Virus record (IMG/VR): IMGVR_UViG_3300042874_000443
Span: 93,409-157,408 of that record
Length of the DNA: 64,000 nucleotides
Direction: 5' to 3' (one strand)
DNA from: a virus
The translations under genes and the position numbers were made by a program. The notes beneath the pieces were generated by a model. The model saw only the letters and a program-made list of their open reading frames with translations. It searched no databases and was not told the DNA's origin. Positions 1 to 64,000 of the stretch are shown piece by piece (the stretch's first letter is position 1; each line of letters starts with the position of its first letter).

Positions 1-228
1 CGCAGCCAGCGTTGGATCGGCGACTACCACAAGATCGACACTGTCGCGTTGGCCACGCCACTTCTCAAGGCGGGACACGTCGCGAACGTCAAGCTCGTGA
101 CGCTGACGGAGCACTTCGGGATCGAGCACGAGGCACATCGCGCGATGGGAGATGCTCGTGCATGCCGTGATGTCTATCTCCGGTTGATGGAGATGTACTC
201 GTCGGTATTCGCCGACACCGTGCACTGA
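1..228 (+). CDS. DEDDh 3'-5' exonuclease (DnaQ-like), 3' part only
   Basis: Frame 1, read manually: IDTVALA...KLVTLTEHFGIEHEAHRAMGDARA, the ExoIII HxAxxD motif; stop TGA at 226-228. Confidence 0.85.
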   Translation, partial: RSQRWIGDYHKIDTVALATPLLKAGHVANVKLVTLTEHFGIEHEAHRAMGDARACRDVYLRLMEMYSSVFADTVH

Positions 229-230
229 CG

Positions 231-1844
231 CTACAAGAACTTCAGGCTCTGCGTCAGCAGCATCCAGGCGAACCAGCCGAAGATCTGCGCGTGCAAACAA
301 TCGTCGGGCATGGTCGGCGAGTGTCGCCAGACCTTTCGCCCCTGCAAGGTGACCTCTTCGTAGACGTTCAGGATGTCACTGATGGCGGGCTGCGCGTGCA
401 TCAGCTTGGGGTAGACCGCCTGCTTGTGAATCAAGAACCGAGCGTAGTTGTCGATGAGCGTCGTACGGTCGACATGATAGACCATCGCAGCCGGGTTCCA
501 GTCGAACGGCTTGGACAGCGCCATGTAGCGAATGGCGACGACGCGGTGGTCTCCCAAGCGGGCACGTAGGTACGAGTTGCCGATGGCACCTTCGCCGGCG
601 TCGCCGACGAGCATGTTGACACCCCATGCGTTGCACAGCTCGACGATCTCGTCGATCCAACCGATGGCGTGGCCGTTGGGGAAGATCTTGTAGAAGAGCG
701 TCTTCAAGCGCCCGTCGGCCATCTGGCCCCAGATGTGGAGCACCGTCCGGCTCTTGAAGAGGCCCTCGCTGCCTTTGATCTCGGCACCGCCACCGGACCA
801 GTCGACGCCGGCAACGACGCGAGCGATGCCCTCTTTCGACAACGGCAACGGCAGGCGCGTCATCTCGTGGTTCTCGTCGCAGAGAGCCTCGAGAATCTCC
901 TTGGTCAGGAGACGCGCACCTGTCGACGTGCTGACGCCGATGCACTCGTTCAGGAACTTGGCCTCGCCGTAGAGTGGCGAGTCCATCTTGTAGAGGAGCT
1001 TCCCCCAACGTTCGACGGCGGCCTCGTGACCGGGCGAGCCGAGGGGCCACGACGCAGGCACGTTCGTGGGCATGATGGCCTGGCTGACGTGGAAGCCCTT
1101 GATGCCGGCGGCCTTGTCCTTGGCCATGTCGATCCACTGGCCCTTGCGTGGGTCGAGACACTTTCCACAGCTCAGGCAGATCGGTCCGTTCTTGCCGAGC
1201 GCCTTTGTGCTAACGATGAACGTCCACTTGCTGCAACCCTCGCAGCGCATGCACCATTCGGTCTGCGACGACTGCGACCACAAGAACTCGATGGTGTTTT
1301 CCATCGTCTTGGGCGTGCCGGCGTACGCCGAGTACTGGTAGTTCGAGTTGGCCATGCACTCCTCGATGACCGGGATGACGGCCTCGTAGAGGATGTCCTG
1401 AACCTCGTCGAAGCAGCAGCGGTCAGCCGAGTAACCACGAGCGCGGTCAGGGTCATCGAGGGCGTACGTGAACGCCATCTCGGACCCGTTCGTGAGCATG
1501 CGCAGAAGGACGTTGTCGATCGATTCGGGACCGACGAAACCGCGACGAAGATCAGGGCTGTACGCGAGGATCTTCGCGACGCGGGTATGCGAGAACTTGC
1601 GCGTCTGCTCCTGCGACGGAGAGACGTAGTACGACTTGAAGGGCGCCGTGGCGATGGCCTCGGCGATCATGAAGGCCGCCAGCGTGGTCGACTTGGTGAC
1701 CTGCCGTCCCGTCTTCAAGAGAAGGCGGGGGTACTTACCGTCGTACACTGCACCGAACATCGGGTAGTCCACCAACGACAAAGGCTTGCCGTCGACGTAG
1801 AACAACCCCTGCGCGATGGTTGAACGATAAACCTCTTCCGACAT
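231..1844 (-). CDS. terL: Terminase large subunit (lambda gpA-like)
   Basis: KTGRQVTKST Walker A-like, CFDEVQD Walker B, GTPKT motif III, CxxC...CxxC, nuclease AGVDW and PDDCLHA. Confidence 0.9.
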   Translation of the reverse strand: MSEEVYRSTIAQGLFYVDGKPLSLVDYPMFGAVYDGKYPRLLLKTGRQVTKSTTLAAFMIAEAIATAPFKSYYVSPSQEQTRKFSHTRVAKILAYSPDLRRGFVGPESIDNVLLRMLTNGSEMAFTYALDDPDRARGYSADRCCFDEVQDILYEAVIPVIEECMANSNYQYSAYAGTPKTMENTIEFLWSQSSQTEWCMRCEGCSKWTFIVSTKALGKNGPICLSCGKCLDPRKGQWIDMAKDKAAGIKGFHVSQAIMPTNVPASWPLGSPGHEAAVERWGKLLYKMDSPLYGEAKFLNECIGVSTSTGARLLTKEILEALCDENHEMTRLPLPLSKEGIARVVAGVDWSGGGAEIKGSEGLFKSRTVLHIWGQMADGRLKTLFYKIFPNGHAIGWIDEIVELCNAWGVNMLVGDAGEGAIGNSYLRARLGDHRVVAIRYMALSKPFDWNPAAMVYHVDRTTLIDNYARFLIHKQAVYPKLMHAQPAISDILNVYEEVTLQGRKVWRHSPTMPDDCLHAQIFGWFAWMLLTQSLKFL

Positions 1845-1869
1845 ATCAACGGGAACCTAGGAGAATGAG

Positions 1870-3150
1870 ATGAGCACTGCTGACACCAAGACCGTCGTCG
1901 AAGATACCTTCGCGTCGAAGCTCGGCATCGAGATGGTCACGCCCCGCGTCTTCGAAGAGCTGATCGAGCTGAACGCGGGCACGCGCAACGTGGTGTGTGC
2001 AATCGGTCCGTCCGGCATCGGTAAGACTGCGATTCCGACACAGGTTGCGAAGCGACGCAACAACGGAAAGGGCGTGCCCTACGTGCCGCTGCACATGCCG
2101 ACCGCGACACAGGAGGGGTTCTTCATCCCGACCACGGCGAGCGACACGAAGCTGTACTTCGATCAACGCGTGCCCCGCCTGTTCCAGCCGCTCATCGAGT
2201 GGGCCGAGCAGATGGAGAAGAAGTACAAGGGCAAGGTCCCCAAGGACATGTGTCCGATCCTCTCCATCGAGGAGCTGAATCGTGCCGTCGACAAGTCGGT
2301 CACGCGTGCCGCGTTCGTGCTCATCGGCGACCGCATGATCGGTGACATCAAGCTGCACGACTGCATCCAGATCGTCGTGACGATGAATCCGTCCGGTGGT
2401 GGGATGAACGTCAACGAGTTCGAGCGTGACCCGGCGATGCGTCGTCGGCTTCTGCCCGTCGGCGTGGCGTACAACTACGGCGACTTCATGAAGCACGCCA
2501 CCACGGCTGGTTTCCACGAGAACGTCGTCGGACATCTCGGCGCGCAACCGAGCCACGGCTACGACGACCAAGCCGCGCTCGCGGGCAAGGCGTTCGCGTG
2601 CCCGGCGACGTGGGAAACGGTGTCCCGGCTCTGTGTTCAGTTCGAAGACGCGGAGATCCCGCTGAACAGCACGACGGGACGTGCTGCCATCGCAGGCGCC
2701 ATCGGCACCGCGTCGGCGACGGCGTTCCTCGAGTTCGTGCGTGACAACACGCTCGTCGTCACGCCGGACGATGTCCTGACCAACTACGGGCCCGACTCCG
2801 AGACGCGCAAGCGTTTCAAGAAGTACCTCCCCAAGGAGGGTGAGGGACGGTTGGACAAGGTGACCGAGCTGTCGATGGGCTTGGCCACGCGCATCTTCGC
2901 GGACCTCTCGAAGAAGCCCGAGCAGCTCACCAAGCAGCTCTCGCTCTTTGTCAGCGATCTGCCCGAGGAGATCCTGATGTCGTTCATCCAGAAGCTGACC
3001 GACGAGTCCAACCGTCTGGGCAACGACGCGAAGAACTTCCTGCAGAACCTCAACCAGAAGCTGGCGGGTGAGCCTGTCTTCGTCGATGGTCTGAAGCGTC
3101 TGCACCAAGCGAAGATCGCGGCGCAGAAGGAGTCGTCGAACCCGACATGA
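1870..3150 (+). CDS. MoxR-like AAA+ ATPase
   Basis: GPSGIGKT, SIEELNRA, VTMNP, DPAMRRR; RBS AGGAG upstream. Confidence 0.85.
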   Translation: MSTADTKTVVEDTFASKLGIEMVTPRVFEELIELNAGTRNVVCAIGPSGIGKTAIPTQVAKRRNNGKGVPYVPLHMPTATQEGFFIPTTASDTKLYFDQRVPRLFQPLIEWAEQMEKKYKGKVPKDMCPILSIEELNRAVDKSVTRAAFVLIGDRMIGDIKLHDCIQIVVTMNPSGGGMNVNEFERDPAMRRRLLPVGVAYNYGDFMKHATTAGFHENVVGHLGAQPSHGYDDQAALAGKAFACPATWETVSRLCVQFEDAEIPLNSTTGRAAIAGAIGTASATAFLEFVRDNTLVVTPDDVLTNYGPDSETRKRFKKYLPKEGEGRLDKVTELSMGLATRIFADLSKKPEQLTKQLSLFVSDLPEEILMSFIQKLTDESNRLGNDAKNFLQNLNQKLAGEPVFVDGLKRLHQAKIAAQKESSNPT

Positions 3151-3152
3151 GG

Positions 3153-3797
3153 TCATGCGACCCGGGCCAGGTCCCGTTCGGCGCGTGCTCGGCGCTCGCA
3201 GACGTGCAGCTCGACGGCGGCCAACCGTGCGATCTGAACGTCGACGGGCGCTTCTTGAAGCGTGAGCTTCTCGAGGCCGTTCTTGTCGACCTTCGCCCAG
3301 CGCTCCTTGACCTCGTCGGTGAGATGGTCGTGGTGGCGAATGCGGTCGAGCGCGTTCTGCGCGAAGTCGAGCTGTTCAGGCGCGAGAACGAAACCTGCAC
3401 GGTTCAGAATGACACCGGCGTAGGCGCGCGGCTCGCTGCCGACTTCCCACGATGCATCGTTCGCATCGCGGATGATCCATGCCGCCTCGACGACAGCCCA
3501 AGCGAGTCGCGCCGGCGACGCCTCTTCGAGAATGTCGGGGTTGCACGGATGTCCGTCGAACGCGATGGCCGTCTTCTCGAAGACGATGGCGTCCCAGTAG
3601 AACGAGGGCACCAAACGCAGAGCGACGCCTGCCATGACCTTGATGCGGTTCTCCACGGGGAGGTCGACATCTTGGTGCTGCAGTTCGAGCCAGATCGACT
3701 CAGGCTCCCACGCAAGGAAGTCGCCGAGCAGGCGATGCACGGCTTTCATCAGGACGACCGCAGAGGTGTCTGGATTTCGAAGAAGGTCTTTGCTCAC
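3153..3797 (-). CDS. Hypothetical protein, probably virion
   Basis: 214-aa ORF, typical codon usage, co-oriented with 3807-4796. Confidence 0.7.
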   Translation of the reverse strand: MSKDLLRNPDTSAVVLMKAVHRLLGDFLAWEPESIWLELQHQDVDLPVENRIKVMAGVALRLVPSFYWDAIVFEKTAIAFDGHPCNPDILEEASPARLAWAVVEAAWIIRDANDASWEVGSEPRAYAGVILNRAGFVLAPEQLDFAQNALDRIRHHDHLTDEVKERWAKVDKNGLEKLTLQEAPVDVQIARLAAVELHVCERRARAERDLARVA

Positions 3798-3806
3798 GCA
3801 AGACCT

Positions 3807-4796
3807 CTACCGCATCTGCGCCGACAACATGCGCTGCATGTCGACGGGCAAGGTCTCGAGCACCTGCGCGAGACGCATCGGGTCCATGTGGCCGGTAGCG
3901 TCGGACGCTTCGCGGACGATGTCGGAGCCGAGGATGTCGGAGTAGAACGTCGAGGGGTACGACGCGACGCGTTCGATCGGCATGAAGCGACCGGCGAGTG
4001 TGACGCCCTGACCCGCGACCTTGTTCGAGTTGAACACCGTCATCAGCGGGTCGGGCAGCTTGCGGTCGTAGTAGCGGTCGAGACCGGCCAGCGTGTCCAT
4101 CTCGCCGATCGCTTCGGCGAGCTTGATCTGTTGCGCGCGGTCGCGCATTTCGGCAGGCAGTTTCTTCGCTGCGTTGGCGAGCTTCTGGTAGCCGTCCTTG
4201 TGTTCGATGGGCGCAGCTTCGCGCCGGGCTTCGAGCCAGTCGACCAGGGGCTGTCGCTCGGTGACGGTCATGCCCGCCATCTTGCGGATCTCGTCGCGCA
4301 CGCCGACACCGAAGAACGCGGCCTTCTCGACAAGACGTCGGCTCGCCAGAGCGCGATGCGGGATCGAGAGCTTCTGTCCTTCGGTGCGCAGCTTCTCTTC
4401 TGCTTCCTTGACGTGTCCCGCTTCGGTGACGCGAAGACGGCGGATGTCGGGGAGCAGAAAGTGGTCCGCGGGCTCGGGCGCCGCAGCAACCTTCGTTCGA
4501 GCAAAGAGGCTGTCGTCGATGCCGTAGACCTCACACGCTTCCTTGATGACGCGTGTCGCGTGCGCAGGGAAGTTCGGGATGCCTTCGCTGTAGATGCGAG
4601 AGAGCATCGCGTGCTCACGCGAATGGATGGGGAAGGCGCGCTTCTCCGACCATGCGAATGCCGTGTTCGGGAGCTTGTCGTACTCCTCACGGTTCACATC
4701 AATGTCCTGGATCGCCGCAGCGAGCTTGGGACGATCAGAAACACGGCGCACGAGATGCGCCATCACCGGGTCAGAAAACTGGTCCACAACGGCCAT
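3807..4796 (-). CDS. Hypothetical protein, probably head/virion; rich in K-x-A
   Basis: 329-aa ORF directly downstream of a CCCTATAATT motif. Confidence 0.75.
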   Translation of the reverse strand: MAVVDQFSDPVMAHLVRRVSDRPKLAAAIQDIDVNREEYDKLPNTAFAWSEKRAFPIHSREHAMLSRIYSEGIPNFPAHATRVIKEACEVYGIDDSLFARTKVAAAPEPADHFLLPDIRRLRVTEAGHVKEAEEKLRTEGQKLSIPHRALASRRLVEKAAFFGVGVRDEIRKMAGMTVTERQPLVDWLEARREAAPIEHKDGYQKLANAAKKLPAEMRDRAQQIKLAEAIGEMDTLAGLDRYYDRKLPDPLMTVFNSNKVAGQGVTLAGRFMPIERVASYPSTFYSDILGSDIVREASDATGHMDPMRLAQVLETLPVDMQRMLSAQMR

Positions 4797-4801
4797 GCAG
4801 G

Positions 4802-4811
4802 AATTATAGGG
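4802..4811 (-). promoter_or_regulatory. Putative late promoter CCCTATAATT (copy 1)
   Basis: Exact AT-rich 10-mer found three times, each upstream of a minus-strand structural gene. Confidence 0.7.
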
Positions 4812-4816
4812 GAAAC

Positions 4817-6265
4817 ATGAAGCTCAAACTCTCGGAGTTCTTCATCTATCTGATCCAAAAGAAGAGCTTCTACGGGCGCCTGGCCTCCAGCCTGGAGCGC
4901 GTGGCTCGGCCGGGGATGGGGACCCTCGCCGTGGGCATCCGGGAGGGCCGGGCCGTGCTGTTCTACGACCCCGAGTTCATCGGGGCGCTCCCTTTCAAGT
5001 CAGCGTCGTTCGCGCTCGAACACGAGCTGCTGCACCTGATGCTCGACCACATCCCGCGGTACCTCGAACTGCTGGCGTTGTGTCCGACCGAGCTGGACCG
5101 CGCGAAGGCAGCCAAGGTCTTCAACATCGCGATGGACTGCGCCATCAACACGATGCTGCGAAAACATGAAGGGTTCGACGAGATCGAGCAGTTCATGAAG
5201 GACCGGATCAAGGCGCAGTATCCGGACGCTGAGGACAGCCCACGTAACGGCATGTGTCTGCCTGAGAAGTGGGACCTTCCGTTGGAAGGCTCGTTCGAGT
5301 TCTACCAGTGGTCGCTGATGCGCAAGGTGAAGGTCATCGACCTCTCCAAGCTCCTCGGCGGAACGGACCACTCCATGTGGACCGACGGGGAGAAAGGCGA
5401 AGAGAACCCCGAGCAGACGTGTCCGGGCGACGGACAAGGTGACGGGCAGGGCAACGACGGAAAGGGCGATCAGGACCCCAAGGGGATGGTCTTCGGGGGT
5501 TCGACGTTCAAGGACATGACGTCCGACGAACTGCTCTCGCAAGCGCACCGCATTCGTGAACAGCTCAAGCAGACGATGCGTTCTGTCGTGCGGTCGATGG
5601 GCGGTATCGGACGTGGAACGTTGCCGGGTGGACTCGAGGAGTGGCTGGAAGCGTATCTGGCCGACCCCATCGTTCCGTGGTGGGAGATCTTCTCGACGCG
5701 CGCGAAGATGTCGCGGACGTCGAAGCACCGGCGCAGTGTTGCACAGCCCAACCGCATGCTCCTCGCGCTCGCCGAAGAGGACGTCTGCATCATCCCGACG
5801 CCTGGGCGTGTTCGTGACAAGGCGTGGCGGGTGTTTCTCTACGTCGATACGTCGGGGTCGATGTCCTCAGAGTCCCTGGAGATCGTCAAGAGCGAGCTGC
5901 AGCACATGCTCGCTGTCGACGAGAACATGGAGATTCGCTACATGCAGGGCGACGCAGCTACGCACATGGATGTGGTCCTGCACTCTGGTGACGAGATTCC
6001 CAAGGAGGTCGTGGGACGCGGCGGCACCGACTTCGACGCGTACTTCATCCACATGAGCCAGTACGTGAAGGACGACGCAAAGTCGCCTGACATCGTCGTG
6101 GTCTACACCGACGGCTATGCACCCTCGGTCGACAAGAAGAATCGACTGCCACAGGAAATCCCGGTTCTGTGGTTGGTCACACCCCATCACAGCGAACACT
6201 TTCACGAAGGGTACGGCGAGATCATCGTCTGCGATCCGTCACATAACGACCGCTACAAGGGTTGA
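4817..6265 (+). CDS. Metallopeptidase-like (HExxH) plus vWA domain protein, MoxR partner (DUF2201-like)
   Basis: HELLH, NIAMDCAIN, MIDAS VDTSGSMS, GRGGTDF, YTDGY; start moved to ATG 4817. Confidence 0.85.
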   Translation: MKLKLSEFFIYLIQKKSFYGRLASSLERVARPGMGTLAVGIREGRAVLFYDPEFIGALPFKSASFALEHELLHLMLDHIPRYLELLALCPTELDRAKAAKVFNIAMDCAINTMLRKHEGFDEIEQFMKDRIKAQYPDAEDSPRNGMCLPEKWDLPLEGSFEFYQWSLMRKVKVIDLSKLLGGTDHSMWTDGEKGEENPEQTCPGDGQGDGQGNDGKGDQDPKGMVFGGSTFKDMTSDELLSQAHRIREQLKQTMRSVVRSMGGIGRGTLPGGLEEWLEAYLADPIVPWWEIFSTRAKMSRTSKHRRSVAQPNRMLLALAEEDVCIIPTPGRVRDKAWRVFLYVDTSGSMSSESLEIVKSELQHMLAVDENMEIRYMQGDAATHMDVVLHSGDEIPKEVVGRGGTDFDAYFIHMSQYVKDDAKSPDIVVVYTDGYAPSVDKKNRLPQEIPVLWLVTPHHSEHFHEGYGEIIVCDPSHNDRYKG

Positions 6266-6268
6266 TAC

Positions 6269-6439
6269 GTGAACTGGGTGGATGACAAAGGCGTCGTTCA
6301 CCACGGTATCGGTATGACACGTATCGAAGGTCATCCGCGCGTGGGAAGAACACGCAAGACACACAAAGTAGTGACGTGCCTATGGTGCGTCCAATCCCCG
6401 TTTCAAAAGCCAAGAAGGATGAGAAGGATAAGAAGATGA
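6269..6439 (+). CDS. 56-aa member of the DxxGxxH...TCxxC mini-protein family (not in ORF track)
   Basis: MNWVDDKGVVHHG...KVVTCLWCVQ; its stop overlaps the next ATG (ATGA). Confidence 0.75.
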   Translation: MNWVDDKGVVHHGIGMTRIEGHPRVGRTRKTHKVVTCLWCVQSPFQKPRRMRRIRR

Positions 6440-7590
6440 TCCACCACAGCGAGAAGGACTACGACGTCGCCCTCGGTGAAGCCACTGCAGGCTTCAAGGC
6501 CAAGCTCGAGGAGATGATCCACAAGACGCAGGGCAGCGCGATGAACGTCATCAACAAGGTGATTCGCGAGACGCCCAACGACCGCATCGCCGATTCAACG
6601 ACGCTGACGTTCGCAACCGACGGCAACGACGCCAAGGCCATCGTCATGGGCCTGCGCAACCGCAAGGCGAAGCACTTCTTCGAGGAGAGCTTGCACAAGA
6701 ACGCACTCGATCAGGTCTGCGAGCGCGCGGGCATTCCGGGAACGTACGTCAACCGGCTACTCGAGCGTCCGAAGTACGGACGCGAGTTGATCGTCGAGAA
6801 TCTGACGCGCATCTACAAGGAGGAGGAGAACAAGAAGCTCCTCATCCGTTCGGTCGGTTCCGAGGTCCGCGGTGTGCTCTCGAACTCGTTCAAGCGCATG
6901 GACTCGGGTCCCATCATCGAGGCGTTCGCGAAGTCGTGCGAGCAGATCGGCGCCGTTCCCGTGGAAGGCATCGGTGGCGATCTTCGCTGGGCAGTGAAGG
7001 CGATCCTGCCGATGGTGTTCCAGCCGGCGACCAAGCGCGGCATGGAAGAGGTTCTGGCGTTCGGGCTTCAGCTCTCGAATTCCGATTTCGGCAAGGGCGT
7101 GCTCGGACTCAACGCGTTCTGTACGCGTCTGGTCTGCACGAACACCGCGACGCTCGAACAGGTCATGCGACAGATCCACCTCGGCAAGCGTCTGTCCGAC
7201 GACATGGAATTCTCCGAGAAGACCTACAAGCTCGACACCGACACGCAAGTCTCGGCCATCCAGGACATGGTCAAGCAGGTGCTGGCGCCCGACAAGGTGA
7301 ACGCCCTCGTCGGTCGTATCGGTGAAGCGCTCGAGGCGCGCATCGATCCGAAGCAGGCGTGGCAAGAGCTGCCCAAGATGGGTCTGCTCAAGGGTGAGAT
7401 CGACAAGGTCAAGGAGCTGTTCATGGACGGCGATGTCGAGATGTTGCCGTCGGGGATGACGCAGGCGCGCCTGTCGAACGCGGTGAGCTGGTTCGCCAAG
7501 AGCGCTCCGACGCCCGAGCGCCGTCTCGAGCTGGAGGAGATCGCCGGCGAGTTGTTGCTGCCGAAGGTGAAGGAGAAGGCCGCAGCTTGA
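6436..7590 (+). CDS. DUF932-like phage protein
   Basis: VRGVLSNSFK, FGLQLSNSDFG, RLVCTN, HLG; start set by the ATGA overlap. Confidence 0.75.
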   Translation: MIHHSEKDYDVALGEATAGFKAKLEEMIHKTQGSAMNVINKVIRETPNDRIADSTTLTFATDGNDAKAIVMGLRNRKAKHFFEESLHKNALDQVCERAGIPGTYVNRLLERPKYGRELIVENLTRIYKEEENKKLLIRSVGSEVRGVLSNSFKRMDSGPIIEAFAKSCEQIGAVPVEGIGGDLRWAVKAILPMVFQPATKRGMEEVLAFGLQLSNSDFGKGVLGLNAFCTRLVCTNTATLEQVMRQIHLGKRLSDDMEFSEKTYKLDTDTQVSAIQDMVKQVLAPDKVNALVGRIGEALEARIDPKQAWQELPKMGLLKGEIDKVKELFMDGDVEMLPSGMTQARLSNAVSWFAKSAPTPERRLELEEIAGELLLPKVKEKAAA

Positions 7591-7592
7591 TA

Positions 7593-7692
7593 CGAGCCCT
7601 CTGCCGGAGTCCTTCGGGACGATGAAGGCTTGGGCTCGGATGCCGCGCGCGACTTTGCGGACGTAACCCCCTCGAGCGCGCTGTAGAGGGGG
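7593..7692 (+). ncRNA. Structured intergenic RNA: kink-turn hairpin with cUUCGg loop, plus two further hairpins
   Basis: cgagccc/gggctcg outer stem; gccGGAgtcc-TTCG-ggacGATGAAggc matches a Kt-7-type k-turn core. Confidence 0.55.
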
Positions 7693-7703
7693 ATGTGTTT
7701 TTT
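7667..7703 (+). terminator. Possible intrinsic terminator between convergent genes
   Basis: ccccctc/gaggggg stem followed by a T6 tract. Confidence 0.5.
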
Positions 7704-7707
7704 TGGA

Positions 7708-8688
7708 TCAGCCTGGCACGTACGGGATCGACGTCGGGTCGAAGTCCGGACACACCGCTAGCACTGCAGCGAGCGCCGTCGCCGTCAAAGCGTTTGCCGC
7801 AGTGAGCGCCTGCGCTTGCGTGATTTGATCCGACTGTGCCGTTGCGAGCGCAGTGGAGGACACAGTCACGTCGTTCGTTCGTGCGGCGCTGTAAGCCGTT
7901 GCATCCGTTACCGCCGTGTTGGCGTCGGCGATGTAACCCGGCATCGCAGCTTGTTGCGATGTTGCCGTCGTGAGGGCCGCCTGGAACGCCGCGATACCTA
8001 CCCCCGCGGGGTTCGCGCCTGCGAAGACATTGCCAGCGGTGAGCAGTACACCGAACTGCGTGACGACAGACGTGAACTCGTTCTTGACGAGCGTCGTGTC
8101 TGTAACGAGCAGAGACGCGCCCGTGAGAAGGCTGGTCTTGTAGATGTAGTCAGCCTGTGCGCGTGTCAGTACTGCATCTGCTTCGGTCTTGACCTGGAGC
8201 TGTGTGTACCCTGCTTGCTTGGCAGCAGCGTACGCGTTGATCAATGCCTCTTTCTGTGAGGCATCGACGAACGGCATGATGTACGACGCCGGTGTGGGGT
8301 CCGGCGCATTGAAGTTCGTACGGAAGTCGATCCAGCCTTCAATCAGGGCATTGACGCGATCTCGGAAGGCTTGCGCAGCGTCGTTGCCGGTCTCGAGCGT
8401 CTCGTAGATGTTCGTGGACGAGTTCGCCAGGTACTCGATGCCATCAGCTCCGGGGGCCGCAATCCCAGGGTCGCGCCCGATCGGAATCGTGGTCAGGTCC
8501 GCAATGTTTGCGACCCGTGCCAACTTGTCCTGGTCCGGGTCGAGCACATCCACGACGCTCAACACGAAAACGTTGAGGTGTGGAAGCTCGTTCGGGATGA
8601 TCGCGGAGATCATGCGGCTGGTGACGAAGAAGGATTCGTTCCCGCCGGGAACTAGCTCGACGTGCCGTTCTTGTTCGAAAACCGCCAC
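7708..8688 (-). CDS. Hypothetical virion protein with Ala/Thr-rich helical C-terminal half
   Basis: 326-aa acidic Ala/Thr-rich ORF in a CCCTATAATT-led unit. Confidence 0.65.
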   Translation of the reverse strand: MAVFEQERHVELVPGGNESFFVTSRMISAIIPNELPHLNVFVLSVVDVLDPDQDKLARVANIADLTTIPIGRDPGIAAPGADGIEYLANSSTNIYETLETGNDAAQAFRDRVNALIEGWIDFRTNFNAPDPTPASYIMPFVDASQKEALINAYAAAKQAGYTQLQVKTEADAVLTRAQADYIYKTSLLTGASLLVTDTTLVKNEFTSVVTQFGVLLTAGNVFAGANPAGVGIAAFQAALTTATSQQAAMPGYIADANTAVTDATAYSAARTNDVTVSSTALATAQSDQITQAQALTAANALTATALAAVLAVCPDFDPTSIPYVPG

Positions 8689-8689
8689 G

Positions 8690-9058
8690 TCAGGCTCCCT
8701 GCACCACGACGGTGCGATCGATGACCAGTGCGCCGTTCTGTACGTTCAGCTCGTCCGCCAGAGATTGCAGCCTCCGGATGGAATCGGCTAAGTCCGCATT
8801 CATTGCACCCACGGTGTCCCATGTCCGGATGAGGCGTGGCAAGCGGTAGAACGCAGCACCAGTGACCTCCGCCAGTTCTGCACTTTCAGGCCACTGAGAC
8901 ATGTCAGCAGCGGTTGCGTAGTGGCTGTATTCTCGAGTGATCGTCTTGTAGACGTAAGTGGCCGTGCTCGCGTCTGTTGCAGCGACGACTTCGTTGGTCA
9001 CCTCGTAGGCGGGACCGTCAACAATCGCGGTAACTTGGTGAAGCGTGAAGGTGACCAA
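8690..9058 (-). CDS. Hypothetical virion protein
   Basis: 122 aa, TTG start with GGAG RBS. Confidence 0.65.
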   Translation of the reverse strand: MVTFTLHQVTAIVDGPAYEVTNEVVAATDASTATYVYKTITREYSHYATAADMSQWPESAELAEVTGAAFYRLPRLIRTWDTVGAMNADLADSIRRLQSLADELNVQNGALVIDRTVVVQGA

Positions 9059-9116
9059 GAGATCTCCGTTTTTCTTCGTTACGGGGGCGGGTGGAGCTTG
9101 CCAAGTATCGCCTCGA

Positions 9117-9126
9117 AATTATAGGG
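9117..9126 (-). promoter_or_regulatory. Putative late promoter CCCTATAATT (copy 2)
   Basis: Exact repeat of the 10-mer. Confidence 0.7.
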
Positions 9127-9146
9127 TGACACCCTCGCGCCGTACC

Positions 9147-9695
9147 ATGACGTTCCTGGGGATTGATCAATCGTTGATGGGGACCGGCCTGAGCGTCCTT
9201 TCGGACGTGGGCGTGTTGGTGGCATCCGCGCGCATCGATACGGACGAGCTTCGCGACGGTGAGCGGCTCCTCTTCATCAAGAAAGCAGTTGCACTGCACC
9301 TGGGTCCTGTGGAGTTTGCAGCGCTCGAGGGCTACTCCTACAATTCTACGGGGCACGTGTTCGAGCTTGGTGAGATCGGCGGTGTACTGAAGACGCTGCT
9401 TGTCGAAAGCAGCGTTCCGTACGTCTCCGTTCCGCCGATCTTGCTCAAGAAATTCGCGACAGGCACGACCCATGCGGACAAGGACAAGATGTTGGGGGCG
9501 GCCTTGGCGCAAGGCCACGACTTCGGCGACGATGACAACCAAGCCGACGCATTTTTTTTGGCCCGTATCGCCCTGGCGTATGCGAAGAACACCGCAAAGC
9601 ACCGCTGCGAGATGGAAGTGATTCACACGCTACGCAATCCGAAGGACAAGAAGCCCAAGCGTCGCGTACGCCGCTTGATCAAAAACGCTGTCTGA
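9147..9695 (+). CDS. ruvC: RuvC-like Holliday junction resolvase
   Basis: FLGIDQS, ALEGY, ELGEIGG, KKFATG, DDNQADA. Confidence 0.85.
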   Translation: MTFLGIDQSLMGTGLSVLSDVGVLVASARIDTDELRDGERLLFIKKAVALHLGPVEFAALEGYSYNSTGHVFELGEIGGVLKTLLVESSVPYVSVPPILLKKFATGTTHADKDKMLGAALAQGHDFGDDDNQADAFFLARIALAYAKNTAKHRCEMEVIHTLRNPKDKKPKRRVRRLIKNAV

Positions 9696-9714
9696 CAACT
9701 GAAGGAGCCTGACC

Positions 9715-12700
9715 GTGCAATCTGCCGACGCCCCGTTCAACTTTCCCGTCGTACAACCCGTCACTGTTCGCAAGCGTGACGGACGCACCACGCAGCCCTT
9801 CGACGTCGGAAAGATCGAGAGCGCCGTACGCAAGGCATGGGTCGAGGCAGAAGGCTCCGTCGACGAGGAGGCGCTCCACTGTGTAGCAACGTTCGTTTCT
9901 GCGACGCTTCATTCGGACGTCACCGACGTCGAGCAGATCCAAGACGTCGTCGAAGTCGCGCTCATGCGCGCGAACCAGTTCAAGGTCGCCAAGGCGTACA
10001 TCATCTATCGCCAGAAGCGGACCGAGGCGCGCGCTGTCCGTCAGCAACCGGATGCCTCGGCTGTCAGCGACTACATCCACGCCAGCAAGTACGCACGCTA
10101 CGTCCCCGAGATGCAGCGCCGCGAGGTCTACGAAGAGACCGTCGCACGCGAGGAAGGCATGCACCTGCGTCGCTTCGCACACATCCCGGAGCTACTTCCT
10201 CTCATCACACGTGCGCACGATCTGGTGCGTGAGAAGAAGGTTCTGCCGTCGATGCGTTCGATGCAGTTCGGCGGTACGGCCATCGAAGCCAACCACAACC
10301 GCATCTACAATTGCTCGGCGACACTGATCGACCGCCCTCGTGCGTTCGCCGAAGCGATGTTCCTGCTCCTGTCAGGCTGCGGTGTCGGATACTCCGTGCA
10401 GATCGAGCACGTCGAGAAGCTGCCCGCGCTCGTCGACGTCGATGAGAAGAAGGTCGTCCACCACGTCATCGACGACACCATCGAAGGTTGGGCGAACGCG
10501 CTCGACGCGCTCATCAACAGCTACATCGGCGGCTACTACGTCGAGTTCGCGTTCAACAAGATCCGAGGGGCGGGTGCTCCGCTCAAGACGTCAGGTGGGC
10601 GTGCACCAGGTCACCAGAAGCTGAAGCTCGCGCTCGAACGTGTCCGCAAGGTCCTGCACAGCGCGCAAGGACGCCAGCTACGCCCCATCGAATGCCACCG
10701 CATCCTGTGCCATGCGGCGGACGCGGTGCTCTCGGGGGGCATCCGTCGCAGCGCGATGATCTGCTTGTTCTCGATCGAGGACAGCGAGTTGATGCACATC
10801 AAGGCGGATCGCGACTGGTACGACAAGGAGCCGTGGCTCGCCAACGCCAACAACTCCGTCGTGCTCAAGCGTGACGAGGTGAAGGAGAAGCACTTCAAAC
10901 GCATCTTCGGGATGACGAAGAACTTCGGCGAGCCCGGCGTCTTGTTTGTCAGCGACTACAATCACGTCACCAACCCCTGCGTGCCGCCCGGCACGCGCAT
11001 CCTCACGCGTGAGGGGTACGTCGCCATCGAGACCTGCGTTAACCGGCCGACCGTCGTTTGGAATGGTCTCGAGTGGCGTACCGTCACACCGCACGTCACC
11101 GGACATGACCAACCCATCGTTCGTGTGCACCTGTCCGACGGGACGTCACTGGACTGCACCGACTACCACGAGTGGTGTGTGGCCGCGGGGAAGTGGTCTC
11201 GAGACCACACCGAGGAACGTGTGCGTGCGATCGATCTCGAAGAGGGCGACACCTTGATGCGTTACGACATGCCCCTCGTCGAAAACGGCGTTGACATGCC
11301 GTACGCTTATTCGCATGGGTTCTGGTGCGCTGACGGAACCGTCGAGGACGCTGGTCGCAAGACCGCAATGTGTTACGGCATCAAACGGGGCCTGATCGCA
11401 CGTATGGAGCACGGCGGCGCGGTGGAACGGATCTCTGACGATACGGAGCGCGGACGCTCGCGTGTGGTCTTCACCTCGAACATGCCAGACAAGTTCGTCG
11501 TGCCCCACAATACGTCGATCCAATCGCGCCTCGACTGGGTCGCGGGGCTCTTGGACGGTGATGGTTCCGTAGTCAAGAATCCGAAAAGCGTCGGATTGCA
11601 GCTCTCTAGCGTGAACGTACCGTTCCTCCGCGAGGTTCGTTTACTGCTCACCACGCTCGGCGTACAGGCGAAGATCGCCGAGATGCATGAAGGCGGGATG
11701 CGCCTCCTCCCAGACGGCCGAGGCGGCAAGGCCGAGTACCTTACACAACCGAGCTTCCGTCTTCTCATCAACGCGACCGACACACACCGTTTGGTGCGTG
11801 CAGGTCTGCGTACAAGCCGCCTCGACCTCTCGGCGGCTGAAACTCTGCCACAACGGGATGCCCGCCGCTTCGTTACTGTTACGGCCGTCGAACGCCTGGC
11901 GCCTGCGCCTGTTGTCTATTGCTTCACGGAAGAGAGTAACCACACCGGGACGTTCGAAGGCATTGTGACGGGGCAGTGCGCGGAGATCGGTCTCGACCCG
12001 CTTCTCGTCCACGAGGACGGCACCACGTCGACGGGCTGGGCGATGTGCAACCTCTGCGAGATCAACGCTGCGAAGCTCACCTCGTTCGAGGATTTTTCGG
12101 AGGCGGCATGGGCGGCGACGCTCATCGGTACGATGCAGGCCACGTACACGGACATGCCGTACCTCGGCAAGGTCACCGAAGCGATCGTCCGTCGTGATGC
12201 TCTTCTCGGTATCGGCATGACAGGCATGCAGGACGCTCCGCACATCGCGTGTCACCCCGACTACCAACGCGTCGTCGCGGGCAAGGTCGTCGACTGGAAC
12301 CGCGAGTACGCGGCGCTTCTTGGCATCAACCAGGCTGCGCGCACCACCTGCGTAAAGCCGTCAGGCACGACGTCACTCGAGCTGGGCAACGTCGGCTCTG
12401 GCATTCACCCGCACCACGCCCGTCGCTACATCCGCCGTGTCACCGCCGACGAGCTGGAGGTCGTGTTCCAGGCGTTCAAGACGGCGAACCCGCACATGTG
12501 CGTGAAGAAGCCGGACGGCAAGTGGGTCATCGAGTTCCCTGTCGAGGCGCCCGAAGGTGCGGTCCTCAAGGAGGACCTGACTGCCGAGCAGTTCATGGAG
12601 ATGGTGCGTTCGACCCAGCAGAACTGGGTAGTGCCCGGCGCGACCCGTCCCAGCCATGCGCCCGGCCTCTCTCACAACGTGTCGAACACGATCACGGTCC

Positions 12701-12969
12701 GTTCAACGGAATGGGCCGAGGTTGCCGACTACCTCTGGAAGCACCGCGACAACTTCACAGGCGTTTCGCTTCTTTCGGACACTGGAGACATGGTCTACGC
12801 GTTCGCGCCGTTCGAAGCGGTCAAGACGGAAGCGCAGGAGCGTCGCTGGAACGAGTTGATCGTGGGCTACACGCCCATCGATTACCTCTCGGTCTTCGAG
12901 GCCGAAGACGGCACGAACCTGACGGGCGAAGCAGCATGCGCCAACGGCGCGTGCGAGTGGCGCCCGTAA
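9715..12969 (+). CDS. nrdJ: Class II (B12-dependent, monomeric RTPR-type) ribonucleotide reductase with N-terminal ATP cone and an intein
   Basis: VRKRDG ATP cone, YNCS, GCGVGYS, IRRSA, NP/CAEI, CNLCEIN, CVKPSGT, C-terminal CANGAC. Confidence 0.88.
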   Translation: MQSADAPFNFPVVQPVTVRKRDGRTTQPFDVGKIESAVRKAWVEAEGSVDEEALHCVATFVSATLHSDVTDVEQIQDVVEVALMRANQFKVAKAYIIYRQKRTEARAVRQQPDASAVSDYIHASKYARYVPEMQRREVYEETVAREEGMHLRRFAHIPELLPLITRAHDLVREKKVLPSMRSMQFGGTAIEANHNRIYNCSATLIDRPRAFAEAMFLLLSGCGVGYSVQIEHVEKLPALVDVDEKKVVHHVIDDTIEGWANALDALINSYIGGYYVEFAFNKIRGAGAPLKTSGGRAPGHQKLKLALERVRKVLHSAQGRQLRPIECHRILCHAADAVLSGGIRRSAMICLFSIEDSELMHIKADRDWYDKEPWLANANNSVVLKRDEVKEKHFKRIFGMTKNFGEPGVLFVSDYNHVTNPCVPPGTRILTREGYVAIETCVNRPTVVWNGLEWRTVTPHVTGHDQPIVRVHLSDGTSLDCTDYHEWCVAAGKWSRDHTEERVRAIDLEEGDTLMRYDMPLVENGVDMPYAYSHGFWCADGTVEDAGRKTAMCYGIKRGLIARMEHGGAVERISDDTERGRSRVVFTSNMPDKFVVPHNTSIQSRLDWVAGLLDGDGSVVKNPKSVGLQLSSVNVPFLREVRLLLTTLGVQAKIAEMHEGGMRLLPDGRGGKAEYLTQPSFRLLINATDTHRLVRAGLRTSRLDLSAAETLPQRDARRFVTVTAVERLAPAPVVYCFTEESNHTGTFEGIVTGQCAEIGLDPLLVHEDGTTSTGWAMCNLCEINAAKLTSFEDFSEAAWAATLIGTMQATYTDMPYLGKVTEAIVRRDALLGIGMTGMQDAPHIACHPDYQRVVAGKVVDWNREYAALLGINQAARTTCVKPSGTTSLELGNVGSGIHPHHARRYIRRVTADELEVVFQAFKTANPHMCVKKPDGKWVIEFPVEAPEGAVLKEDLTAEQFMEMVRSTQQNWVVPGATRPSHAPGLSHNVSNTITVRSTEWAEVADYLWKHRDNFTGVSLLSDTGDMVYAFAPFEAVKTEAQERRWNELIVGYTPIDYLSVFEAEDGTNLTGEAACANGACEWRP
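10978..11976 (+). mobile_element. 333-aa intein with LAGLIDADG homing endonuclease, ending in Gln
   Basis: NP|CVPPGTRILT...CTDYHEW...GFWCADG...AGLLDGDG...HTGTFEGIVTGQ|CAEI. Confidence 0.92.
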
Positions 12970-12979
12970 CTGTTGGTGT

Positions 12980-12988
12980 GATAAACAT
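12980..12988 (+). promoter_or_regulatory. GATAAACAT motif 5 nt upstream of an ATG
   Basis: Motif recurs at 33394, 39242, 41958 and 63981. Confidence 0.5.
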
Positions 12989-12993
12989 ACGGG

Positions 12994-13215
12994 ATGCACA
13001 ACTGCAGCAATTGCAACGCCCCGTTCGACGCTGATCAAGAGGGTCTCGTCCTCCACCACAAGCACACGGTCGCCACTGCGATCTGTGACGCGTGCATGAC
13101 CAACGGTCGTCTCATCAAGCTCGTGGTTCGTCGCGGCGACATCGGCGGCTTCACGTACGAGCAGTTCTCTGTCATCGAGACCGTCGGCGGCATGTCGTCC
13201 AAGCGCGCAGGATGA
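12994..13215 (+). CDS. Small Zn-ribbon protein
   Basis: CSNC...CDAC. Confidence 0.65.
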   Translation: MHNCSNCNAPFDADQEGLVLHHKHTVATAICDACMTNGRLIKLVVRRGDIGGFTYEQFSVIETVGGMSSKRAG

Positions 13216-13496
13216 CCGCGCGCGTCGACCACAAGCTCGGGCTCACGCCGATGTTGAAACGACGCGCGTTCCACTACCTACAACGTGGTGTAGGTCGCTA
13301 CGAGAGCGATCATCCAGCCTACGACGCCGTCGTCGTGCGTCCGCTCTACGACTGGCAGACGCCGATGGACGACACGATCCCGAGCCAGGGTGGCTTAGTG
13401 GTCGAGTTCCACAAGGACGGCAAGCGTGTGCGCTGGGTTGAGTTCGGCTGCCGTGTGATTGGCGGCGGCGGGCAGCCGATCGTTCGCGAGGTCTAG
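13212..13496 (+). CDS. Hypothetical protein
   Basis: ATGA overlap with the upstream gene. Confidence 0.6.
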   Translation: MTARVDHKLGLTPMLKRRAFHYLQRGVGRYESDHPAYDAVVVRPLYDWQTPMDDTIPSQGGLVVEFHKDGKRVRWVEFGCRVIGGGGQPIVREV

Positions 13497-15682
13497 GTGC
13501 CCTGTTGCCCGAACACCGTGAAGTAGATGTACGGGTTCAGGAAGTTCGCGGACAGGTCGACTTCGACGTTGAACAGGTCGTTCGCACGGATCGTGAAGTC
13601 TGCGGCTGTTTGCACTGCGATGTACGGAATACACACGGAGTCCGCGTTCAGCTTGATGTTCGAAAGCTGGATGGAGTAGGCCGCCGAGTTCATATTGTTC
13701 GCGATATCGACGCGCACCGCACCATTGACTGTGTAGGACCCGTTTACACGTACAGCTTGTGTGACGTTGAAACCGTCAACGACTGTCACACCGCCACCGA
13801 AGATCAGCTGCAGCTGTCCCCAACATTTCGGGATGTTCTTCGAGCGCAGCAGGTTGGTGCTGCCTGCCGCCGATGACGGGTTCGTTTGTACGCCCGACGA
13901 GAATCCGAAGTCCAGGATGCCGGACGCGGCGCCCAGGCGCAGGGTGTTACCGCTCGCGTCTACGAGTCCAACGCCATCAGTCGAGTTGACAGGGCCGACA
14001 GACCCTGCAGACGGAAAACCCGCGACAGGGCCACCACCTGCAGCGATGCGCAGAAAGCGGACGAACGACTGGTCGCCACCGGCACCGTCGGCTGAAGCGT
14101 ACTGCCAACCCAACGAGTCCGCAGTGATGTCGTCCTGCGTCCACATACCTGCTGCGTTGTCGTAGAACGCGTTCATCGTGACCATGTAGCCAAGGAAGCC
14201 ACTGATCGTTGTGATGTACGTTCGAATCGTCTCGCGCGCTGTTCCCGTATCGACTCGATCCAGGAGCGTGGCCTTGGCCGGAACCGCGGTGAGGATGCGA
14301 CGAGCGGTATCGGCGTGAGCGTTGGAAACGCCGAGTCCCGTACCCGCCAGAACCGACGTCTGGAAGTCTTGGATCGCAGAGAAGATGTTCTGCGCAGAGA
14401 ACGTGTTGATGCCCGAAACAGCGTTGTTCCGGTTGAGCTTCAGCCAGTTGGTAGCCAGCGCAATGATCTGCGTTGCGAGCGTGCCTGCGGCGATCTCGCC
14501 TGCGTTGACAATGGAGCCCTGGATCTTGCCCGTGCCCGTCGCACCTGCGAGGTCCGAGACGATCTTGTCGAGCTGTCCTTCGACCGTCGTTGCGGGGTTC
14601 GTCGTTCCGTCGGCCCAGTTGCCGCCGCCACCGTACGCGACGTCGGACGCGAGAGACGCGCTCAGCGGCGCTGCCACGCTGCCTGGTTGGATCTCGGTTC
14701 CCGTCGCGAACACGAGCTTGTTGTTGACGACCTTGCAGATGGGCAGGGCGTTGACGAGGTTCTCGGGGTGGACGCGGCTGTTGAAGAACGCGGCCGCCGG
14801 GATCGCCGTGTTCGTGTTCTCAGGCAGCGTCTGTCGACGCCCGCTCGTGGTCGCCGTGTCTGTGACCATCGGGAAGTTGACGCACAGCGTGTCGCCTTCG
14901 GCGAGGGCCTGCGTCGGGTTGCTCACGAAGAAGCTGGCGAGGTTCGCCGGCGTGATGGTGTGTCCCTCGCCGTCATAGTTCCCCGAGACGAACTGCTTGG
15001 CTTGCGTCGTCAGGAGGAGATCGGTACCGAGGGCGCCGCCCTCGAGTACCGCCGTGACGAGCAACGCCGTGTCGCCGATCGTCGTCGGCGCGAGCAGGTT
15101 GAGCGCAGCGATCGTTGCGCTGAGGTTTGTCGTCGGCGCTGCGATGATCTTGATCGTGCGCTGGTAGCCGCTCTCGACGTCGAGCACACACGAGAACACC
15201 GCGCCTGGCGTCACCTGCACACTGATCTGGTCACCGGCCGCGTAGCTCCGACGTTGGCTGGTCACCAAGATCGAGTCCATGCTGTCGCTGGCGCGCTTGA
15301 GATGAAGTGTGCCGTACGCAGATGCAATCGGAGGCACCGGCGGCGCCTGGTTGAAGCCCGGCGTGAGCATCGGCAGGATGTAGAGACTGTTGGTGACGAC
15401 CGGAATGCCGTCTGCCGCTGCGGTCGTACTGCCTGCCCATGTGATCTGACCAGGGCCCGCGATGATCAGATTGCGGTCTGCGTCGCGCAGGTAGAGGCTG
15501 TCCGTCTCGACGTTGCGTACGGCTTCGGTGCGCTGTCGAAGCCCTTCCGACGGACGCTGCAGAACTGTTTGTTCGAGCGTCTCGCCGTTGAGGATGGGCT
15601 GAATCGACGTGGCGGTGTTCTCGCCGGTGTCGTTGGCGGTGTTGTTCGAGAAGTCGACGAACTGCTTGACGGGGCCGGGCAT
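13493..15682 (-). CDS. Tail fibre / receptor-binding protein
   Basis: 729 aa, G/T/A/N-rich, NTFSAQNIFS fibre-type repeat, beta-rich C-terminus, follows baseplate genes. Confidence 0.7.
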   Translation of the reverse strand: MPGPVKQFVDFSNNTANDTGENTATSIQPILNGETLEQTVLQRPSEGLRQRTEAVRNVETDSLYLRDADRNLIIAGPGQITWAGSTTAAADGIPVVTNSLYILPMLTPGFNQAPPVPPIASAYGTLHLKRASDSMDSILVTSQRRSYAAGDQISVQVTPGAVFSCVLDVESGYQRTIKIIAAPTTNLSATIAALNLLAPTTIGDTALLVTAVLEGGALGTDLLLTTQAKQFVSGNYDGEGHTITPANLASFFVSNPTQALAEGDTLCVNFPMVTDTATTSGRRQTLPENTNTAIPAAAFFNSRVHPENLVNALPICKVVNNKLVFATGTEIQPGSVAAPLSASLASDVAYGGGGNWADGTTNPATTVEGQLDKIVSDLAGATGTGKIQGSIVNAGEIAAGTLATQIIALATNWLKLNRNNAVSGINTFSAQNIFSAIQDFQTSVLAGTGLGVSNAHADTARRILTAVPAKATLLDRVDTGTARETIRTYITTISGFLGYMVTMNAFYDNAAGMWTQDDITADSLGWQYASADGAGGDQSFVRFLRIAAGGGPVAGFPSAGSVGPVNSTDGVGLVDASGNTLRLGAASGILDFGFSSGVQTNPSSAAGSTNLLRSKNIPKCWGQLQLIFGGGVTVVDGFNVTQAVRVNGSYTVNGAVRVDIANNMNSAAYSIQLSNIKLNADSVCIPYIAVQTAADFTIRANDLFNVEVDLSANFLNPYIYFTVFGQQGT

Positions 15683-15697
15683 GTGAACCTCTTGGTC

Positions 15698-16252
15698 TCA
15701 GGGAACGGCAGTGAAAGCGATCGTCCAGGAGTAGTCGACGACGATGGCCGGAGTTTTCGGGATGTCGGGATAGACCTGGCGGGCGAACAGTCGCGTAGCG
15801 CCGGCAGCGACACCCGGCGTGTTGCTCGCGGACGGCGCTCCGACGGAAATACCCGGGTCACCGGACGTGAACAATCCGGCTTCACGAAGAGTCGAGCCGT
15901 TCGCGTCGCCCGTGTCGAGCGTCGCGATGAACTTGATCTCTCCAGGAGCGCCGGTGACCTTGCCGACGTCGCCGATCACCTTGCCGATGACGAACGCGCC
16001 GAGGTTCGTGTCGGAACGCGCGGCAGCGGTGTTCGAACTGCCCATGCGCATCGAGTAGATCTGCCCGAACCCAGGCGCCGGGTCAGTGGCGCGCTGTGCG
16101 ATCAGCTCGACCAAGATGTCCGCTGCGAGGTAGGTGATCTTGTTACGGATCGTGATCCGTTTCCGCACCTTCCGCGTGTGTGCGTCGCGGATGACCATAC
16201 TGATGGTCCCCATCATTGGAAGGCCTTCGCTCTTGCGTAGAGTTTTGCGCAT
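15698..16252 (-). CDS. Baseplate/tail-fibre attachment protein
   Basis: NKIT...MGS...ANG.TLREAGLF...LFAR...IPKT....DYSWTI pattern. Confidence 0.7.
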   Translation of the reverse strand: MRKTLRKSEGLPMMGTISMVIRDAHTRKVRKRITIRNKITYLAADILVELIAQRATDPAPGFGQIYSMRMGSSNTAAARSDTNLGAFVIGKVIGDVGKVTGAPGEIKFIATLDTGDANGSTLREAGLFTSGDPGISVGAPSASNTPGVAAGATRLFARQVYPDIPKTPAIVVDYSWTIAFTAVP

Positions 16253-16262
16253 GGTTCCGCGT

Positions 16263-16272
16263 AATTATAGGG
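16263..16272 (-). promoter_or_regulatory. Putative late promoter CCCTATAATT (copy 3)
   Basis: Exact repeat, in a 20-nt intergenic gap. Confidence 0.7.
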
Positions 16273-18657
16273 TTATGGGTGGGCGTACACGATGAGCGCG
16301 CGTTCCACCAGTCCGAGGTCGCGCGGAGCAGTCAGCGGCGTTGTAACACCGTCCCAACCTGCGGCGGAAGGATCGAATGCGCCCGTGATGAGCGCGGGAT
16401 CGACACCGTTCACGAGCAACGGCATGTCGCCGGCGCCGATGGGCGCGTCCACCAGGTTGCCGATGTTGAGTTGGGTGTACGTAACGTTGACGGTGGTGAG
16501 CGTCCAAGCAGACAGGCGTGTGATCGTCCGGTTCGCATAGTCGACGGTGTAGTCGACGTTCTCGACGAGCGAAACGCCAGCAACGTCTCCGTCCAATCGA
16601 ACAAGCACGAGGCGTCCAACACGCGGCAAGATAGGCGCGTTTGCGAGGAGCACTGGAACAAACGGGACTGCGAATATGGTCAACGCGGTGAACGTCTCGT
16701 ACTTGAAGTAGTCCCCTGCGTTCCAGATACCGCCACCAACGACAGGTGTGCTGTCTGTGAAGAGGACCTTGTCAGGACCGTAGACACGTGACCCAACCAA
16801 ACGATGGAACAGAATGTCTGCTTCATCGATTTCGACTTCGTCCAGGAACTCGGTGGTAGGCGTCGTAAAGACGTACGTATGTGAAGGCTTGGCGGACAGG
16901 ACCAGTTCATTGAGGTCCTTCAATGACTGGGCGAAGTCGGATCCCAGCGATGCGGACAAAGCTGTAGCGCTGAACTTCACCGAGAACGTGTGGTACTTGA
17001 GGTACCGATCCATCAACACGAACGCCATACGGTGGCGATAGATCCGCGTGGGTAGTGGCGAGAGCACGATACCTGTCTCATCAGCCCCTACGTAGAGCCC
17101 CGGGTCGCCGACTTGCGGGTCATCCGCGGCCGCAATGACGTTCTCGATGTAGAACGGACTGGCGAGACGCCGGAACACCGGCGGGACGACACCGTTCACC
17201 GGCGTGAAGAGTTGCTCGGGGATCGTCGCGCCGTACCACCAGCTCGGCGACTCGACGTAGTCGGTCACCGTCACCGCGACGGTGAGTGGCTCGAACGACA
17301 GGAGCGAAAGCCCTGGCACGAGGTCGGGACGGAATGGCGTTCCCTTGGGATAGGAGTACGTCACGGTCTGTCCGGATGACGGACGTGTCGTCAAGACGCG
17401 ATCGACGATCGAATCTGACAAGTCGATGCCTTGGAAGATCTCGCCGTCATCCCGCACGACCGGCAGGTTCAGAACCACGTTGAGGGCACTCTCGATCCGC
17501 TCGAGAACCGGGCCGAGGATGTAGAGCTGGAAGATGCCTTGGAGGAACGCACGGTACACCTCCGTGCTATTTTCCTGTCGCCCGATGAGCGCGCCGAAGT
17601 TGTTCGCGAGTGTGCGGCGGTCCACGAACGTGTCTGGCGTCCACGCAGCGATCTGCAGAACCCGTGTGGTCGTTGTCGACGAGATGATCTTTCCCGTGAT
17701 CGACTTCCGCGGCGAGACGCCCGCGGACGGGTAGATCTCCCTTTTCCAGGTGTAGTTGATGCCGTACGGGCCTGGCAAGTTCTGCCATGCCGTGAGTTGG
17801 TAGATGATGCCGTGCTCGTAGTTGACCCGGTAGTCGATGCCCTCGACGACATCCGCGCCAAGCGGATTCTTGGCGAAGACGCGTACCGACCCCTGGTCGA
17901 TGCGTGTGTGTGCGAGCGTGGCCTCCGACAAGACGAGCGTGAAGGACTCCGCGATGACCTCTGCGTCGAACGGAACGCGTAGAACGACAAAAATGATCCC
18001 GGTCTCTGGTGCTGAGAGCGCTGAATCAGGAGACGTGAACAACGCAGGGTCACGCACCACGTTGATGATGTGGTCTTCTCGGCGACGTTGCGTTCCGTCT
18101 GTTCCGACGTCAAGGATTCGCAGCGTGTCGCCCTTCTTGACGTCGGTAAAGGAGGTCCACAGCGGAATCAGTGTATCCGCAAAACTACCTCCGACAGAAA
18201 CATCGATGGAACGACGTGCGTAACCATCCAACGGGATGCCATCACCTGCAACGTTGGTGGGGTCCACCTTGAAGTAGACAACCCGTTCCGAGAGGTTGTA
18301 ATCGCGGTGCTCTTCCAGTGAAGCAGTGGGCTCGACCACGCGATTGTCGATCGATACGAACGTGACTACAGGGTCAGGCAGTGCGAAGGACCAGCGGTTG
18401 TCAGCGACGACGTCACCCTCGACAAAAGCAACCTCATCTTCGCGAATCGCGAGCATGTGGTAGTACTCACGGTCGAGCGCGACGGCGTCCTTGAGTGCGA
18501 CGCCGAGCACTGTGGACATATAGTCCAGGTACGCTTGTCCGATAAGGATGGCCGAGCCTTGGTAGAGCGCGTAGAGCTGGTCTGCGTCTGCAAAGAAACG
18601 CTGCCAGAAGTCCGAGAGCCCCTGGAGAAGGTTGAACGGATAGCCAATCGTAGGCAT
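16273..18657 (-). CDS. Baseplate wedge protein
   Basis: NNFGALIG, KPSHT motif, DYTVDY repeats; follows the J-like gene. Confidence 0.65.
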   Translation of the reverse strand: MPTIGYPFNLLQGLSDFWQRFFADADQLYALYQGSAILIGQAYLDYMSTVLGVALKDAVALDREYYHMLAIREDEVAFVEGDVVADNRWSFALPDPVVTFVSIDNRVVEPTASLEEHRDYNLSERVVYFKVDPTNVAGDGIPLDGYARRSIDVSVGGSFADTLIPLWTSFTDVKKGDTLRILDVGTDGTQRRREDHIINVVRDPALFTSPDSALSAPETGIIFVVLRVPFDAEVIAESFTLVLSEATLAHTRIDQGSVRVFAKNPLGADVVEGIDYRVNYEHGIIYQLTAWQNLPGPYGINYTWKREIYPSAGVSPRKSITGKIISSTTTTRVLQIAAWTPDTFVDRRTLANNFGALIGRQENSTEVYRAFLQGIFQLYILGPVLERIESALNVVLNLPVVRDDGEIFQGIDLSDSIVDRVLTTRPSSGQTVTYSYPKGTPFRPDLVPGLSLLSFEPLTVAVTVTDYVESPSWWYGATIPEQLFTPVNGVVPPVFRRLASPFYIENVIAAADDPQVGDPGLYVGADETGIVLSPLPTRIYRHRMAFVLMDRYLKYHTFSVKFSATALSASLGSDFAQSLKDLNELVLSAKPSHTYVFTTPTTEFLDEVEIDEADILFHRLVGSRVYGPDKVLFTDSTPVVGGGIWNAGDYFKYETFTALTIFAVPFVPVLLANAPILPRVGRLVLVRLDGDVAGVSLVENVDYTVDYANRTITRLSAWTLTTVNVTYTQLNIGNLVDAPIGAGDMPLLVNGVDPALITGAFDPSAAGWDGVTTPLTAPRDLGLVERALIVYAHP

Positions 18658-20651
18658 TAGGTACCTTCAGCCTGTACAACAATGTCGATGGCGTTGGCAA
18701 CGTAACGAAGCGTCCGCGGCGTCACGCCGAGCCCGTCCAGTTGGAGCGCGGGGCCGTCGATCTGTTTGGAAGGCTCGACGTTGACCACGTCGACCGTCTG
18801 GTACGACATCACATCGCCCGTCGGGGCACGCAGCGCGTAGAAGATCGTCAAGATGGGCTGCCCTGATGCCAGCGGTACGATGTTGGCGATCGTGGGGTAG
18901 GTGTTCTTGACCAACTGAATGATCGAGGACACGTCGATCGAGGCTGCGGAGGCGTCGAACGCGTTGATGTAGTCGGCAACCGTTTGCGCGACGGCGAAGT
19001 TGTCGAGCACGGTCGTCGCCGTCGACGACAGGACGTACGTGATCGTCATACTGACGACGACCGGATGATGTCCTCGCGGCAGCTGATAGGCTGCGCTGAC
19101 GCGTTCACGACGGTCGCGCACGAAGCTGTCGATCGAGGCGAACGATGCCAACGTACGATATCGCACGCGCAACTGGTATCCGTCGAAGCGCGCCTGATTG
19201 GTATCCGTTCCGACGATCACGTCCATCCACTGGGCCGCGCTCTGCGCGTACAACGGACTGTGGACGACCGTCTGGAACTGCAGGCCTTGTGTTGGCGTCT
19301 GTGCTTCGGACGGTGTCGTATTGACCTGGTTGGGGAAGTGCACAAACCCGTCGAGCGTCGACTTGAAGGCGCTCTCGGCAGGCGCGGGATTCAGGATGGC
19401 CACGTCGAGAATGTCCATGACGGGGCCGCCGGGAAGCGTGATGCGCCCCGACGTCGCCGTGCTGCGCGACGTGAGTCCTGTGGTCAACGGAACACCTCCG
19501 ATGTCCGCGAGCACGTCGTTGTACGTCGGTCCGATACGTCCGATGACGTAGTTGACCGTCGTGATAGGGGACGCTTCGTCGGTTGCGACAGGGAAGGGCG
19601 CCCGTTCGCTTATGATGAGCTGCAAGCCGTCATTCTCGATCACGAGGAATTCGGCGGGCGTAACTGGAAGCCCCGCAGTGACGCGAATGATGTCACCCGG
19701 AAGTACCGCGGCAAAGCTCACGGAGCCATCGCGAAAGATCGTCGCAACACCGTCCGGACGCGCGAAGAGCGTGTTCACTGCACCCGTGAACGACGTCTCG
19801 ACCAGCCCCGTTCGAAGGTAGATGTCGACAGCACCGCCGACATGGAACTTCAGGTTGGGCGCGATCGTCGGGACGATGTCACGCTGCATCTCGAGGTCAC
19901 CCATCCCGATGACCAAGATGCTTTCGATTCCATCGAACGTATCGTTGAGCGTCGCCTCGATCGAACGGCTGTTGATGAGGTTGCGTACCGAGATCGCCGT
20001 GGGCGCGCGTGCGAGAATCGCGTCGACCGTTTCGGGGCCCGCTCCGCCAGAAAAGGTGATCGTGCTCTCGATGTGCGAGATGTACGGATTGAACCGATCG
20101 AATGATGCGAAGAGGCCCGGCGCGATGTTGTAGGTTTCACCGGTCGCGATGGCCACCAGCGGAATCTGGAACTCGTAGTCGACGATGGACCCGTCGGCCT
20201 CCACGATCGGCACCAGCTCTGTCTTGGGGATGAACAACGTGTCCGAGCTATCCACCACGAAGATCAGCCCCTGGCTGTACGTGAACTGGATCGTGATCGG
20301 AATGAAGACGTCCACCTGTTGCGACGCGTGACCGATCGCGAAACCGCGTGCGTATCCGCCGCCCTTGGGCGTCACGAAGAAGTTCGACAGGATCGCAGTG
20401 ACAGCGTCTTGAAGCGCCGTCGTGTCTCCGCGCGTCGCGGCCTGCACACTGATGAGCGACTGCATCTGGCGGATCTGTGCCGCGTCTGCTTTCAAGAAGG
20501 CGAACACCGCGGCAAGTGCTTGCACGGTGAGGTCGCGTAACGCCGTACCCTTGCTGAAATCGCCGTCCGGGACTTGGTCGGTGAGGTACTGCTCGAGGAA
20601 ATCGGCCGCGGACGCGACATCTGTCTGGTTGATCGTGATGGCGACGGTCAT
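18657..20651 (-). CDS. Baseplate J-like wedge protein
   Basis: GTALRDL, VAIATGETYNI, GGAGPET, GGAVDIY. Confidence 0.8.
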   Translation of the reverse strand: MTVAITINQTDVASAADFLEQYLTDQVPDGDFSKGTALRDLTVQALAAVFAFLKADAAQIRQMQSLISVQAATRGDTTALQDAVTAILSNFFVTPKGGGYARGFAIGHASQQVDVFIPITIQFTYSQGLIFVVDSSDTLFIPKTELVPIVEADGSIVDYEFQIPLVAIATGETYNIAPGLFASFDRFNPYISHIESTITFSGGAGPETVDAILARAPTAISVRNLINSRSIEATLNDTFDGIESILVIGMGDLEMQRDIVPTIAPNLKFHVGGAVDIYLRTGLVETSFTGAVNTLFARPDGVATIFRDGSVSFAAVLPGDIIRVTAGLPVTPAEFLVIENDGLQLIISERAPFPVATDEASPITTVNYVIGRIGPTYNDVLADIGGVPLTTGLTSRSTATSGRITLPGGPVMDILDVAILNPAPAESAFKSTLDGFVHFPNQVNTTPSEAQTPTQGLQFQTVVHSPLYAQSAAQWMDVIVGTDTNQARFDGYQLRVRYRTLASFASIDSFVRDRRERVSAAYQLPRGHHPVVVSMTITYVLSSTATTVLDNFAVAQTVADYINAFDASAASIDVSSIIQLVKNTYPTIANIVPLASGQPILTIFYALRAPTGDVMSYQTVDVVNVEPSKQIDGPALQLDGLGVTPRTLRYVANAIDIVVQAEGT

Positions 20652-21094
20652 TGGCGTACCTCGAGCGTGGGAAGCACAATCTGAAGCTGTTGACCGGACA
20701 CGTTGGTGATGAAGATCTGCGCCGAGAACCCGGGTCCCGACGGAACCTCAATGTAGTCGGTCACCGACGCAGACGCGAGACGTTCATCGTCAGGGATCGC
20801 CGCCTTTCCTGACTGCCAACCTTGGATGGCGGTAACCGTCTTCCCGACGGCGATGTCGAGGACTTCACGCGCATCGTTGAGGACGATGTTCGTGCCGATC
20901 AAGTTCGTCAGGTTGGTGCCGTACGTAACGTCGGTCGGGTCTGTACCCACTGGGGTCAGCAGGTACTTCGCGAACATGTTCACCAGTTTCTGCAGGCCGC
21001 GTACGGCCAGTGACCGTGTTTGTCCGAACGAATAGAACCCCATCCCAGTGTACTGGGCGGCCGGCACGATCTGGATGTTCACGTCAAACGGCAT
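20648..21094 (-). CDS. Baseplate gp25/W-like sheath initiator
   Basis: GLQKL..FAKYLLTPVGTD....YGT; position before the J-like gene. Confidence 0.7.
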   Translation of the reverse strand: MPFDVNIQIVPAAQYTGMGFYSFGQTRSLAVRGLQKLVNMFAKYLLTPVGTDPTDVTYGTNLTNLIGTNIVLNDAREVLDIAVGKTVTAIQGWQSGKAAIPDDERLASASVTDYIEVPSGPGFSAQIFITNVSGQQLQIVLPTLEVRQ

Positions 21095-22204
21095 TTACGT
21101 TACCTTTCCATCCGACCATGTGCCCACTGAGAAGTCGAACGTCATAGGGGTCGCGACTACAGGAGCTTGCCCTTTGAATGCGGAGGCTACTGTATAAAGG
21201 CTTGTGCGGTGGACATCTACGGTTTGCGCGACGTTGTTCGCGTGCTGTGCTTGTCCATTTTTGATGTCCGCAACGCCTTTGTTTTGAAGCGTATTGGCGC
21301 GGTTCAACCCATTCAGCGCGTTGGCCACCGCCCCTGACGCTCGCTGTAACCCTACAGACTCGAGGATCGGCAAGATAATGTCTGCCGCTTGACTCGAGTT
21401 CGTTGAGTCTCGATGGTTCGGCCAGTAGTTCGGCACCATCGCGGTTGGACGAACAAGCACACGCAGACCGCCTGACGTAAACGCGACCTGGAGATGGAGA
21501 TGTGTGCCCTTGTGGAACCAGTTGTAATAACCACCCGTGCCGCCCACCTCGCCGATCTCATCTCCTTCTTGCACTTTCTGACCGTACGCAACAAATGTAC
21601 GGTTCATATGAAAGTACTCAGTCTGGTACCCCTGAAAATCACCATCATGACGAATAGTCACGAACATGCCGCCGAACCCGATGTTGTTGGCGACCTTCGA
21701 CGCGACTTCCTCGCCTTTGGCGTTGTACATGATCTCCTTGGCGTCATCTCCGTAGATGCCAGGGACCTGAACGCCGCCACTCTTGGACTGGAAGCCAACG
21801 AAACGAACAGTGCCGCTGGCCATCGCAAACAGTTTCTCGCCGCGTGGCGCCGTGAAATCGAGCCCCAGATGCCGCGCAGCAGAATTGACCTGTTTGTTAT
21901 ACCCCGTTGACCGAGGGTCTCCCCAACCACTCGCAACGACGCGTTCACGGTTGGGCCCCTTCGCATAGGTGCCACTCATCGCAAGTGGAGACCCAAACAG
22001 TCGCTTGAGCGGCACTGGAACTGTTTCGAAGAACCGTTTCTTGGTGACGGGGTCGTATTCAGGTGCAGGTATCGTCTGGTTCGCGTCGGACGTGACCTTT
22101 GCGCGCTGAGACGCCGCAGCGCGTGCCGCGCGTGCGCCTAGTTCATCGAAGGGCTGTTCAGCAGGGCGGACTGGGTCGCGATCCGAGGGATCGTCATTTG
22201 CCAT
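21095..22204 (-). CDS. M23-family metallo-endopeptidase, probably virion-associated
   Basis: HLGLDF, YFHM, GEVGGTG, HLHLQ. Confidence 0.85.
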   Translation of the reverse strand: MANDDPSDRDPVRPAEQPFDELGARAARAAASQRAKVTSDANQTIPAPEYDPVTKKRFFETVPVPLKRLFGSPLAMSGTYAKGPNRERVVASGWGDPRSTGYNKQVNSAARHLGLDFTAPRGEKLFAMASGTVRFVGFQSKSGGVQVPGIYGDDAKEIMYNAKGEEVASKVANNIGFGGMFVTIRHDGDFQGYQTEYFHMNRTFVAYGQKVQEGDEIGEVGGTGGYYNWFHKGTHLHLQVAFTSGGLRVLVRPTAMVPNYWPNHRDSTNSSQAADIILPILESVGLQRASGAVANALNGLNRANTLQNKGVADIKNGQAQHANNVAQTVDVHRTSLYTVASAFKGQAPVVATPMTFDFSVGTWSDGKVT

Positions 22205-22937
22205 GGACCTTCTCCACGTGCTCGATCAGCTTCGCCTTGGCGTAGCTGTACTGTCCCTGCGTCATGTTGAGCTTCTTCTGAATCTCGGTGTTCGAGAGTT
22301 GCGTGGCGCCGCCGTAGCCTGTCAGGTGTTCGAAGATCGCTTTCTGCTGGGGAGCCAATCCGTGGTGGATGAAGTCGACGACGTGGTCTTGCTTGTCGGC
22401 GTCGTAGAGCCCGGCATCGCCCGTTTCGAACAAGCCGCCTGACTCGAGCAGTTCCTTGCGCCCGATCGACTTGCGGTACTCCTCGACACGATGAACCGGC
22501 CAACCGAGATGATCGGAAAGCTCGTCAGTTGTAGGCGCGCGTCCGTGCGCGTCCGCGAGGTCCGAGTGCGCCACGTTGTAGCTGTGGTAGAGCAGCATCT
22601 TGTTCTCGGGAAGCCGCGCGACGTTCTGGTTCGCGTAGCTCAAGCGAGACATGCGTTGCAGCTGGTTGACCACGTGCGTGCCGAGCGCTGCGCCCTTGTT
22701 CGGGTCGTAGCTGTGGAACGCTTCCATCGCGAGACGCTTGCCTTCCGTCTCGAGAAGCGGACGCGCGAGCGTCCCCGACCACTTGTTGACCTCGCGATGG
22801 ATGAGCGGTGAGACCTGCCCCAGGAGCGCGCTCGCATGCGCGTCTGTGGGCTTGTCCTTCCACGTCTTCCACGCATCCATGTCGGACTGTTGCCGTCCGG
22901 TTGCTGCGAGCTTGGTGATGGCGGACAACGCGTTCAT
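22194..22937 (-). CDS. RNA polymerase sigma-70 family factor (group 3-like)
   Basis: AFHSYDPNKGAALGTHV (region 2), GRAPTTDELSDHLGW (region 3), C-terminal HTH (region 4). Confidence 0.82.
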   Translation of the reverse strand: MNALSAITKLAATGRQQSDMDAWKTWKDKPTDAHASALLGQVSPLIHREVNKWSGTLARPLLETEGKRLAMEAFHSYDPNKGAALGTHVVNQLQRMSRLSYANQNVARLPENKMLLYHSYNVAHSDLADAHGRAPTTDELSDHLGWPVHRVEEYRKSIGRKELLESGGLFETGDAGLYDADKQDHVVDFIHHGLAPQQKAIFEHLTGYGGATQLSNTEIQKKLNMTQGQYSYAKAKLIEHVEKVHGK

Positions 22938-25900
22938 GTGCGGGGTGCCAGTTTGGTTTGGACGTTGGTCTTGTAGGCGAGCAGTGCTTCATCCCAGTTG
23001 GCGCGCGTCTGTGGAAAGTTGTCCGCAGTGAGACCCGGTGCCGTAAGACCTGCGAGCCCGTCGGCGCCTGTCGGTGGAAAGAAGTCGGCTGGCGGCGACG
23101 TGAACGAGCGGATGCGGTCGAAGTAACGTGCGCCGACGCTGCGCGCGTGGCCGAAGGCCGGGATCTGCCCTTCGCCCGCCGAGTTGTAGAAGATGATGTA
23201 TTCGTCGAGCGAGCAGATGGGGCGCCAGTTGTACCGCAACGCGGCGTCCCGGCTTTCGAACAATTGTGACGCCGCGGACGCCGGTACCAAGGTGCGTGTG
23301 TCGGTGAGGTTGTGCTCGACACGCGTGGTTCCGGTTGTACCGGCGTTGTTGGCCGTCCCTTGCACGATTTGGAGCGCTTGGTTGATGCGAAGGTCGAGTG
23401 ATGTCAGCTGCGTCTTTAGAAATCCGATCTGAACGTTGAGACTCGCGATGTTGGCGGTCAGCTGTGCGCGTGCAGCGGTTTGAACGGTCGAGACAAAGTC
23501 GTTGGGGTCCTCGCTCGTAGTATCGCTGGCAGCATCGAGTGGCTTGATCGCAGCGAGCGAACGTGTGGCGCCGAGCAGCTCGGACTGCCGGCTCATGAGG
23601 GTTGCGCTCGTCGTATTCCGCAACGGCGTCAGGTCCGCGATGGTCTTGGCCGCAGCGACGTTCGCGTCTTGCGATTCCACATCGGGACCGTCGACGAAGA
23701 TGGGATCGGGTGCTCCGTTGGGAATAGGGGATTCGTACGCCAAGATCTTTCGGAAATCGAAAGCCGCGTCCTTACCGAAAAGCGGCTGGGCTCCGTAGAA
23801 CAGCTTCTGGTAGTACTCCTCCGCCTGCAGGAAGGACTGTGTGATCTTGCTGATGTCGCGCACGGGTTCTTGGGGCGCCGTTCCGCGCGCTGTTGCATCG
23901 TTGCGCGAGAACTCGTCCGCCAGCAGTTCGAACATCTCTTGGAACTGACGTCCGTACATGTACGAAAGCGTCGTGCCGCGTTGACCGCTATGGTCCATTC
24001 GATGTTGGACCGTCGTGATGTAGACGACAAGGTCAACACGTGATGCGCGTTGGTCGAATAATACACCGGGGAACCCTGGAACTACGTACGGGTTCCAAAC
24101 AACATTCGCTGACCCCGTACGCTTGGCGTAACGCTCACGGAAGTACTCGAACTTCGCATACAGGTGATAGACGTCTTCGTTGCCTGCCGTGATCTCGTTG
24201 AGCTGCGTAGCTGTCGCGTTGGAAACGACGGGGGCCGGAGGTGCTGTCGGAGACGTTGATGCGTCGGGCGGCGTTGCAGGCGCAGTCGTCGCGGGTGGCG
24301 ACGGTAGCGCGCTCTTGTCGCTTTGCGAAATCGTGATTCCCGTCGCGCCCGGAAGCACGGCGCCGGCTGCAGTCGCGTTGTTGAGCGCTTTTTTCTGGAG
24401 ACCGTTCGCGGTCTTCAACGCTTCGAAGTAGAACTCTTCCCAGTCCCTGGGCGCGTGTCCCAACGACAACTTCACCTGCGGCAAGATCGAGGCGGCGTAC
24501 GCAGGTAGGTTGTGTCCGCGAAACTTGGTCAGCCGCCACATATCTGCTTCGGACCACGAGATGCCGACCGACTTGGCGAGCGTGTCGGCGATCCCGCGCT
24601 TCACCATGATGTACTCGAGCCCGCATGTGATCGAGGTCGTGTCTGCTTGTACGAACGTCGGTTTGTCGACGATCAATGCGGGGTCCACGCCATTGGGAAA
24701 ACTCTTCGTACGGAGCTTCGCGCACTCCTCGGGCAAAAGTTGGAAGTAGCCCTTGGCGTGGTCTCCGTCAGTCGAATACCGCCGGCCGCCCGTTTCAATG
24801 TTGACCCAGGCGAGTGCGAACTCCGCCGGAACGCGTGTTCCACGTGCCGCGGTTGTGACTCGGTCACGAAGTTGTTCAGTGCCTGGCCAGTAGACGCGTG
24901 TGCCGTTCGGACCGATGACGCCGTTCTCGCTCTGCGTGATCATCGGCCCATTGCCCGACGGTCCGGTGGTCGGACGGGGCGGTGTTGGCGGTGGAATCGC
25001 GCCTGTCTGTGTGGGCGCAGCCACAGGAGCGGCTACGGAGTTGTCCGACGTGCCGGTCGTGTTGTTCGGCGTCGCAGTCTGCGCGGTGCTCTTGCCCTTC
25101 AGCTCTGACTGCTTGAGGAAGAAGAGCCACGGTGGAACCTTGCGACGGTCCATCACTGGGCCCTTGAAGAACTCCTCGGGGTAGAGGAGGAAGTTCTTGC
25201 CGTTGAACTTCGGATGGTCTTTGTCGCGCTCCTTGCTGCGCAGGTCTGCTGCCGGTGGATACGCGACGGCGAGCGCGTTCATGATCGTCTCATTGAGTCC
25301 GCCCTTGGGGATCTTGAGCGTCGTCGTCAACGTCTCGTCGTTGAAGTACATCCGCGTCGGCTGCGTGACGTAGTTCTCGTCGTAGGCGATGTTGAGCACC
25401 TGCGAAGGGAACATGACGTTGCACGACGGCGGGATGCTGAAGAGCATCTGCGGCTTGGGGAAGTAGTTCCCCATGCGCTTGGGCTTCAACTTCCGCTCGG
25501 CCGTCCCTTGCGAGGTGACCCAAGAACCGAACGAGTCCACCAAACGGTGTTCGCGGAAGTCCGTCGACTGTACCAACCCGCTCGCGAGATCAACGGTGAC
25601 CAACGGCATGCCAGGGATCATCGCGACCTCCATGAGCATGGTTTGGTAGACCATCTGGATCATGTCCCAGATCGAGCCTGCGTTCTGTAGGTTCGGGATC
25701 AGGTCCTTGATGATGACGTCGACCGCCGTGACGTTTTGCGTCGCCTGCAGCACAGGGAAGACGTTCGAGTTTTCGACCTCGTCGAAGAACGGCGACGCGA
25801 TGAAGCGGTTCTGGAAGTTGGTGATGCGGGCCCAGCGTGTGAAGAAGTTCGCCGCTGGCACCGTGCGGATGTTCGTCGGGATGACCGCGTCCATCATTCC

Positions 25901-26458
25901 GCGCACGGTGTTGTAGAGAAAGTCGAAGGGCCGCTTGATGTCTGCGCCCGCCTGTCCTTGCCCAGGCAGAAGTCCTTGTTTGAAGAGCGCGAAGGGGTAG
26001 ACGAGATTGCTCGAGGCGTTGGGGATGGTGGTCGTGTCCGCAGGTCCCGACGCGTGCCCGACCATGTCGTCGAGCGTCGTCATGAACTGCACGAAAAGTT
26101 GTGTGAAGAGCGCGATCTGGTTGACGACCGTGAAGATGATCGAACGTCCACCTGACGTATTGCGATACCCCCATCCCGTGATCTCGCCTTCGCCGAAGAG
26201 GCGGAACGCAGGTGCTACGCTCGGGTCGACGTCGCAGTCGTCGTAGTAGAACACCGCGACTTGAACACGGTCCTGCGAACCCAAACGCACGAGCACAGGG
26301 TCCGCCGCCATCTCAATCTGCATCTCCGGGATCTGCCAGACGCCATAGCGGAGCGAGGCGGACTTCGCGGGGACCTCGAGCCCGTTGATGTAGACGATGA
26401 ACGTGGCCTGATGGGGCGCGCTCGATCCGAACACCGCGTTGGACGCAGGTGCGGTCAC
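22934..26458 (-). CDS. Baseplate hub-like protein with an inserted lysozyme/SLT domain
   Basis: VYINGLEVP N-terminus, WNPYVVPGFPG; insert WVNIETGG...AKGYFQ flanked by P/T linkers. Confidence 0.7.
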   Translation of the reverse strand: MTAPASNAVFGSSAPHQATFIVYINGLEVPAKSASLRYGVWQIPEMQIEMAADPVLVRLGSQDRVQVAVFYYDDCDVDPSVAPAFRLFGEGEITGWGYRNTSGGRSIIFTVVNQIALFTQLFVQFMTTLDDMVGHASGPADTTTIPNASSNLVYPFALFKQGLLPGQGQAGADIKRPFDFLYNTVRGMMDAVIPTNIRTVPAANFFTRWARITNFQNRFIASPFFDEVENSNVFPVLQATQNVTAVDVIIKDLIPNLQNAGSIWDMIQMVYQTMLMEVAMIPGMPLVTVDLASGLVQSTDFREHRLVDSFGSWVTSQGTAERKLKPKRMGNYFPKPQMLFSIPPSCNVMFPSQVLNIAYDENYVTQPTRMYFNDETLTTTLKIPKGGLNETIMNALAVAYPPAADLRSKERDKDHPKFNGKNFLLYPEEFFKGPVMDRRKVPPWLFFLKQSELKGKSTAQTATPNNTTGTSDNSVAAPVAAPTQTGAIPPPTPPRPTTGPSGNGPMITQSENGVIGPNGTRVYWPGTEQLRDRVTTAARGTRVPAEFALAWVNIETGGRRYSTDGDHAKGYFQLLPEECAKLRTKSFPNGVDPALIVDKPTFVQADTTSITCGLEYIMVKRGIADTLAKSVGISWSEADMWRLTKFRGHNLPAYAASILPQVKLSLGHAPRDWEEFYFEALKTANGLQKKALNNATAAGAVLPGATGITISQSDKSALPSPPATTAPATPPDASTSPTAPPAPVVSNATATQLNEITAGNEDVYHLYAKFEYFRERYAKRTGSANVVWNPYVVPGFPGVLFDQRASRVDLVVYITTVQHRMDHSGQRGTTLSYMYGRQFQEMFELLADEFSRNDATARGTAPQEPVRDISKITQSFLQAEEYYQKLFYGAQPLFGKDAAFDFRKILAYESPIPNGAPDPIFVDGPDVESQDANVAAAKTIADLTPLRNTTSATLMSRQSELLGATRSLAAIKPLDAASDTTSEDPNDFVSTVQTAARAQLTANIASLNVQIGFLKTQLTSLDLRINQALQIVQGTANNAGTTGTTRVEHNLTDTRTLVPASAASQLFESRDAALRYNWRPICSLDEYIIFYNSAGEGQIPAFGHARSVGARYFDRIRSFTSPPADFFPPTGADGLAGLTAPGLTADNFPQTRANWDEALLAYKTNVQTKLAPRT

Positions 26459-26949
26459 TGCACGGCCTTTGCAAGACAGAGCGCGGCAGCAAGCGTGCAC
26501 GTACGGTAACGCGGGTACTGCGCGATGGCGTAGAACCGCAGGAAATTGACGTAGGGCTCGGGAATGGTCTGGATCGTCGAAAGCGAATCGAGCGCGGGTT
26601 TGATGAGGTAGCGGTTCAGGCGCATGTCTCCATCGATCTCGAGGAATCGCCGACGCTCACACACGTTCGACTCCAAGACGCCCGGCGGCAAGTCGATGAG
26701 CTTGTACAAGATCGCGCCGATCTCCGTTTCGAACGCCATCTGCAACGCGACACGCGCGCCTCGTACCAAGTCATGCGTCGTCGTGAGAGAGAACAGAAAG
26801 CGCTGCCGCAACTGCTCGAGTGCGTACGTCGCCATCGGTTGCTGCAACGCCGCTTCGAAGGGCGTGGATATCCCTATCCAACAACCATCTGCGTCTTCGG
26901 TCGGCGGCGGGCCCCCGAAGAAGAACGGGAATGTGAATGGGTAAAGCAT
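26455..26949 (-). CDS. Hypothetical protein (tail module)
   Basis: GTGA overlap with the hub gene. Confidence 0.55.
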   Translation of the reverse strand: MLYPFTFPFFFGGPPPTEDADGCWIGISTPFEAALQQPMATYALEQLRQRFLFSLTTTHDLVRGARVALQMAFETEIGAILYKLIDLPPGVLESNVCERRRFLEIDGDMRLNRYLIKPALDSLSTIQTIPEPYVNFLRFYAIAQYPRYRTCTLAAALCLAKAVQ

Positions 26950-26958
26950 GGCGGGGAA

Positions 26959-27798
26959 CTATTCCTGAACTTCGATCCACGAGGCTAGGTAGATCGATCC
27001 CGACGGGGCAAAGCCTACGTCGGTCGTATAGAGCGCTCGAATCAGGTCACCTGCTACGTAGGTATCGATGCCGGCAGCTTGTGTTGCGAAACCGCCCTCT
27101 TGGTTCGAGCCTGACGTGTGTACGACGATCAATGTGCCAGGGATGCCATTGATTGCGATCTGCGCGGTGAGCGTTCCGCCGGTGACACCTGGGCCACCTG
27201 GTTCAGTGATTGTCGAGAGTCCAACGATGGACCCCGGACGTGTAGCGCGGAACTCACTTGTATTGGGTAGGCCTGTTCCCATCGGAGTGTTGGGGAAGCT
27301 GGGAGCGAGCGTTGCATTCGAACGCCATTGCGGAGGCAGCATGTGCCGTGAAGTTGGCGCTGCTCCGTTCGATGCTGCTGTGATGCGTCCCTGCGCGTCG
27401 ACGGTCAGGTTGACGTTGGTGTACGAGCCCGGCGTCACCGTGGTGTTTGCGAGCGCGATCGAACCGCTCCCCGTGATGGGTCCGCCGATGAGGCCGACAC
27501 CGGTACCCACCGACGTGACCGTGCCACCGCCCAGCGGTGTGTTGTTGTGCATCCACGTGTCGTCGTTGCGAAGCCACACGTAGTCCGCGACACCTGCAGG
27601 CGCGGGATCCACCGCGAGTGGCGTCATGCCCATCCACGCCGCGCCACGGGCCCACCCTTGAATGTCGAGCAACGCCTGGCAGAGTGTGATCCACTCGGAC
27701 GCAACACCCCACTGCACGGGGTTGGCGCCTGGCGGCAACGGCGCCGCGTTCATCTTGTTGATAGGAACGGTCGTGTTGTTGTAGATGAAGTTGGTCAT
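26959..27798 (-). CDS. Virion fibre/decoration-like protein
   Basis: GTVTSV..G.GL.GGPIT.SG.IAL..VTPGSYT..NLTVDAQGRITAASNG fibre-type motif. Confidence 0.65.
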   Translation of the reverse strand: MTNFIYNNTTVPINKMNAAPLPPGANPVQWGVASEWITLCQALLDIQGWARGAAWMGMTPLAVDPAPAGVADYVWLRNDDTWMHNNTPLGGGTVTSVGTGVGLIGGPITGSGSIALANTTVTPGSYTNVNLTVDAQGRITAASNGAAPTSRHMLPPQWRSNATLAPSFPNTPMGTGLPNTSEFRATRPGSIVGLSTITEPGGPGVTGGTLTAQIAINGIPGTLIVVHTSGSNQEGGFATQAAGIDTYVAGDLIRALYTTDVGFAPSGSIYLASWIEVQE

Positions 27799-28772
27799 GG
27801 CGGACTCGGGGGTGTGGGCGGGTTCGGGTCGATCGTACCCTTGATGTTGCTCGTGGCAGGTGGACCAGTGAGAAACACAGCGGCCGCTGCTACCAGTTGC
27901 TGTGCGGCGTTGAGGACACCGTTTACAACAGACGTCGGTTGCTCCGTACCTGCAACCGACACACTCGCCGGCGTTGGTGGAACAACCGCCGTTGCAATCA
28001 CCGACGTTGAGGCTGCGGTGTTGACGGGTTGCAGGGCTGCGATCGCAGCATCCGCAGACAGTTTGACGTACTGGTCGACCGTCACTTTGTTGAACGCGAT
28101 GTTCTGAAGAATCACGTACTCCTTGACGAGGAAGGAGAACGAGAAGGGCACCGCAAGCTCGTTGTCTGCGTTGAGCTGCTGCTGCTGCGAGATCAACACC
28201 CCTGAAACGATCACGGAATCGTAGCGAAGACGTGCAAGGGCACCGCGTCGCGCGAGCTGTGTGCCGCGAAGCATCAGCTGGTAGGCCTTCGCGAAGCCGG
28301 ACCGTTGGTCGTCCTGCATCGAGTTGAGTAACATGCCCGAGTACTGGAACGTCGGGGGCGACTGTCCGTAGAAGAAGGCGACATAGTCGTCTGCTAAGAC
28401 TTTGTCGACCTGCATGATCTCTTGGAACGTCTCGTTGGCCGACGACAGAAAGAAGTCGATGAAGCCGGTGCCACCAGTTGCGTTGGTTCCGAGGAGCACT
28501 TTGGCCAACGACTGCGTCGCGTCGTCACCAGGGAGTGTCGCGAGGTACTTCGATCGATCGGTGTCGCTCAGGTCTGCGACGGAGATGTAGAGGCGTGCAA
28601 GCGTGTCGCGAAACTCGGCGTCACGCGGGCTGAACTTCGCGTACTTCGGCGACATCAGCGGGTTCGTTGCGAACACGCCCGACTGCCGTGGGTTGTACTT
28701 CGCCGACACGCCGTTGGCGGTCACGAAGGGGACGTTGAAGGAGCCGCCGGATTTATCGTATGGGCCGGGCAT
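27795..28772 (-). CDS. Tail tube initiator / baseplate-hub-associated protein
   Basis: Directly after the TMP; FFYGQSP..FQYSG.LLN, VPFSFSFLV. Confidence 0.55.
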   Translation of the reverse strand: MPGPYDKSGGSFNVPFVTANGVSAKYNPRQSGVFATNPLMSPKYAKFSPRDAEFRDTLARLYISVADLSDTDRSKYLATLPGDDATQSLAKVLLGTNATGGTGFIDFFLSSANETFQEIMQVDKVLADDYVAFFYGQSPPTFQYSGMLLNSMQDDQRSGFAKAYQLMLRGTQLARRGALARLRYDSVIVSGVLISQQQQLNADNELAVPFSFSFLVKEYVILQNIAFNKVTVDQYVKLSADAAIAALQPVNTAASTSVIATAVVPPTPASVSVAGTEQPTSVVNGVLNAAQQLVAAAAVFLTGPPATSNIKGTIDPNPPTPPSPP

Positions 28773-28774
28773 CG

Positions 28775-31700
28775 TTACCTCTGGGATTGAAACCACGGCA
28801 TGGCGGTGATGAGGCGATCGGTTTCAGAACCGCCCTTGAAGTCTTTGACGACGGTGGCGAACTCGCCCACTGATTTGGCGAACAAGACGGTGGAATCCGC
28901 TTGGAGTTTAGCGGAAGGATCCACATCGCCAGTTGCGTTCGCCGCCTCCTCGTCCATACGCGCGATCTGCGAATCGATGTCTCGAAGGCGGTCGCTTGAC
29001 GCCCCGCTGTGCCGTGTCGTCTTGGAGGACGGCCCTGCTTTCGCGATCTCGTCATTGAGACCGCTGCTGTCACCCTTGCTCCACTTTTCGTACGCCGCCT
29101 TCATCTTCGGGTCGAGCTTTTCGACTTCGTCTGCCGTGAGCGATCGGAAGGCCTTGTCGGGGTCCATCCCTTCGAGGTCCTTGCGGCCTGTCTGGCTCGC
29201 GAGCTTCGAGGCGAATTCGTCGCGCGCAGCCAGTTCCATCTTGTGACCCGCAGCCGTGCGCACAAGCTTCATGCTTGAAGTCACACCTGCCAGGTCTTGT
29301 GTACCCCGGAACGTGCGTTCCATCGCGTCGGCCGTGTCTTTGGACATGCTTCCAGCAACACGAAGCGCCCTCTCTTGAAGAGCTGCCAGTTTGTCCGGTT
29401 GGTCCTTGAACTTGGCGCCAATCTCTTTGGTGATCTGTTCACCGCGCTTCTTCTCTTCGTCATTGCCCGACGTCTTGGCGCGTTCTGCTGTTGCCAGCGC
29501 GAGCACCAAGTCGCCTTCGTCACCTTTGTTCTGTGAAACGAGTGCTTTGACCTCGGCCATCGTCTTGTCACTGACGGCACCCATGCCAGACATCTTCAGT
29601 TCGTCCGCAATCTGCGCCTTTGCAGCGTCACGGTCACCCTTCAGGTCGACACCGCCCGCGCGCATCTCGACGTCCTTGGCTTTCTCGAAGCGTTCGATCT
29701 TCTTTTGATCGCCACTCGCGTACACCGTGTCGGACATACGCTTCATGATCTGACCCTTGCTGCCCTCCCATGCTTTCTCTGCTTGCGCCCGCGTCATGCC
29801 GTCCGAACCTTTGGTTGCAGCGCTGATGAAGTGGTCCTTCATCTCGGATGCACTCATAGCGCGCGCGGACTTGATGTAACCGGCTTCGCCGCCACCCGCG
29901 AGCATCGCTGTAGTCGCTCGTCCGATGATGTCCAGGGCGTTGAACTTCTTGCCGCCGGGGCCACCGACATCACTGATGCGTTGGAACGTTGTTGAGAGTT
30001 GTTGTGAGGTGAGCGCTGGCGCAGAAACCGCATGGCTGACGTCGATGACGTCTTGCACACGTTTCAACGCTTCTTCCGGGTCTCCAAACGTTTCGCCGAG
30101 GCTCGTGTATCGCCCCTTGCTGTAGTCCGCGATCGCGGCGAGCCTATTCGCACCGCTCTCGGAGGTAAGCCCTAAGAAGCTTCCCATGCGGTTCAACTGA
30201 CGCCCCGCCGAACGGCCAAAGGCGCCACCGAGGCCCCCCGTTCCAGTTTCGCTGACGAAGTTGGAACCGCCACGTGCGTACGATCGGCGAAGACCGCCCT
30301 TCTGAATCGACTCCTTCAATAGCGCGCGTTCGTCACCGCTTGTCGCAAGGTCTGAATCGCCGTACCGGCGAATGTGCTCGCCACGGCCTGCGGCTTCCTC
30401 GTCTTCACGCACGCGCTCGAAGTGTTCGGAGATGGAACGGAAGGGCGAGGACAGTGTGTCGCTGACGCTATCGATCGCACCGCGGATGCCGCGCTTCATG
30501 CGCGTCGCGAGTCCCGGCGTTCGATACTGCTCGCGTTGCGCTTTCTCTTGCTCGACGACTTCTTGTCGCTGCACGCGCAACTGATTCGCCATGCCCTGCC
30601 AGTACGAACGACTCGAGAACTGGACCTCGAGCGCGCGCGCCTGGTCTGCACCCAAACCCGTCGTCGACTGAAGAGCCGTGCCCAACGACATGCCCGGGAC
30701 CTGCGCCTGAAACGCGCGTGCCTGCGACAACATGTTCATCTGCATCTCGCCCGGCTTCATCTTCTGGGCGATCTCGTCCTTCATCTCCTGGCGACGCGTG
30801 TTCCACTCGAAGATGCCCTTCGTATCCATGTTGCGGAGCGAGTCCGCGGCGAGACGCTGAACCTCGTCGAACGGCCGAGTCTGCATCTCGCGATACCGCG
30901 CCATGTCGACCTGCATTTTGCCGCCGGGACCACGCCCCATCGCGGCGAGCATGTACTGGTCGTTCTGCATCGCAGAGAGCGACGCCATCGTATTGATCTG
31001 TCCGAGACCCGCGCGCCCACCTGCTCGCGCAAGCTGTAGATCGTTGAGCGCTCCCGACGACGCGGCAACGTTCGCAGCACCGGCTCCGTACATAGATGCG
31101 CCAGCGCCAGTCGCTCCAACAAGGCCGTACTGACTCGCCATGTCGGCGCCGCCGGCCATGATCTGACCCATCTGCTGCTGGGACACGCCGGCCATACGCG
31201 CGAACGAGGCGCGATTTGCGACGGCGCCCGCTTGTGCCGCGAGACCTTGGAAACCCATCTCACGCATCTGCCCGAGCGATTGAATGGCGTCTCGCACATC
31301 CGGGTCGCCGGTGATCTTCATCAGCATCTTAACGGTCTTCGAGATCTCCTTGACCTTCTGGACCATCTGGTCAGAGGACTGCGCTCCTGTCAGCAGTCCT
31401 TGCCCTGCCGACATCTGCATGATGCGCATCGTGTCCTGGGTGTTGAACCCAGTACGCTCGAAGTCATAATCACGCTGAAGGTGGCGGACACCTGTCGCGA
31501 CACCACGTGCACTGTGCGCATCCATTCCAGAACCCGTCACCATGTTCATGTTTGGTCCTGAGACCATGAACGGTGACGTCATCTGTTGAATCTGTCGGCC
31601 ACGTGCGAAATCTTGTGTGACCGGATTGAAGACCATGTTGGAGACAGCTCCACCGATCTTTCCGCCGAGGAAGCTGCCCGCCATTGTTCCAAGCGGTCCG

Positions 31701-32326
31701 AAGGCCGAACCCAGTGCACCACCAATCACAGATCCGCCGATGCCCATTGCGGCTTCGCCAATGCCTGCGATCGTACCCATCGTCTGCGCTTGGGCGTGAT
31801 GCATCATCTGCAGGTTGCGCTGCGCCGGCGTTGCGAAGTGTGCTCCGGGCAGTGTTGGTGCGAACGGGTTGAACACCGACGGCATGCGAGGTGTGCCGAA
31901 GCCGCCGCCACCAGCGAAGCCGCCTCCGCCGCCGAAACCGCCGCCACCAGCGAAGCCCCCGCTGAACGCAGCGCCGCCGCCTCCACCTCCGCCGCCACCC
32001 ATCGCAGGCGCCGCGAACGGGTTCATCATGCTCATGCCGCCCATCGCACCGACCGATGGCATCGGTGCCGAAGGGGGTGGTTGATAGCGCGTGACCTGCG
32101 CGGCTTGCAGCGTCTGCTGCACCATGTTCTGGTGCATGTTCATCGCGTGCATCGCCGCTTCGGATGGATGCGGGATCTGTGGTGGAGGCGGCGGCGCTTG
32201 GAACTGCGCGCCCGCGCCCGCCATCGCTTGCGACTGCTGCATCGGCAAGAGGCCGAGGTTGTATTGCATCGCCGAAAACCCAGAGAGCATCTGCTTCAGG
32301 GTCTCGTTGGATGGTTGATCGGCCAT
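28775..32326 (-). CDS. Tape measure protein
   Basis: 1183 aa, A/G/M/Q-rich helical, GGALGSAFGPLG motif, preceded by the frameshifted chaperone pair. Confidence 0.8.
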   Translation of the reverse strand: MADQPSNETLKQMLSGFSAMQYNLGLLPMQQSQAMAGAGAQFQAPPPPPQIPHPSEAAMHAMNMHQNMVQQTLQAAQVTRYQPPPSAPMPSVGAMGGMSMMNPFAAPAMGGGGGGGGGAAFSGGFAGGGGFGGGGGFAGGGGFGTPRMPSVFNPFAPTLPGAHFATPAQRNLQMMHHAQAQTMGTIAGIGEAAMGIGGSVIGGALGSAFGPLGTMAGSFLGGKIGGAVSNMVFNPVTQDFARGRQIQQMTSPFMVSGPNMNMVTGSGMDAHSARGVATGVRHLQRDYDFERTGFNTQDTMRIMQMSAGQGLLTGAQSSDQMVQKVKEISKTVKMLMKITGDPDVRDAIQSLGQMREMGFQGLAAQAGAVANRASFARMAGVSQQQMGQIMAGGADMASQYGLVGATGAGASMYGAGAANVAASSGALNDLQLARAGGRAGLGQINTMASLSAMQNDQYMLAAMGRGPGGKMQVDMARYREMQTRPFDEVQRLAADSLRNMDTKGIFEWNTRRQEMKDEIAQKMKPGEMQMNMLSQARAFQAQVPGMSLGTALQSTTGLGADQARALEVQFSSRSYWQGMANQLRVQRQEVVEQEKAQREQYRTPGLATRMKRGIRGAIDSVSDTLSSPFRSISEHFERVREDEEAAGRGEHIRRYGDSDLATSGDERALLKESIQKGGLRRSYARGGSNFVSETGTGGLGGAFGRSAGRQLNRMGSFLGLTSESGANRLAAIADYSKGRYTSLGETFGDPEEALKRVQDVIDVSHAVSAPALTSQQLSTTFQRISDVGGPGGKKFNALDIIGRATTAMLAGGGEAGYIKSARAMSASEMKDHFISAATKGSDGMTRAQAEKAWEGSKGQIMKRMSDTVYASGDQKKIERFEKAKDVEMRAGGVDLKGDRDAAKAQIADELKMSGMGAVSDKTMAEVKALVSQNKGDEGDLVLALATAERAKTSGNDEEKKRGEQITKEIGAKFKDQPDKLAALQERALRVAGSMSKDTADAMERTFRGTQDLAGVTSSMKLVRTAAGHKMELAARDEFASKLASQTGRKDLEGMDPDKAFRSLTADEVEKLDPKMKAAYEKWSKGDSSGLNDEIAKAGPSSKTTRHSGASSDRLRDIDSQIARMDEEAANATGDVDPSAKLQADSTVLFAKSVGEFATVVKDFKGGSETDRLITAMPWFQSQR

Positions 32327-32354
32327 GCGAGGTTATTGTAGCGGATTCGGTGAG

Positions 32355-32740
32355 TTACTTGGGTTCCTTGAGCTTTTGGTCGTGATACTCGCCCATCCGC
32401 TCGAGGCGCTTGATGAGGTCCTCGTCCCGCTGTCGCTTCGCACGAACCCGCGCTTGTGCATCGCGACGCATCGCCACCTTCTTGCGAAGAAGATCAGCAT
32501 CGTACGTTTCTTGGAAGACCTCGGCAGCGTAGTCGGCCACGATCCCGCCGAACGCCTTGTCGGCGTCGACGTTGTACACGCGCGCGATCATCTTGCCGAT
32601 CGCGTCCATGTGGGCCACGCGCTCCTGGCGCTCCCGGAAGACCATCTCGCGCTGGACGCGGTCCTCGATGGAGCCGTACGGCGCGAGCGGTACGCCGCGC
32701 GCGAAAAGCACCGCGCGAGCGTTGCCTCCCGGGCGACCTA
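32355..32740 (-). CDS. Tail assembly chaperone, -1 frameshift extension (GT-like)
   Basis: Open in the -1 frame from the slippery site: LGRPGGNARAVLFARG... Confidence 0.75.
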
Positions 32741-33346
32741 GAAATTTTCGATCGAGCCCTCCTCGAGCGCGACCGCAACGCGGTTGTCGAACTTCGACAG
32801 CTTGCTGAACAACACACGCAACGCGGGGTCGGGGAGACCTTCCACGTACGTGATGCGGTCTTGGTAGGCCTTCTCGATCGCGTCGTAGGTGTCCTTACGA
32901 TAGTTCGGGTGCACGAACTTGTCGTCACCGAACTGTTCGAGCGACGCCGCCAGAAGAAGGCGGAACCAGCTCTCGCTGTAGTGTGCGTCCATCGTGAAAC
33001 GCTGGGCTTCGAGGATCTCTTGCGCGCGCTTGGTGTCGCGCGCGTTGCGGGTACGCAACCGGACCTTGATCTTCGACGTGACCTTGATGTCCTCGGCCCA
33101 GAACCCCTTGAGGAGGACTGCGTCGATGATCTCGGACGCTTGGTCCCGGGTGAGGCCTGCCGCCTTGAGCTTCTCCGCGTAAGAAGCCATCGGCTTGAGC
33201 GTCGCTTCGTCCTTGCTCGCTTCTGCGTCGAGCTGATCGTCGAGCGCGTCGAGCTTCTCCTTGGTCTGCCCGGTCGTCGGCTGCTTGGGCGGATCGATCA
33301 CAGGCCGCGAGAAATCTCCGATGCGTGCGTCGTCCGTAGATGCCAT
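32738..33346 (-). CDS. Tail assembly chaperone (G-like)
   Basis: Two genes upstream of the TMP; ends ...IENF*. Confidence 0.78.
   Translation of the reverse strand: MASTDDARIGDFSRPVIDPPKQPTTGQTKEKLDALDDQLDAEASKDEATLKPMASYAEKLKAAGLTRDQASEIIDAVLLKGFWAEDIKVTSKIKVRLRTRNARDTKRAQEILEAQRFTMDAHYSESWFRLLLAASLEQFGDDKFVHPNYRKDTYDAIEKAYQDRITYVEGLPDPALRVLFSKLSKFDNRVAVALEEGSIENF
32741..32747 (-). other. -1 programmed frameshift heptamer A AAT TTC
   Basis: X XXY YYZ heptamer immediately before TAG; the -1 frame joins the next ORF. Confidence 0.8.
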
Positions 33347-33431
33347 GGATTCTTGGTACAAGGATTGGACCAGGAAAGCAACCTATCGTCTTGATGTTTA
33401 TCTCGTGAGCAAGGCAAACTGAAAGGCACGC

Positions 33432-35540
33432 ATGCGTACCGTTACGGAGCTACTGACCAACCCCGCCCATGGCCTCGTGCGAGAGGCCCGTCCGTCACAG
33501 CTCGCGATGGCCACCTCGATCGAACAGGTCCTAGCGACTGGCGGAGCCTACTTCTGCGAAGCGCCCGTGGCTACCGGAAAGACCTACGCGTACTTGTTGC
33601 CGGCGCTCCTGGCACAGGGGCGGCGCGTCGTTGTCGCCACCGCCAAGAAGCAGCTCCAAGACCAGATCGTCGGTAAGGATTTCCCGACGCTGCGTCGCAT
33701 CCTCGGCAAGGACATCCCGCCCTCGACGGCGATGCCCCTCAAGGGCAAGGGTAACTACGCCTGTCGTCTTGCTGCCTCGTCCATCATCGACAAGACGCCA
33801 GAGGGCGGCGCTGCGTATATGGAGTTCTTGCGTCACAGCTCGTACGGTGACCGCGCAGAGTACCCCGGCATGCCGCCCCGCTGGTGGGGATCCGCAACGG
33901 CCGAAGACTGTGTCGGCAAGCGTTGCGACTTCTTTGCAGACTGTGGGTACATCCAGCTCAAGCAAGATATCAAGCAGTCAAAGCTTATCGTGATTAACCA
34001 TCACGTGCTGGGTGCAGAGATGTACTTCGGACACGGCAAGCTTGTTGGTGGTCCGTACGATGTTCTCATTGTCGATGAGGCACATACGCTCGCAGCAGGT
34101 ATTCGCTCGGCCTTCACACATCGTGTGGGTGAGGATTCGATCAGCTCGTTGAACGACTTGCTCAAGCGGACAGCACACGCGTTCCCTGCTGTACGTCGAC
34201 TGCTCGAACCGTGGGAAGCAATGTTCCAAGCCGTACCCAATCGGCACTTCCAGGACGCAAGCGCGCGTGACGTCCCCGTGTTCGACATCGGACCTGCGAC
34301 CGAAGTGATCGCAGGGCTTCATGCGATCGAGATCGAACTGGGCAAGACGGCGGCGTCCTACTCGGATGAACCGGATGAACCCGGCGAAACGAACTACCTC
34401 AACGATGGGCTCGACGAGTTCAATGAGCCCATCCAGGCCATCGAGATGGATACCGCGGGCCAGCAAGAAGCCCTCGACGAGAACAAGGCACGAACGCTCG
34501 CGTTTCTGACGCAAGCGCAACGTCGTGTCGAATCGCTTCTGCGGGGACTTCAGACCGCACAAGGCGTCGTCGACGCAGACATCTCGATCACCGATCCCGA
34601 GGAGCAGGCGATGCGTCGCGAGCGCATCCTGGCCAACACCGCTATCTACGCGACGCAAGACGAACGGGGTCGCTTCGGTATCAACTGTGCGCCGGTCAGC
34701 GTGGGCGGCATCGCAGGCAAGTACCTCAGCACCGTGAAGACGGTCATTGTCTGCAGTGCGACGCTTGCCATCGACGGAAAGTTCGACCACGTCACCAGCA
34801 TGACGGGGCTCTCGCCGGCGAAGACGGACGTGCTACCGACATCGTTCAACTACGACGCGCAGGGCTTCGTGTTCGTCCCTCGTGGACTGCCGGTGATCGG
34901 ACGAACGAACCCGGAGTACGCTGCCGTCATGAAGAGGCGCGTCGACATGGCCGTCCAGCTCGTCGAGTGGTCCGACGGCGGCGCCTTCATCCTCACCACA
35001 GCGAACGACGAACTAGACGCGTTCGCGATGGCGCTCAAGGATCGGTTCCCAGGGCGGACGTTCGTGCAGGGGCACCGCAAGAACCCGTGGGACGGCGATC
35101 CGCAATCGGCGCTCGAGAAGTTCCGGGCGACACCCAACGCGATCCTCGTGGGCTCGAAGTCGTTCTGGGAAGGTGTCGACGTGCCGGGCGGCGCACTGCG
35201 GCTCGTCATCATGGCGAAGCTTCCGTTCCCGCAGTTCAACGACCCCATCATCAAGGCACGTGAGCGGCTCGCGGGCGCCAACGCGTTCATGGACGTGCAG
35301 CTCGTCGACATGTTGATCGACTTGCGCCAGGGCGTCGGGCGGCTCATCCGCACCAAGGATGACCGTGGCTGCGTCGCGATCCTCGACAGTCGCATCTGGG
35401 ACAAGTCGTATGGAGGTCTCGTCCGTCGAGCACTGCCCTGGTCGAACTCGACCGTCACGTCAGATCTTGCAGTGTGTCAACGGTATCTCCCACGATTCGC
35501 GGCGCACTTCCGAACGCAGGAACATCGAGAGTTTGCGTAA
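33432..35540 (+). CDS. dinG: DinG/YoaA-family SF2 helicase with Fe-S cysteines
   Basis: RPSQ Q-motif, ATGKT, KGKGNYAC, DEAH, SAT, FWEGVD, KLPF, QGVGRLIR. Confidence 0.92.
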   Translation: MRTVTELLTNPAHGLVREARPSQLAMATSIEQVLATGGAYFCEAPVATGKTYAYLLPALLAQGRRVVVATAKKQLQDQIVGKDFPTLRRILGKDIPPSTAMPLKGKGNYACRLAASSIIDKTPEGGAAYMEFLRHSSYGDRAEYPGMPPRWWGSATAEDCVGKRCDFFADCGYIQLKQDIKQSKLIVINHHVLGAEMYFGHGKLVGGPYDVLIVDEAHTLAAGIRSAFTHRVGEDSISSLNDLLKRTAHAFPAVRRLLEPWEAMFQAVPNRHFQDASARDVPVFDIGPATEVIAGLHAIEIELGKTAASYSDEPDEPGETNYLNDGLDEFNEPIQAIEMDTAGQQEALDENKARTLAFLTQAQRRVESLLRGLQTAQGVVDADISITDPEEQAMRRERILANTAIYATQDERGRFGINCAPVSVGGIAGKYLSTVKTVIVCSATLAIDGKFDHVTSMTGLSPAKTDVLPTSFNYDAQGFVFVPRGLPVIGRTNPEYAAVMKRRVDMAVQLVEWSDGGAFILTTANDELDAFAMALKDRFPGRTFVQGHRKNPWDGDPQSALEKFRATPNAILVGSKSFWEGVDVPGGALRLVIMAKLPFPQFNDPIIKARERLAGANAFMDVQLVDMLIDLRQGVGRLIRTKDDRGCVAILDSRIWDKSYGGLVRRALPWSNSTVTSDLAVCQRYLPRFAAHFRTQEHREFA

Positions 35541-35561
35541 TAAACCCTAACGACCTAAGAT
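35533..35561 (+). promoter_or_regulatory. Sigma70-type promoter TTGCGT-N17-TAAGAT
   Basis: 17-nt spacing; ends 10 nt before the ATG of the HTH gene. Confidence 0.55.
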
Positions 35562-35571
35562 TCTGCCTGCC

Positions 35572-35778
35572 ATGAGTCGTGACCCCTACGCAGTATTGTT
35601 GAAAGAGCTACGCGACAAACGCTTGGCCAAGAACTACACCCAAGCGCAAGTTGCGGCGGGTATTCAACTGAGCCGCGCGCAGTACACCGCGATCGAACAA
35701 GGCAGGAGCCTCTTGAACTGGCGCCATCTGCACAAGCTGGCCAAGTTCTTCAAGACGAGCTGGACCATCAGCGCATGA
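35572..35778 (+). CDS. XRE-family HTH regulator
   Basis: LRDKR...TQAQVA...LSRAQYTAIEQG...KLAKFF. Confidence 0.9.
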   Translation: MSRDPYAVLLKELRDKRLAKNYTQAQVAAGIQLSRAQYTAIEQGRSLLNWRHLHKLAKFFKTSWTISA

Positions 35779-35924
35779 AGGCAGGCCGCCCCAAAGGCAC
35801 GAAGGTAGTCGTGTGTCCTTGCGGGTGGCGCGTCACCGGGAAGGGCAAGACCGTTCGATGCACATCATGTGGTCGGCGTGTCTCCCTCGACAAGAAACAA
35901 CCCCGCATCAAGGCAGTCGCATGA
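35775..35924 (+). CDS. 49-aa Zn-ribbon protein (not in ORF track)
   Basis: MKAGRPKGTKVVVCPCGW...VRCTSCGRR; ATGA overlaps at both ends. Confidence 0.7.
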   Translation: MKAGRPKGTKVVVCPCGWRVTGKGKTVRCTSCGRRVSLDKKQPRIKAVA

Positions 35925-36589
35925 CGCACAGGTACGTGATCGGCGTCGACGAATCCGGCTGCGGGGCACTCGCAGGTCCGCTCGTCGTCGTGGCAGTGGC
36001 GTTTCCCGTCGACGCGGACCGCGTGACGGCCATGTGGAAAGGTGTCTACGCGGACAAGACGCTCGTCGCTGGTGATTCCAAAGGCATCAAGAACCAAGCG
36101 CATCGCGAGGCGCTGTCCATTGCAGTGCAGGCGACGTGTTCGGCAATCGTCGTCATCGAGAAGACGTCGGCCGAGATCGACGCGCGGCTCTTGGGGACCG
36201 TGTTCCCTGAAGCTATCAAGCTTGCGACGTCTCGATGTCTCGAACGGCTCAAGACCCTCGACCCTTCTCTCGAGCCGGAGCACTTCCAGGTCCTGATCGA
36301 CGGTGACCTCGAACGTCCAGACCTACCTTGCTTGGTGCGCTGTATTCCCGGGGGCGACAGAACCGACTGGCGCATCGGCGCAGCATCCATCGTCGCGAAG
36401 GCCACGCACGACAAGCGAATGGATGAGCTGCACAAGGAGTATCCGAACTGGGGCTTCGACAAGAGCCGCGGGTACCCGACGCGCGAGCACAAGGCGCTCC
36501 TGACGAAGCGAGGCCCGACGATGGCGCACCGCAAGTCGTATCGCCCCGTACGTGCAACGATGCCGCGCGCACAAGGAATCGAGGAGTGA
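35921..36589 (+). CDS. rnhB: Ribonuclease HII
   Basis: IGVDESGCGALAGP, DSK, LIDG, IGAASIVAK, GYPT..H, HRKSY. Confidence 0.9.
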   Translation: MTHRYVIGVDESGCGALAGPLVVVAVAFPVDADRVTAMWKGVYADKTLVAGDSKGIKNQAHREALSIAVQATCSAIVVIEKTSAEIDARLLGTVFPEAIKLATSRCLERLKTLDPSLEPEHFQVLIDGDLERPDLPCLVRCIPGGDRTDWRIGAASIVAKATHDKRMDELHKEYPNWGFDKSRGYPTREHKALLTKRGPTMAHRKSYRPVRATMPRAQGIEE

Positions 36590-36816
36590 TGGGGCTCGAC
36601 GTTCTGAAGCCACGCGTCTCGCACACGACCTGTGCACGCTGTCGAAAGCTGTTCAAGGCAGGCGACCGTGTCATGCCTGCGCACATCATTCTCAGCCCGA
36701 ACGCACGGGACCCGCAGACGCAGGAACTGGGAATCCACATGTCGGGCGAGTTCGAGTTCGTGCATGCGTCGTGTCTCGACACATCCCTCGACGGCAAGGC
36801 CATTCTCACCACATGA
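36586..36816 (+). CDS. Small Zn-binding protein
   Basis: CARC...HASC. Confidence 0.65.
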   Translation: MMGLDVLKPRVSHTTCARCRKLFKAGDRVMPAHIILSPNARDPQTQELGIHMSGEFEFVHASCLDTSLDGKAILTT

Positions 36817-37316
36817 GCGACAAGAAGCCCCGCGGCATCGTGGACCCGTGGCGTACGGTGGACCCAGTCCATCGGCCGTCCAAGCCCGCGCGCGTGCCCG
36901 ATCAAAAAACGAAGATCGACCTCGACGACATCGACCGAGACGCGGACCTTGTGGCGCCGAACAAGCATGTCATCCGTACAACGCACGCGTGTTTCGAGGT
37001 CACGTCGAGGACAGCGACGACGCTAGCCGAGGCGTTTGACGTCTTTGCCGAGTGCCTCATCGGTCTCTTCAACGTACGCAGTGCCAAGGACATGCTGATC
37101 TCAGCAGGCATCGGTGTTCAGTGTTTCGACCGCTCGGGGAATGTCCCTGATAAAGGTGCTCCGGCATCCACGCTCAAGGGCGGCCACTCCACCATCTGGT
37201 TCGTGCAGAAACCGGTGAACGAAGGCGCACTCGTTCTCGCACGCATTCTTCGTTCCCCGGACGCAGCAGCGACCTTGCACCGTTACAAGGTCGTCGTCAT
37301 GATGACCGCCAGCTAG
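36813..37316 (+). CDS. Hypothetical protein
   Basis: ATGA-coupled start MSDKKPRG. Confidence 0.6.
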   Translation: MSDKKPRGIVDPWRTVDPVHRPSKPARVPDQKTKIDLDDIDRDADLVAPNKHVIRTTHACFEVTSRTATTLAEAFDVFAECLIGLFNVRSAKDMLISAGIGVQCFDRSGNVPDKGAPASTLKGGHSTIWFVQKPVNEGALVLARILRSPDAAATLHRYKVVVMMTAS

Positions 37317-37324
37317 GAGACACC

Positions 37325-37585
37325 GTGGCCGACAAACCCTGCAACACCTGCCAGAACTACGACCCCATCATCCGCGGCACGAAGGAAGGACGTCACGGCC
37401 GTTGTGCTGTGAAATCGACCTACCCCGCGAAAGAACAGAAGGGCCAGATCTTCCCCCAGGGCGTCGCACGCGCCGAGCCCGGTGAGCTGGCCAAGCCGGT
37501 CATCGTCGTCGGAAGCGAGGTCCAGAAGACCTGCGCGCTGTACCGCATCAAGCCCATCAACAAGGCAATGACCAAGGCAAAGTGA
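37325..37585 (+). CDS. Small Cys-rich protein
   Basis: CNTC...GRC...C; AGGAG RBS. Confidence 0.7.
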   Translation: MADKPCNTCQNYDPIIRGTKEGRHGRCAVKSTYPAKEQKGQIFPQGVARAEPGELAKPVIVVGSEVQKTCALYRIKPINKAMTKAK

Positions 37586-37887
37586 TGAACGAGAAATTCG
37601 CCGAGAACGTTTCGAAGTCCCCCGAGAGCATCGAGAAGGCGAAGCACACCATCGCGGCGGGCGCGATGAACGACCACGCGCTCGAGGCGGCCGCCAACGC
37701 CGAGGAGATCATCGGCTACCTCGGGGAGCTGTGGGGCGACCGCGCCTTCACCCCCGAGCAGTGCGTGTTCGCGCTGGCGCTCGTCACCATCAACTACCGC
37801 GAGGGCGTGCCCGCGCAGTTCGGCGGCAAGGAGATGTTCGACCGCATCGCCGTCGAAGCGAGGAAGTACTTCGATGCCAACCGCTGA
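37582..37887 (+). CDS. Hypothetical protein
   Basis: Coupled ORF with high GC3. Confidence 0.7.
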   Translation: MMNEKFAENVSKSPESIEKAKHTIAAGAMNDHALEAAANAEEIIGYLGELWGDRAFTPEQCVFALALVTINYREGVPAQFGGKEMFDRIAVEARKYFDANR

Positions 37888-38131
37888 CCGCGACCCGGAC
37901 GCCGGGAACCAGTGGCAGTCGTACCACAAGGGCTGGAAGGCGGGCGCCGCCAGCAAGGCGATGGACCCGGTGTTCCTCATGCACGACAACGCGAAGATCA
38001 AGGCGGCCTACGAGCAGGGCTACCAGGACGCGCGCCTCGCACTGAACGCCGCGATGCAGAAAGCGGCTGACCGCTACGGCTATCGCATCAACGTGTTGCG
38101 TCTGTGCAACGGCCTCATCGCTGAAGCCTAG
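37874..38131 (+). CDS. Hypothetical protein (YxxGW/YxxGY repeat type)
   Basis: YHKGWKAG...YEQGYQD. Confidence 0.65.
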   Translation: MPTADRDPDAGNQWQSYHKGWKAGAASKAMDPVFLMHDNAKIKAAYEQGYQDARLALNAAMQKAADRYGYRINVLRLCNGLIAEA

Positions 38132-38838
38132 ACGCGCGTGCGAAGGTACTCTTTGAGTTCGTCGACAGCCTTCTGACGGAGCACCTCGAGCGTCGCGTTG
38201 TTGTTGATGACGAGGTTGAACTCGCTGTCGGGAATCGTGTCCATCTCCGTCTCGGAGGCGTGACCGGCGAGCCCCTGGGCACTGTTGTCCGTCGACGGAC
38301 GACGGATACGCCAGACCTCGCCGCCCGCCTTCTTGATCGCTTCCATCTCGGACTTGAAGCGGCAGTCAGTGATGGCGACGAAGAGCTTCGCCGACCACAT
38401 CGGTTCGTTGCCCATCTTCTGATCGGACAGGAGCTGTCCCGCACGCTTGATGGCGTGCTTCACCCATGCGTTCTTATCGACGCGACGGATGCCCTCGGTC
38501 CCGACGAACTGCAGGATCATGCGGTTCGTCCAGAACGATGCGAACGACTTGGGGTCGCCAACCGCCGTGCAGTTGTTGCAAAGCACCTGCGTCGACGCGA
38601 CGAGCATACAGTTGATCGACTGGCAGGCCGGGCACTTGAAGAGCGGAAGGTCGGTGACCTTCGACTTGCCCTCCTCGGTGTAGACGTCGTCGTGTGTGAG
38701 CCCGAAGAGGTCCATACAGACCTCCTTGAGCTTGTCCGCGAAGGCGAGCGTCGCTCCCTTCGGGTTGTGCTCGACGAGCATCTGCCCGACGGTGTCCTTG
38801 CCGCTCTTGCTCTTGCCCATGAGTCCGATCAGTCGCAT
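38128..38838 (-). CDS. Deoxynucleoside monophosphate kinase with a Zn-ribbon insertion
   Basis: GLMGKSKSGKDT, FADKLK, R.ILQFVGTE, ITDCRFKSE, HASE; insert CPAC...CNNC. Confidence 0.88.
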   Translation of the reverse strand: MRLIGLMGKSKSGKDTVGQMLVEHNPKGATLAFADKLKEVCMDLFGLTHDDVYTEEGKSKVTDLPLFKCPACQSINCMLVASTQVLCNNCTAVGDPKSFASFWTNRMILQFVGTEGIRRVDKNAWVKHAIKRAGQLLSDQKMGNEPMWSAKLFVAITDCRFKSEMEAIKKAGGEVWRIRRPSTDNSAQGLAGHASETEMDTIPDSEFNLVINNNATLEVLRQKAVDELKEYLRTRV

Positions 38839-39236
38839 TTGTCCTCCAGGTACATGATCCGTGCAGGCCAGAATGGCTGCATCGACTCTTGCCACATGCA
38901 GTCATCGTCGAACAGGTCTACGAACTGGCGAACCAGGTCGATGTGTTCTTTCTCGATACGCCACGCTGGTTGGTCCTTGCCAAGCCAGAAAGCGTCGTAC
39001 GCGTCGCGGCAGCAGACAGCCCCGTCAAATACGATGGCACGTACTTGAGGGTTCGCCAGGATGTCGCGAACGACGTCTCGGAGGTACTTCGAGGAGTCGT
39101 TCAGTATTGCAACTGCGCGCTCCTTCCATCGCTCCTTGATTTCATCGTCACGTTTCAACATCGGGCATGCGATGACGATGACCTGCCCCTTCGGATTCAA
39201 GGGTTGGTACTCCAATTTGGATACCGGCTTCCACAC
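38829..39236 (-). CDS. Hypothetical protein with an MtrA-like segment
   Basis: VVRDILANPQVRAIVFDG resembles the NPxIRxxIxxG signature. Confidence 0.5.
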   Translation of the reverse strand: MWKPVSKLEYQPLNPKGQVIVIACPMLKRDDEIKERWKERAVAILNDSSKYLRDVVRDILANPQVRAIVFDGAVCCRDAYDAFWLGKDQPAWRIEKEHIDLVRQFVDLFDDDCMWQESMQPFWPARIMYLEDKCD

Positions 39237-39277
39237 GCACAACGTTTATCCCACAATCACTTCACGAAAGACAAGCC

Positions 39278-40708
39278 ATGGCCAAGATCTCGCTCGCTAT
39301 CGACAAGAACTACTGTGCCTCGTGGGGCGTGTTCGAAGGCATCCGTGAGTTCCTGCAGAACGCCAAGGACGCCGAGGACGACGGCTACAGCATGACGATC
39401 GAGCACTTCCCGCGGACTTCGCGGCTCGAGATCACCACGCGCGGCATCTACATCGACCCGTCCAAGCTGCTCATCTTGGGGCGGTCGGACAAGACGCCAG
39501 GGGAACGCCGCGGGCAGTTCGGCGAAGGATTCGTGCTCGGAACGCTCGCGCTCGTGCGCAAGGGCCACGACGTCAAGTTCGTCAACGGGGACCTGTCATG
39601 GAACGTCTCGTTCGAGCGCCCTGACGCGGGTCATCCGTTTCAGCACAACGAGCTGTTGACGTTCAAGAGCCGCAAGATCTCCGTGCAGGAGCCCGACTTC
39701 AAGCTCGAAATCGAAAGCATCACGACGGACATCTGGGCCGCGATCAAGAAGTTGTTCTTGTTCCTCGAGCCGCCGAAGCCCAACGAGATGTTCGAGATGT
39801 CGGCAGGTCGCCTTCTGATCCACCCGGACCGCAAAGGTCAGGTGTTCGCGCGGGGCATCTTCGTACGTCTGTTCGAAGACCTCGTCTGCGGCTACGACAT
39901 GCACCGTCTCGAGCTGGACCGAGACCGTCGGATGGTCGATGAATTCCATCTGCACTACAACCTCGGGCAGCTGTGGCAGGAGGCGTGCGGAAAGCACCCG
40001 GACCTCGCCGCGCCCAAGGTCTACGAGATGGCGAAAGCGAACTCGGCGGAGGTGCGGCAGCTCAAGTACCACGCGGACGCCAAGCTCCTGAAGCATGTGC
40101 GTGATCGGTTCGAAGCCGAGCACGGCGAGCACGCAGCGCCGGTGACGACGATGACGCACGCACGCGCAGCCGAGAGCGCCGGCGTCACGCCCATCGTGGT
40201 CTCGGACACGTTGCGCGAGTTGCTCGAGAAGGGCGGGCTCTCCGCCGAAGCGAAGGCCGAGCAGCTCAGTGGTACGGTCAAGCAGCGGTTTTCGCCGACG
40301 GAGCTGACCGCCGAGGCACTGCATGCGGTTGCACGTCTCGAAGCCTTCTTGCCGAAGATGGTCATCGTGGCGTTCCACGGCGACGACGCGAAGTGCCGCC
40401 TCATCGACGACAAGAAGGTGGTCGGTGTCGACCACCGCCTGCTCGTGGGGCCGTTCAAGAAGCTCTTGAACGCGGCGCTCCATTCGGAATCGCAGCGTCG
40501 CGGCATCCCTGTGCTCGACATCCTGCTCGAACACCTGGACCCGCCTCCGCCGCCGGCAGCGACCAACGAACTTGCGAAACTCGATACGTGCGATGAATGC
40601 GGCGCTCAGTACCCGCAGGACGCGGGCTCGCACGAGGGGTTGTGGCATTCGAATGCGTGCTCGCTCTATCCTCACGAAGATGCCAAGGCGGAAACGCCCA
40701 CCTTCTGA
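39278..40708 (+). CDS. GHKL (HATPase/MORC-like) ATPase
   Basis: IREFLQNAKDA, LILGRSDK, GQFGEG. Confidence 0.8.
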   Translation: MAKISLAIDKNYCASWGVFEGIREFLQNAKDAEDDGYSMTIEHFPRTSRLEITTRGIYIDPSKLLILGRSDKTPGERRGQFGEGFVLGTLALVRKGHDVKFVNGDLSWNVSFERPDAGHPFQHNELLTFKSRKISVQEPDFKLEIESITTDIWAAIKKLFLFLEPPKPNEMFEMSAGRLLIHPDRKGQVFARGIFVRLFEDLVCGYDMHRLELDRDRRMVDEFHLHYNLGQLWQEACGKHPDLAAPKVYEMAKANSAEVRQLKYHADAKLLKHVRDRFEAEHGEHAAPVTTMTHARAAESAGVTPIVVSDTLRELLEKGGLSAEAKAEQLSGTVKQRFSPTELTAEALHAVARLEAFLPKMVIVAFHGDDAKCRLIDDKKVVGVDHRLLVGPFKKLLNAALHSESQRRGIPVLDILLEHLDPPPPPAATNELAKLDTCDECGAQYPQDAGSHEGLWHSNACSLYPHEDAKAETPTF

Positions 40709-41084
40709 CCCGACGTGCTCGCGCTGCGCGAACGAGGCGGACCTCGTTCAGTGGCACGACGGCAAGGTCTACTGTCCGAGCTGCCTGGACTGTGGCTGCG
40801 ACGACAGCTTCCGGAAGGTCAACGACACGTGCATCAAGTGTTTGCGCGACCTGCACACCCTCATGACGTTCGAAGGGCCGCGTATCCGCGAGGTCGAAAT
40901 CTACATGATGGACGCGTGGGCCGAGTACGGTGTTCGCGCGCAGGAGCTGATGACGTGGACGTTCGAGGAAGAAGAAACCCTCGAGTCAGTGTGGGACGAC
41001 CGGCGTCCGAAGGGTGTCGAGCCTCCATCACCACGCGTCGCTCCTCCGCACCATCGGCTCACTTCTTCGGGTGGAAGTCGGTGA
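40680..41084 (+). CDS. Cys-rich hypothetical protein
   Basis: Several CxxC motifs; start uncertain. Confidence 0.5.
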   Translation: MPRRKRPPSDPTCSRCANEADLVQWHDGKVYCPSCLDCGCDDSFRKVNDTCIKCLRDLHTLMTFEGPRIREVEIYMMDAWAEYGVRAQELMTWTFEEEETLESVWDDRRPKGVEPPSPRVAPPHHRLTSSGGSR

Positions 41085-41943
41085 ACAGGTTCGGCCACAT
41101 CTCGAAGCAGACCTTCTTGAGCGTGCGCGCGAAGCGACACATCTCCATATCGGCGGCCTCGTCGTCACGCTCGTGGAAGAACTTCGTGAGCGCCATCGGG
41201 TTGGTCGTCCAGATGAACGACGTGCCGCAGCTCATGAGCAGGTCGCCGGCGCTCGACTCGTAGATGCGTTTCTTGTCGAGACCGACGGGCTTCTTGCCGT
41301 GGACACCTTCGTAGGCCGCGACCTTGCGCTCGATGGTGCGAACGTACATGAGGTAGTTCGCGCTCGCGTTCTCCTGGAACATCGCCAGCTCGTGCGGATC
41401 TTCGAGGTAGTACGGATGCGCGATGTACGTCCCCGGGTGGTGTGTGAAGCGCGTCGACTCCTGTGACGGCGAGCCTTCCTCGTCTCGGTCGCTGCCGACG
41501 TAGTTGCGGATCAGCTCGTGGCTGACGCGGCGACTAATGTGCGCGAAGAAGAACGTCATCTTCGCGTGGTAGCCCGTCGAACGGTGCGGGATGCGACCGT
41601 CCCACATCGAGTGGAGGTAGTCACCGTTGCCGCGCTTCTTGCCAGCGTCGGCGAAGCTGTCGTAGCACTTGCGACCCGCCAGCTCGGCGAGCAGCTCGTT
41701 GTCGGTGATCTTGCGCTGCGGTGCCGTGCTGCCTTCGGAGACGACGAGGAACGGATCGTCGTCGTAGCCGTTGTGTGGCACGAGGTCCGTCATCTGCTGG
41801 AAGCCCTGTTCGGGCACACAGTGTGGGCGGTAGCAGCGGACCCATTCGGCCATCTTCATCACGCCCTCGGGCATGAGCTGCATGTGGGCCATAGGAACGA
41901 CGATCGGGTTGTCGGTGATGATGGTGGCGACGGGCTGAGTCAT
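41059..41943 (-). CDS. thyX: Divergent flavin-dependent thymidylate synthase
   Basis: ELAGRKCYDS, H.S..H...TF, ISRRVSHELIR, SQESTRF, ADMEM; GGAGG RBS. Confidence 0.75.
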   Translation of the reverse strand: MTQPVATIITDNPIVVPMAHMQLMPEGVMKMAEWVRCYRPHCVPEQGFQQMTDLVPHNGYDDDPFLVVSEGSTAPQRKITDNELLAELAGRKCYDSFADAGKKRGNGDYLHSMWDGRIPHRSTGYHAKMTFFFAHISRRVSHELIRNYVGSDRDEEGSPSQESTRFTHHPGTYIAHPYYLEDPHELAMFQENASANYLMYVRTIERKVAAYEGVHGKKPVGLDKKRIYESSAGDLLMSCGTSFIWTTNPMALTKFFHERDDEAADMEMCRFARTLKKVCFEMWPNLFTDFHPKK

Positions 41944-41993
41944 TCAAAGCCTCCGGGATGTTTATGGTACAAGCACAGAACAGAGGAGACCCT

Positions 41994-42563
41994 ATGTCGC
42001 TAGACGACTTGGATCAAGCACTCTTCGAAGCGAAGTGGGGCGACGCGGAAGAAGACGTCATGGAAGTGATCGCGCGGATCCTCGAGCTTCCCCGGGAAGC
42101 TGTCGAGCGCGTGATCTACGCAATGGAAGTAGTGCACGGTGACATCAGCAAGCAGCTCTACAACTCCCACCCCACGCTGGACGACAAGTTGCGGGCGGGG
42201 CTGAAGGCGCTGGTGCAAGAAGGACTTGCCCGTGTCCTGGTACGCAGCGCCATCTTGAACGAACGGGCGATGCTGGTCTCGCCACAGAAGCTCATCAAGG
42301 ACCCCTCGGAGATCTGCTCGGGGTGCGAGTGGTCGATCCCCTGCATCTCGAACAACTACAGCACCCCACCAAAGTGCTACGCAGCGGGACCGCCTGTCGG
42401 CGTTCGCCCCTCCCGCGTGACGCTCGGTGCAGTGGAGCTGCAGACCCTGCGAAACGGCGCAGCTCTCGTAACGCCCGTCAAGATCACCAAGAACACGGTC
42501 ACCGTGACCTGCTCACACCCGCGAGGTACGTTCAAGGTTGCAGCGAAGGACCTGTCGACATGA
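41994..42563 (+). CDS. Hypothetical protein
   Basis: GAGGAG RBS, CxxC...C...C. Confidence 0.65.
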   Translation: MSLDDLDQALFEAKWGDAEEDVMEVIARILELPREAVERVIYAMEVVHGDISKQLYNSHPTLDDKLRAGLKALVQEGLARVLVRSAILNERAMLVSPQKLIKDPSEICSGCEWSIPCISNNYSTPPKCYAAGPPVGVRPSRVTLGAVELQTLRNGAALVTPVKITKNTVTVTCSHPRGTFKVAAKDLST

Positions 42564-42979
42564 CGTTCTTGAACATCCTCGACTCGTTGTCGAGGTCGGT
42601 GCGCCAGCATGAGGAGAACACTGTCAACTGCGGCACGTGCCCCGTGAGCATGGCGTGCGTGGTCAGCGAAGGTGGCAATGGTTGGCGGTTCCGGTGTTGT
42701 GGGTCGACGGGCGTAGAAGTGCAAGGACTTCTGTTCGTCATGGATTGCAACAACAACCAGTTCGAAGTGAACAAAGACGTGATGCGCGCGAACGTTTGTC
42801 CCCTGTGCACCGGAGACATCATTGAATCAGCCGTCCGTGGCAACGCCGAGCGTTATCGCTACGTCCGAACCGTGCACGCGGTGGTCCCCCTCAAGACACG
42901 TCTCGACGTGTGGCGCGCACGGCTGCCCAAGGCGCAAGCGAAAGTTCGTGAAGAACAACAACGACTGGGAGAATGCTGA
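42560..42979 (+). CDS. Cys-rich hypothetical protein
   Basis: ATGA-coupled; CGTC, CC, CPLC. Confidence 0.6.
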   Translation: MTFLNILDSLSRSVRQHEENTVNCGTCPVSMACVVSEGGNGWRFRCCGSTGVEVQGLLFVMDCNNNQFEVNKDVMRANVCPLCTGDIIESAVRGNAERYRYVRTVHAVVPLKTRLDVWRARLPKAQAKVREEQQRLGEC

Positions 42980-43689
42980 TGGGCTTTGGCTATGCTGGAC
43001 AGGTGTCCAGAGACCGTCAACGCGAACTGATCGTAACGGCAATGCAGAAGGGGAACGCCAAACACAACCGCACGAACATCGAGGTTGAGTTTCGAGGCGA
43101 CGCGTACCCGCTCATCACGTTCGAAGGTCCCGCGTGGGTCGCATCGGGCTTGATGCAGTTCTATCACCACGGCTCGCGTGTGATGGCCGTCGACTTCCTT
43201 CGTGACAGGATCACGGATTTTGGATACACCGGATACAGTATGACCACGAACGTGTATCTGAACGCCTGGTCCAGGACGCTCGGAGACATGTTCTTCCAAG
43301 GTGTGGAATGTCTTCGCAGCGAGACGAACCCGTTCCGCTGGACCGTCTCGGACCGCTACAACAAGAACAGCACGGACTACTACTTCTCTCGCGGCGCAGG
43401 GCACGCGAAAGACATGTTCATGCGGTTCCGTGCGGGCGTCCCTTGGGTCAAAGAAGTCGACGGGAGCCCCTGGTTCTTCGGTCAGCACTACAACGCGCGT
43501 CTCGAGGACCATTTCAACCAGATTCGCAGCGACATCTTGCGTGACGGCGTCGGCTGGCACTGGTTCACGGCGGACTGGAACGCGCACGGTGAGTGGGGGA
43601 AGCGCTTCATCGACGACGCTGCCAAGAAGCGGTGGGAGAAGCGCGAAGCCAAGCGTCTCCGCTATGATTCAGCTGCGGAGGCAGCATGA
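42973..43689 (+). CDS. Hypothetical protein (aromatic-rich)
   Basis: 238-aa coupled ORF. Confidence 0.65.
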   Translation: MLMGFGYAGQVSRDRQRELIVTAMQKGNAKHNRTNIEVEFRGDAYPLITFEGPAWVASGLMQFYHHGSRVMAVDFLRDRITDFGYTGYSMTTNVYLNAWSRTLGDMFFQGVECLRSETNPFRWTVSDRYNKNSTDYYFSRGAGHAKDMFMRFRAGVPWVKEVDGSPWFFGQHYNARLEDHFNQIRSDILRDGVGWHWFTADWNAHGEWGKRFIDDAAKKRWEKREAKRLRYDSAAEAA

Positions 43690-43973
43690 CCTACTATCAG
43701 TGGTACCTCGCCGGGCTCTACGATTTGTTGGAACAAGGCGGGAAGCAGGAAGACATCGACCGCATCATCGCCGAGGTCAACAGCCCGACCAAAGACGGGC
43801 TCGAGAAGTTCTTGGCGCTTCGAAAACACCCCAACCCCATGCATGGGTTCATCGGACTGTGCGGACCGTGCAACACGTGCGGCGAGCCCTTCGCAATCCC
43901 GAACCCGACCCCATCACTCGATGAGGAAGTGCTGTGCCCAAACTGCAAAAAAACGACAACGAACCCCTCATGA
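43686..43973 (+). CDS. Zn-ribbon protein
   Basis: CNTC...CPNC. Confidence 0.65.
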   Translation: MTYYQWYLAGLYDLLEQGGKQEDIDRIIAEVNSPTKDGLEKFLALRKHPNPMHGFIGLCGPCNTCGEPFAIPNPTPSLDEEVLCPNCKKTTTNPS

Positions 43974-44119
43974 AAAATAACGTCCTGCCGTTCCCAGCGC
44001 TCAAGGCGGCGCCGCGCGACCCCCCACGTCCAACACTCCTACGGGCCCTGGTCACGTTGGCGGTGCTTGTCGGCGCTCTGGGCTTGCTCGCGCTGACGCT
44101 TTGGGCTCTGTTCATGTGA
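43970..44119 (+). CDS. Small membrane protein
   Basis: One C-terminal hydrophobic helix. Confidence 0.6.
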   Translation: MKNNVLPFPALKAAPRDPPRPTLLRALVTLAVLVGALGLLALTLWALFM

Positions 44120-44120
44120 C

Positions 44121-44876
44121 ATGCCGGCGCTAACCATCAACGTCTACGTCTCGCCCCGCGCAGCCATCCTTGCAGGCAAGACGAATGTCGGCGAGCAGAC
44201 CTTCAACCTGACCGAAGAAGCGCTCAAAGACCTGCCCGAGGAACTGCGTCTCGAGTTGGCGCTGGCCTACGAGGCGCGTGAGTCACTGGGAGCGAACCCG
44301 CACGAACCTGCGGTGATCGAACCAACGCTTGCAGCAGTGCGTCCTGTGCTCGAGGCACGCGCAGCGCAGCGGAAGCGTCTCGAAGAGGCGAAGCGTATCG
44401 AAGACGCACGGAAGGCCGAGGTGGCTGCCGTGGCCACGCGAGACCAGACTGCGAAGGACAACGCACGGTCCAAGGCGTTACGTGCCTGGGTCGAGAAGCA
44501 CGGTGACGATGAACAACGCGCACGGATGGCCGAAGGCTTCCTCCCCGAGGACGAGATCCTTGACGAGGTGACCAACGAGCTGCTCGACTATCAGGGGCTC
44601 TCTGTCTACGAGCCGTTGCGACGTGGCGACGCCTGCGAATGCAACTGCGCGTCGCACGTGAAGTTCAGCGCAGGGCCTCCGCAGTACATGGACGCGTTCC
44701 AGTTCGAAAAGCTCACCAAGCTGCGTGAGAACCTTCCCGAAGGTGCCTCCGTACGGCCGGTCGAGCATCGTGCAGCCTGTCCGAGCTGCAAATGTGTACC
44801 AATCGCGCGGATCTCAGGCCTCGTCACGCTGCCGTGGCACGGATGGGAGCTGGTCCGCGAGTTCTTGCTCTCCTAG
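44121..44876 (+). CDS. Hypothetical protein
   Basis: 251 aa, coiled-coil plus Cys pairs. Confidence 0.7.
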   Translation: MPALTINVYVSPRAAILAGKTNVGEQTFNLTEEALKDLPEELRLELALAYEARESLGANPHEPAVIEPTLAAVRPVLEARAAQRKRLEEAKRIEDARKAEVAAVATRDQTAKDNARSKALRAWVEKHGDDEQRARMAEGFLPEDEILDEVTNELLDYQGLSVYEPLRRGDACECNCASHVKFSAGPPQYMDAFQFEKLTKLRENLPEGASVRPVEHRAACPSCKCVPIARISGLVTLPWHGWELVREFLLS

Positions 44877-44883
44877 GAGGAGA

Positions 44884-45123
44884 ATGATCACGACGAAAGA
44901 GCACCAGGCCGCAGAAGAAGCGGTCGGGTGGGACTTGCCTGTTCACGACATCAAGATCGCGCTCCAAAAATGGAGCGATACGAACCTGACGGACATGAAG
45001 AAGACGCTCGCGACGAGCGTTTCCAGGTTCGAGGCAGCGGGCGCGCGGGGCGTCACGCTCGCAGACGAAATCGACATGCTGCGCATCGCCATTGCGGTGC
45101 GTGAGATACGTGAGAATGGCTAG
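44884..45123 (+). CDS. Hypothetical protein
   Basis: AGGAGG RBS. Confidence 0.65.
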   Translation: MITTKEHQAAEEAVGWDLPVHDIKIALQKWSDTNLTDMKKTLATSVSRFEAAGARGVTLADEIDMLRIAIAVREIRENG

Positions 45124-45610
45124 CAAGCAATGGTGGACGGTATTCGCCGTCTATGATGACAACGAACAAGCTTACGTTGACCATTTCGAAGCCAAGACAT
45201 GGCAGGAAGCGAGGTCTAAGGCTCTGCGCAAAGCAGAAGCCGTGATTCTGATCGCGGGTATCGTGCCTGGGAAGGTGGATTCAGTCGATGTTGACTCCAC
45301 GGACAACGTCATCCCCATCCGAGGCAAGGGACATGCGATCGAAGTCGCACACGTTCGCATCACAACAAGGAAGATTGTCATCCCGGGACGTTGTCCGGGG
45401 TGCAAGAAGGACCTTCGACGTGCGAACGCGCTTGTTGAAACGTATCTAGTCGCCCATCAATGGAAGGCGCACTTGTCACACAACGACAAAGACCTATCTG
45501 GCGAGCGAGACGGCACTATGAACCGCATCCCGAAGCAGGTCATCGACGCAACACGCCTCGAGTGCGGCTCCTGCGGCGTGATGGTTTGGGACGGGTACCA
45601 TGTCGGCTAA
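45116..45610 (+). CDS. Hypothetical protein with a Zn ribbon
   Basis: CPGC...CGSC. Confidence 0.65.
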   Translation: MASKQWWTVFAVYDDNEQAYVDHFEAKTWQEARSKALRKAEAVILIAGIVPGKVDSVDVDSTDNVIPIRGKGHAIEVAHVRITTRKIVIPGRCPGCKKDLRRANALVETYLVAHQWKAHLSHNDKDLSGERDGTMNRIPKQVIDATRLECGSCGVMVWDGYHVG

Positions 45611-46406
45611 GAAGATGAAGGTGTTGCGCGATGCAACACCTGAAATCGACGTCGACCACATCCCCGACCGGCTGTTTCTCTCGAAGAATGACAAGACGGG
45701 CTGGTCCATCAACACCAGCATCGCGATGACCTGTCGTCCGACGCCCGGTTGCGCCGTCTACTGCTACGGCCTCGGCGGTCGCATCTCGATGCCGGCCTCG
45801 TTGCAGCGCCAGGCGGAGAACGCCGCGATGTTCGGCATCGAAGAATGGGGCCAGCTCGCCGACGAAGCGATGGACATCACCCACGTGGTGTCTCGGCAGC
45901 AGGACTTCTTGCGGATGTTCGGCGTCGGAGACCTGCAACTGGGCTCGGTCTACTTCATCAATCAGCTCGCGGCGTACGCCAAGGCCATCAAGCCCAAGTT
46001 CCGCATCTGGGTGTCGACGCGGAAGTTCGACATGGCGGCACGCCTGGTCGATTCACCCAACCTGCACGTCATGCTCAGCTTCGATGCGACGACACTGAAG
46101 CGCCACCGGACGGAGGGGCTCAAGCTCCTCGCGCTACGGCGGCCTCAGTTCTTCGCAGCATGGGTACGTTGTTCCAAGGAGGAGAACATCCCCGACTGGA
46201 TCAACGTCGTCTTCGAAGAGCACGCCATCGGACGAGGGCGTGCTAAGCGACCGCCCGAGAAACGCGCCTGCCCAGCAACCATCCACGAGGACTTCGCTGG
46301 ATCGGCTCCGCTCGAGAGCGCGTGTAGCAACTGTCAGTACTGCTTCGACACCAAGAAGCGGTCAACCGGATCCCCTCTGATCAAGCTGAAAGGAACACGT
46401 CGATGA
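45600..46406 (+). CDS. GP88-like (radical-SAM-related, Cys-rich) protein
   Basis: TCRPTPGCAVYCY, LRMFGVGD, WVSTRK, NLHVMLSFD, CP...CSNCQYC. Confidence 0.65.
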   Translation: MSAKKMKVLRDATPEIDVDHIPDRLFLSKNDKTGWSINTSIAMTCRPTPGCAVYCYGLGGRISMPASLQRQAENAAMFGIEEWGQLADEAMDITHVVSRQQDFLRMFGVGDLQLGSVYFINQLAAYAKAIKPKFRIWVSTRKFDMAARLVDSPNLHVMLSFDATTLKRHRTEGLKLLALRRPQFFAAWVRCSKEENIPDWINVVFEEHAIGRGRAKRPPEKRACPATIHEDFAGSAPLESACSNCQYCFDTKKRSTGSPLIKLKGTRR

Positions 46407-47377
46407 CCTCTACGACCACCGCCCGCACCAAGAAGCAGGCGTTCGACCACGCGCGCAACTCGATGTGGTCGATCGACCCCGATGACCTGTGTATCCGCGG
46501 CGGCAAGGTTCTTCCGAAGGACGAACAGGGCTCCCTCGACACCGAGGAGGACGAAGACGACCCGCTCTACGACGTTCGTCTGCACGAGCCGCTGACGGAG
46601 GAGTTCGTCAACAACATCTACGCGGTTGGCGTCGACACGCCCATCATCATCGCGAAGATTGATGACCTGCCGACGGTGGTGGCGGGCCGTTCGCGTGTGC
46701 GTGCGGCACGTCTGGCGAACAAGAAGCGCAAGGCCAAGGGCGAGCCGCTCATCAAGGTCGACTGCAAGATGAAGCGCGACTCGGACACGGGCCTGATGGG
46801 TACGATGATCTCCGAGAACGAAGCGCGCCGTGACGACGACATGATGACGAAGATCGTGAAGGCCAAGCGCTACCTCAACAAGGGCGTGTCGCCCGAGGAT
46901 GCGGCGATTCGCTTCAACGTGTCGCTGGCGACGTTCAAGAACTGGCTCGCGTTCGACGACAACGCTCTGGCAGCCACCAAGAAGGCTGTCGAAACGGGCA
47001 AGGTCTCGGTCAGCGCGGCTATGACGCTCGCCCGCATCAAGGAGCCCGAGAAGCAGAAGGAAGCTCTCGACGAGCTGATGACCCACGTGGCTGCAGGAGG
47101 CCGGAGTTCCCCGCGTGCCGCCAAGATTGCGGCAGCGGGCGCCGGCAGCAACGTCATCACGGGCGTGACCGACAAGCGCACACTCAAGAAGCTGCTCGAC
47201 GGCGTTCAGAACACGCCGCACCCGCACAACACGAGCGAGAAGACGCTCGCGTGGTGGGAAGGCGCCGAAGACATGTTGAAGATGGTCATCGGTGAGAAGG
47301 ACGTCGACGAGCGTCTCAAGGCAGTCCTCAAGCAGGTCTACGCCGATGCGAAGGCGGCGCAGAAAGCGAAGAAGTAG
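46403..47377 (+). CDS. ParB/Srx-domain protein with HTH
   Basis: GVDTPI, VVAGRSRVRAA, ISENEAR, HTH, GKVSVSAA. Confidence 0.82.
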   Translation: MTSTTTARTKKQAFDHARNSMWSIDPDDLCIRGGKVLPKDEQGSLDTEEDEDDPLYDVRLHEPLTEEFVNNIYAVGVDTPIIIAKIDDLPTVVAGRSRVRAARLANKKRKAKGEPLIKVDCKMKRDSDTGLMGTMISENEARRDDDMMTKIVKAKRYLNKGVSPEDAAIRFNVSLATFKNWLAFDDNALAATKKAVETGKVSVSAAMTLARIKEPEKQKEALDELMTHVAAGGRSSPRAAKIAAAGAGSNVITGVTDKRTLKKLLDGVQNTPHPHNTSEKTLAWWEGAEDMLKMVIGEKDVDERLKAVLKQVYADAKAAQKAKK

Positions 47378-47378
47378 C

Positions 47379-47606
47379 GTGCCCTGCTATCAGCTCTACT
47401 TTCAGGATGAAGCAGGAATTCTTCATCCGATTGGGGGCCGTCATGAGGCAGCAAACAAGACTGTCGCCATGCACGAAATGATGGACCTGTACTGGGATAG
47501 CCGCTTGGACAGCGCGTCCTGTACTCCGGTTGTTCGGCTAGCCAAGCCCGAAGACCACACTGACTGCGATCATTCCCCCTGTCCCTATGAGGTCGACCCA
47601 CCATGA
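47379..47606 (+). CDS. Hypothetical protein
   Basis: GTG start; YFQDEAGILH. Confidence 0.5.
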   Translation: MPCYQLYFQDEAGILHPIGGRHEAANKTVAMHEMMDLYWDSRLDSASCTPVVRLAKPEDHTDCDHSPCPYEVDPP

Positions 47607-47839
47607 ACGACGACGACGAAGACGACGACGATCGCGAACCCGAGCCCTGGCATGACGACGAAGACGGGATCCGGTTCGCAGATCCTGGCGGCAACAGCGC
47701 ACTACGCGCCGAAACGCCGACGAATCCCCGCAACCTACCATGTCCAACCTGTGAGACGCCGAACGTTCTAACGCCGGCGGATCGTGCGTGTGGATATTGT
47801 TGCAACGTTTGCGCAGACCGTAATGAAATGGGGTTCTAG
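47603..47839 (+). CDS. Acidic Zn-finger protein
   Basis: CPTC...CNVC. Confidence 0.65.
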   Translation: MNDDDEDDDDREPEPWHDDEDGIRFADPGGNSALRAETPTNPRNLPCPTCETPNVLTPADRACGYCCNVCADRNEMGF

Positions 47840-48225
47840 TGCCTTACGACAAAGCTGCAAAGGATAGAGCCCGCGTCTTTGTCGACGGTGTCAGGGCTCA
47901 AACATACTGCGACCACTGTGGTGCCCAGCCGATTGAGTGGCACCACGAGTCACATCTAAAGAATACCAATCGGAGGGTTGCTCATCTAGTTTCTTTAGGG
48001 TTCCCGATCTCTGTTATCAAAGACGAGATCAAACGGTGTGAGGCTTTATGTCGACGATGTCACATGCTCGAAGACGGACGTTCGGTTGCATTGTCGATGG
48101 CGCGCCCTTTTAAGAAAGGCGACAAACAACCACCCAAACCGTGCGCGTCGTGCTCCGTGTTGGCGAACCCTTTATGGAGAGGGTTGTGTCGCTGGTGTTA
48201 CGACCATGCGCGAAGAGAGTGTTAA
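47839..48225 (+). CDS. HNH-like endonuclease
   Basis: CDHC..IEWHH...EIKRCEALCRRCH; visibly lower GC. Confidence 0.65.
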   Translation: MPYDKAAKDRARVFVDGVRAQTYCDHCGAQPIEWHHESHLKNTNRRVAHLVSLGFPISVIKDEIKRCEALCRRCHMLEDGRSVALSMARPFKKGDKQPPKPCASCSVLANPLWRGLCRWCYDHARREC

Positions 48226-48227
48226 GC

Positions 48228-48683
48228 ATGGCCACGACAACAAAACCACGGTTCCGCAAGACGCGAGACAGTGTGGTCACAGGGGACCTCGAGCCGCCCT
48301 ACGACGTGTTGCTCGCCTTCCACAAGTTCGATGACGGCCTCATTCATTCGTGTGGATGGATCAAGGGCGCGTCGTCATACATCACATGCTGTCGCATCAA
48401 CTTTGGTCCGACGCTTGTTGTCTACGACGGTCCATCGTGCCTGAAGTGTGCAATCTATCGCGGATGTCCCGCGTGTGTATTGGGATACATCCACGAAGAA
48501 ACCGTACGTCTCGGGAAGTGGGAGACCAAGGACGGTCGTCGACTCTACGTGTTCGAGATGGACGACCAACATCTCCGAAACTCAATCGCCAAGCTGACGC
48601 GTGATGAAGACACGTTCAAGAAAGACTGGAAAGAATGGCTGGTCGTTCTGCACGTCGAAGCAAAGCTACGGGGGTTCGAATGA
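48228..48683 (+). CDS. Fusion protein containing a DxGxxH...CxxC module
   Basis: FDDGLIH...TCC...PSCLKC followed by a WETKDGR...MDDQHLRN domain. Confidence 0.6.
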   Translation: MATTTKPRFRKTRDSVVTGDLEPPYDVLLAFHKFDDGLIHSCGWIKGASSYITCCRINFGPTLVVYDGPSCLKCAIYRGCPACVLGYIHEETVRLGKWETKDGRRLYVFEMDDQHLRNSIAKLTRDEDTFKKDWKEWLVVLHVEAKLRGFE

Positions 48684-49096
48684 AGGCCGAGAAGAAAAAA
48701 CTCGCGCCCCTCGAGCCCGTCGATCACGCGCGTTGCCAGGCGGACATCAGATCGGCGTACAACCCCTGGGTCATGGGTGGCGACGTCGGCGGGAAGTGGG
48801 GGCGCTGCACCAACAAGCCGACGTGGTACGTGCGCGAGGTGGAACCGGGCTTCGACGGTCGGCGCGGCGCGATGGCGCTCTGTGATTCGTGCAAGCCCGA
48901 GTGCGAGAAACGTGTGACCCATCCCGTCTCGTACGAACCGCTCGTCGGCTGGAACGAGAAGTTCCACCAGCTCTACGAGAACCCGAACTGCGTGCCGCGC
49001 AACGAGATCGTCCGGGTCCTGCAGGACGCCGGGGCCGATGCGGCGACGGCGGCCGCGTTCGAACAGCTCGTGTTGGGGCACTGGCCCCGTTCCTGA
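48680..49096 (+). CDS. Cys-rich hypothetical protein
   Basis: ATGA-coupled. Confidence 0.65.
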   Translation: MKAEKKKLAPLEPVDHARCQADIRSAYNPWVMGGDVGGKWGRCTNKPTWYVREVEPGFDGRRGAMALCDSCKPECEKRVTHPVSYEPLVGWNEKFHQLYENPNCVPRNEIVRVLQDAGADAATAAAFEQLVLGHWPRS

Positions 49097-49149
49097 CTGT
49101 TGGTTTATCGCGTTGACGAGGCGGGGTGGGTCTATGGTATCCACGATCG

Positions 49150-49554
49150 ATGACCCCAAACGAATTCCAGAAACTCTGCCTACGTACCGAAGTGACGCCC
49201 AACTTCGTCAACACGCCTGCCTCGAGTGAATCGAAGCTTAGCGACCATGACTGCAAGCTCGCGCGTCTGCTTCACGGCATGATTGGCGTGTGCACCGAGT
49301 CGGGCGAATTGCAGGACATGGTGAAGAAGCACTTGGTTTACGGGAAATCCCTGGATCTTACGAACGTGATGGAAGAGTGCTTCGACGTGATGTGGTACGT
49401 GTCGCTGTGCCTGGACGCCGCTGGCTTCTCGATGGAAGAAGCAATGGAGCGTGGAATCGCAAAACTCCGCGCACGCTATCCAAACGGCTTTACGGAAGAA
49501 GCCGCGCTCAATCGAGATCTCGCCAAGGAACGGGCTGAACTCGAGCGACGTTGA
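49150..49554 (+). CDS. MazG-like NTP pyrophosphohydrolase
   Basis: ESGELQDMVKK, EECFDVMWY, IAKLRARYP. Confidence 0.88.
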   Translation: MTPNEFQKLCLRTEVTPNFVNTPASSESKLSDHDCKLARLLHGMIGVCTESGELQDMVKKHLVYGKSLDLTNVMEECFDVMWYVSLCLDAAGFSMEEAMERGIAKLRARYPNGFTEEAALNRDLAKERAELERR

Positions 49555-50063
49555 TGCGCGGACGGCGTCCTAACTATGCGTGGGTTGACATCTCGCACGA
49601 AGAACGTCTTGCGCGTCTCATGCGAAAGGTGAAGAAGCGCCCCGATGGTTGTTGGGAATGGATGGGCAAGCGGTTCAAGAACGGATATGGACAGATTTGT
49701 ATCTCGTTTGTGCCTCGTAAATCTAAGTACTGCTTGGCACATCGCGTGATGTGGGAATTACATCACGGACCTTTGGGCCAAAAGAAGGCGTTGCATACAT
49801 GTGATCATCCATGGTGTGTACGTCCTGATCATTTGTTCGAAGGCACGACACGCGACAACTGCTTGGACATGCACCGCAAAGGGCGGGGCAATCCTCCACG
49901 AGGAGAGCGTAGCGGCATGTCCAAGCTGACGACGGTCAAAGTACTTGCGATGCGCAAAGCGCACGTCAAAGGGATATTGCACCGTGTACTCGCCTTACGT
50001 TTTGGCGTTAGCCAAAAACAGGTGTCTCTTATCGTTAACCGCAAACAATGGAAACATGTCTAA
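49554..50063 (+). CDS. HNH homing endonuclease
   Basis: GCWEW, AHRV, HTCDHPWCVRPDHL..GT..DN, SKLT; lower GC. Confidence 0.88.
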   Translation: MRGRRPNYAWVDISHEERLARLMRKVKKRPDGCWEWMGKRFKNGYGQICISFVPRKSKYCLAHRVMWELHHGPLGQKKALHTCDHPWCVRPDHLFEGTTRDNCLDMHRKGRGNPPRGERSGMSKLTTVKVLAMRKAHVKGILHRVLALRFGVSQKQVSLIVNRKQWKHV

Positions 50064-50410
50064 TGCCGAAGCCGCACCTACGCGAACCGTACGCTACGTT
50101 GGCAAGCGATCTGATGGAGACGATGATCGCGGGTCTCCACGAGTGGCGTTCGGACCTCTCGTACCCTGAGAGCCACTCCGACCTGCGTGGTTGCATCGAC
50201 GCCGTGCTGCGCAAGTTCGACGTCAAGCTGCGCCCGGTCCCGCTCGACCGGAGCGAGATCTGGGAGAAGCCGGAGACCTGTCCGGTCTGCAAGCTTCCGC
50301 TCGACCAAGGTCCGAGCGCGAGCCACGTGACGCAGATCCAGCGCTTCGACGAGACGCGCTCGACCTATGCGCACATGGGCTGCATCAAGCGTCCACCCAG
50401 CGCACCGTGA
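50063..50410 (+). CDS. Hypothetical protein
   Basis: CPVC...HMGC. Confidence 0.6.
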   Translation: MPKPHLREPYATLASDLMETMIAGLHEWRSDLSYPESHSDLRGCIDAVLRKFDVKLRPVPLDRSEIWEKPETCPVCKLPLDQGPSASHVTQIQRFDETRSTYAHMGCIKRPPSAP

Positions 50411-50589
50411 AGCGCGCCCCACACCACGAACCCAGCGACGCCGGCATCGTCATCGCTGTGCTGTTCGCCATTGCGGCCCTCGCGCAGTGTCTACATCCAA
50501 CCCGCGGGCGGTCTGTACAAGACGCTTGCGGCGGCTCTGGCAGCCATCCCATCACTGTTGGTGGGTCGATGGTGGTCGGATGCAAATGA
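50407..50589 (+). CDS. Small membrane-anchored protein
   Basis: Hydrophobic helix GIVIAVLFAIAALA. Confidence 0.5.
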   Translation: MKRAPHHEPSDAGIVIAVLFAIAALAQCLHPTRGRSVQDACGGSGSHPITVGGSMVVGCK

Positions 50590-50607
50590 CATATCAAAGG
50601 CAAAACC

Positions 50608-51447
50608 ATGTTCGGATTTCTAGGCCTAGGAGGCTTCGGATTCGGTGTGTCTGAGAAGACGCGCAAGGAACAAGCAGAACGACGGGACAAGGAAATGGAA
50701 GAGCGCATGAAGGCAGCAGTGCCCTGGACGCCCAACATGCCGTGGTCCCCGAAGATGACGCTCACTGCAGCGTCGTGGCCCGAGTGGTCGCTCTTCGACG
50801 TCAAACCGACGAAACACGGCAACATCAACCACGAGGCCAGGCCTGAGGACAAGTTCGTACTCTCGCCGAACGGCACCTTCGTCTACTGCGCGAAGACGCT
50901 GCCTCGTCAGTCCGGGCTTCGGACACTGCAGGGTTCCCGCAAAGGCGACGTCTACTTCGACGGCCCGGTCAACTTCCCTGCGCTACACGAGAAGCAGCCT
51001 GACGGACAGTGGCGCGAGGACCCCTGGATGAGCATCACTCCGATGGAGGTGATGACGCAGCGTCCAGGGACGAAGCTCGCACGCGGGCACGTCGTCATCG
51101 CGGGCCTGGGTCTTGGCTGGGGCCTCGTCGAAGCGTTCAAGAAGCGCACGGTCACGAAGGTCACGCTCGTCGAACGCTCGCAGGAGCTGGTCGATTGGAT
51201 CATGCCCGCGCTCGCGCCTCGACTGCGCGGGTTCGGCAAGGACTTCGACACGATCGTGGGCGACGCCCGTGACGTGCTCGTTGACTACAAGGCCGACGTC
51301 GCGCTCATCGACATCTTCAAAGGCTACGGCGGCAACGAGTTCTTCGTTCGCGGCGATCGTGGCGTCAACATTCGTCCTCGCAACATTCCCACCGTGTGGT
51401 GCTGGGGCTCGGCGCCGATCGCCGATGAACCCCGCAGCTGGTTCTGA
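50608..51447 (+). CDS. Class I SAM-binding (spermidine synthase-like) protein
   Basis: WMSITPME, VVIAGLGLG, VTLVERS, IVGDA, ALIDI. Confidence 0.75.
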   Translation: MFGFLGLGGFGFGVSEKTRKEQAERRDKEMEERMKAAVPWTPNMPWSPKMTLTAASWPEWSLFDVKPTKHGNINHEARPEDKFVLSPNGTFVYCAKTLPRQSGLRTLQGSRKGDVYFDGPVNFPALHEKQPDGQWREDPWMSITPMEVMTQRPGTKLARGHVVIAGLGLGWGLVEAFKKRTVTKVTLVERSQELVDWIMPALAPRLRGFGKDFDTIVGDARDVLVDYKADVALIDIFKGYGGNEFFVRGDRGVNIRPRNIPTVWCWGSAPIADEPRSWF

Positions 51448-51458
51448 AAGGTCTCACC

Positions 51459-51707
51459 ATGAAGATCACCGAAGTTTCCTACTCCATGCTCCGCGTCACC
51501 AAGCAGTTCGAGAACGACCGCGTCGAGGTCACCATCCAGCTCGAGGAAGGCGATTCGCCGTCCGTCTCGATCGAGAAGGCGCGCATGCTCTGCGACGAGA
51601 GCCTGGCCGCCGGCCGCGAGGCTAGCCTGCGGGACAAGCTCAAGGAGAAGATGAGCACCCCCGAAGGGCGAACGTCTCTCGAGCGGTTCCTCGTCTGCGG
51701 GAAGTAG
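51459..51707 (+). CDS. Hypothetical protein
   Basis: MKITEVSYS...FENDRVE. Confidence 0.7.
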   Translation: MKITEVSYSMLRVTKQFENDRVEVTIQLEEGDSPSVSIEKARMLCDESLAAGREASLRDKLKEKMSTPEGRTSLERFLVCGK

Positions 51708-51709
51708 TC

Positions 51710-52189
51710 GTGGAGGTCGTACCGGCGTGTCCGGTGCCCTGCAAGTACTGCCCGTGGCGTCTCGCCAACCAGGGCTCAAAACCGGACCATAACAAGTTCT
51801 ACACTCCTGCGAACTTGGCTCGGTTATGGAAGGGCTTGCGCAGCGGCGCCCGCATGAGCTGCCATCCGACCGACCCGCGGATGGCCTCGTTCGAGGGCTA
51901 CGAAGCGCTCGCCGATCGCGAGGTCACCAACGAATGCACAGGCGCGCTCGTCATCGTGCAGCGCGAGTTCATGGTGTTCCAGAACATCTGTCAGGCGGAT
52001 CCGAAGAGCAAGACGTCGCTGCAGCAGTACCGCAAGCAACGTCCCAACGGCATGACGCGCGACGGCCTCATCGCCATCGTCGAGCGCTCGATATTCGGCG
52101 GCTCCTCGCTCAACCCGATCGCGATGTCGCGTCCGAACCTCGGCGACGAGGAGATCGGCTACTCCGCGATCGATCGTCCGCCGCGATGA
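51710..52189 (+). CDS. PCxxCP[WF]R...CH...CxGA metal-binding protein, paralogue 1
   Basis: PCKYCPWR, SCH, CTGA. Confidence 0.65.
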   Translation: MEVVPACPVPCKYCPWRLANQGSKPDHNKFYTPANLARLWKGLRSGARMSCHPTDPRMASFEGYEALADREVTNECTGALVIVQREFMVFQNICQADPKSKTSLQQYRKQRPNGMTRDGLIAIVERSIFGGSSLNPIAMSRPNLGDEEIGYSAIDRPPR

Positions 52190-52404
52190 ACGTCCGCCGT
52201 TGGGACAACGTCGTTCACGTCATCTTGTGCGAGAACCCCGAACACCCGCAAGTTGACAGTCAAGGCCGTCGTGTGGCAAACGCATACGTCGTAACAACGA
52301 CGTGTATGCGTCACGCCAAAATCAACGACTACGGTCGCAACAAACTCACCGAAGATGCGCCAACGTGCATTGTGTGCGTGGCGGGAGGTTATTCTGATGA
52401 ATAA
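52186..52404 (+). CDS. Dispersed member of the TCxxC mini-protein family
   Basis: WDNVVH...TTC...PTCIVC. Confidence 0.7.
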   Translation: MNVRRWDNVVHVILCENPEHPQVDSQGRRVANAYVVTTTCMRHAKINDYGRNKLTEDAPTCIVCVAGGYSDE

Positions 52405-52708
52405 ACAGAACGAGTCGACGCTGCGTAACGCAACGGCCAAGGCGCTGGCAGCACAGATCAAGCGCACGCTAGATGTCGCACGCATCAAGGGATACGTGTT
52501 CCCAGAAGGTTGTGACGTAGGGGTGTTGATCCTGTCGTCGTCGCCGCTGCTCTTGAAGGTCAAGGCGCGCATGGACGATGTGTCCATCGAAGCAACCATC
52601 ACGAACGAGACTGCTACGGCAGACATCGCCAAGATGGTGGATGACCTCGTGGTGCCGTGGCTCGTGAAGAACGCAACAACGAAGCCGGCCAAGGCCGTAC
52701 GGTTGTAA
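52397..52708 (+). CDS. Hypothetical protein
   Basis: GGAGG RBS. Confidence 0.6.
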   Translation: MNKQNESTLRNATAKALAAQIKRTLDVARIKGYVFPEGCDVGVLILSSSPLLLKVKARMDDVSIEATITNETATADIAKMVDDLVVPWLVKNATTKPAKAVRL

Positions 52709-52709
52709 C

Positions 52710-52973
52710 GTGCCTCGCGTCCCGCTGTGTTCCAACAGCAAGCACGTCTGGAAACCCATCCGGGGTGACAAGTTCGAGAAGTGCACTGTCTGTGGCACGT
52801 TCTTCCCCTGCAAGGGGAAGAGGTGCGGGCACAAGGACTGCGAGTCCGCACGCGAACTAGGCATCGAGGCTTGGTACAAGGAGTGGATGAATGAACCGCC
52901 GAAACATTGCGACGCCCCTGAAGGCGTTGCAGACGCTCTACGACCTGGCGATGGACATGACGCTGACGTATGA
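52710..52973 (+). CDS. Small Cys/His-rich protein
   Basis: C...H...CTVC...C...CGH.DC. Confidence 0.6.
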   Translation: MPRVPLCSNSKHVWKPIRGDKFEKCTVCGTFFPCKGKRCGHKDCESARELGIEAWYKEWMNEPPKHCDAPEGVADALRPGDGHDADV

Positions 52974-53064
52974 CTTTGACCGGCTCAACGGCCGAGACCC
53001 AAAGACTGCGGCAGCCGTCGAGAAGGTCCGAGTGCACTTCGGGCTCAAGGAGTTCCCGCGGTGA
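52891..53064 (+). CDS. 57-aa hypothetical protein (not in ORF track)
   Basis: MNRRNIATPLKALQTLYDLAMD...; AAGGAG RBS; GTGA-coupled to the next gene. Confidence 0.5.
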   Translation: MNRRNIATPLKALQTLYDLAMDMTLTYDFDRLNGRDPKTAAAVEKVRVHFGLKEFPR

Positions 53065-53249
53065 CTTCCTACGAACGAAAGATCATGGACGCCTTCGAAG
53101 CGGTGTCCAAGAAGAACGGTGGCAAGAGCGCGAGCGCTGCCGAAGTCACCGAGCACATGTCGAACAGCGGCACGTTGTCCGAGCTGGACTCGGTCATCGA
53201 CATCGCTGATCAGATGAAGGCGATGCAGGTCCGGGGCTACTTCGGATGA
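53061..53249 (+). CDS. Small winged-helix-like protein
   Basis: 62 aa, helical pattern. Confidence 0.55.
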   Translation: MTSYERKIMDAFEAVSKKNGGKSASAAEVTEHMSNSGTLSELDSVIDIADQMKAMQVRGYFG

Positions 53250-53476
53250 ACATCGTCAGAAAACCCGTCGGCGTGAACTGCAGCAGCCAAGGCCCCCACG
53301 TCACGGGTTCGATCTGGCCTGCGAAGGGCGCTACTCCGAGGTGTCGCGGCGTCATGGGCCGCATCACCCTCTCTCGTCTGGAGGAAGGTCTTGGTCACGA
53401 AGGCTTCGAGTGCGACAAGTGCCACCGCCGCGTCAAGTTCGTCCCTGACCCTGACGGGGTTGTGGGAACTCGCTAA
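53246..53476 (+). CDS. Zn-ribbon protein
   Basis: C...C...CDKC. Confidence 0.6.
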   Translation: MNIVRKPVGVNCSSQGPHVTGSIWPAKGATPRCRGVMGRITLSRLEEGLGHEGFECDKCHRRVKFVPDPDGVVGTR

Positions 53477-53966
53477 CCTCTGGTGCCCCAAGAAAGCGAG
53501 CTGGACCCACTTGCTCGAAGACAAGAACAGTTGGGGTCCGGCCCACGAACTGGGGCACGCGCTCATCGAACCGTCGCGAGGTTGGAAGGAGTACGACTAC
53601 GGGCGCTGCGCGCTCGCCTTCTGCAACCACCGAGGTCAGCGGTGCGACACCTACGAAGTCGCCGCGATGTTGATCTCGCATGCGCTACTGCGGGCATCAG
53701 GCAACGCGTTCATGTCGGAGCGTGAGTACAACGAAACCTCGGACGTCGACCTTGTCGATCCCGTGCACGATAAACGCGCCAAGGCGCTGCTCAGGAGGAA
53801 GGGACTATGGCCCGTGCCAAGAACAAGAAGAGCGCTCGAGGCCGCGCTAAAGCGCCGGCTCGGAAAGCCCCGCGGAAGAAAACAGCCGCGCGTGCAAACG
53901 ATCCGGGGAAGCGTGGGGCTGGCGATGTTCCAGAACATGCTGTTCAACCCGGGGACCCCTCCGTAG
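53391..53966 (+). CDS. HExxH metallopeptidase-like (ImmA/IrrE-type) protein; start uncertain
   Basis: AHELGHALI...YEVAA. Confidence 0.5.
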   Translation: MVTKASSATSATAASSSSLTLTGLWELANLWCPKKASWTHLLEDKNSWGPAHELGHALIEPSRGWKEYDYGRCALAFCNHRGQRCDTYEVAAMLISHALLRASGNAFMSEREYNETSDVDLVDPVHDKRAKALLRRKGLWPVPRTRRALEAALKRRLGKPRGRKQPRVQTIRGSVGLAMFQNMLFNPGTPP

Positions 53967-54133
53967 GGATGGGACCGTGTCACTTCTGCAAGAAGGAAGT
54001 CGACAAGAAGGACATGTACTGCTTCGGCTGCTCCACGGTCATCTGTGATACGTGCGACGTCAGCATGGGCGAGTACGGACACGGACACTCACCGGAGGAC
54101 CATCGCATTGAGCCGGAGCACGTGACGTGGTGA
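53807..54133 (+). CDS. Zn-finger protein, possibly with a basic K/A/R-rich N-terminal tail
   Basis: CHFC...CFGC...CDTC; AGGAGG RBS before 53807; alternative start near 53969. Confidence 0.55.
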   Translation: MARAKNKKSARGRAKAPARKAPRKKTAARANDPGKRGAGDVPEHAVQPGDPSVGMGPCHFCKKEVDKKDMYCFGCSTVICDTCDVSMGEYGHGHSPEDHRIEPEHVTW

Positions 54134-54624
54134 CGTTCGTCGACCCCGTAGCGAAGCCGTGCTCGGACTGCCCGTTCCGACGCAAGGCGATGCCGGGCTG
54201 GCTCGGCGCCAGCTCACCCGAGGGCTTCATCGACTGCATGCAGCGCGATGAACCGTTGCCGTGTCATCAGACCATCGACTACGACAACGACCCGCACTGG
54301 CTCATGAAGTGGATGCAGCAGCGCGGCACCGGAAAGATGTGCGCAGGCGCGCTGGTCTTTCTGGCGAACAAGCTGCAACACCATCCGTTTCAGAAGATGG
54401 CCAAGGACCACGAGACGGTGTTCTCCAACACCATCGAGTTCGTACGGTTCCATCGCGAAGCCGCAGTTCACAGCTGGGATGAAGACAGCCAGAACGACGG
54501 TGCGAAGCTCCATCGGCATCTGGTCACCGGTGCTGCGGAACGAATGGGGCAGCCCATCGTCGACTTCAAGGAGCGCAAGGCGAGGCCCAAGAAGGCACGT
54601 TCGAAAAGGAGCACCAAGCGATGA
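54127..54624 (+). CDS. PCxxCP[WF]R...CH...CxGA metal-binding protein, paralogue 2
   Basis: PCSDCPFR, PCH, CAGA. Confidence 0.7.
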   Translation: MVTFVDPVAKPCSDCPFRRKAMPGWLGASSPEGFIDCMQRDEPLPCHQTIDYDNDPHWLMKWMQQRGTGKMCAGALVFLANKLQHHPFQKMAKDHETVFSNTIEFVRFHREAAVHSWDEDSQNDGAKLHRHLVTGAAERMGQPIVDFKERKARPKKARSKRSTKR

Positions 54625-54800
54625 TGGTCGTCGTCGGAGTGTGGCTCGCCGGGGCTGCGGGCATCGCCGTGACGGTCGGCGTCACCCAGGTCGGTACCTG
54701 GGGGCGCGGCATCCTCGGCGGACTCGCGTGGCCCACCTTTCCGTTCTTGATCGTGGGCTCCTGGGCCCGTTATACCCTTCGCCGGAGGTCTCCGCCGTGA
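54621..54800 (+). CDS. Small two-helix membrane protein (not in ORF track)
   Basis: MMVVVGVWLAG...GLAWPTFPFLIVG; coupled at both ends. Confidence 0.6.
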   Translation: MMVVVGVWLAGAAGIAVTVGVTQVGTWGRGILGGLAWPTFPFLIVGSWARYTLRRRSPP

Positions 54801-55264
54801 TCGAGTGGCTCTTGAAGAAGCTCGTCGTTCGTTTGAAGTCCCGCACCATCGTCACCGATGGCAAGCCGTACTTGACCCGCTGGTACGTTTGGCCGGGTGC
54901 GCCTCGCACAGGCGGAGACCAAGTCACACCGCAATCTCGTTTTGCAGTGTTCATTCACTTCTTCCATCGGGGGGATGGCGATCGCGAATTGCACAACCAT
55001 CCGTGGTCAAACAGTTTCTCGCTCATTCTGACGGGTGGTTATCTCGAGGAGCGCGAGCACGAGACTCGGACGCTCCGCCCCGGGATGCTGAACTACATCA
55101 AGAGCGACGACTTCCATCGCGTGGAGCTGCTCAAACCTGACAAGGGTTGCTGGACGATTTTCATCGCGGGCAAGGGTGTTCAAGACTGGGGCTTCAAGGC
55201 GCGAAGTTCGAACGTCTTTGTGCCATGGCGAGAGTACCTGGGCGGAGAGAATACGGTCTCGTAA
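54797..55264 (+). CDS. Cupin-fold protein
   Basis: YLTRW, HFFHRGD, LHNHPW, GGYLE, FHRVEL, WGF. Confidence 0.75.
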   Translation: MIEWLLKKLVVRLKSRTIVTDGKPYLTRWYVWPGAPRTGGDQVTPQSRFAVFIHFFHRGDGDRELHNHPWSNSFSLILTGGYLEEREHETRTLRPGMLNYIKSDDFHRVELLKPDKGCWTIFIAGKGVQDWGFKARSSNVFVPWREYLGGENTVS

Positions 55265-55265
55265 C

Positions 55266-55730
55266 ATGATCGCGCTATCGTCCAAACGAACGTGTAAGAC
55301 CTGTGAACGAAAATTCCGTCCACAGGTTCACGGATACAACGCCCGTTACTGCACGACGAAGTGCAAGGCAAAGGCACGGTGGCATCGTTTTCCGAAGGCC
55401 AAACGAAAGCAGTTACGTCGCACGCAATGGCTGAGCACAAAGAGTGACGCCAAACGAATGGCGAAACATCGTGCTAATAGCGCTAAGAGTGTTCGTGCAG
55501 TGCGCGAATGGCTCGCAGCGTACAAGCTGAAACTTGGCTGCGTGGACTGCGGCTACAACACTAACGCCGCTGCTCTTCAGTTCGATCATGAAGGGCCGAA
55601 GCTCGCTGCTATCTCGGAACTGCGGTCTAGCAAAGAACGCATCCTTGCTGAAATCAAACGTGGCAAGTGCAAGGTCCGCTGCGCAAACTGCCACGCGGTT
55701 AAAACGTGGGAACGCAAGCAACCAAAGTAA
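55266..55730 (+). CDS. HNH-like endonuclease with an N-terminal Zn finger
   Basis: CKTC..YC..C; GCVDCG..LQFDH...CKVRCANCH; lower GC. Confidence 0.7.
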   Translation: MIALSSKRTCKTCERKFRPQVHGYNARYCTTKCKAKARWHRFPKAKRKQLRRTQWLSTKSDAKRMAKHRANSAKSVRAVREWLAAYKLKLGCVDCGYNTNAAALQFDHEGPKLAAISELRSSKERILAEIKRGKCKVRCANCHAVKTWERKQPK

Positions 55731-55732
55731 CC

Positions 55733-55921
55733 ATGGCGCGTCGCCCCGGATCCGCACGTGAGATCGACCTGCAAACATTGAAGCAGGCGAACGCGTGCAT
55801 CGTGCGGGCGATGGAGTTGTTCAACAAGAACACCAAGACTGACGACCCTGAAGCTGTCGCGCAGGTTGAACTTGCGTGGCGGTTCTTGGACGAGTTCGTC
55901 GACAAATACGGCGACCGCTAG
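55733..55921 (+). CDS. Hypothetical protein
   Basis: Short helical ORF. Confidence 0.55.
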   Translation: MARRPGSAREIDLQTLKQANACIVRAMELFNKNTKTDDPEAVAQVELAWRFLDEFVDKYGDR

Positions 55922-55959
55922 TCGCTGCGCGCGTCAGCAATGACGCGAAAGGCAAAGCT

Positions 55960-56730
55960 ATGCTCACGTTGAAAGACGTCGTGGGGCGTGACGGTGTCTG
56001 CTGGCGTTTCATCGACGCCGATGCACCAGACACGCGTCCGACAGTGAACAGCTTCACGGAACCACATTGCCCGGCGTATGCCAGCGGTACGTGGGACTGG
56101 TGGGACCTCCACGAGAAGCTTGGTGAGTTCTATCGGAAACACCAAGACAAGCGCGTCGAACTGCTCGAGTCCCTCTACAAGCGGCCGACGCCAACCCTGT
56201 TGAAAGGAACTGTCGAAATGTACAAGGCCGTCCCGACCAAGGATGTACGTGCAGGGCAGTGGTACCTCGGCACCTACAACTCGTTGAACTACGCGAACAA
56301 GATTGCGGAGCACCTCAACGACAAAACAGCGAAGCCCAACGAGTACCGCCGTGACTTCGGCCCCATCACGGACATCGGCTTCGCTGTCGTGCGTGTCGAA
56401 GTGCCAACGTGCACGGCATTGGCAGGTGTTGTCGTTCGCTCCTGTGTCGACCCGCTCGACAAGCTGATGAAGCAGCGCGTCGACGGAATGTCGGGCGTGA
56501 TGTGTTTCATGAACTACGAGGGCGCGCAGCGTACCGAGTCGCTCGTGCGCACTCAGCACGGGTTCGTTAGCACGAACGCAGAGTACCCGCTCAACGAGGG
56601 CCAGTGTGCACTCGCGCGAGAGATGTGGCCGCACGCGCTGCGGATTCGCTTCCAGGTCGCGGCGGAGAAGGAGCGGTACCGCGTCGTCTGCGATAACGTC
56701 GACGAGATGCCGAACATGGTGGATGGCTAA
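55960..56730 (+). CDS. Hypothetical protein
   Basis: 256-aa ORF. Confidence 0.65.
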   Translation: MLTLKDVVGRDGVCWRFIDADAPDTRPTVNSFTEPHCPAYASGTWDWWDLHEKLGEFYRKHQDKRVELLESLYKRPTPTLLKGTVEMYKAVPTKDVRAGQWYLGTYNSLNYANKIAEHLNDKTAKPNEYRRDFGPITDIGFAVVRVEVPTCTALAGVVVRSCVDPLDKLMKQRVDGMSGVMCFMNYEGAQRTESLVRTQHGFVSTNAEYPLNEGQCALAREMWPHALRIRFQVAAEKERYRVVCDNVDEMPNMVDG

Positions 56731-57175
56731 CTACTACACCTTGTTCGCCAACGAAGTCGCAATCCGCAAAGGAAAGCACAACGTCGAGATGGTCAAGACG
56801 ATCCTCGATAAAGGGCTAGAGGAGCGACAGCGGTTACATGAAGCCGACGACTACGACAGCCTCGACGCTGCAGGCTTCGATTTCGAATACACCTGGGACC
56901 ACGAAGACAAGTTGATGCTCCACAGCGAGGAAAACGGCAACGTCGACCATGCGATCGCGTTCCTCGAAGACCTCGTAAAGCGGAATTTGGTGAGTGAACC
57001 CGTCGCGTTCTATTGGGCGCAGACCTGCTCATCACTCGGTCCTGGAGAATTCTGCGGTGGTGGTACGCTCATCACCAAGGGCAAGACGTACTGGTTCGTT
57101 CCCCAGGGACAGGTCGACCGCAAGTGGGACCAGATCAAGAAGGAACGCGCGAAGCCCAAGAGAAAGAAGCGATGA
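56723..57175 (+). CDS. Hypothetical protein
   Basis: MANYYTLF...WAQTCS...EFCGGG. Confidence 0.7.
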   Translation: MANYYTLFANEVAIRKGKHNVEMVKTILDKGLEERQRLHEADDYDSLDAAGFDFEYTWDHEDKLMLHSEENGNVDHAIAFLEDLVKRNLVSEPVAFYWAQTCSSLGPGEFCGGGTLITKGKTYWFVPQGQVDRKWDQIKKERAKPKRKKR

Positions 57176-57423
57176 AGCTTCCCAAGAACCGGATCAAACG
57201 CATCCACGTCAACCAGAAGAACTTGCGCGCGAACCGCAAGGACGGCGGGCGCCGCCCCTTGATCACGATCCAGACGAGCAAGGGGCCGTTGTACGCAGAC
57301 CGTGTCGACATCAAAGGTGCTTCGGCGCTCGTGAGTCGGCCGAACAAGCCGTTGGCCTGTGGTGCACGGATCTGGATCGAGACGCGCGCGGAAGTGCACT
57401 ACACCCGGAGCAAACATGGCTAA
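57172..57423 (+). CDS. Hypothetical phage protein
   Basis: RIHVNQ...KPLACGARIWIET. Confidence 0.7.
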   Translation: MKLPKNRIKRIHVNQKNLRANRKDGGRRPLITIQTSKGPLYADRVDIKGASALVSRPNKPLACGARIWIETRAEVHYTRSKHG

Positions 57424-57586
57424 ACCCAAGCAGGAGTACGTTCACGTCATCGACAAGAAGACGCGCAAGTCCATCGAGGCCATCGGTCCATCGGCGGACG
57501 CGGAGCGTGTAGCTCGCGGCGTGTCCATCAACCTCAACCACGAAGACTACGAGCTGGCGATCAGCCCAAAGAAGACGTGGCCATGA
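57416..57586 (+). CDS. Hypothetical protein
   Basis: GGAG RBS; AERVARGVSINLNHEDY. Confidence 0.65.
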   Translation: MAKPKQEYVHVIDKKTRKSIEAIGPSADAERVARGVSINLNHEDYELAISPKKTWP

Positions 57587-57819
57587 CGTTGCGTGAAGTC
57601 CTCGCCCGTTCGAAGACGCCGCCCAAGGTCGGTGACCATGAGATCGTCGTGGGCCCCGACGGAATGGCGCACATCCTCGTCATCTCGCACGTCGACTTCG
57701 AGAACCCCGTCGAAACGCACATGAACTGGGACTGCCCGTGCCGTGCGATCAAGACGGGCAACCCGATGGACTTCGAAGTCGCGCCGTCCATCACATGTCT
57801 GCAATGCATGCTTTTGTGA
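57583..57819 (+). CDS. TCxxC array member 1
   Basis: GPDGMAH...CPC...ITCLQC. Confidence 0.75.
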   Translation: MTLREVLARSKTPPKVGDHEIVVGPDGMAHILVISHVDFENPVETHMNWDCPCRAIKTGNPMDFEVAPSITCLQCMLL

Positions 57820-58244
57820 TCTGCGGCTGGTGTGGTTCGAAGGACACGGACGCGGAGTTCGTCGACAACGGTGTCGGGATGCAGCAAGTGTCGGCGGCGA
57901 CCTGCGGGAACTGCGGTGCGACGCAGGTCGGTCCCTACGACGAGGGTGAGATCGACCCCGAAGATAAGAAGCGCGGCTGGCACGCCGGGCACGAATCCTC
58001 AAACATCGCTGCGCGTGCAACACGCTTCGACGGCCCGTCTATCTACGCCAGCGACTTCGTCAACGGCGAGACGATGCTCATCCAGTACCAAGGCACCGTG
58101 CACCAAGCGTTCAAGCGCCTGTCGTTCTCGGCGCCGACGTTTCAGATGTTGTGCGGGCTCGAGGTCGAAGTTGCTGATCGCCCGCCTGTCGACGCTATCA
58201 CCTGTTTCGAATGCATCGCCTACGACGCGAAAGGAAGACCATGA
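57816..58244 (+). CDS. TCxxC array member 2 (Zn-ribbon fusion)
   Basis: CGWC..CGNC then QGTVH...LCG...ITCFEC. Confidence 0.75.
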   Translation: MICGWCGSKDTDAEFVDNGVGMQQVSAATCGNCGATQVGPYDEGEIDPEDKKRGWHAGHESSNIAARATRFDGPSIYASDFVNGETMLIQYQGTVHQAFKRLSFSAPTFQMLCGLEVEVADRPPVDAITCFECIAYDAKGRP

Positions 58245-58633
58245 AGATCGACTTGGCACTCCTCCGCAAGGAGGTGACGGTCACTCTCGAGCGCGAAGAA
58301 GAGGACTCGGCCTACACTGACGGCCACTTCCAACGCGAGGACGGCTCGAACAACGACGAGCTGTGCGCCTGGATTCGCGACGAGCTGCGCTCGGGCAACT
58401 ACTGGGCGTGGTGCGTCGCCCACGTGACCGTCATGTACGACGACCTCAAGGCCGAAGAGTGGCTCGGCGGCTGTTCCTACGAGTCCGAAGCGGACTTCAA
58501 GAAGGGCGGCTACTACGAGAGCATGATCGACGAAGCGCTTCGGTCTCTCGCCAAGGACCTCGAGTCGATGGCTAACGCCCACATCTGGGAACACGACCCC
58601 GTGACGTGCTTCAAGTGCGTGGTAGCAGCGTAG
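58241..58633 (+). CDS. TCxxC array member 3 (unrelated domain plus C-terminal motif only)
   Basis: ...HIWEHDPVTCFKC. Confidence 0.7.
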   Translation: MKIDLALLRKEVTVTLEREEEDSAYTDGHFQREDGSNNDELCAWIRDELRSGNYWAWCVAHVTVMYDDLKAEEWLGGCSYESEADFKKGGYYESMIDEALRSLAKDLESMANAHIWEHDPVTCFKCVVAA

Positions 58634-58830
58634 AGACGTGGACCGACGACGCGGGGTTGACCCACATCCTTCGGACCAAGAACATCCGTTGGTCCCGCTG
58701 CCTTCGGGAAGTTCCCCGCGCGCAGTCCGTCGACTGGATCGATCGCCCCGCACGCGTCCCAACATGCCTTGCCTGCATCGGCCGACAGGATGGGAAGCTT
58801 CCCTATGGCGAACGAACGAAAGTTCCATGA
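58615..58830 (+). CDS. TCxxC array member 4; start uncertain
   Basis: WTDDAGLTH...SRC...PTCLAC. Confidence 0.7.
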   Translation: MRGSSVETWTDDAGLTHILRTKNIRWSRCLREVPRAQSVDWIDRPARVPTCLACIGRQDGKLPYGERTKVP

Positions 58831-59005
58831 CACCCCGCAACTGCTGCGCGACAGGGCAGGCGTCGTCCATGAGAGCGCCGGCACCTACAACATCAACTCG
58901 CTGGCGGTGTGTGAGCTGGGTACGTCCGACTTCAACCTCGGCGAAGGGATCGAGCAAGTCTACGACCTGCCCGTTACGTGCCTGCGCTGCGTCGGGGCAC
59001 GATGA
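58805..59005 (+). CDS. TCxxC array member 5
   Basis: RDRAGVVH...AVC...VTCLRC. Confidence 0.75.
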   Translation: MANERKFHDTPQLLRDRAGVVHESAGTYNINSLAVCELGTSDFNLGEGIEQVYDLPVTCLRCVGAR

Positions 59006-59193
59006 CGCTGCTTCGTGACGCGAACGGCTTCGTCCACGGGACCCGCAGCCACGGCATGACTATCCTTCTCTGCGAAGAGAAGGACGGTCACCGTGACTAC
59101 GGAACCCTGATCCACGCGGACGAGGATCCGACCATCGAGTGCATCACGTGCTTGCAGTGTCTCGCGGCGCCGGAACCGACGCGTCGCCGGTAG
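59002..59193 (+). CDS. TCxxC array member 6
   Basis: RDANGFVH...LLC...ITCLQC. Confidence 0.78.
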   Translation: MTLLRDANGFVHGTRSHGMTILLCEEKDGHRDYGTLIHADEDPTIECITCLQCLAAPEPTRRR

Positions 59194-59347
59194 CCGTCGT
59201 CTGGACGAACACCATCGTGCCGATCAGCTCGACCAGCCACTGCTCTGCATCGCTGCCACGCCCCGTTGCAGCGCAAAGCGCCGCCATCCACGCGAGCGCC
59301 TTCGGGCACTGCTTGGTCGAGAACATGGAGTAGAGACACGTCCACAT
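59144..59347 (-). CDS. Small antisense-oriented gene interrupting the array
   Basis: MWTCLYSMFSTKQCPKALAW...; high GC3; fills the only gap in the array; CCCGATAATC upstream. Confidence 0.45.
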   Translation of the reverse strand: MWTCLYSMFSTKQCPKALAWMAALCAATGRGSDAEQWLVELIGTMVFVQTTATGDASVPAPRDTAST

Positions 59348-59387
59348 GGCGGCTTCTTCGGAGGCACGATTATCGGGTAAACGTCGC

Positions 59388-59609
59388 ATGAAAGGGGACA
59401 ACAACATCGTGCGTCAAGAATCGTTCCCCGTCAACTGTCTGTTGGTTTGGTCGGACAAACATTCGGGTGGGGGCTTACGGCATTGCACGACGAATCATCG
59501 TCAAAACGAGACGCCGTGCGGTCTTTGGACCAAGCGACTGTTCTACCAAGGCCCCTACGGCTGTCGCGAAGAAGCGACGATCACCTGTCTCCGGTGCACG
59601 CTTGCGTAA
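59388..59609 (+). CDS. TCxxC array member 7
   Basis: WSDKHSGGGLRH...TPCG...ITCLRC. Confidence 0.72.
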   Translation: MKGDNNIVRQESFPVNCLLVWSDKHSGGGLRHCTTNHRQNETPCGLWTKRLFYQGPYGCREEATITCLRCTLA

Positions 59610-59799
59610 GCGAAAAGACCGGTCATTCGCGCGTTACTATGAAGGTAACGATGGCCTCCGACATGTCGTTCACAAGAACAGCATCTGGGCTGCGTGCGGG
59701 CAATCCATCCTCGACGTCAAGATCTGGGGCGGTAGCAAGATGGTGACGTGTCTATTGTGTTTGGGTGACGCGGACAAACGTCGTTGGGGGACTTCGTGA
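59602..59799 (+). CDS. TCxxC array member 8
   Basis: GNDGLRH...AACG...VTCLLC; TTG start. Confidence 0.7.
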   Translation: MRKRKDRSFARYYEGNDGLRHVVHKNSIWAACGQSILDVKIWGGSKMVTCLLCLGDADKRRWGTS

Positions 59800-59996
59800 G
59801 TCCGGACATTCGTCTCTTCACCGACAACACCGGCGTCACGCACTGGCGCTACATCATGACGGGCATCCTGTTCGTTTGCGGCAAGGAGCAAACGTACAAA
59901 AGTTCGTTCGAGCCCGAACACCCCGGCTACCCAACCTGCGTGGCGTGCATCGCCATGGTGGACCGGGATCAACACTTCGTGCCTTCGAGGTACTGA
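59796..59996 (+). CDS. TCxxC array member 9
   Basis: FTDNTGVTH...FVCG...PTCVAC. Confidence 0.75.
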   Translation: MSPDIRLFTDNTGVTHWRYIMTGILFVCGKEQTYKSSFEPEHPGYPTCVACIAMVDRDQHFVPSRY

Positions 59997-59997
59997 C

Positions 59998-60210
59998 ATG
60001 ACGATCAAGCTCAAGGACAACCTCGTGCACGCGACCCAAGAACACGAGAGCAAGGACCGCTACGGCAAGACCGTATGTCAGGTCTCGTACACCACTGACC
60101 CTGTCCACGTGCGGGTCATCAACAACAACGTCTACGAAGACACCGCCGTTGCAAAAACGGCGAAGCCTCCGCTCACGTGTCTGTTGTGCATCGCGAGGAG
60201 TACGGCATGA
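59998..60210 (+). CDS. TCxxC array member 10
   Basis: KDNLVH...TVC...LTCLLC. Confidence 0.75.
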   Translation: MTIKLKDNLVHATQEHESKDRYGKTVCQVSYTTDPVHVRVINNNVYEDTAVAKTAKPPLTCLLCIARSTA

Positions 60211-60749
60211 AAACAACCTACAAAGTCAAACGTGGGCACGTTTGGCACGTCGTGCACGAGACCAAGACAGGGCAGGCGCGTGTCAGTGCCTATACCTTGT
60301 GCGGGTCGAACTACGAGCACGGCGAACGCAGCACACGCCAGCCGACGTGCCCCAACTGCTGCAAGCTCGACAACCCCCTGACCCTCACGAGCGAAGAGCG
60401 CGTGATCCTGAAGGACGCCGCGCGCATCAACCGTTGGCAGGACGCTCCCCGGCACTCACGTGCGTTTCAGCGTTTGGTCCAGGTCGACTACATCACCCCA
60501 GACGCGCAGCTGACCCGTCGAGGCCTCATCCTGATGGAGGACTACGACCTCGGCCCCGTCCCGCTCGCGGACCTTAGTGGCCTCGTTCACTCACGCGTCG
60601 CGCTCGGCGGGACCCAGGCGTGTGACCACATGCGCCACCTCGCCGACGCGGACAAGATGACCACCGAACGCTACGCCAAGCTCCGGAAGATCAGTGATCA
60701 GGTCATGGTAACGTGCATCCAGTGCATCGCACATGAAGACCTACGCTGA
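60207..60749 (+). CDS. TCxxC array member 11 (two modules flanking a wHTH-like segment)
   Basis: VWH...TLCG...PTCPNC; LTRRG; DLSGLVH...AC...VTCIQC. Confidence 0.78.
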   Translation: MKTTYKVKRGHVWHVVHETKTGQARVSAYTLCGSNYEHGERSTRQPTCPNCCKLDNPLTLTSEERVILKDAARINRWQDAPRHSRAFQRLVQVDYITPDAQLTRRGLILMEDYDLGPVPLADLSGLVHSRVALGGTQACDHMRHLADADKMTTERYAKLRKISDQVMVTCIQCIAHEDLR

Positions 60750-60897
60750 CTCCAAAGGCGTCGTCCACGTGTTGACGCGGCAGTACCCGGACTGGACGTG
60801 CTGCAACCAACGCATCAACGGTGTCGTCGAACAGAACTCGAGCAAGTTCCCGACGTGCCTCTGGTGTGTTATCAGCCGACTGTGGAAACCCTGGTGA
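60733..60897 (+). CDS. TCxxC array member 12 (54 aa, not in ORF track)
   Basis: MKTYADSKGVVH...WTCC...PTCLWC. Confidence 0.75.
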   Translation: MKTYADSKGVVHVLTRQYPDWTCCNQRINGVVEQNSSKFPTCLWCVISRLWKPW

Positions 60898-61067
60898 CCT
60901 GCACGGACGACGAAGGCGTCGTCCATTACGCGATACACCACGGAACCTGGTGCGGCTGGTCGCGCACGTGGGTCGGCGGTGAGTGGTTGATCGACAAGCA
61001 ACCCAAGATGGTGACGTGCATCGAATGCATCGTGCAGCAAAGCCGCAATGACCCGCCGCGCCCGTAG
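60894..61067 (+). CDS. TCxxC array member 13
   Basis: TDDEGVVH...TWCG...VTCIEC. Confidence 0.75.
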   Translation: MTCTDDEGVVHYAIHHGTWCGWSRTWVGGEWLIDKQPKMVTCIECIVQQSRNDPPRP

Positions 61068-61533
61068 TCCATCCAAGGGCTCGAAGCTCAAGCCGGCCAT
61101 TCGCGCGATCCTCGAACGAACCCGAAAAGCGCGTGCCGAACTGGACGCGTTCATCAAGGAGGCCCATGGCCCAGCCACGCCGGACTGCGACAACACGCAG
61201 GCCGCCCCCGCTTCCGCCGACACACTGGCCGGACGGGGAGCACCGCAGCTGGACGACGGTGGACGTCGGAGTCCGCCGCGCGATCCTGACCCTGCTCCAC
61301 AACCGAAGCCCGACAGAAGACGTCCTCCGGCAGTTCCCGCGCGTGACGATCGGAACACTGGCCGCCGTAAAGGCACAGTTCGGCCGCCGACCCCGCAGGC
61401 GTTGAAGGATGTGCTCATCGCGCTGTTCAAGAACGGCAAGACGATAGAGCAAGTGTTAGTGGTTCACCCGACTGTTTCGAAGGGGACGCTCGTTGCAATC
61501 AAAGCGAACGTCACCCGTGGTGCCTATAAATAG
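61048..61533 (+). CDS. Basic/Pro-rich hypothetical protein
   Basis: 161 aa, C-terminal HTH-like segment. Confidence 0.55.
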   Translation: MTRRARSPSKGSKLKPAIRAILERTRKARAELDAFIKEAHGPATPDCDNTQAAPASADTLAGRGAPQLDDGGRRSPPRDPDPAPQPKPDRRRPPAVPARDDRNTGRRKGTVRPPTPQALKDVLIALFKNGKTIEQVLVVHPTVSKGTLVAIKANVTRGAYK

Positions 61534-61627
61534 CGCACGCGAAACAGGTAAAAGAATACATAGAGTAGGACGCATTTCCGCGCCTACCGAAACCATTGAC
61601 GGCCACAAGCTGTCGAAACGGAGATCT

Positions 61628-62353
61628 ATGTCTGACGAAATGGTCGCGCTCGCGAAGAAGTACATCAGCAACCTCAGTGCCAAGGGCGTTCTCTACATCG
61701 AGGCGGTCGAGATGATCGCTCGGGGGCACAAGCTGATCGAGGAGGGGGAGAAGATGCTCCACCACCTCGAAGGCCGGAAGCCGAAGAACCACGCCGGCTA
61801 CGGCGGCACGCAGGGCGGCAAGCTCCTGACGGAGGCACTGTCGAGCGAACCGAACCAGGTGCTCAAGCGGATGTACAAGGCCCTCGCCAAGACGCAGATG
61901 TCGTCGAAGGAGCTGGCGCTGGCCGCCGGCTGTTCCGACACCTACGTCCGCAAGGTTCTGGAGAGCGACAACGGCGTCGTGCGTGTCGGCACCGGCAACC
62001 AGGTCAAGTGGGCGATCGCTGGAACGGTGCCGGCGCAGAAGAAGGCCCGCAAGACCAAGAAGACGGTCGCCAACAAGACGGCGCGCAAGAAGGCCAAGCG
62101 CACCAGGACCGGCGCTCTCCAGGCGAAGTGCAAGCCGGCCGACCCCGAGCAGGACAAGAAGGACCAGGACAAGGTCGTCTCGTTGCTCAAGGAGACGCCG
62201 GGCCTGTCCATCGGTGCCCTCATGAAGAAGACCAAGCGCAGCTTCTATCCGCTGCAGCGGGCCATCAAGGTCTGCGTCAAGGACGGGCGCCTCACGCCCG
62301 TCAAGACCGAGACGGATAACGGACGCAAGGTCGCGACGTGGACACCGGCATGA
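61628..62353 (+). CDS. Basic DNA-binding protein: two wHTH-like domains with a K-rich linker
   Basis: SSKELALAAGCSDTYVRKVL; KKARKTKK; GLSIGALM...DGRL; GGAG RBS. Confidence 0.65.
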   Translation: MSDEMVALAKKYISNLSAKGVLYIEAVEMIARGHKLIEEGEKMLHHLEGRKPKNHAGYGGTQGGKLLTEALSSEPNQVLKRMYKALAKTQMSSKELALAAGCSDTYVRKVLESDNGVVRVGTGNQVKWAIAGTVPAQKKARKTKKTVANKTARKKAKRTRTGALQAKCKPADPEQDKKDQDKVVSLLKETPGLSIGALMKKTKRSFYPLQRAIKVCVKDGRLTPVKTETDNGRKVATWTPA

Positions 62354-63057
62354 ACGCGCGGGTTCGCGAACGTTTGCGCCAAAACAACATCAGTCCGATC
62401 ACCGGACAGAGGTACGTGCGCACGTACCCCGGGGATGCCGAAGACAAACGTGTCGCGCAGCTGTTCACCTACCACCACGCGCGTCTTGCGCCGAGGGCAG
62501 GTGCTGCAGTCACGCTCACGGGAACCATGCCGCTACCGGAGGCCCTGCTCATGCGGGACTTCCTGAAGTGGCCGAGCGATCGGGTCTACTTCGTCGATTG
62601 GGCGAAAGACAAGAACGCGCGTCCGTTGGTTCTCGCGGGCTTTCGCGACATCAAACGTCTCTGGCCCACCGCGCACGTCGAGCATCGTGACATCAACGAT
62701 GTCGTCGAGCGGCTTCCGATGATCGGATTCGCCAACCTCGATTTCATGGGCTTCGACCGTCGAAGCGTCATGCCGTGTGTCCGCAAGACCATCGAACGCC
62801 TTGCTCGGGGAGGGGTGATGTCTCTGACGTGGTTCCGCGGCCGTGAGGTCGATGAACCGTGCCGATCTGCGTGGGATGTGTTCGAAGTGGCTCGTGACGT
62901 CGAAGACCTCGACGAACGAAGACACATCGGGGTCCAACGCCTCGTCAACCGATGGGCATGCGCTTTGAACGTGACGCTCGAGTGGGTTGGTGGGCTGGAC
63001 TACCAGCACAAGAACTCACCGATGAGCGTCATGGTCTGGCGCCGGAAGGAGACATGA
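62350..63057 (+). CDS. Putative Rossmann-fold methyltransferase-like protein
   Basis: VYFVDW, HRDI, FANLDFMG, LARGGVMSLTW. Confidence 0.5.
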   Translation: MNARVRERLRQNNISPITGQRYVRTYPGDAEDKRVAQLFTYHHARLAPRAGAAVTLTGTMPLPEALLMRDFLKWPSDRVYFVDWAKDKNARPLVLAGFRDIKRLWPTAHVEHRDINDVVERLPMIGFANLDFMGFDRRSVMPCVRKTIERLARGGVMSLTWFRGREVDEPCRSAWDVFEVARDVEDLDERRHIGVQRLVNRWACALNVTLEWVGGLDYQHKNSPMSVMVWRRKET

Positions 63058-63260
63058 TGGGCATCAAGTACAAACTCGTCAGAGACGGCAAGACCGCAGA
63101 TGTTTCACTGCGCGTCTCGTCGATTGCGAATGGATGGGTCATCAAAGCAGGTGGAAAGCCGTTCTTCGTCAACACGGAAGAAGAACTGCTAAACGCTGTC
63201 CGTGAGTTGCTTGTGGCATATACGAAGGAAACGAGCGCGCTACCGAAGGAGACGCCGTGA
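63054..63260 (+). CDS. Hypothetical protein
   Basis: AAGGAG RBS; IANGWVI. Confidence 0.65.
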   Translation: MMGIKYKLVRDGKTADVSLRVSSIANGWVIKAGGKPFFVNTEEELLNAVRELLVAYTKETSALPKETP

Positions 63261-63865
63261 TGGATGAAACACACATGAGCGAACGGATGCGCAAGACCGC
63301 AAGCTCGCTCGTTCGTGCAATTCGCGCGCATGTCGGAGAACTCGAGAAGGTCGCGCTCAAAACACGTGATCCTCAAGAGATTCAAGATGTCCATCTTGGG
63401 GCGCACATCGCGTTGTGTAACGCGATCGGTTTCATCGAGATGGTAATCACGCAAGAGGTGGAAGAGCGGGAAACCGCTGTTGCACTCCTTGACGCGCAAC
63501 TCCAGCGCATACGTGAAGTCGGGCGGATGGATGCACGTCTTCAAGCAGGTGAAGACGTCACCATCAGCGCAGAGGGCCATCTGCTCGCGGGGGACGCTCT
63601 CTACACCCAGGCGCAACACCTAGTTAGCGGCCTGGTGACGGTGCATGTGCAAAGGAAGCAGTCGCACGCGCGCTACGACGCGTTGCGGGTGTTGCACGGT
63701 GCCTTGGCATGGCAGCTCGGTCGACTCGAGCGCCATCTCATGGTTGTTGATGAGCCTGACATCGAGAACAAGGTGCGTGCTCAACGCGAGCAGCACATGA
63801 AAGAGGGCGACCACAAAGGAAGCCACGAGACAGGTTCGTCCTGTCCCGACTGCAGCGACGCGTAG
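63257..63865 (+). CDS. Hypothetical coiled-coil protein
   Basis: AAGGAG RBS; C-terminal H...CPDC. Confidence 0.65.
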   Translation: MMDETHMSERMRKTASSLVRAIRAHVGELEKVALKTRDPQEIQDVHLGAHIALCNAIGFIEMVITQEVEERETAVALLDAQLQRIREVGRMDARLQAGEDVTISAEGHLLAGDALYTQAQHLVSGLVTVHVQRKQSHARYDALRVLHGALAWQLGRLERHLMVVDEPDIENKVRAQREQHMKEGDHKGSHETGSSCPDCSDA

Positions 63866-63878
63866 TTCTGCAGTCTCC

Positions 63879-63917
63879 GGGGCGCGGACAAACGTGTCCG
63901 CTCCCCTTTCCACTTTT
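63879..63917 (+). terminator. Intrinsic terminator
   Basis: ggggcgcggaca-aacg-tgtccgctcccc followed by tttccactttt. Confidence 0.6.
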
Positions 63918-63980
63918 CCACCTTGCGTCCGATTGGACCTGGGCGTAACAACCGAACACGGCCACAAGCCAAGTTGGTAG

Positions 63981-63989
63981 GATAAACAT
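63981..63989 (+). promoter_or_regulatory. GATAAACAT motif, preceded by GTTGGT as at 12972
   Basis: gttggtaggataaacat versus gttggtgtgataaacat. Confidence 0.5.
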
Positions 63990-64000
63990 GATGACAGATG

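Follow-up and report, generated by a model that had tools for sequence, protein, structure and literature searches.

A large family of small His-Cys modules, putatively zinc-binding, in a clade of uncultured phages

Results and Discussion

A tandem array of 13 small plus-strand ORFs, found between positions 57577 and 61067 of the window (the whole 64,000-nucleotide stretch that was analysed, positions 93,409 to 157,408 of record IMGVR_UViG_3300042874_000443), is only a segment of a much larger gene family. The 157-kb viral contig to which the window belongs (G000) carries 31 copies of the module, all on one strand, and related phages of 158-188 kb carry 26-45 modules each. Our preferred reading, put forward tentatively, is that the array belongs to a large and old family of ~55-residue mini-proteins specific to this lineage, and that these may be co-produced as a set of small binders acting in host takeover or against host defences. 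Phage genomes rarely hold more than a few paralogues, space being tight. Here one tiny fold occurs 30-45 times, fills a sizeable fraction of a ~185-kb genome and is found across a clade of uncultured phages; each copy is kept by selection, and the family is unusually large for a phage.

The array in the window

The original prediction listed 13 plus-strand mini-ORFs by their TCxxC strings and described most of them as coupled by short overlaps. This was confirmed: the region contains 13 ORFs with 14 TCxxC motifs, and the array junctions (n=12) comprise seven 4-nt ATGA/GTGA overlaps, four longer overlaps and one 1-nt gap. The GC1/GC2/GC3 pattern of these ORFs is that of genuine genes in the same genome. 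The further claim, that all 13 share one H-C-CxxC scaffold, holds for 12 of them, which together contain 13 canonical modules (GxxH ... C ... TCxxC-helix), but not for gene 3.

Mini-gene 1 (57583..57819, 78 aa, ITCLQC) has a canonical module and an ATG that overlaps the preceding stop by 4 nt; it is identical to P0156 of the protein collection and has an orthologue of 44% identity in the related genome G001. Gene 2 (57795..58244, start uncertain between 57795, 57804 and 57816) fuses an N-terminal C4 zinc ribbon (CGWCG...CGNCG; phrog_6115, E 4.6e-12) to a canonical module ending in ITCFEC, which matches the family profile at E 8e-12, and its orthologues in G001 and G002 are 62-65% identical. 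Gene 3 (58241..58633, alternative start 58211, 130 aa, VTCFKC) is an atypical, Cys-rich protein. Its orthologues in G001, G002 and G003 keep WAWC, GGCSYES and WEHDxxxCFxC, have neither the His nor the Thr and show another Cys pattern, and the match to the family profile A2 is confined to the C-terminal part. Gene 3 is thus not a canonical member and probably represents a different or very divergent family.

The next three genes are canonical: mini-gene 4 (58615..58830, PTCLAC), mini-gene 5 (58805..59005, 66 aa, VTCLRC, identical to P0027, orthologues at 47-55% identity) and mini-gene 6 (59002..59193, 63 aa, ITCLQC, identical to P0006), the last overlapping its predecessor by 4 nt. A single gap near 59.2-59.4 kb had been noted before. 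It is indeed the sole interruption of the array (59194-59345), but it is filled by a conserved reverse-strand ORF of 87 aa (59144..59407, minus strand) that is not a module. In tblastn comparisons this ORF is 77%, 60% and 52% identical in G001, G002 and G003, respectively, its nucleotide identity to G001 is 82%, and all four genomes keep the frame open; the pN/pS values of the region do not settle which strand is coding.

Beyond the gap, canonical modules are found in mini-gene 7 (59346..59609, ITCLRC) and mini-gene 8 (59467..59799, VTCLLC, 76% identical to P0155), both with an uncertain start, in mini-gene 9 (59796..59996, PTCVAC, orthologues at 65-67% identity) and in mini-gene 10 (59998..60210, 70 aa, LTCLLC, identical to P0041), which has a long second loop. 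Gene 11 (60207..60749, 180 aa) contains two canonical modules (PTCPNC and VTCIQC) separated by a linker of ~60 aa, an arrangement shared by its orthologues P0005 and P0007 and those in G001 and G002. The array ends with mini-gene 12 (60733..60897, 54 aa, PTCLWC), which gives the best profile match (E 8e-17) and has orthologues of 67-71% identity, and mini-gene 13 (60894..61067, VTCIEC), with orthologues of 51-74%. Two isolated plus-strand modules lie elsewhere in the window, a canonical one at 52180..52401 (PTCIVC, close homologue P0152) and a divergent one without the middle Cys at 6266..6418 (VTCLWC).

Size of the family

A profile search of the genome and its relatives, proposed as a check on the array, revealed a family far larger than the array itself. 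Profile A2, which was built from metagenomic homologues only and separately from alignment A1, finds the same 31 modules of G000 with E values from 1e-16 to 1e-2; every one lies on the plus strand, and the minus strand gave no match. The break in the contig falls within the module block, and the absent ~25 kb hold 15 modules in a relative. With the A1 profile the counts are 38 in G001, 28 in G002, 27 in G003 and 26 in G004, and local hmmsearch (E <= 0.01) gives 42, 32 and 45 for G001, G002 and G003, respectively. In G003, a circular assembly, the modules form a single block of ~42 kb that spans the arbitrary start. Some 18-30 matches were found on each of the metagenomic contigs L004, L006 and L007, and distant relatives carry modules too.

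Among 1.8 billion representative sequences, 259 clusters at 50% identity match the family, almost all of them 52-100 aa long. The homologues are all metagenomic proteins, and a tblastn search of 50,697 phage records gave no match. Nor does any Pfam or PHROG model match the modules, which agrees with the earlier expectation that no well-characterised family stands behind them and points to a gap in these annotation resources.

The module block shares its strand with the helicase and RNR genes, and the main blocks of large ORFs lie on the opposite, minus strand. Its small genes are compactly arranged, point in one direction, are translationally coupled and stand apart from the structural genes; we infer that the proteins would be made together during infection. 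No sigma-70-like promoter was found in the 54-64 kb region.

Sequence features and predicted fold

In the alignment of 30 modules the His, the Thr and two Cys residues are invariant, and at least 90% of the modules have the middle Cys; the same ligand set, one His and three Cys, is conserved in 92 homologues. The spacing is 4-33 residues from H to C and 15-56 from C to CxxC, in line with the proposed minimal scaffold in which metal-type ligands are kept and the loops vary. The invariant residues are written with different synonymous codons (ACG, ACC or ACA for Thr, TGC or TGT for Cys), as had been observed at the outset. Additions to the single module are seen in some members: an extra zinc ribbon, another module, an N- or C-terminal extension or a likely membrane anchor.

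AlphaFold2 models of the mini-gene 8 module were obtained with alignment A1 (pLDDT 89.6) and the separate alignment A2 (pLDDT 80.3). Both show three successive strands followed by a C-terminal helix, with the CxxC at the N-terminus of this helix and the His and the remaining Cys contributed by strands or loops; the expected common layout was thus recovered from two separate alignments. For comparison, treble clefs and zinc ribbons pair a CxxC knuckle with a second pair of ligands in a canonical topology; the structure searches described below matched no solved structure. In detail, the module would consist of a beta-hairpin with the GxxH, a third strand leading to the Cys (often CG), a variable loop and the helix starting from TCxxC. 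Judged from the conserved ligands, the invariant His and the three Cys most likely bind one structural zinc ion. A single structural zinc would make a stable fold possible in very few residues, and the two loops and the tails would then be free to differ among the paralogues. Different modules plausibly have different targets, as their pI spans 4.1-11.7 and some members bear the additions listed above, and each protein might act as a small binder of its own fixed target, in host takeover or against host defences.

Evolution and selection

Within one genome no two paralogues share more than 40% identity, with the exception of one recent partial tandem duplicate in G001, so the duplications must be ancient. 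Between relatives, gene order is syntenic: the 31 modules of G000 have 23 reciprocal-best orthologues in G001, 19 in G002 and 16 in G003, and order and orthology persist even though the helicase is just 68-78% identical. Some turnover is seen, as two genes of this array, mini-genes 4 and 7, lack orthologues in both G001 and G002. The pooled dN is 0.25 in the core and 0.45 in the loops, i.e. the loops change ~1.8 times faster, at a dS of ~1.4; as dS is saturated, the dN/dS values are rough. Selection is purifying on core and loops alike and not positive on the loops.

These data bear directly on the original idea of a hypervariable library that expands by duplication and recombination, which we find partly supported. 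The variable loops exist, but selection constrains rather than diversifies them, and ongoing diversification is contradicted by the low paralogue identity and by the lack of DNA repeats longer than 30 nt in the array. In the comparison between relatives the array is largely syntenic, with some turnover in the two genes named above. Orthologues are conserved rather than racing, and a role in an arms race is therefore less supported than was first assumed. No sign of a diversity-generating retroelement was found: the genome has no match to RVT_1 (reverse transcriptase) and the array contains no near-identical template and variable repeats.

Alternative functions

Small zinc fingers often bind nucleic acids, and it is natural to ask whether the modules could act on DNA or RNA to regulate transcription or translation, in the phage or in its host, or as partners of the phage transcription machinery. 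Roughly one module in three is basic (pI > 8 in 11 of 31 in G000, and in 20 of 45 in G003), as would suit this role. However, the pI ranges from 4.1 to 11.7 and 13 of the 31 G000 modules are acidic, there is no conserved basic surface beyond the metal site, and 30-45 separate regulators would be unprecedented in one phage. The structure searches matched no known DNA-binding fold either: Foldseek found nothing in the PDB at E <= 0.001, and the best VIA Z-score was 3.6, to PWWP domains. We regard nucleic-acid binding as rather unlikely. A role in the virion, as internal, ejection or decoration proteins that are packaged or injected, is improbable; large phages do package many small proteins, but the module genes sit with the replication genes in the plus-strand block, away from the large minus-strand ORFs, and no shared N-terminal leader is seen in their products.

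We give still less credence to the possibility that the ligands hold iron or an iron-sulphur cluster, or that the family is a bulk metal or redox buffer. Three Cys and one His can ligate Fe or 2Fe-2S, e.g. in CDGSH proteins, and so many copies would permit a bulk effect, but the spacing is unlike that of the CDGSH or WhiB motifs, and each paralogue is conserved in its own right and has its own loops, which favours specific over bulk roles. Least credible of all is that the mini-genes are selfish or decaying duplicates that do nothing individually and that the phage could largely do without: the presence or absence of some members between relatives and the G001 duplicate would fit such a view, yet purifying selection acts on core and loops, order and orthology are kept despite the divergence of the helicase, the frames are intact and codon-position GC is normal. 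The binder reading is the one that we tentatively retain; if the modules are specific binders, they would offer a ready set of small proteins that inhibit host processes or defence systems, and a compact metal-stabilised scaffold of interest to protein engineering.

Comparison with known systems

It is useful to compare the family with zf-HC3 (PF16827), an uncharacterised His-Cys3 zinc-finger family found mainly in Actinomycetota, which likewise combines a single His with three Cys in ~60-70 residues. Our model superimposes with a TM of 0.77 over 55 residues on an ESM Atlas cluster, only 23% of whose members carry zf-HC3. At the sequence level the zf-HC3 model matches none of the 30 modules, and no sequence attains its 25-bit cut-off; its sole score in a six-frame search of the genome (12.7 bits) falls on an unrelated zinc ribbon, and against the 92 metagenomic homologues it gives two sub-threshold matches (best E 0.0019). 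On the strength of the model, zf-HC3 appears to be the closest catalogued family, by fold resemblance only, and we know of no massively expanded zf-HC3 family in phages. DUF3039 (PF11238) is an actinobacterial family with no assigned function whose pattern, which we take to be H...CG...CPxC, is similar to that of the modules. The first module of gene 11 (60201-60389, PTCPNC) matches its C...CPxC part with 15.2 bits (E 0.003), below the 22.7-bit cut-off, and the other 29 modules have no match. The loose likeness to zf-HC3 and DUF3039 that had been suggested thus stands at the fold or sub-threshold level, but not above any cut-off. The BFVD gave weak fold matches (TM 0.55-0.71, E 0.016-1.4, none reaching E 0.001) to small uncharacterised proteins of Streptomyces, Microbacterium and Caulobacter phages, for example A0A2U8UP14 of Streptomyces phage Ibantik and A0A385EGL0 of Caulobacter phage CcrSC; four top targets are common to both models, and to our knowledge these phages carry no such expansions. 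The original statement that no similar system has been described holds within the literature searched.

In its layout the block resembles the host-takeover regions of other phages, for example the 24 small genes that Bacillus phage SPO1 carries in its terminal redundancy and the pre-early genes of T5, which are likewise long, packed, one-directional runs without enzymatic domains, apart from the structural genes. Those regions encode unrelated proteins, whereas here most genes share one predicted fold.

A bolder comparison is with the multigene families of large eukaryotic DNA viruses, such as MGF110/360/505 of African swine fever virus and the ankyrin or Bcl-2-like proteins of poxviruses. It is possible, if somewhat doubtful, that the clade possesses a true multigene family of this kind, with ~45 zinc-stapled 55-residue mini-binders filling nearly a quarter of the genome, each dedicated to its own target in the host or its defences; such a family would amount to a naturally occurring library on a minimal scaffold, from which many new inhibitors of bacterial proteins could be drawn. 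The eukaryotic viral families too consist of tens of divergent tandem paralogues with some gain and loss between relatives. They belong to another host domain and another fold, and the phage paralogues are far more divergent, with only modest copy-number change. The 'terminal repeat' of G003 is a 22-nt assembly overlap and gives no sign that the arrays lie at physical genome ends. The phage modules are nonetheless tandem paralogues of one fold whose copy number differs between relatives.

Organization of the array and the module motif

The array at window 57577-61067 consists of 13 plus-strand ORFs, in which the TCxxC motif occurs 14 times, in agreement with the original prediction. At the 12 junctions between them, a 4-nt ATGA or GTGA overlap occurs seven times, a longer overlap four times and a 1-nt gap once, and the ORFs show the pattern of real genes of the contig G000 (61% GC), i.e. 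intermediate GC at the first codon position, low at the second and high at the third. The alignment of 30 modules from the whole of G000 has the consensus x-D-x-x-G-[VL]-[VT]-H ... C[G] ... [PV]-T-C-[LVF]-x-C-[ILV], in which His, Thr and the two Cys residues of the CxxC motif are invariant and the middle Cys is present in at least 90% of the modules. The spacing varies from 4 to 33 residues between His and the middle Cys and from 15 to 56 residues between this Cys and CxxC, while synonymous codons are used at the invariant Thr and Cys positions. The array observation is confirmed, since a profile built from metagenomic homologues only (A2) recovers the same 31 places in G000, all on the plus strand.

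The modules differ widely in charge (pI 4.1 to 11.7), and the proteins of some carry additions: a C4 ribbon or a second module, conserved N- or C-terminal extensions, or a hydrophobic N-terminus. The C4 zinc ribbon is fused ahead of the module in the second gene of the array (window 57795-58244, plus strand), it matches PHROG family 6115 of unknown function, and the same type of fusion is found in the related viral contig G001. A hydrophobic N-terminal segment, WWLVPAGLLAGGFLWLLL, which resembles a membrane anchor, is present in a module protein of the related contig L001 (4806-5336, plus strand). A search for longer fusions was negative, but carries little weight.

Two regions of the array depart from the scheme. 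The ORF with the VTCFKC motif (window 58241-58633, plus strand) encodes an atypical, Cys-rich protein of 130 aa. It had been counted as a member of the scaffold but is not a canonical one: its orthologues in three relatives (G001, G002 and G003) are without the His and Thr of the module. Its conserved motifs are GNxWAWC, LGGCSYES and WEHDxxxCFxC, and it probably represents another Cys-rich family or one that has diverged strongly. The second region is the only gap of the array, placed by the original prediction at 59.2-59.4 kb. The break in the plus-strand genes is real, but the gap is not empty: it holds a conserved 87-aa ORF on the minus strand (window 59144-59407), whose frame is open in G000 and in the same three relatives, with amino acid identities of 77%, 60% and 52%, respectively. 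Judged by its 82% nucleotide identity to G001, as against 44-74% amino acid identity in the surrounding module genes, this ORF appears better conserved than its neighbours. This stretch may be a true gene, or its conservation may be regulatory; pN/pS gave no decision on the coding strand.

Distribution of the module family

The 64 kb of the window form the end of an IMG/VR viral contig of 157,408 bp, which is classed as linear and estimated to be 84% complete. The family extends well beyond the array on this contig: 14 modules make up a second array at genome positions 1-8 kb, and single modules are found at 92.8, 99.7 and 145.6 kb. Eleven related viral contigs were identified via the helicase (50-78% identity). 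A profile built from the G000 paralogues (A1) detects 38, 28, 27 and 26 modules in G001, G002, G003 and G004, respectively, and a local hmmsearch at E <= 0.01 gives 42, 32 and 45 for the first three. With the broader A2 profile, modules are also found in the distant relatives G008 (20), G009 (6) and G005 (3). The metagenomic contigs L004, L006 and L007 contain runs of 55-80-aa genes with about 18-30 profile matches each. Among 1.8 billion library representatives, 259 clusters match the profile (E <= 0.001); almost all have lengths of 52-100 aa and show this motif, and every one that was looked up proved to be an unnamed metagenomic protein. Neither the array nor the single modules matched any of 50,697 phage records by megablast or tblastn, and a pattern search of IMG/VR for the two-module protein gave no match. 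The literature searched contains no description of the module family, in line with the original remark that no such system had been described.

Predicted structure and nearest families

The AlphaFold2 model of the module at window 59626-59790, based on the paralogue alignment, has a pLDDT of 89.6 and predicts strands at residues 3-6, 12-15 (bearing the His) and 33-35, followed by a helix at 43-54 that starts from CxxC. A model of a metagenomic homologue, made from a separate alignment of 92 sequences (pLDDT 80.3), has the same order of elements, so that the structure check suggested earlier points to one predicted arrangement and not to unrelated folds.

Foldseek found no match to the module model in the PDB at E <= 0.001, the best of 48,161 chains in VIA-align reached a Z of 3.6 (PWWP), with 2.7 for 3rms_A, and profile searches of the PDB sequences returned chance-level rows only. 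In BFVD, the two models have four weak top matches in common, namely small uncharacterised proteins of Streptomyces and Caulobacter phages and unnamed entries. In the ESM Atlas, clusters of hypothetical proteins from viruses and actinomycetes match with TM scores of 0.73-0.77, and zf-HC3 is carried by 23% of the members of one such cluster. However, the zf-HC3 model of Pfam matches none of the 30 modules and only two of the 92 homologues, below threshold, and DUF3039 gives one module match at 15.2 bits against a cut-off of 22.7 bits. The loose likeness to these two families that had been noted earlier holds only at the level of Atlas similarity (zf-HC3, TM up to 0.77) and sub-threshold matches, and reaches no Pfam cut-off. 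Scans of every array gene and of the flanks against Pfam and PHROGs gave only phrog_6115 on the ribbon, PHROG matches short of significance (E > 0.01) for two genes of the array, and weak HTH or repressor-like hits for a single flanking gene. Since no solved structure matches and the Pfam models do not accept it, the module family counts as uncatalogued, with a probable distant relationship to the zf-HC3-like His-Cys3 fingers.

Ancient divergence of the paralogues

Paralogues of the same genome share about 40% identity at the most, and BLAST finds no match for most pairs. Only G001 departs from this, with a partial tandem duplicate (70279-70700, L021) in which two neighbouring modules share 93% identity over a 45-aa C-terminal part; this is the family's sole hint of a recent tandem duplication, unless it is an assembly artefact. 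Between genomes, the module arrays are syntenic: reciprocal-best orthologues were found for 23, 19 and 16 of the 31 modules in G001, G002 and G003, with median identities of 54%, 52% and 42%, respectively, the helicase being 77-78% identical to the first two and 68% to the third. For two genes of the array, 58615-58830 and 59346-59609, neither G001 nor G002 has an orthologue. The array approaches, but does not reach, invariance among relatives. Pooled Nei-Gojobori estimates for 32 orthologue pairs gave a dN of 0.25 in the ligand-flanking core and 0.45 in the loops, with a dS of about 1.4 that is saturated. Both core and loops are under purifying selection, and the loops evolve about 1.8 times faster.

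The low identity of the paralogues, the synteny and the purifying selection therefore show that the variable cores reflect an ancient divergence of paralogues, each conserved since, rather than ongoing hypervariation. The ongoing diversification of the original prediction is not supported. A diversity-generating retroelement was considered and rejected, as no reverse transcriptase was found in the G000 genome and no DNA repeats longer than 30 nt in the array.

Possible role of the modules

We tentatively favour, at somewhat less than even odds, a role as co-expressed, zinc-stapled mini-binders with individually fixed targets. The module proteins would be expressed together as one set, zinc would staple each mini-protein, and each would have its own target, for use in host takeover or counter-defence. 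Zinc binding, the timing of expression and the targets are all things that we infer. The modules might instead be nucleic-acid-binding regulators, which we regard as unlikely, though the most credible of the other readings. That they are virion or injected proteins seems improbable, an iron or redox role more improbable still, and we give the least credence to the idea that they are dispensable duplicates.

Genomic context

The G003 assembly is labelled as having terminal repeats, but its repeat is merely a 22-nt overlap, so it is a circular assembly; true terminal repeats flanking the arrays were rejected on this ground. Read across the join, its modules (151.7 kb to the end, continuing at 0.1-8.3 kb) make up a single block of about 42 kb on one strand. 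In G001, the counterpart of the G000 tail is found at 37.6-38.7 kb and that of the G000 head at 64.15-64.37 kb; the break between the two G000 ends (genome 1 / 157408; window end 64000) thus falls within the module block. By comparison with G001, where 15 further modules lie in this stretch, about 25 kb of the block are missing from G000, which fits the completeness estimate of 84%.

The module block shares its strand with the genes for helicase and ribonucleotide reductase; the main blocks of large ORFs are on the minus strand. A sigma-70 promoter scan of 54-64 kb gave 0 sites. Among ten larger genes upstream there is a single Pfam match, to the GP88 family (PF17338, E 1.5e-9), in a 268-aa protein (window 45600-46406, plus strand); the few other Pfam matches in the plus-strand block are helicase and ribonucleotide reductase domains. 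The small genes of the relatives include 2H-phosphoesterase/Acb1-like, NUDIX, GerE, dCMP-deaminase-like and GIY-YIG types. Genes of the 2H-phosphoesterase or 2',5'-RNA-ligase type adjoin the module arrays in L007 (10567-11436), L001 (9525-11039) and a 9.3-kb Logan contig, one of them with a weak Acb1 match, and the equivalent position in G000 is occupied by an ORF of 504 aa. The ribonucleotide reductase-like ORF (1084 aa, window 9715-12969, plus strand) has an ATP-cone and, because a LAGLIDADG domain is inserted in it, likely carries an intein or a homing endonuclease.
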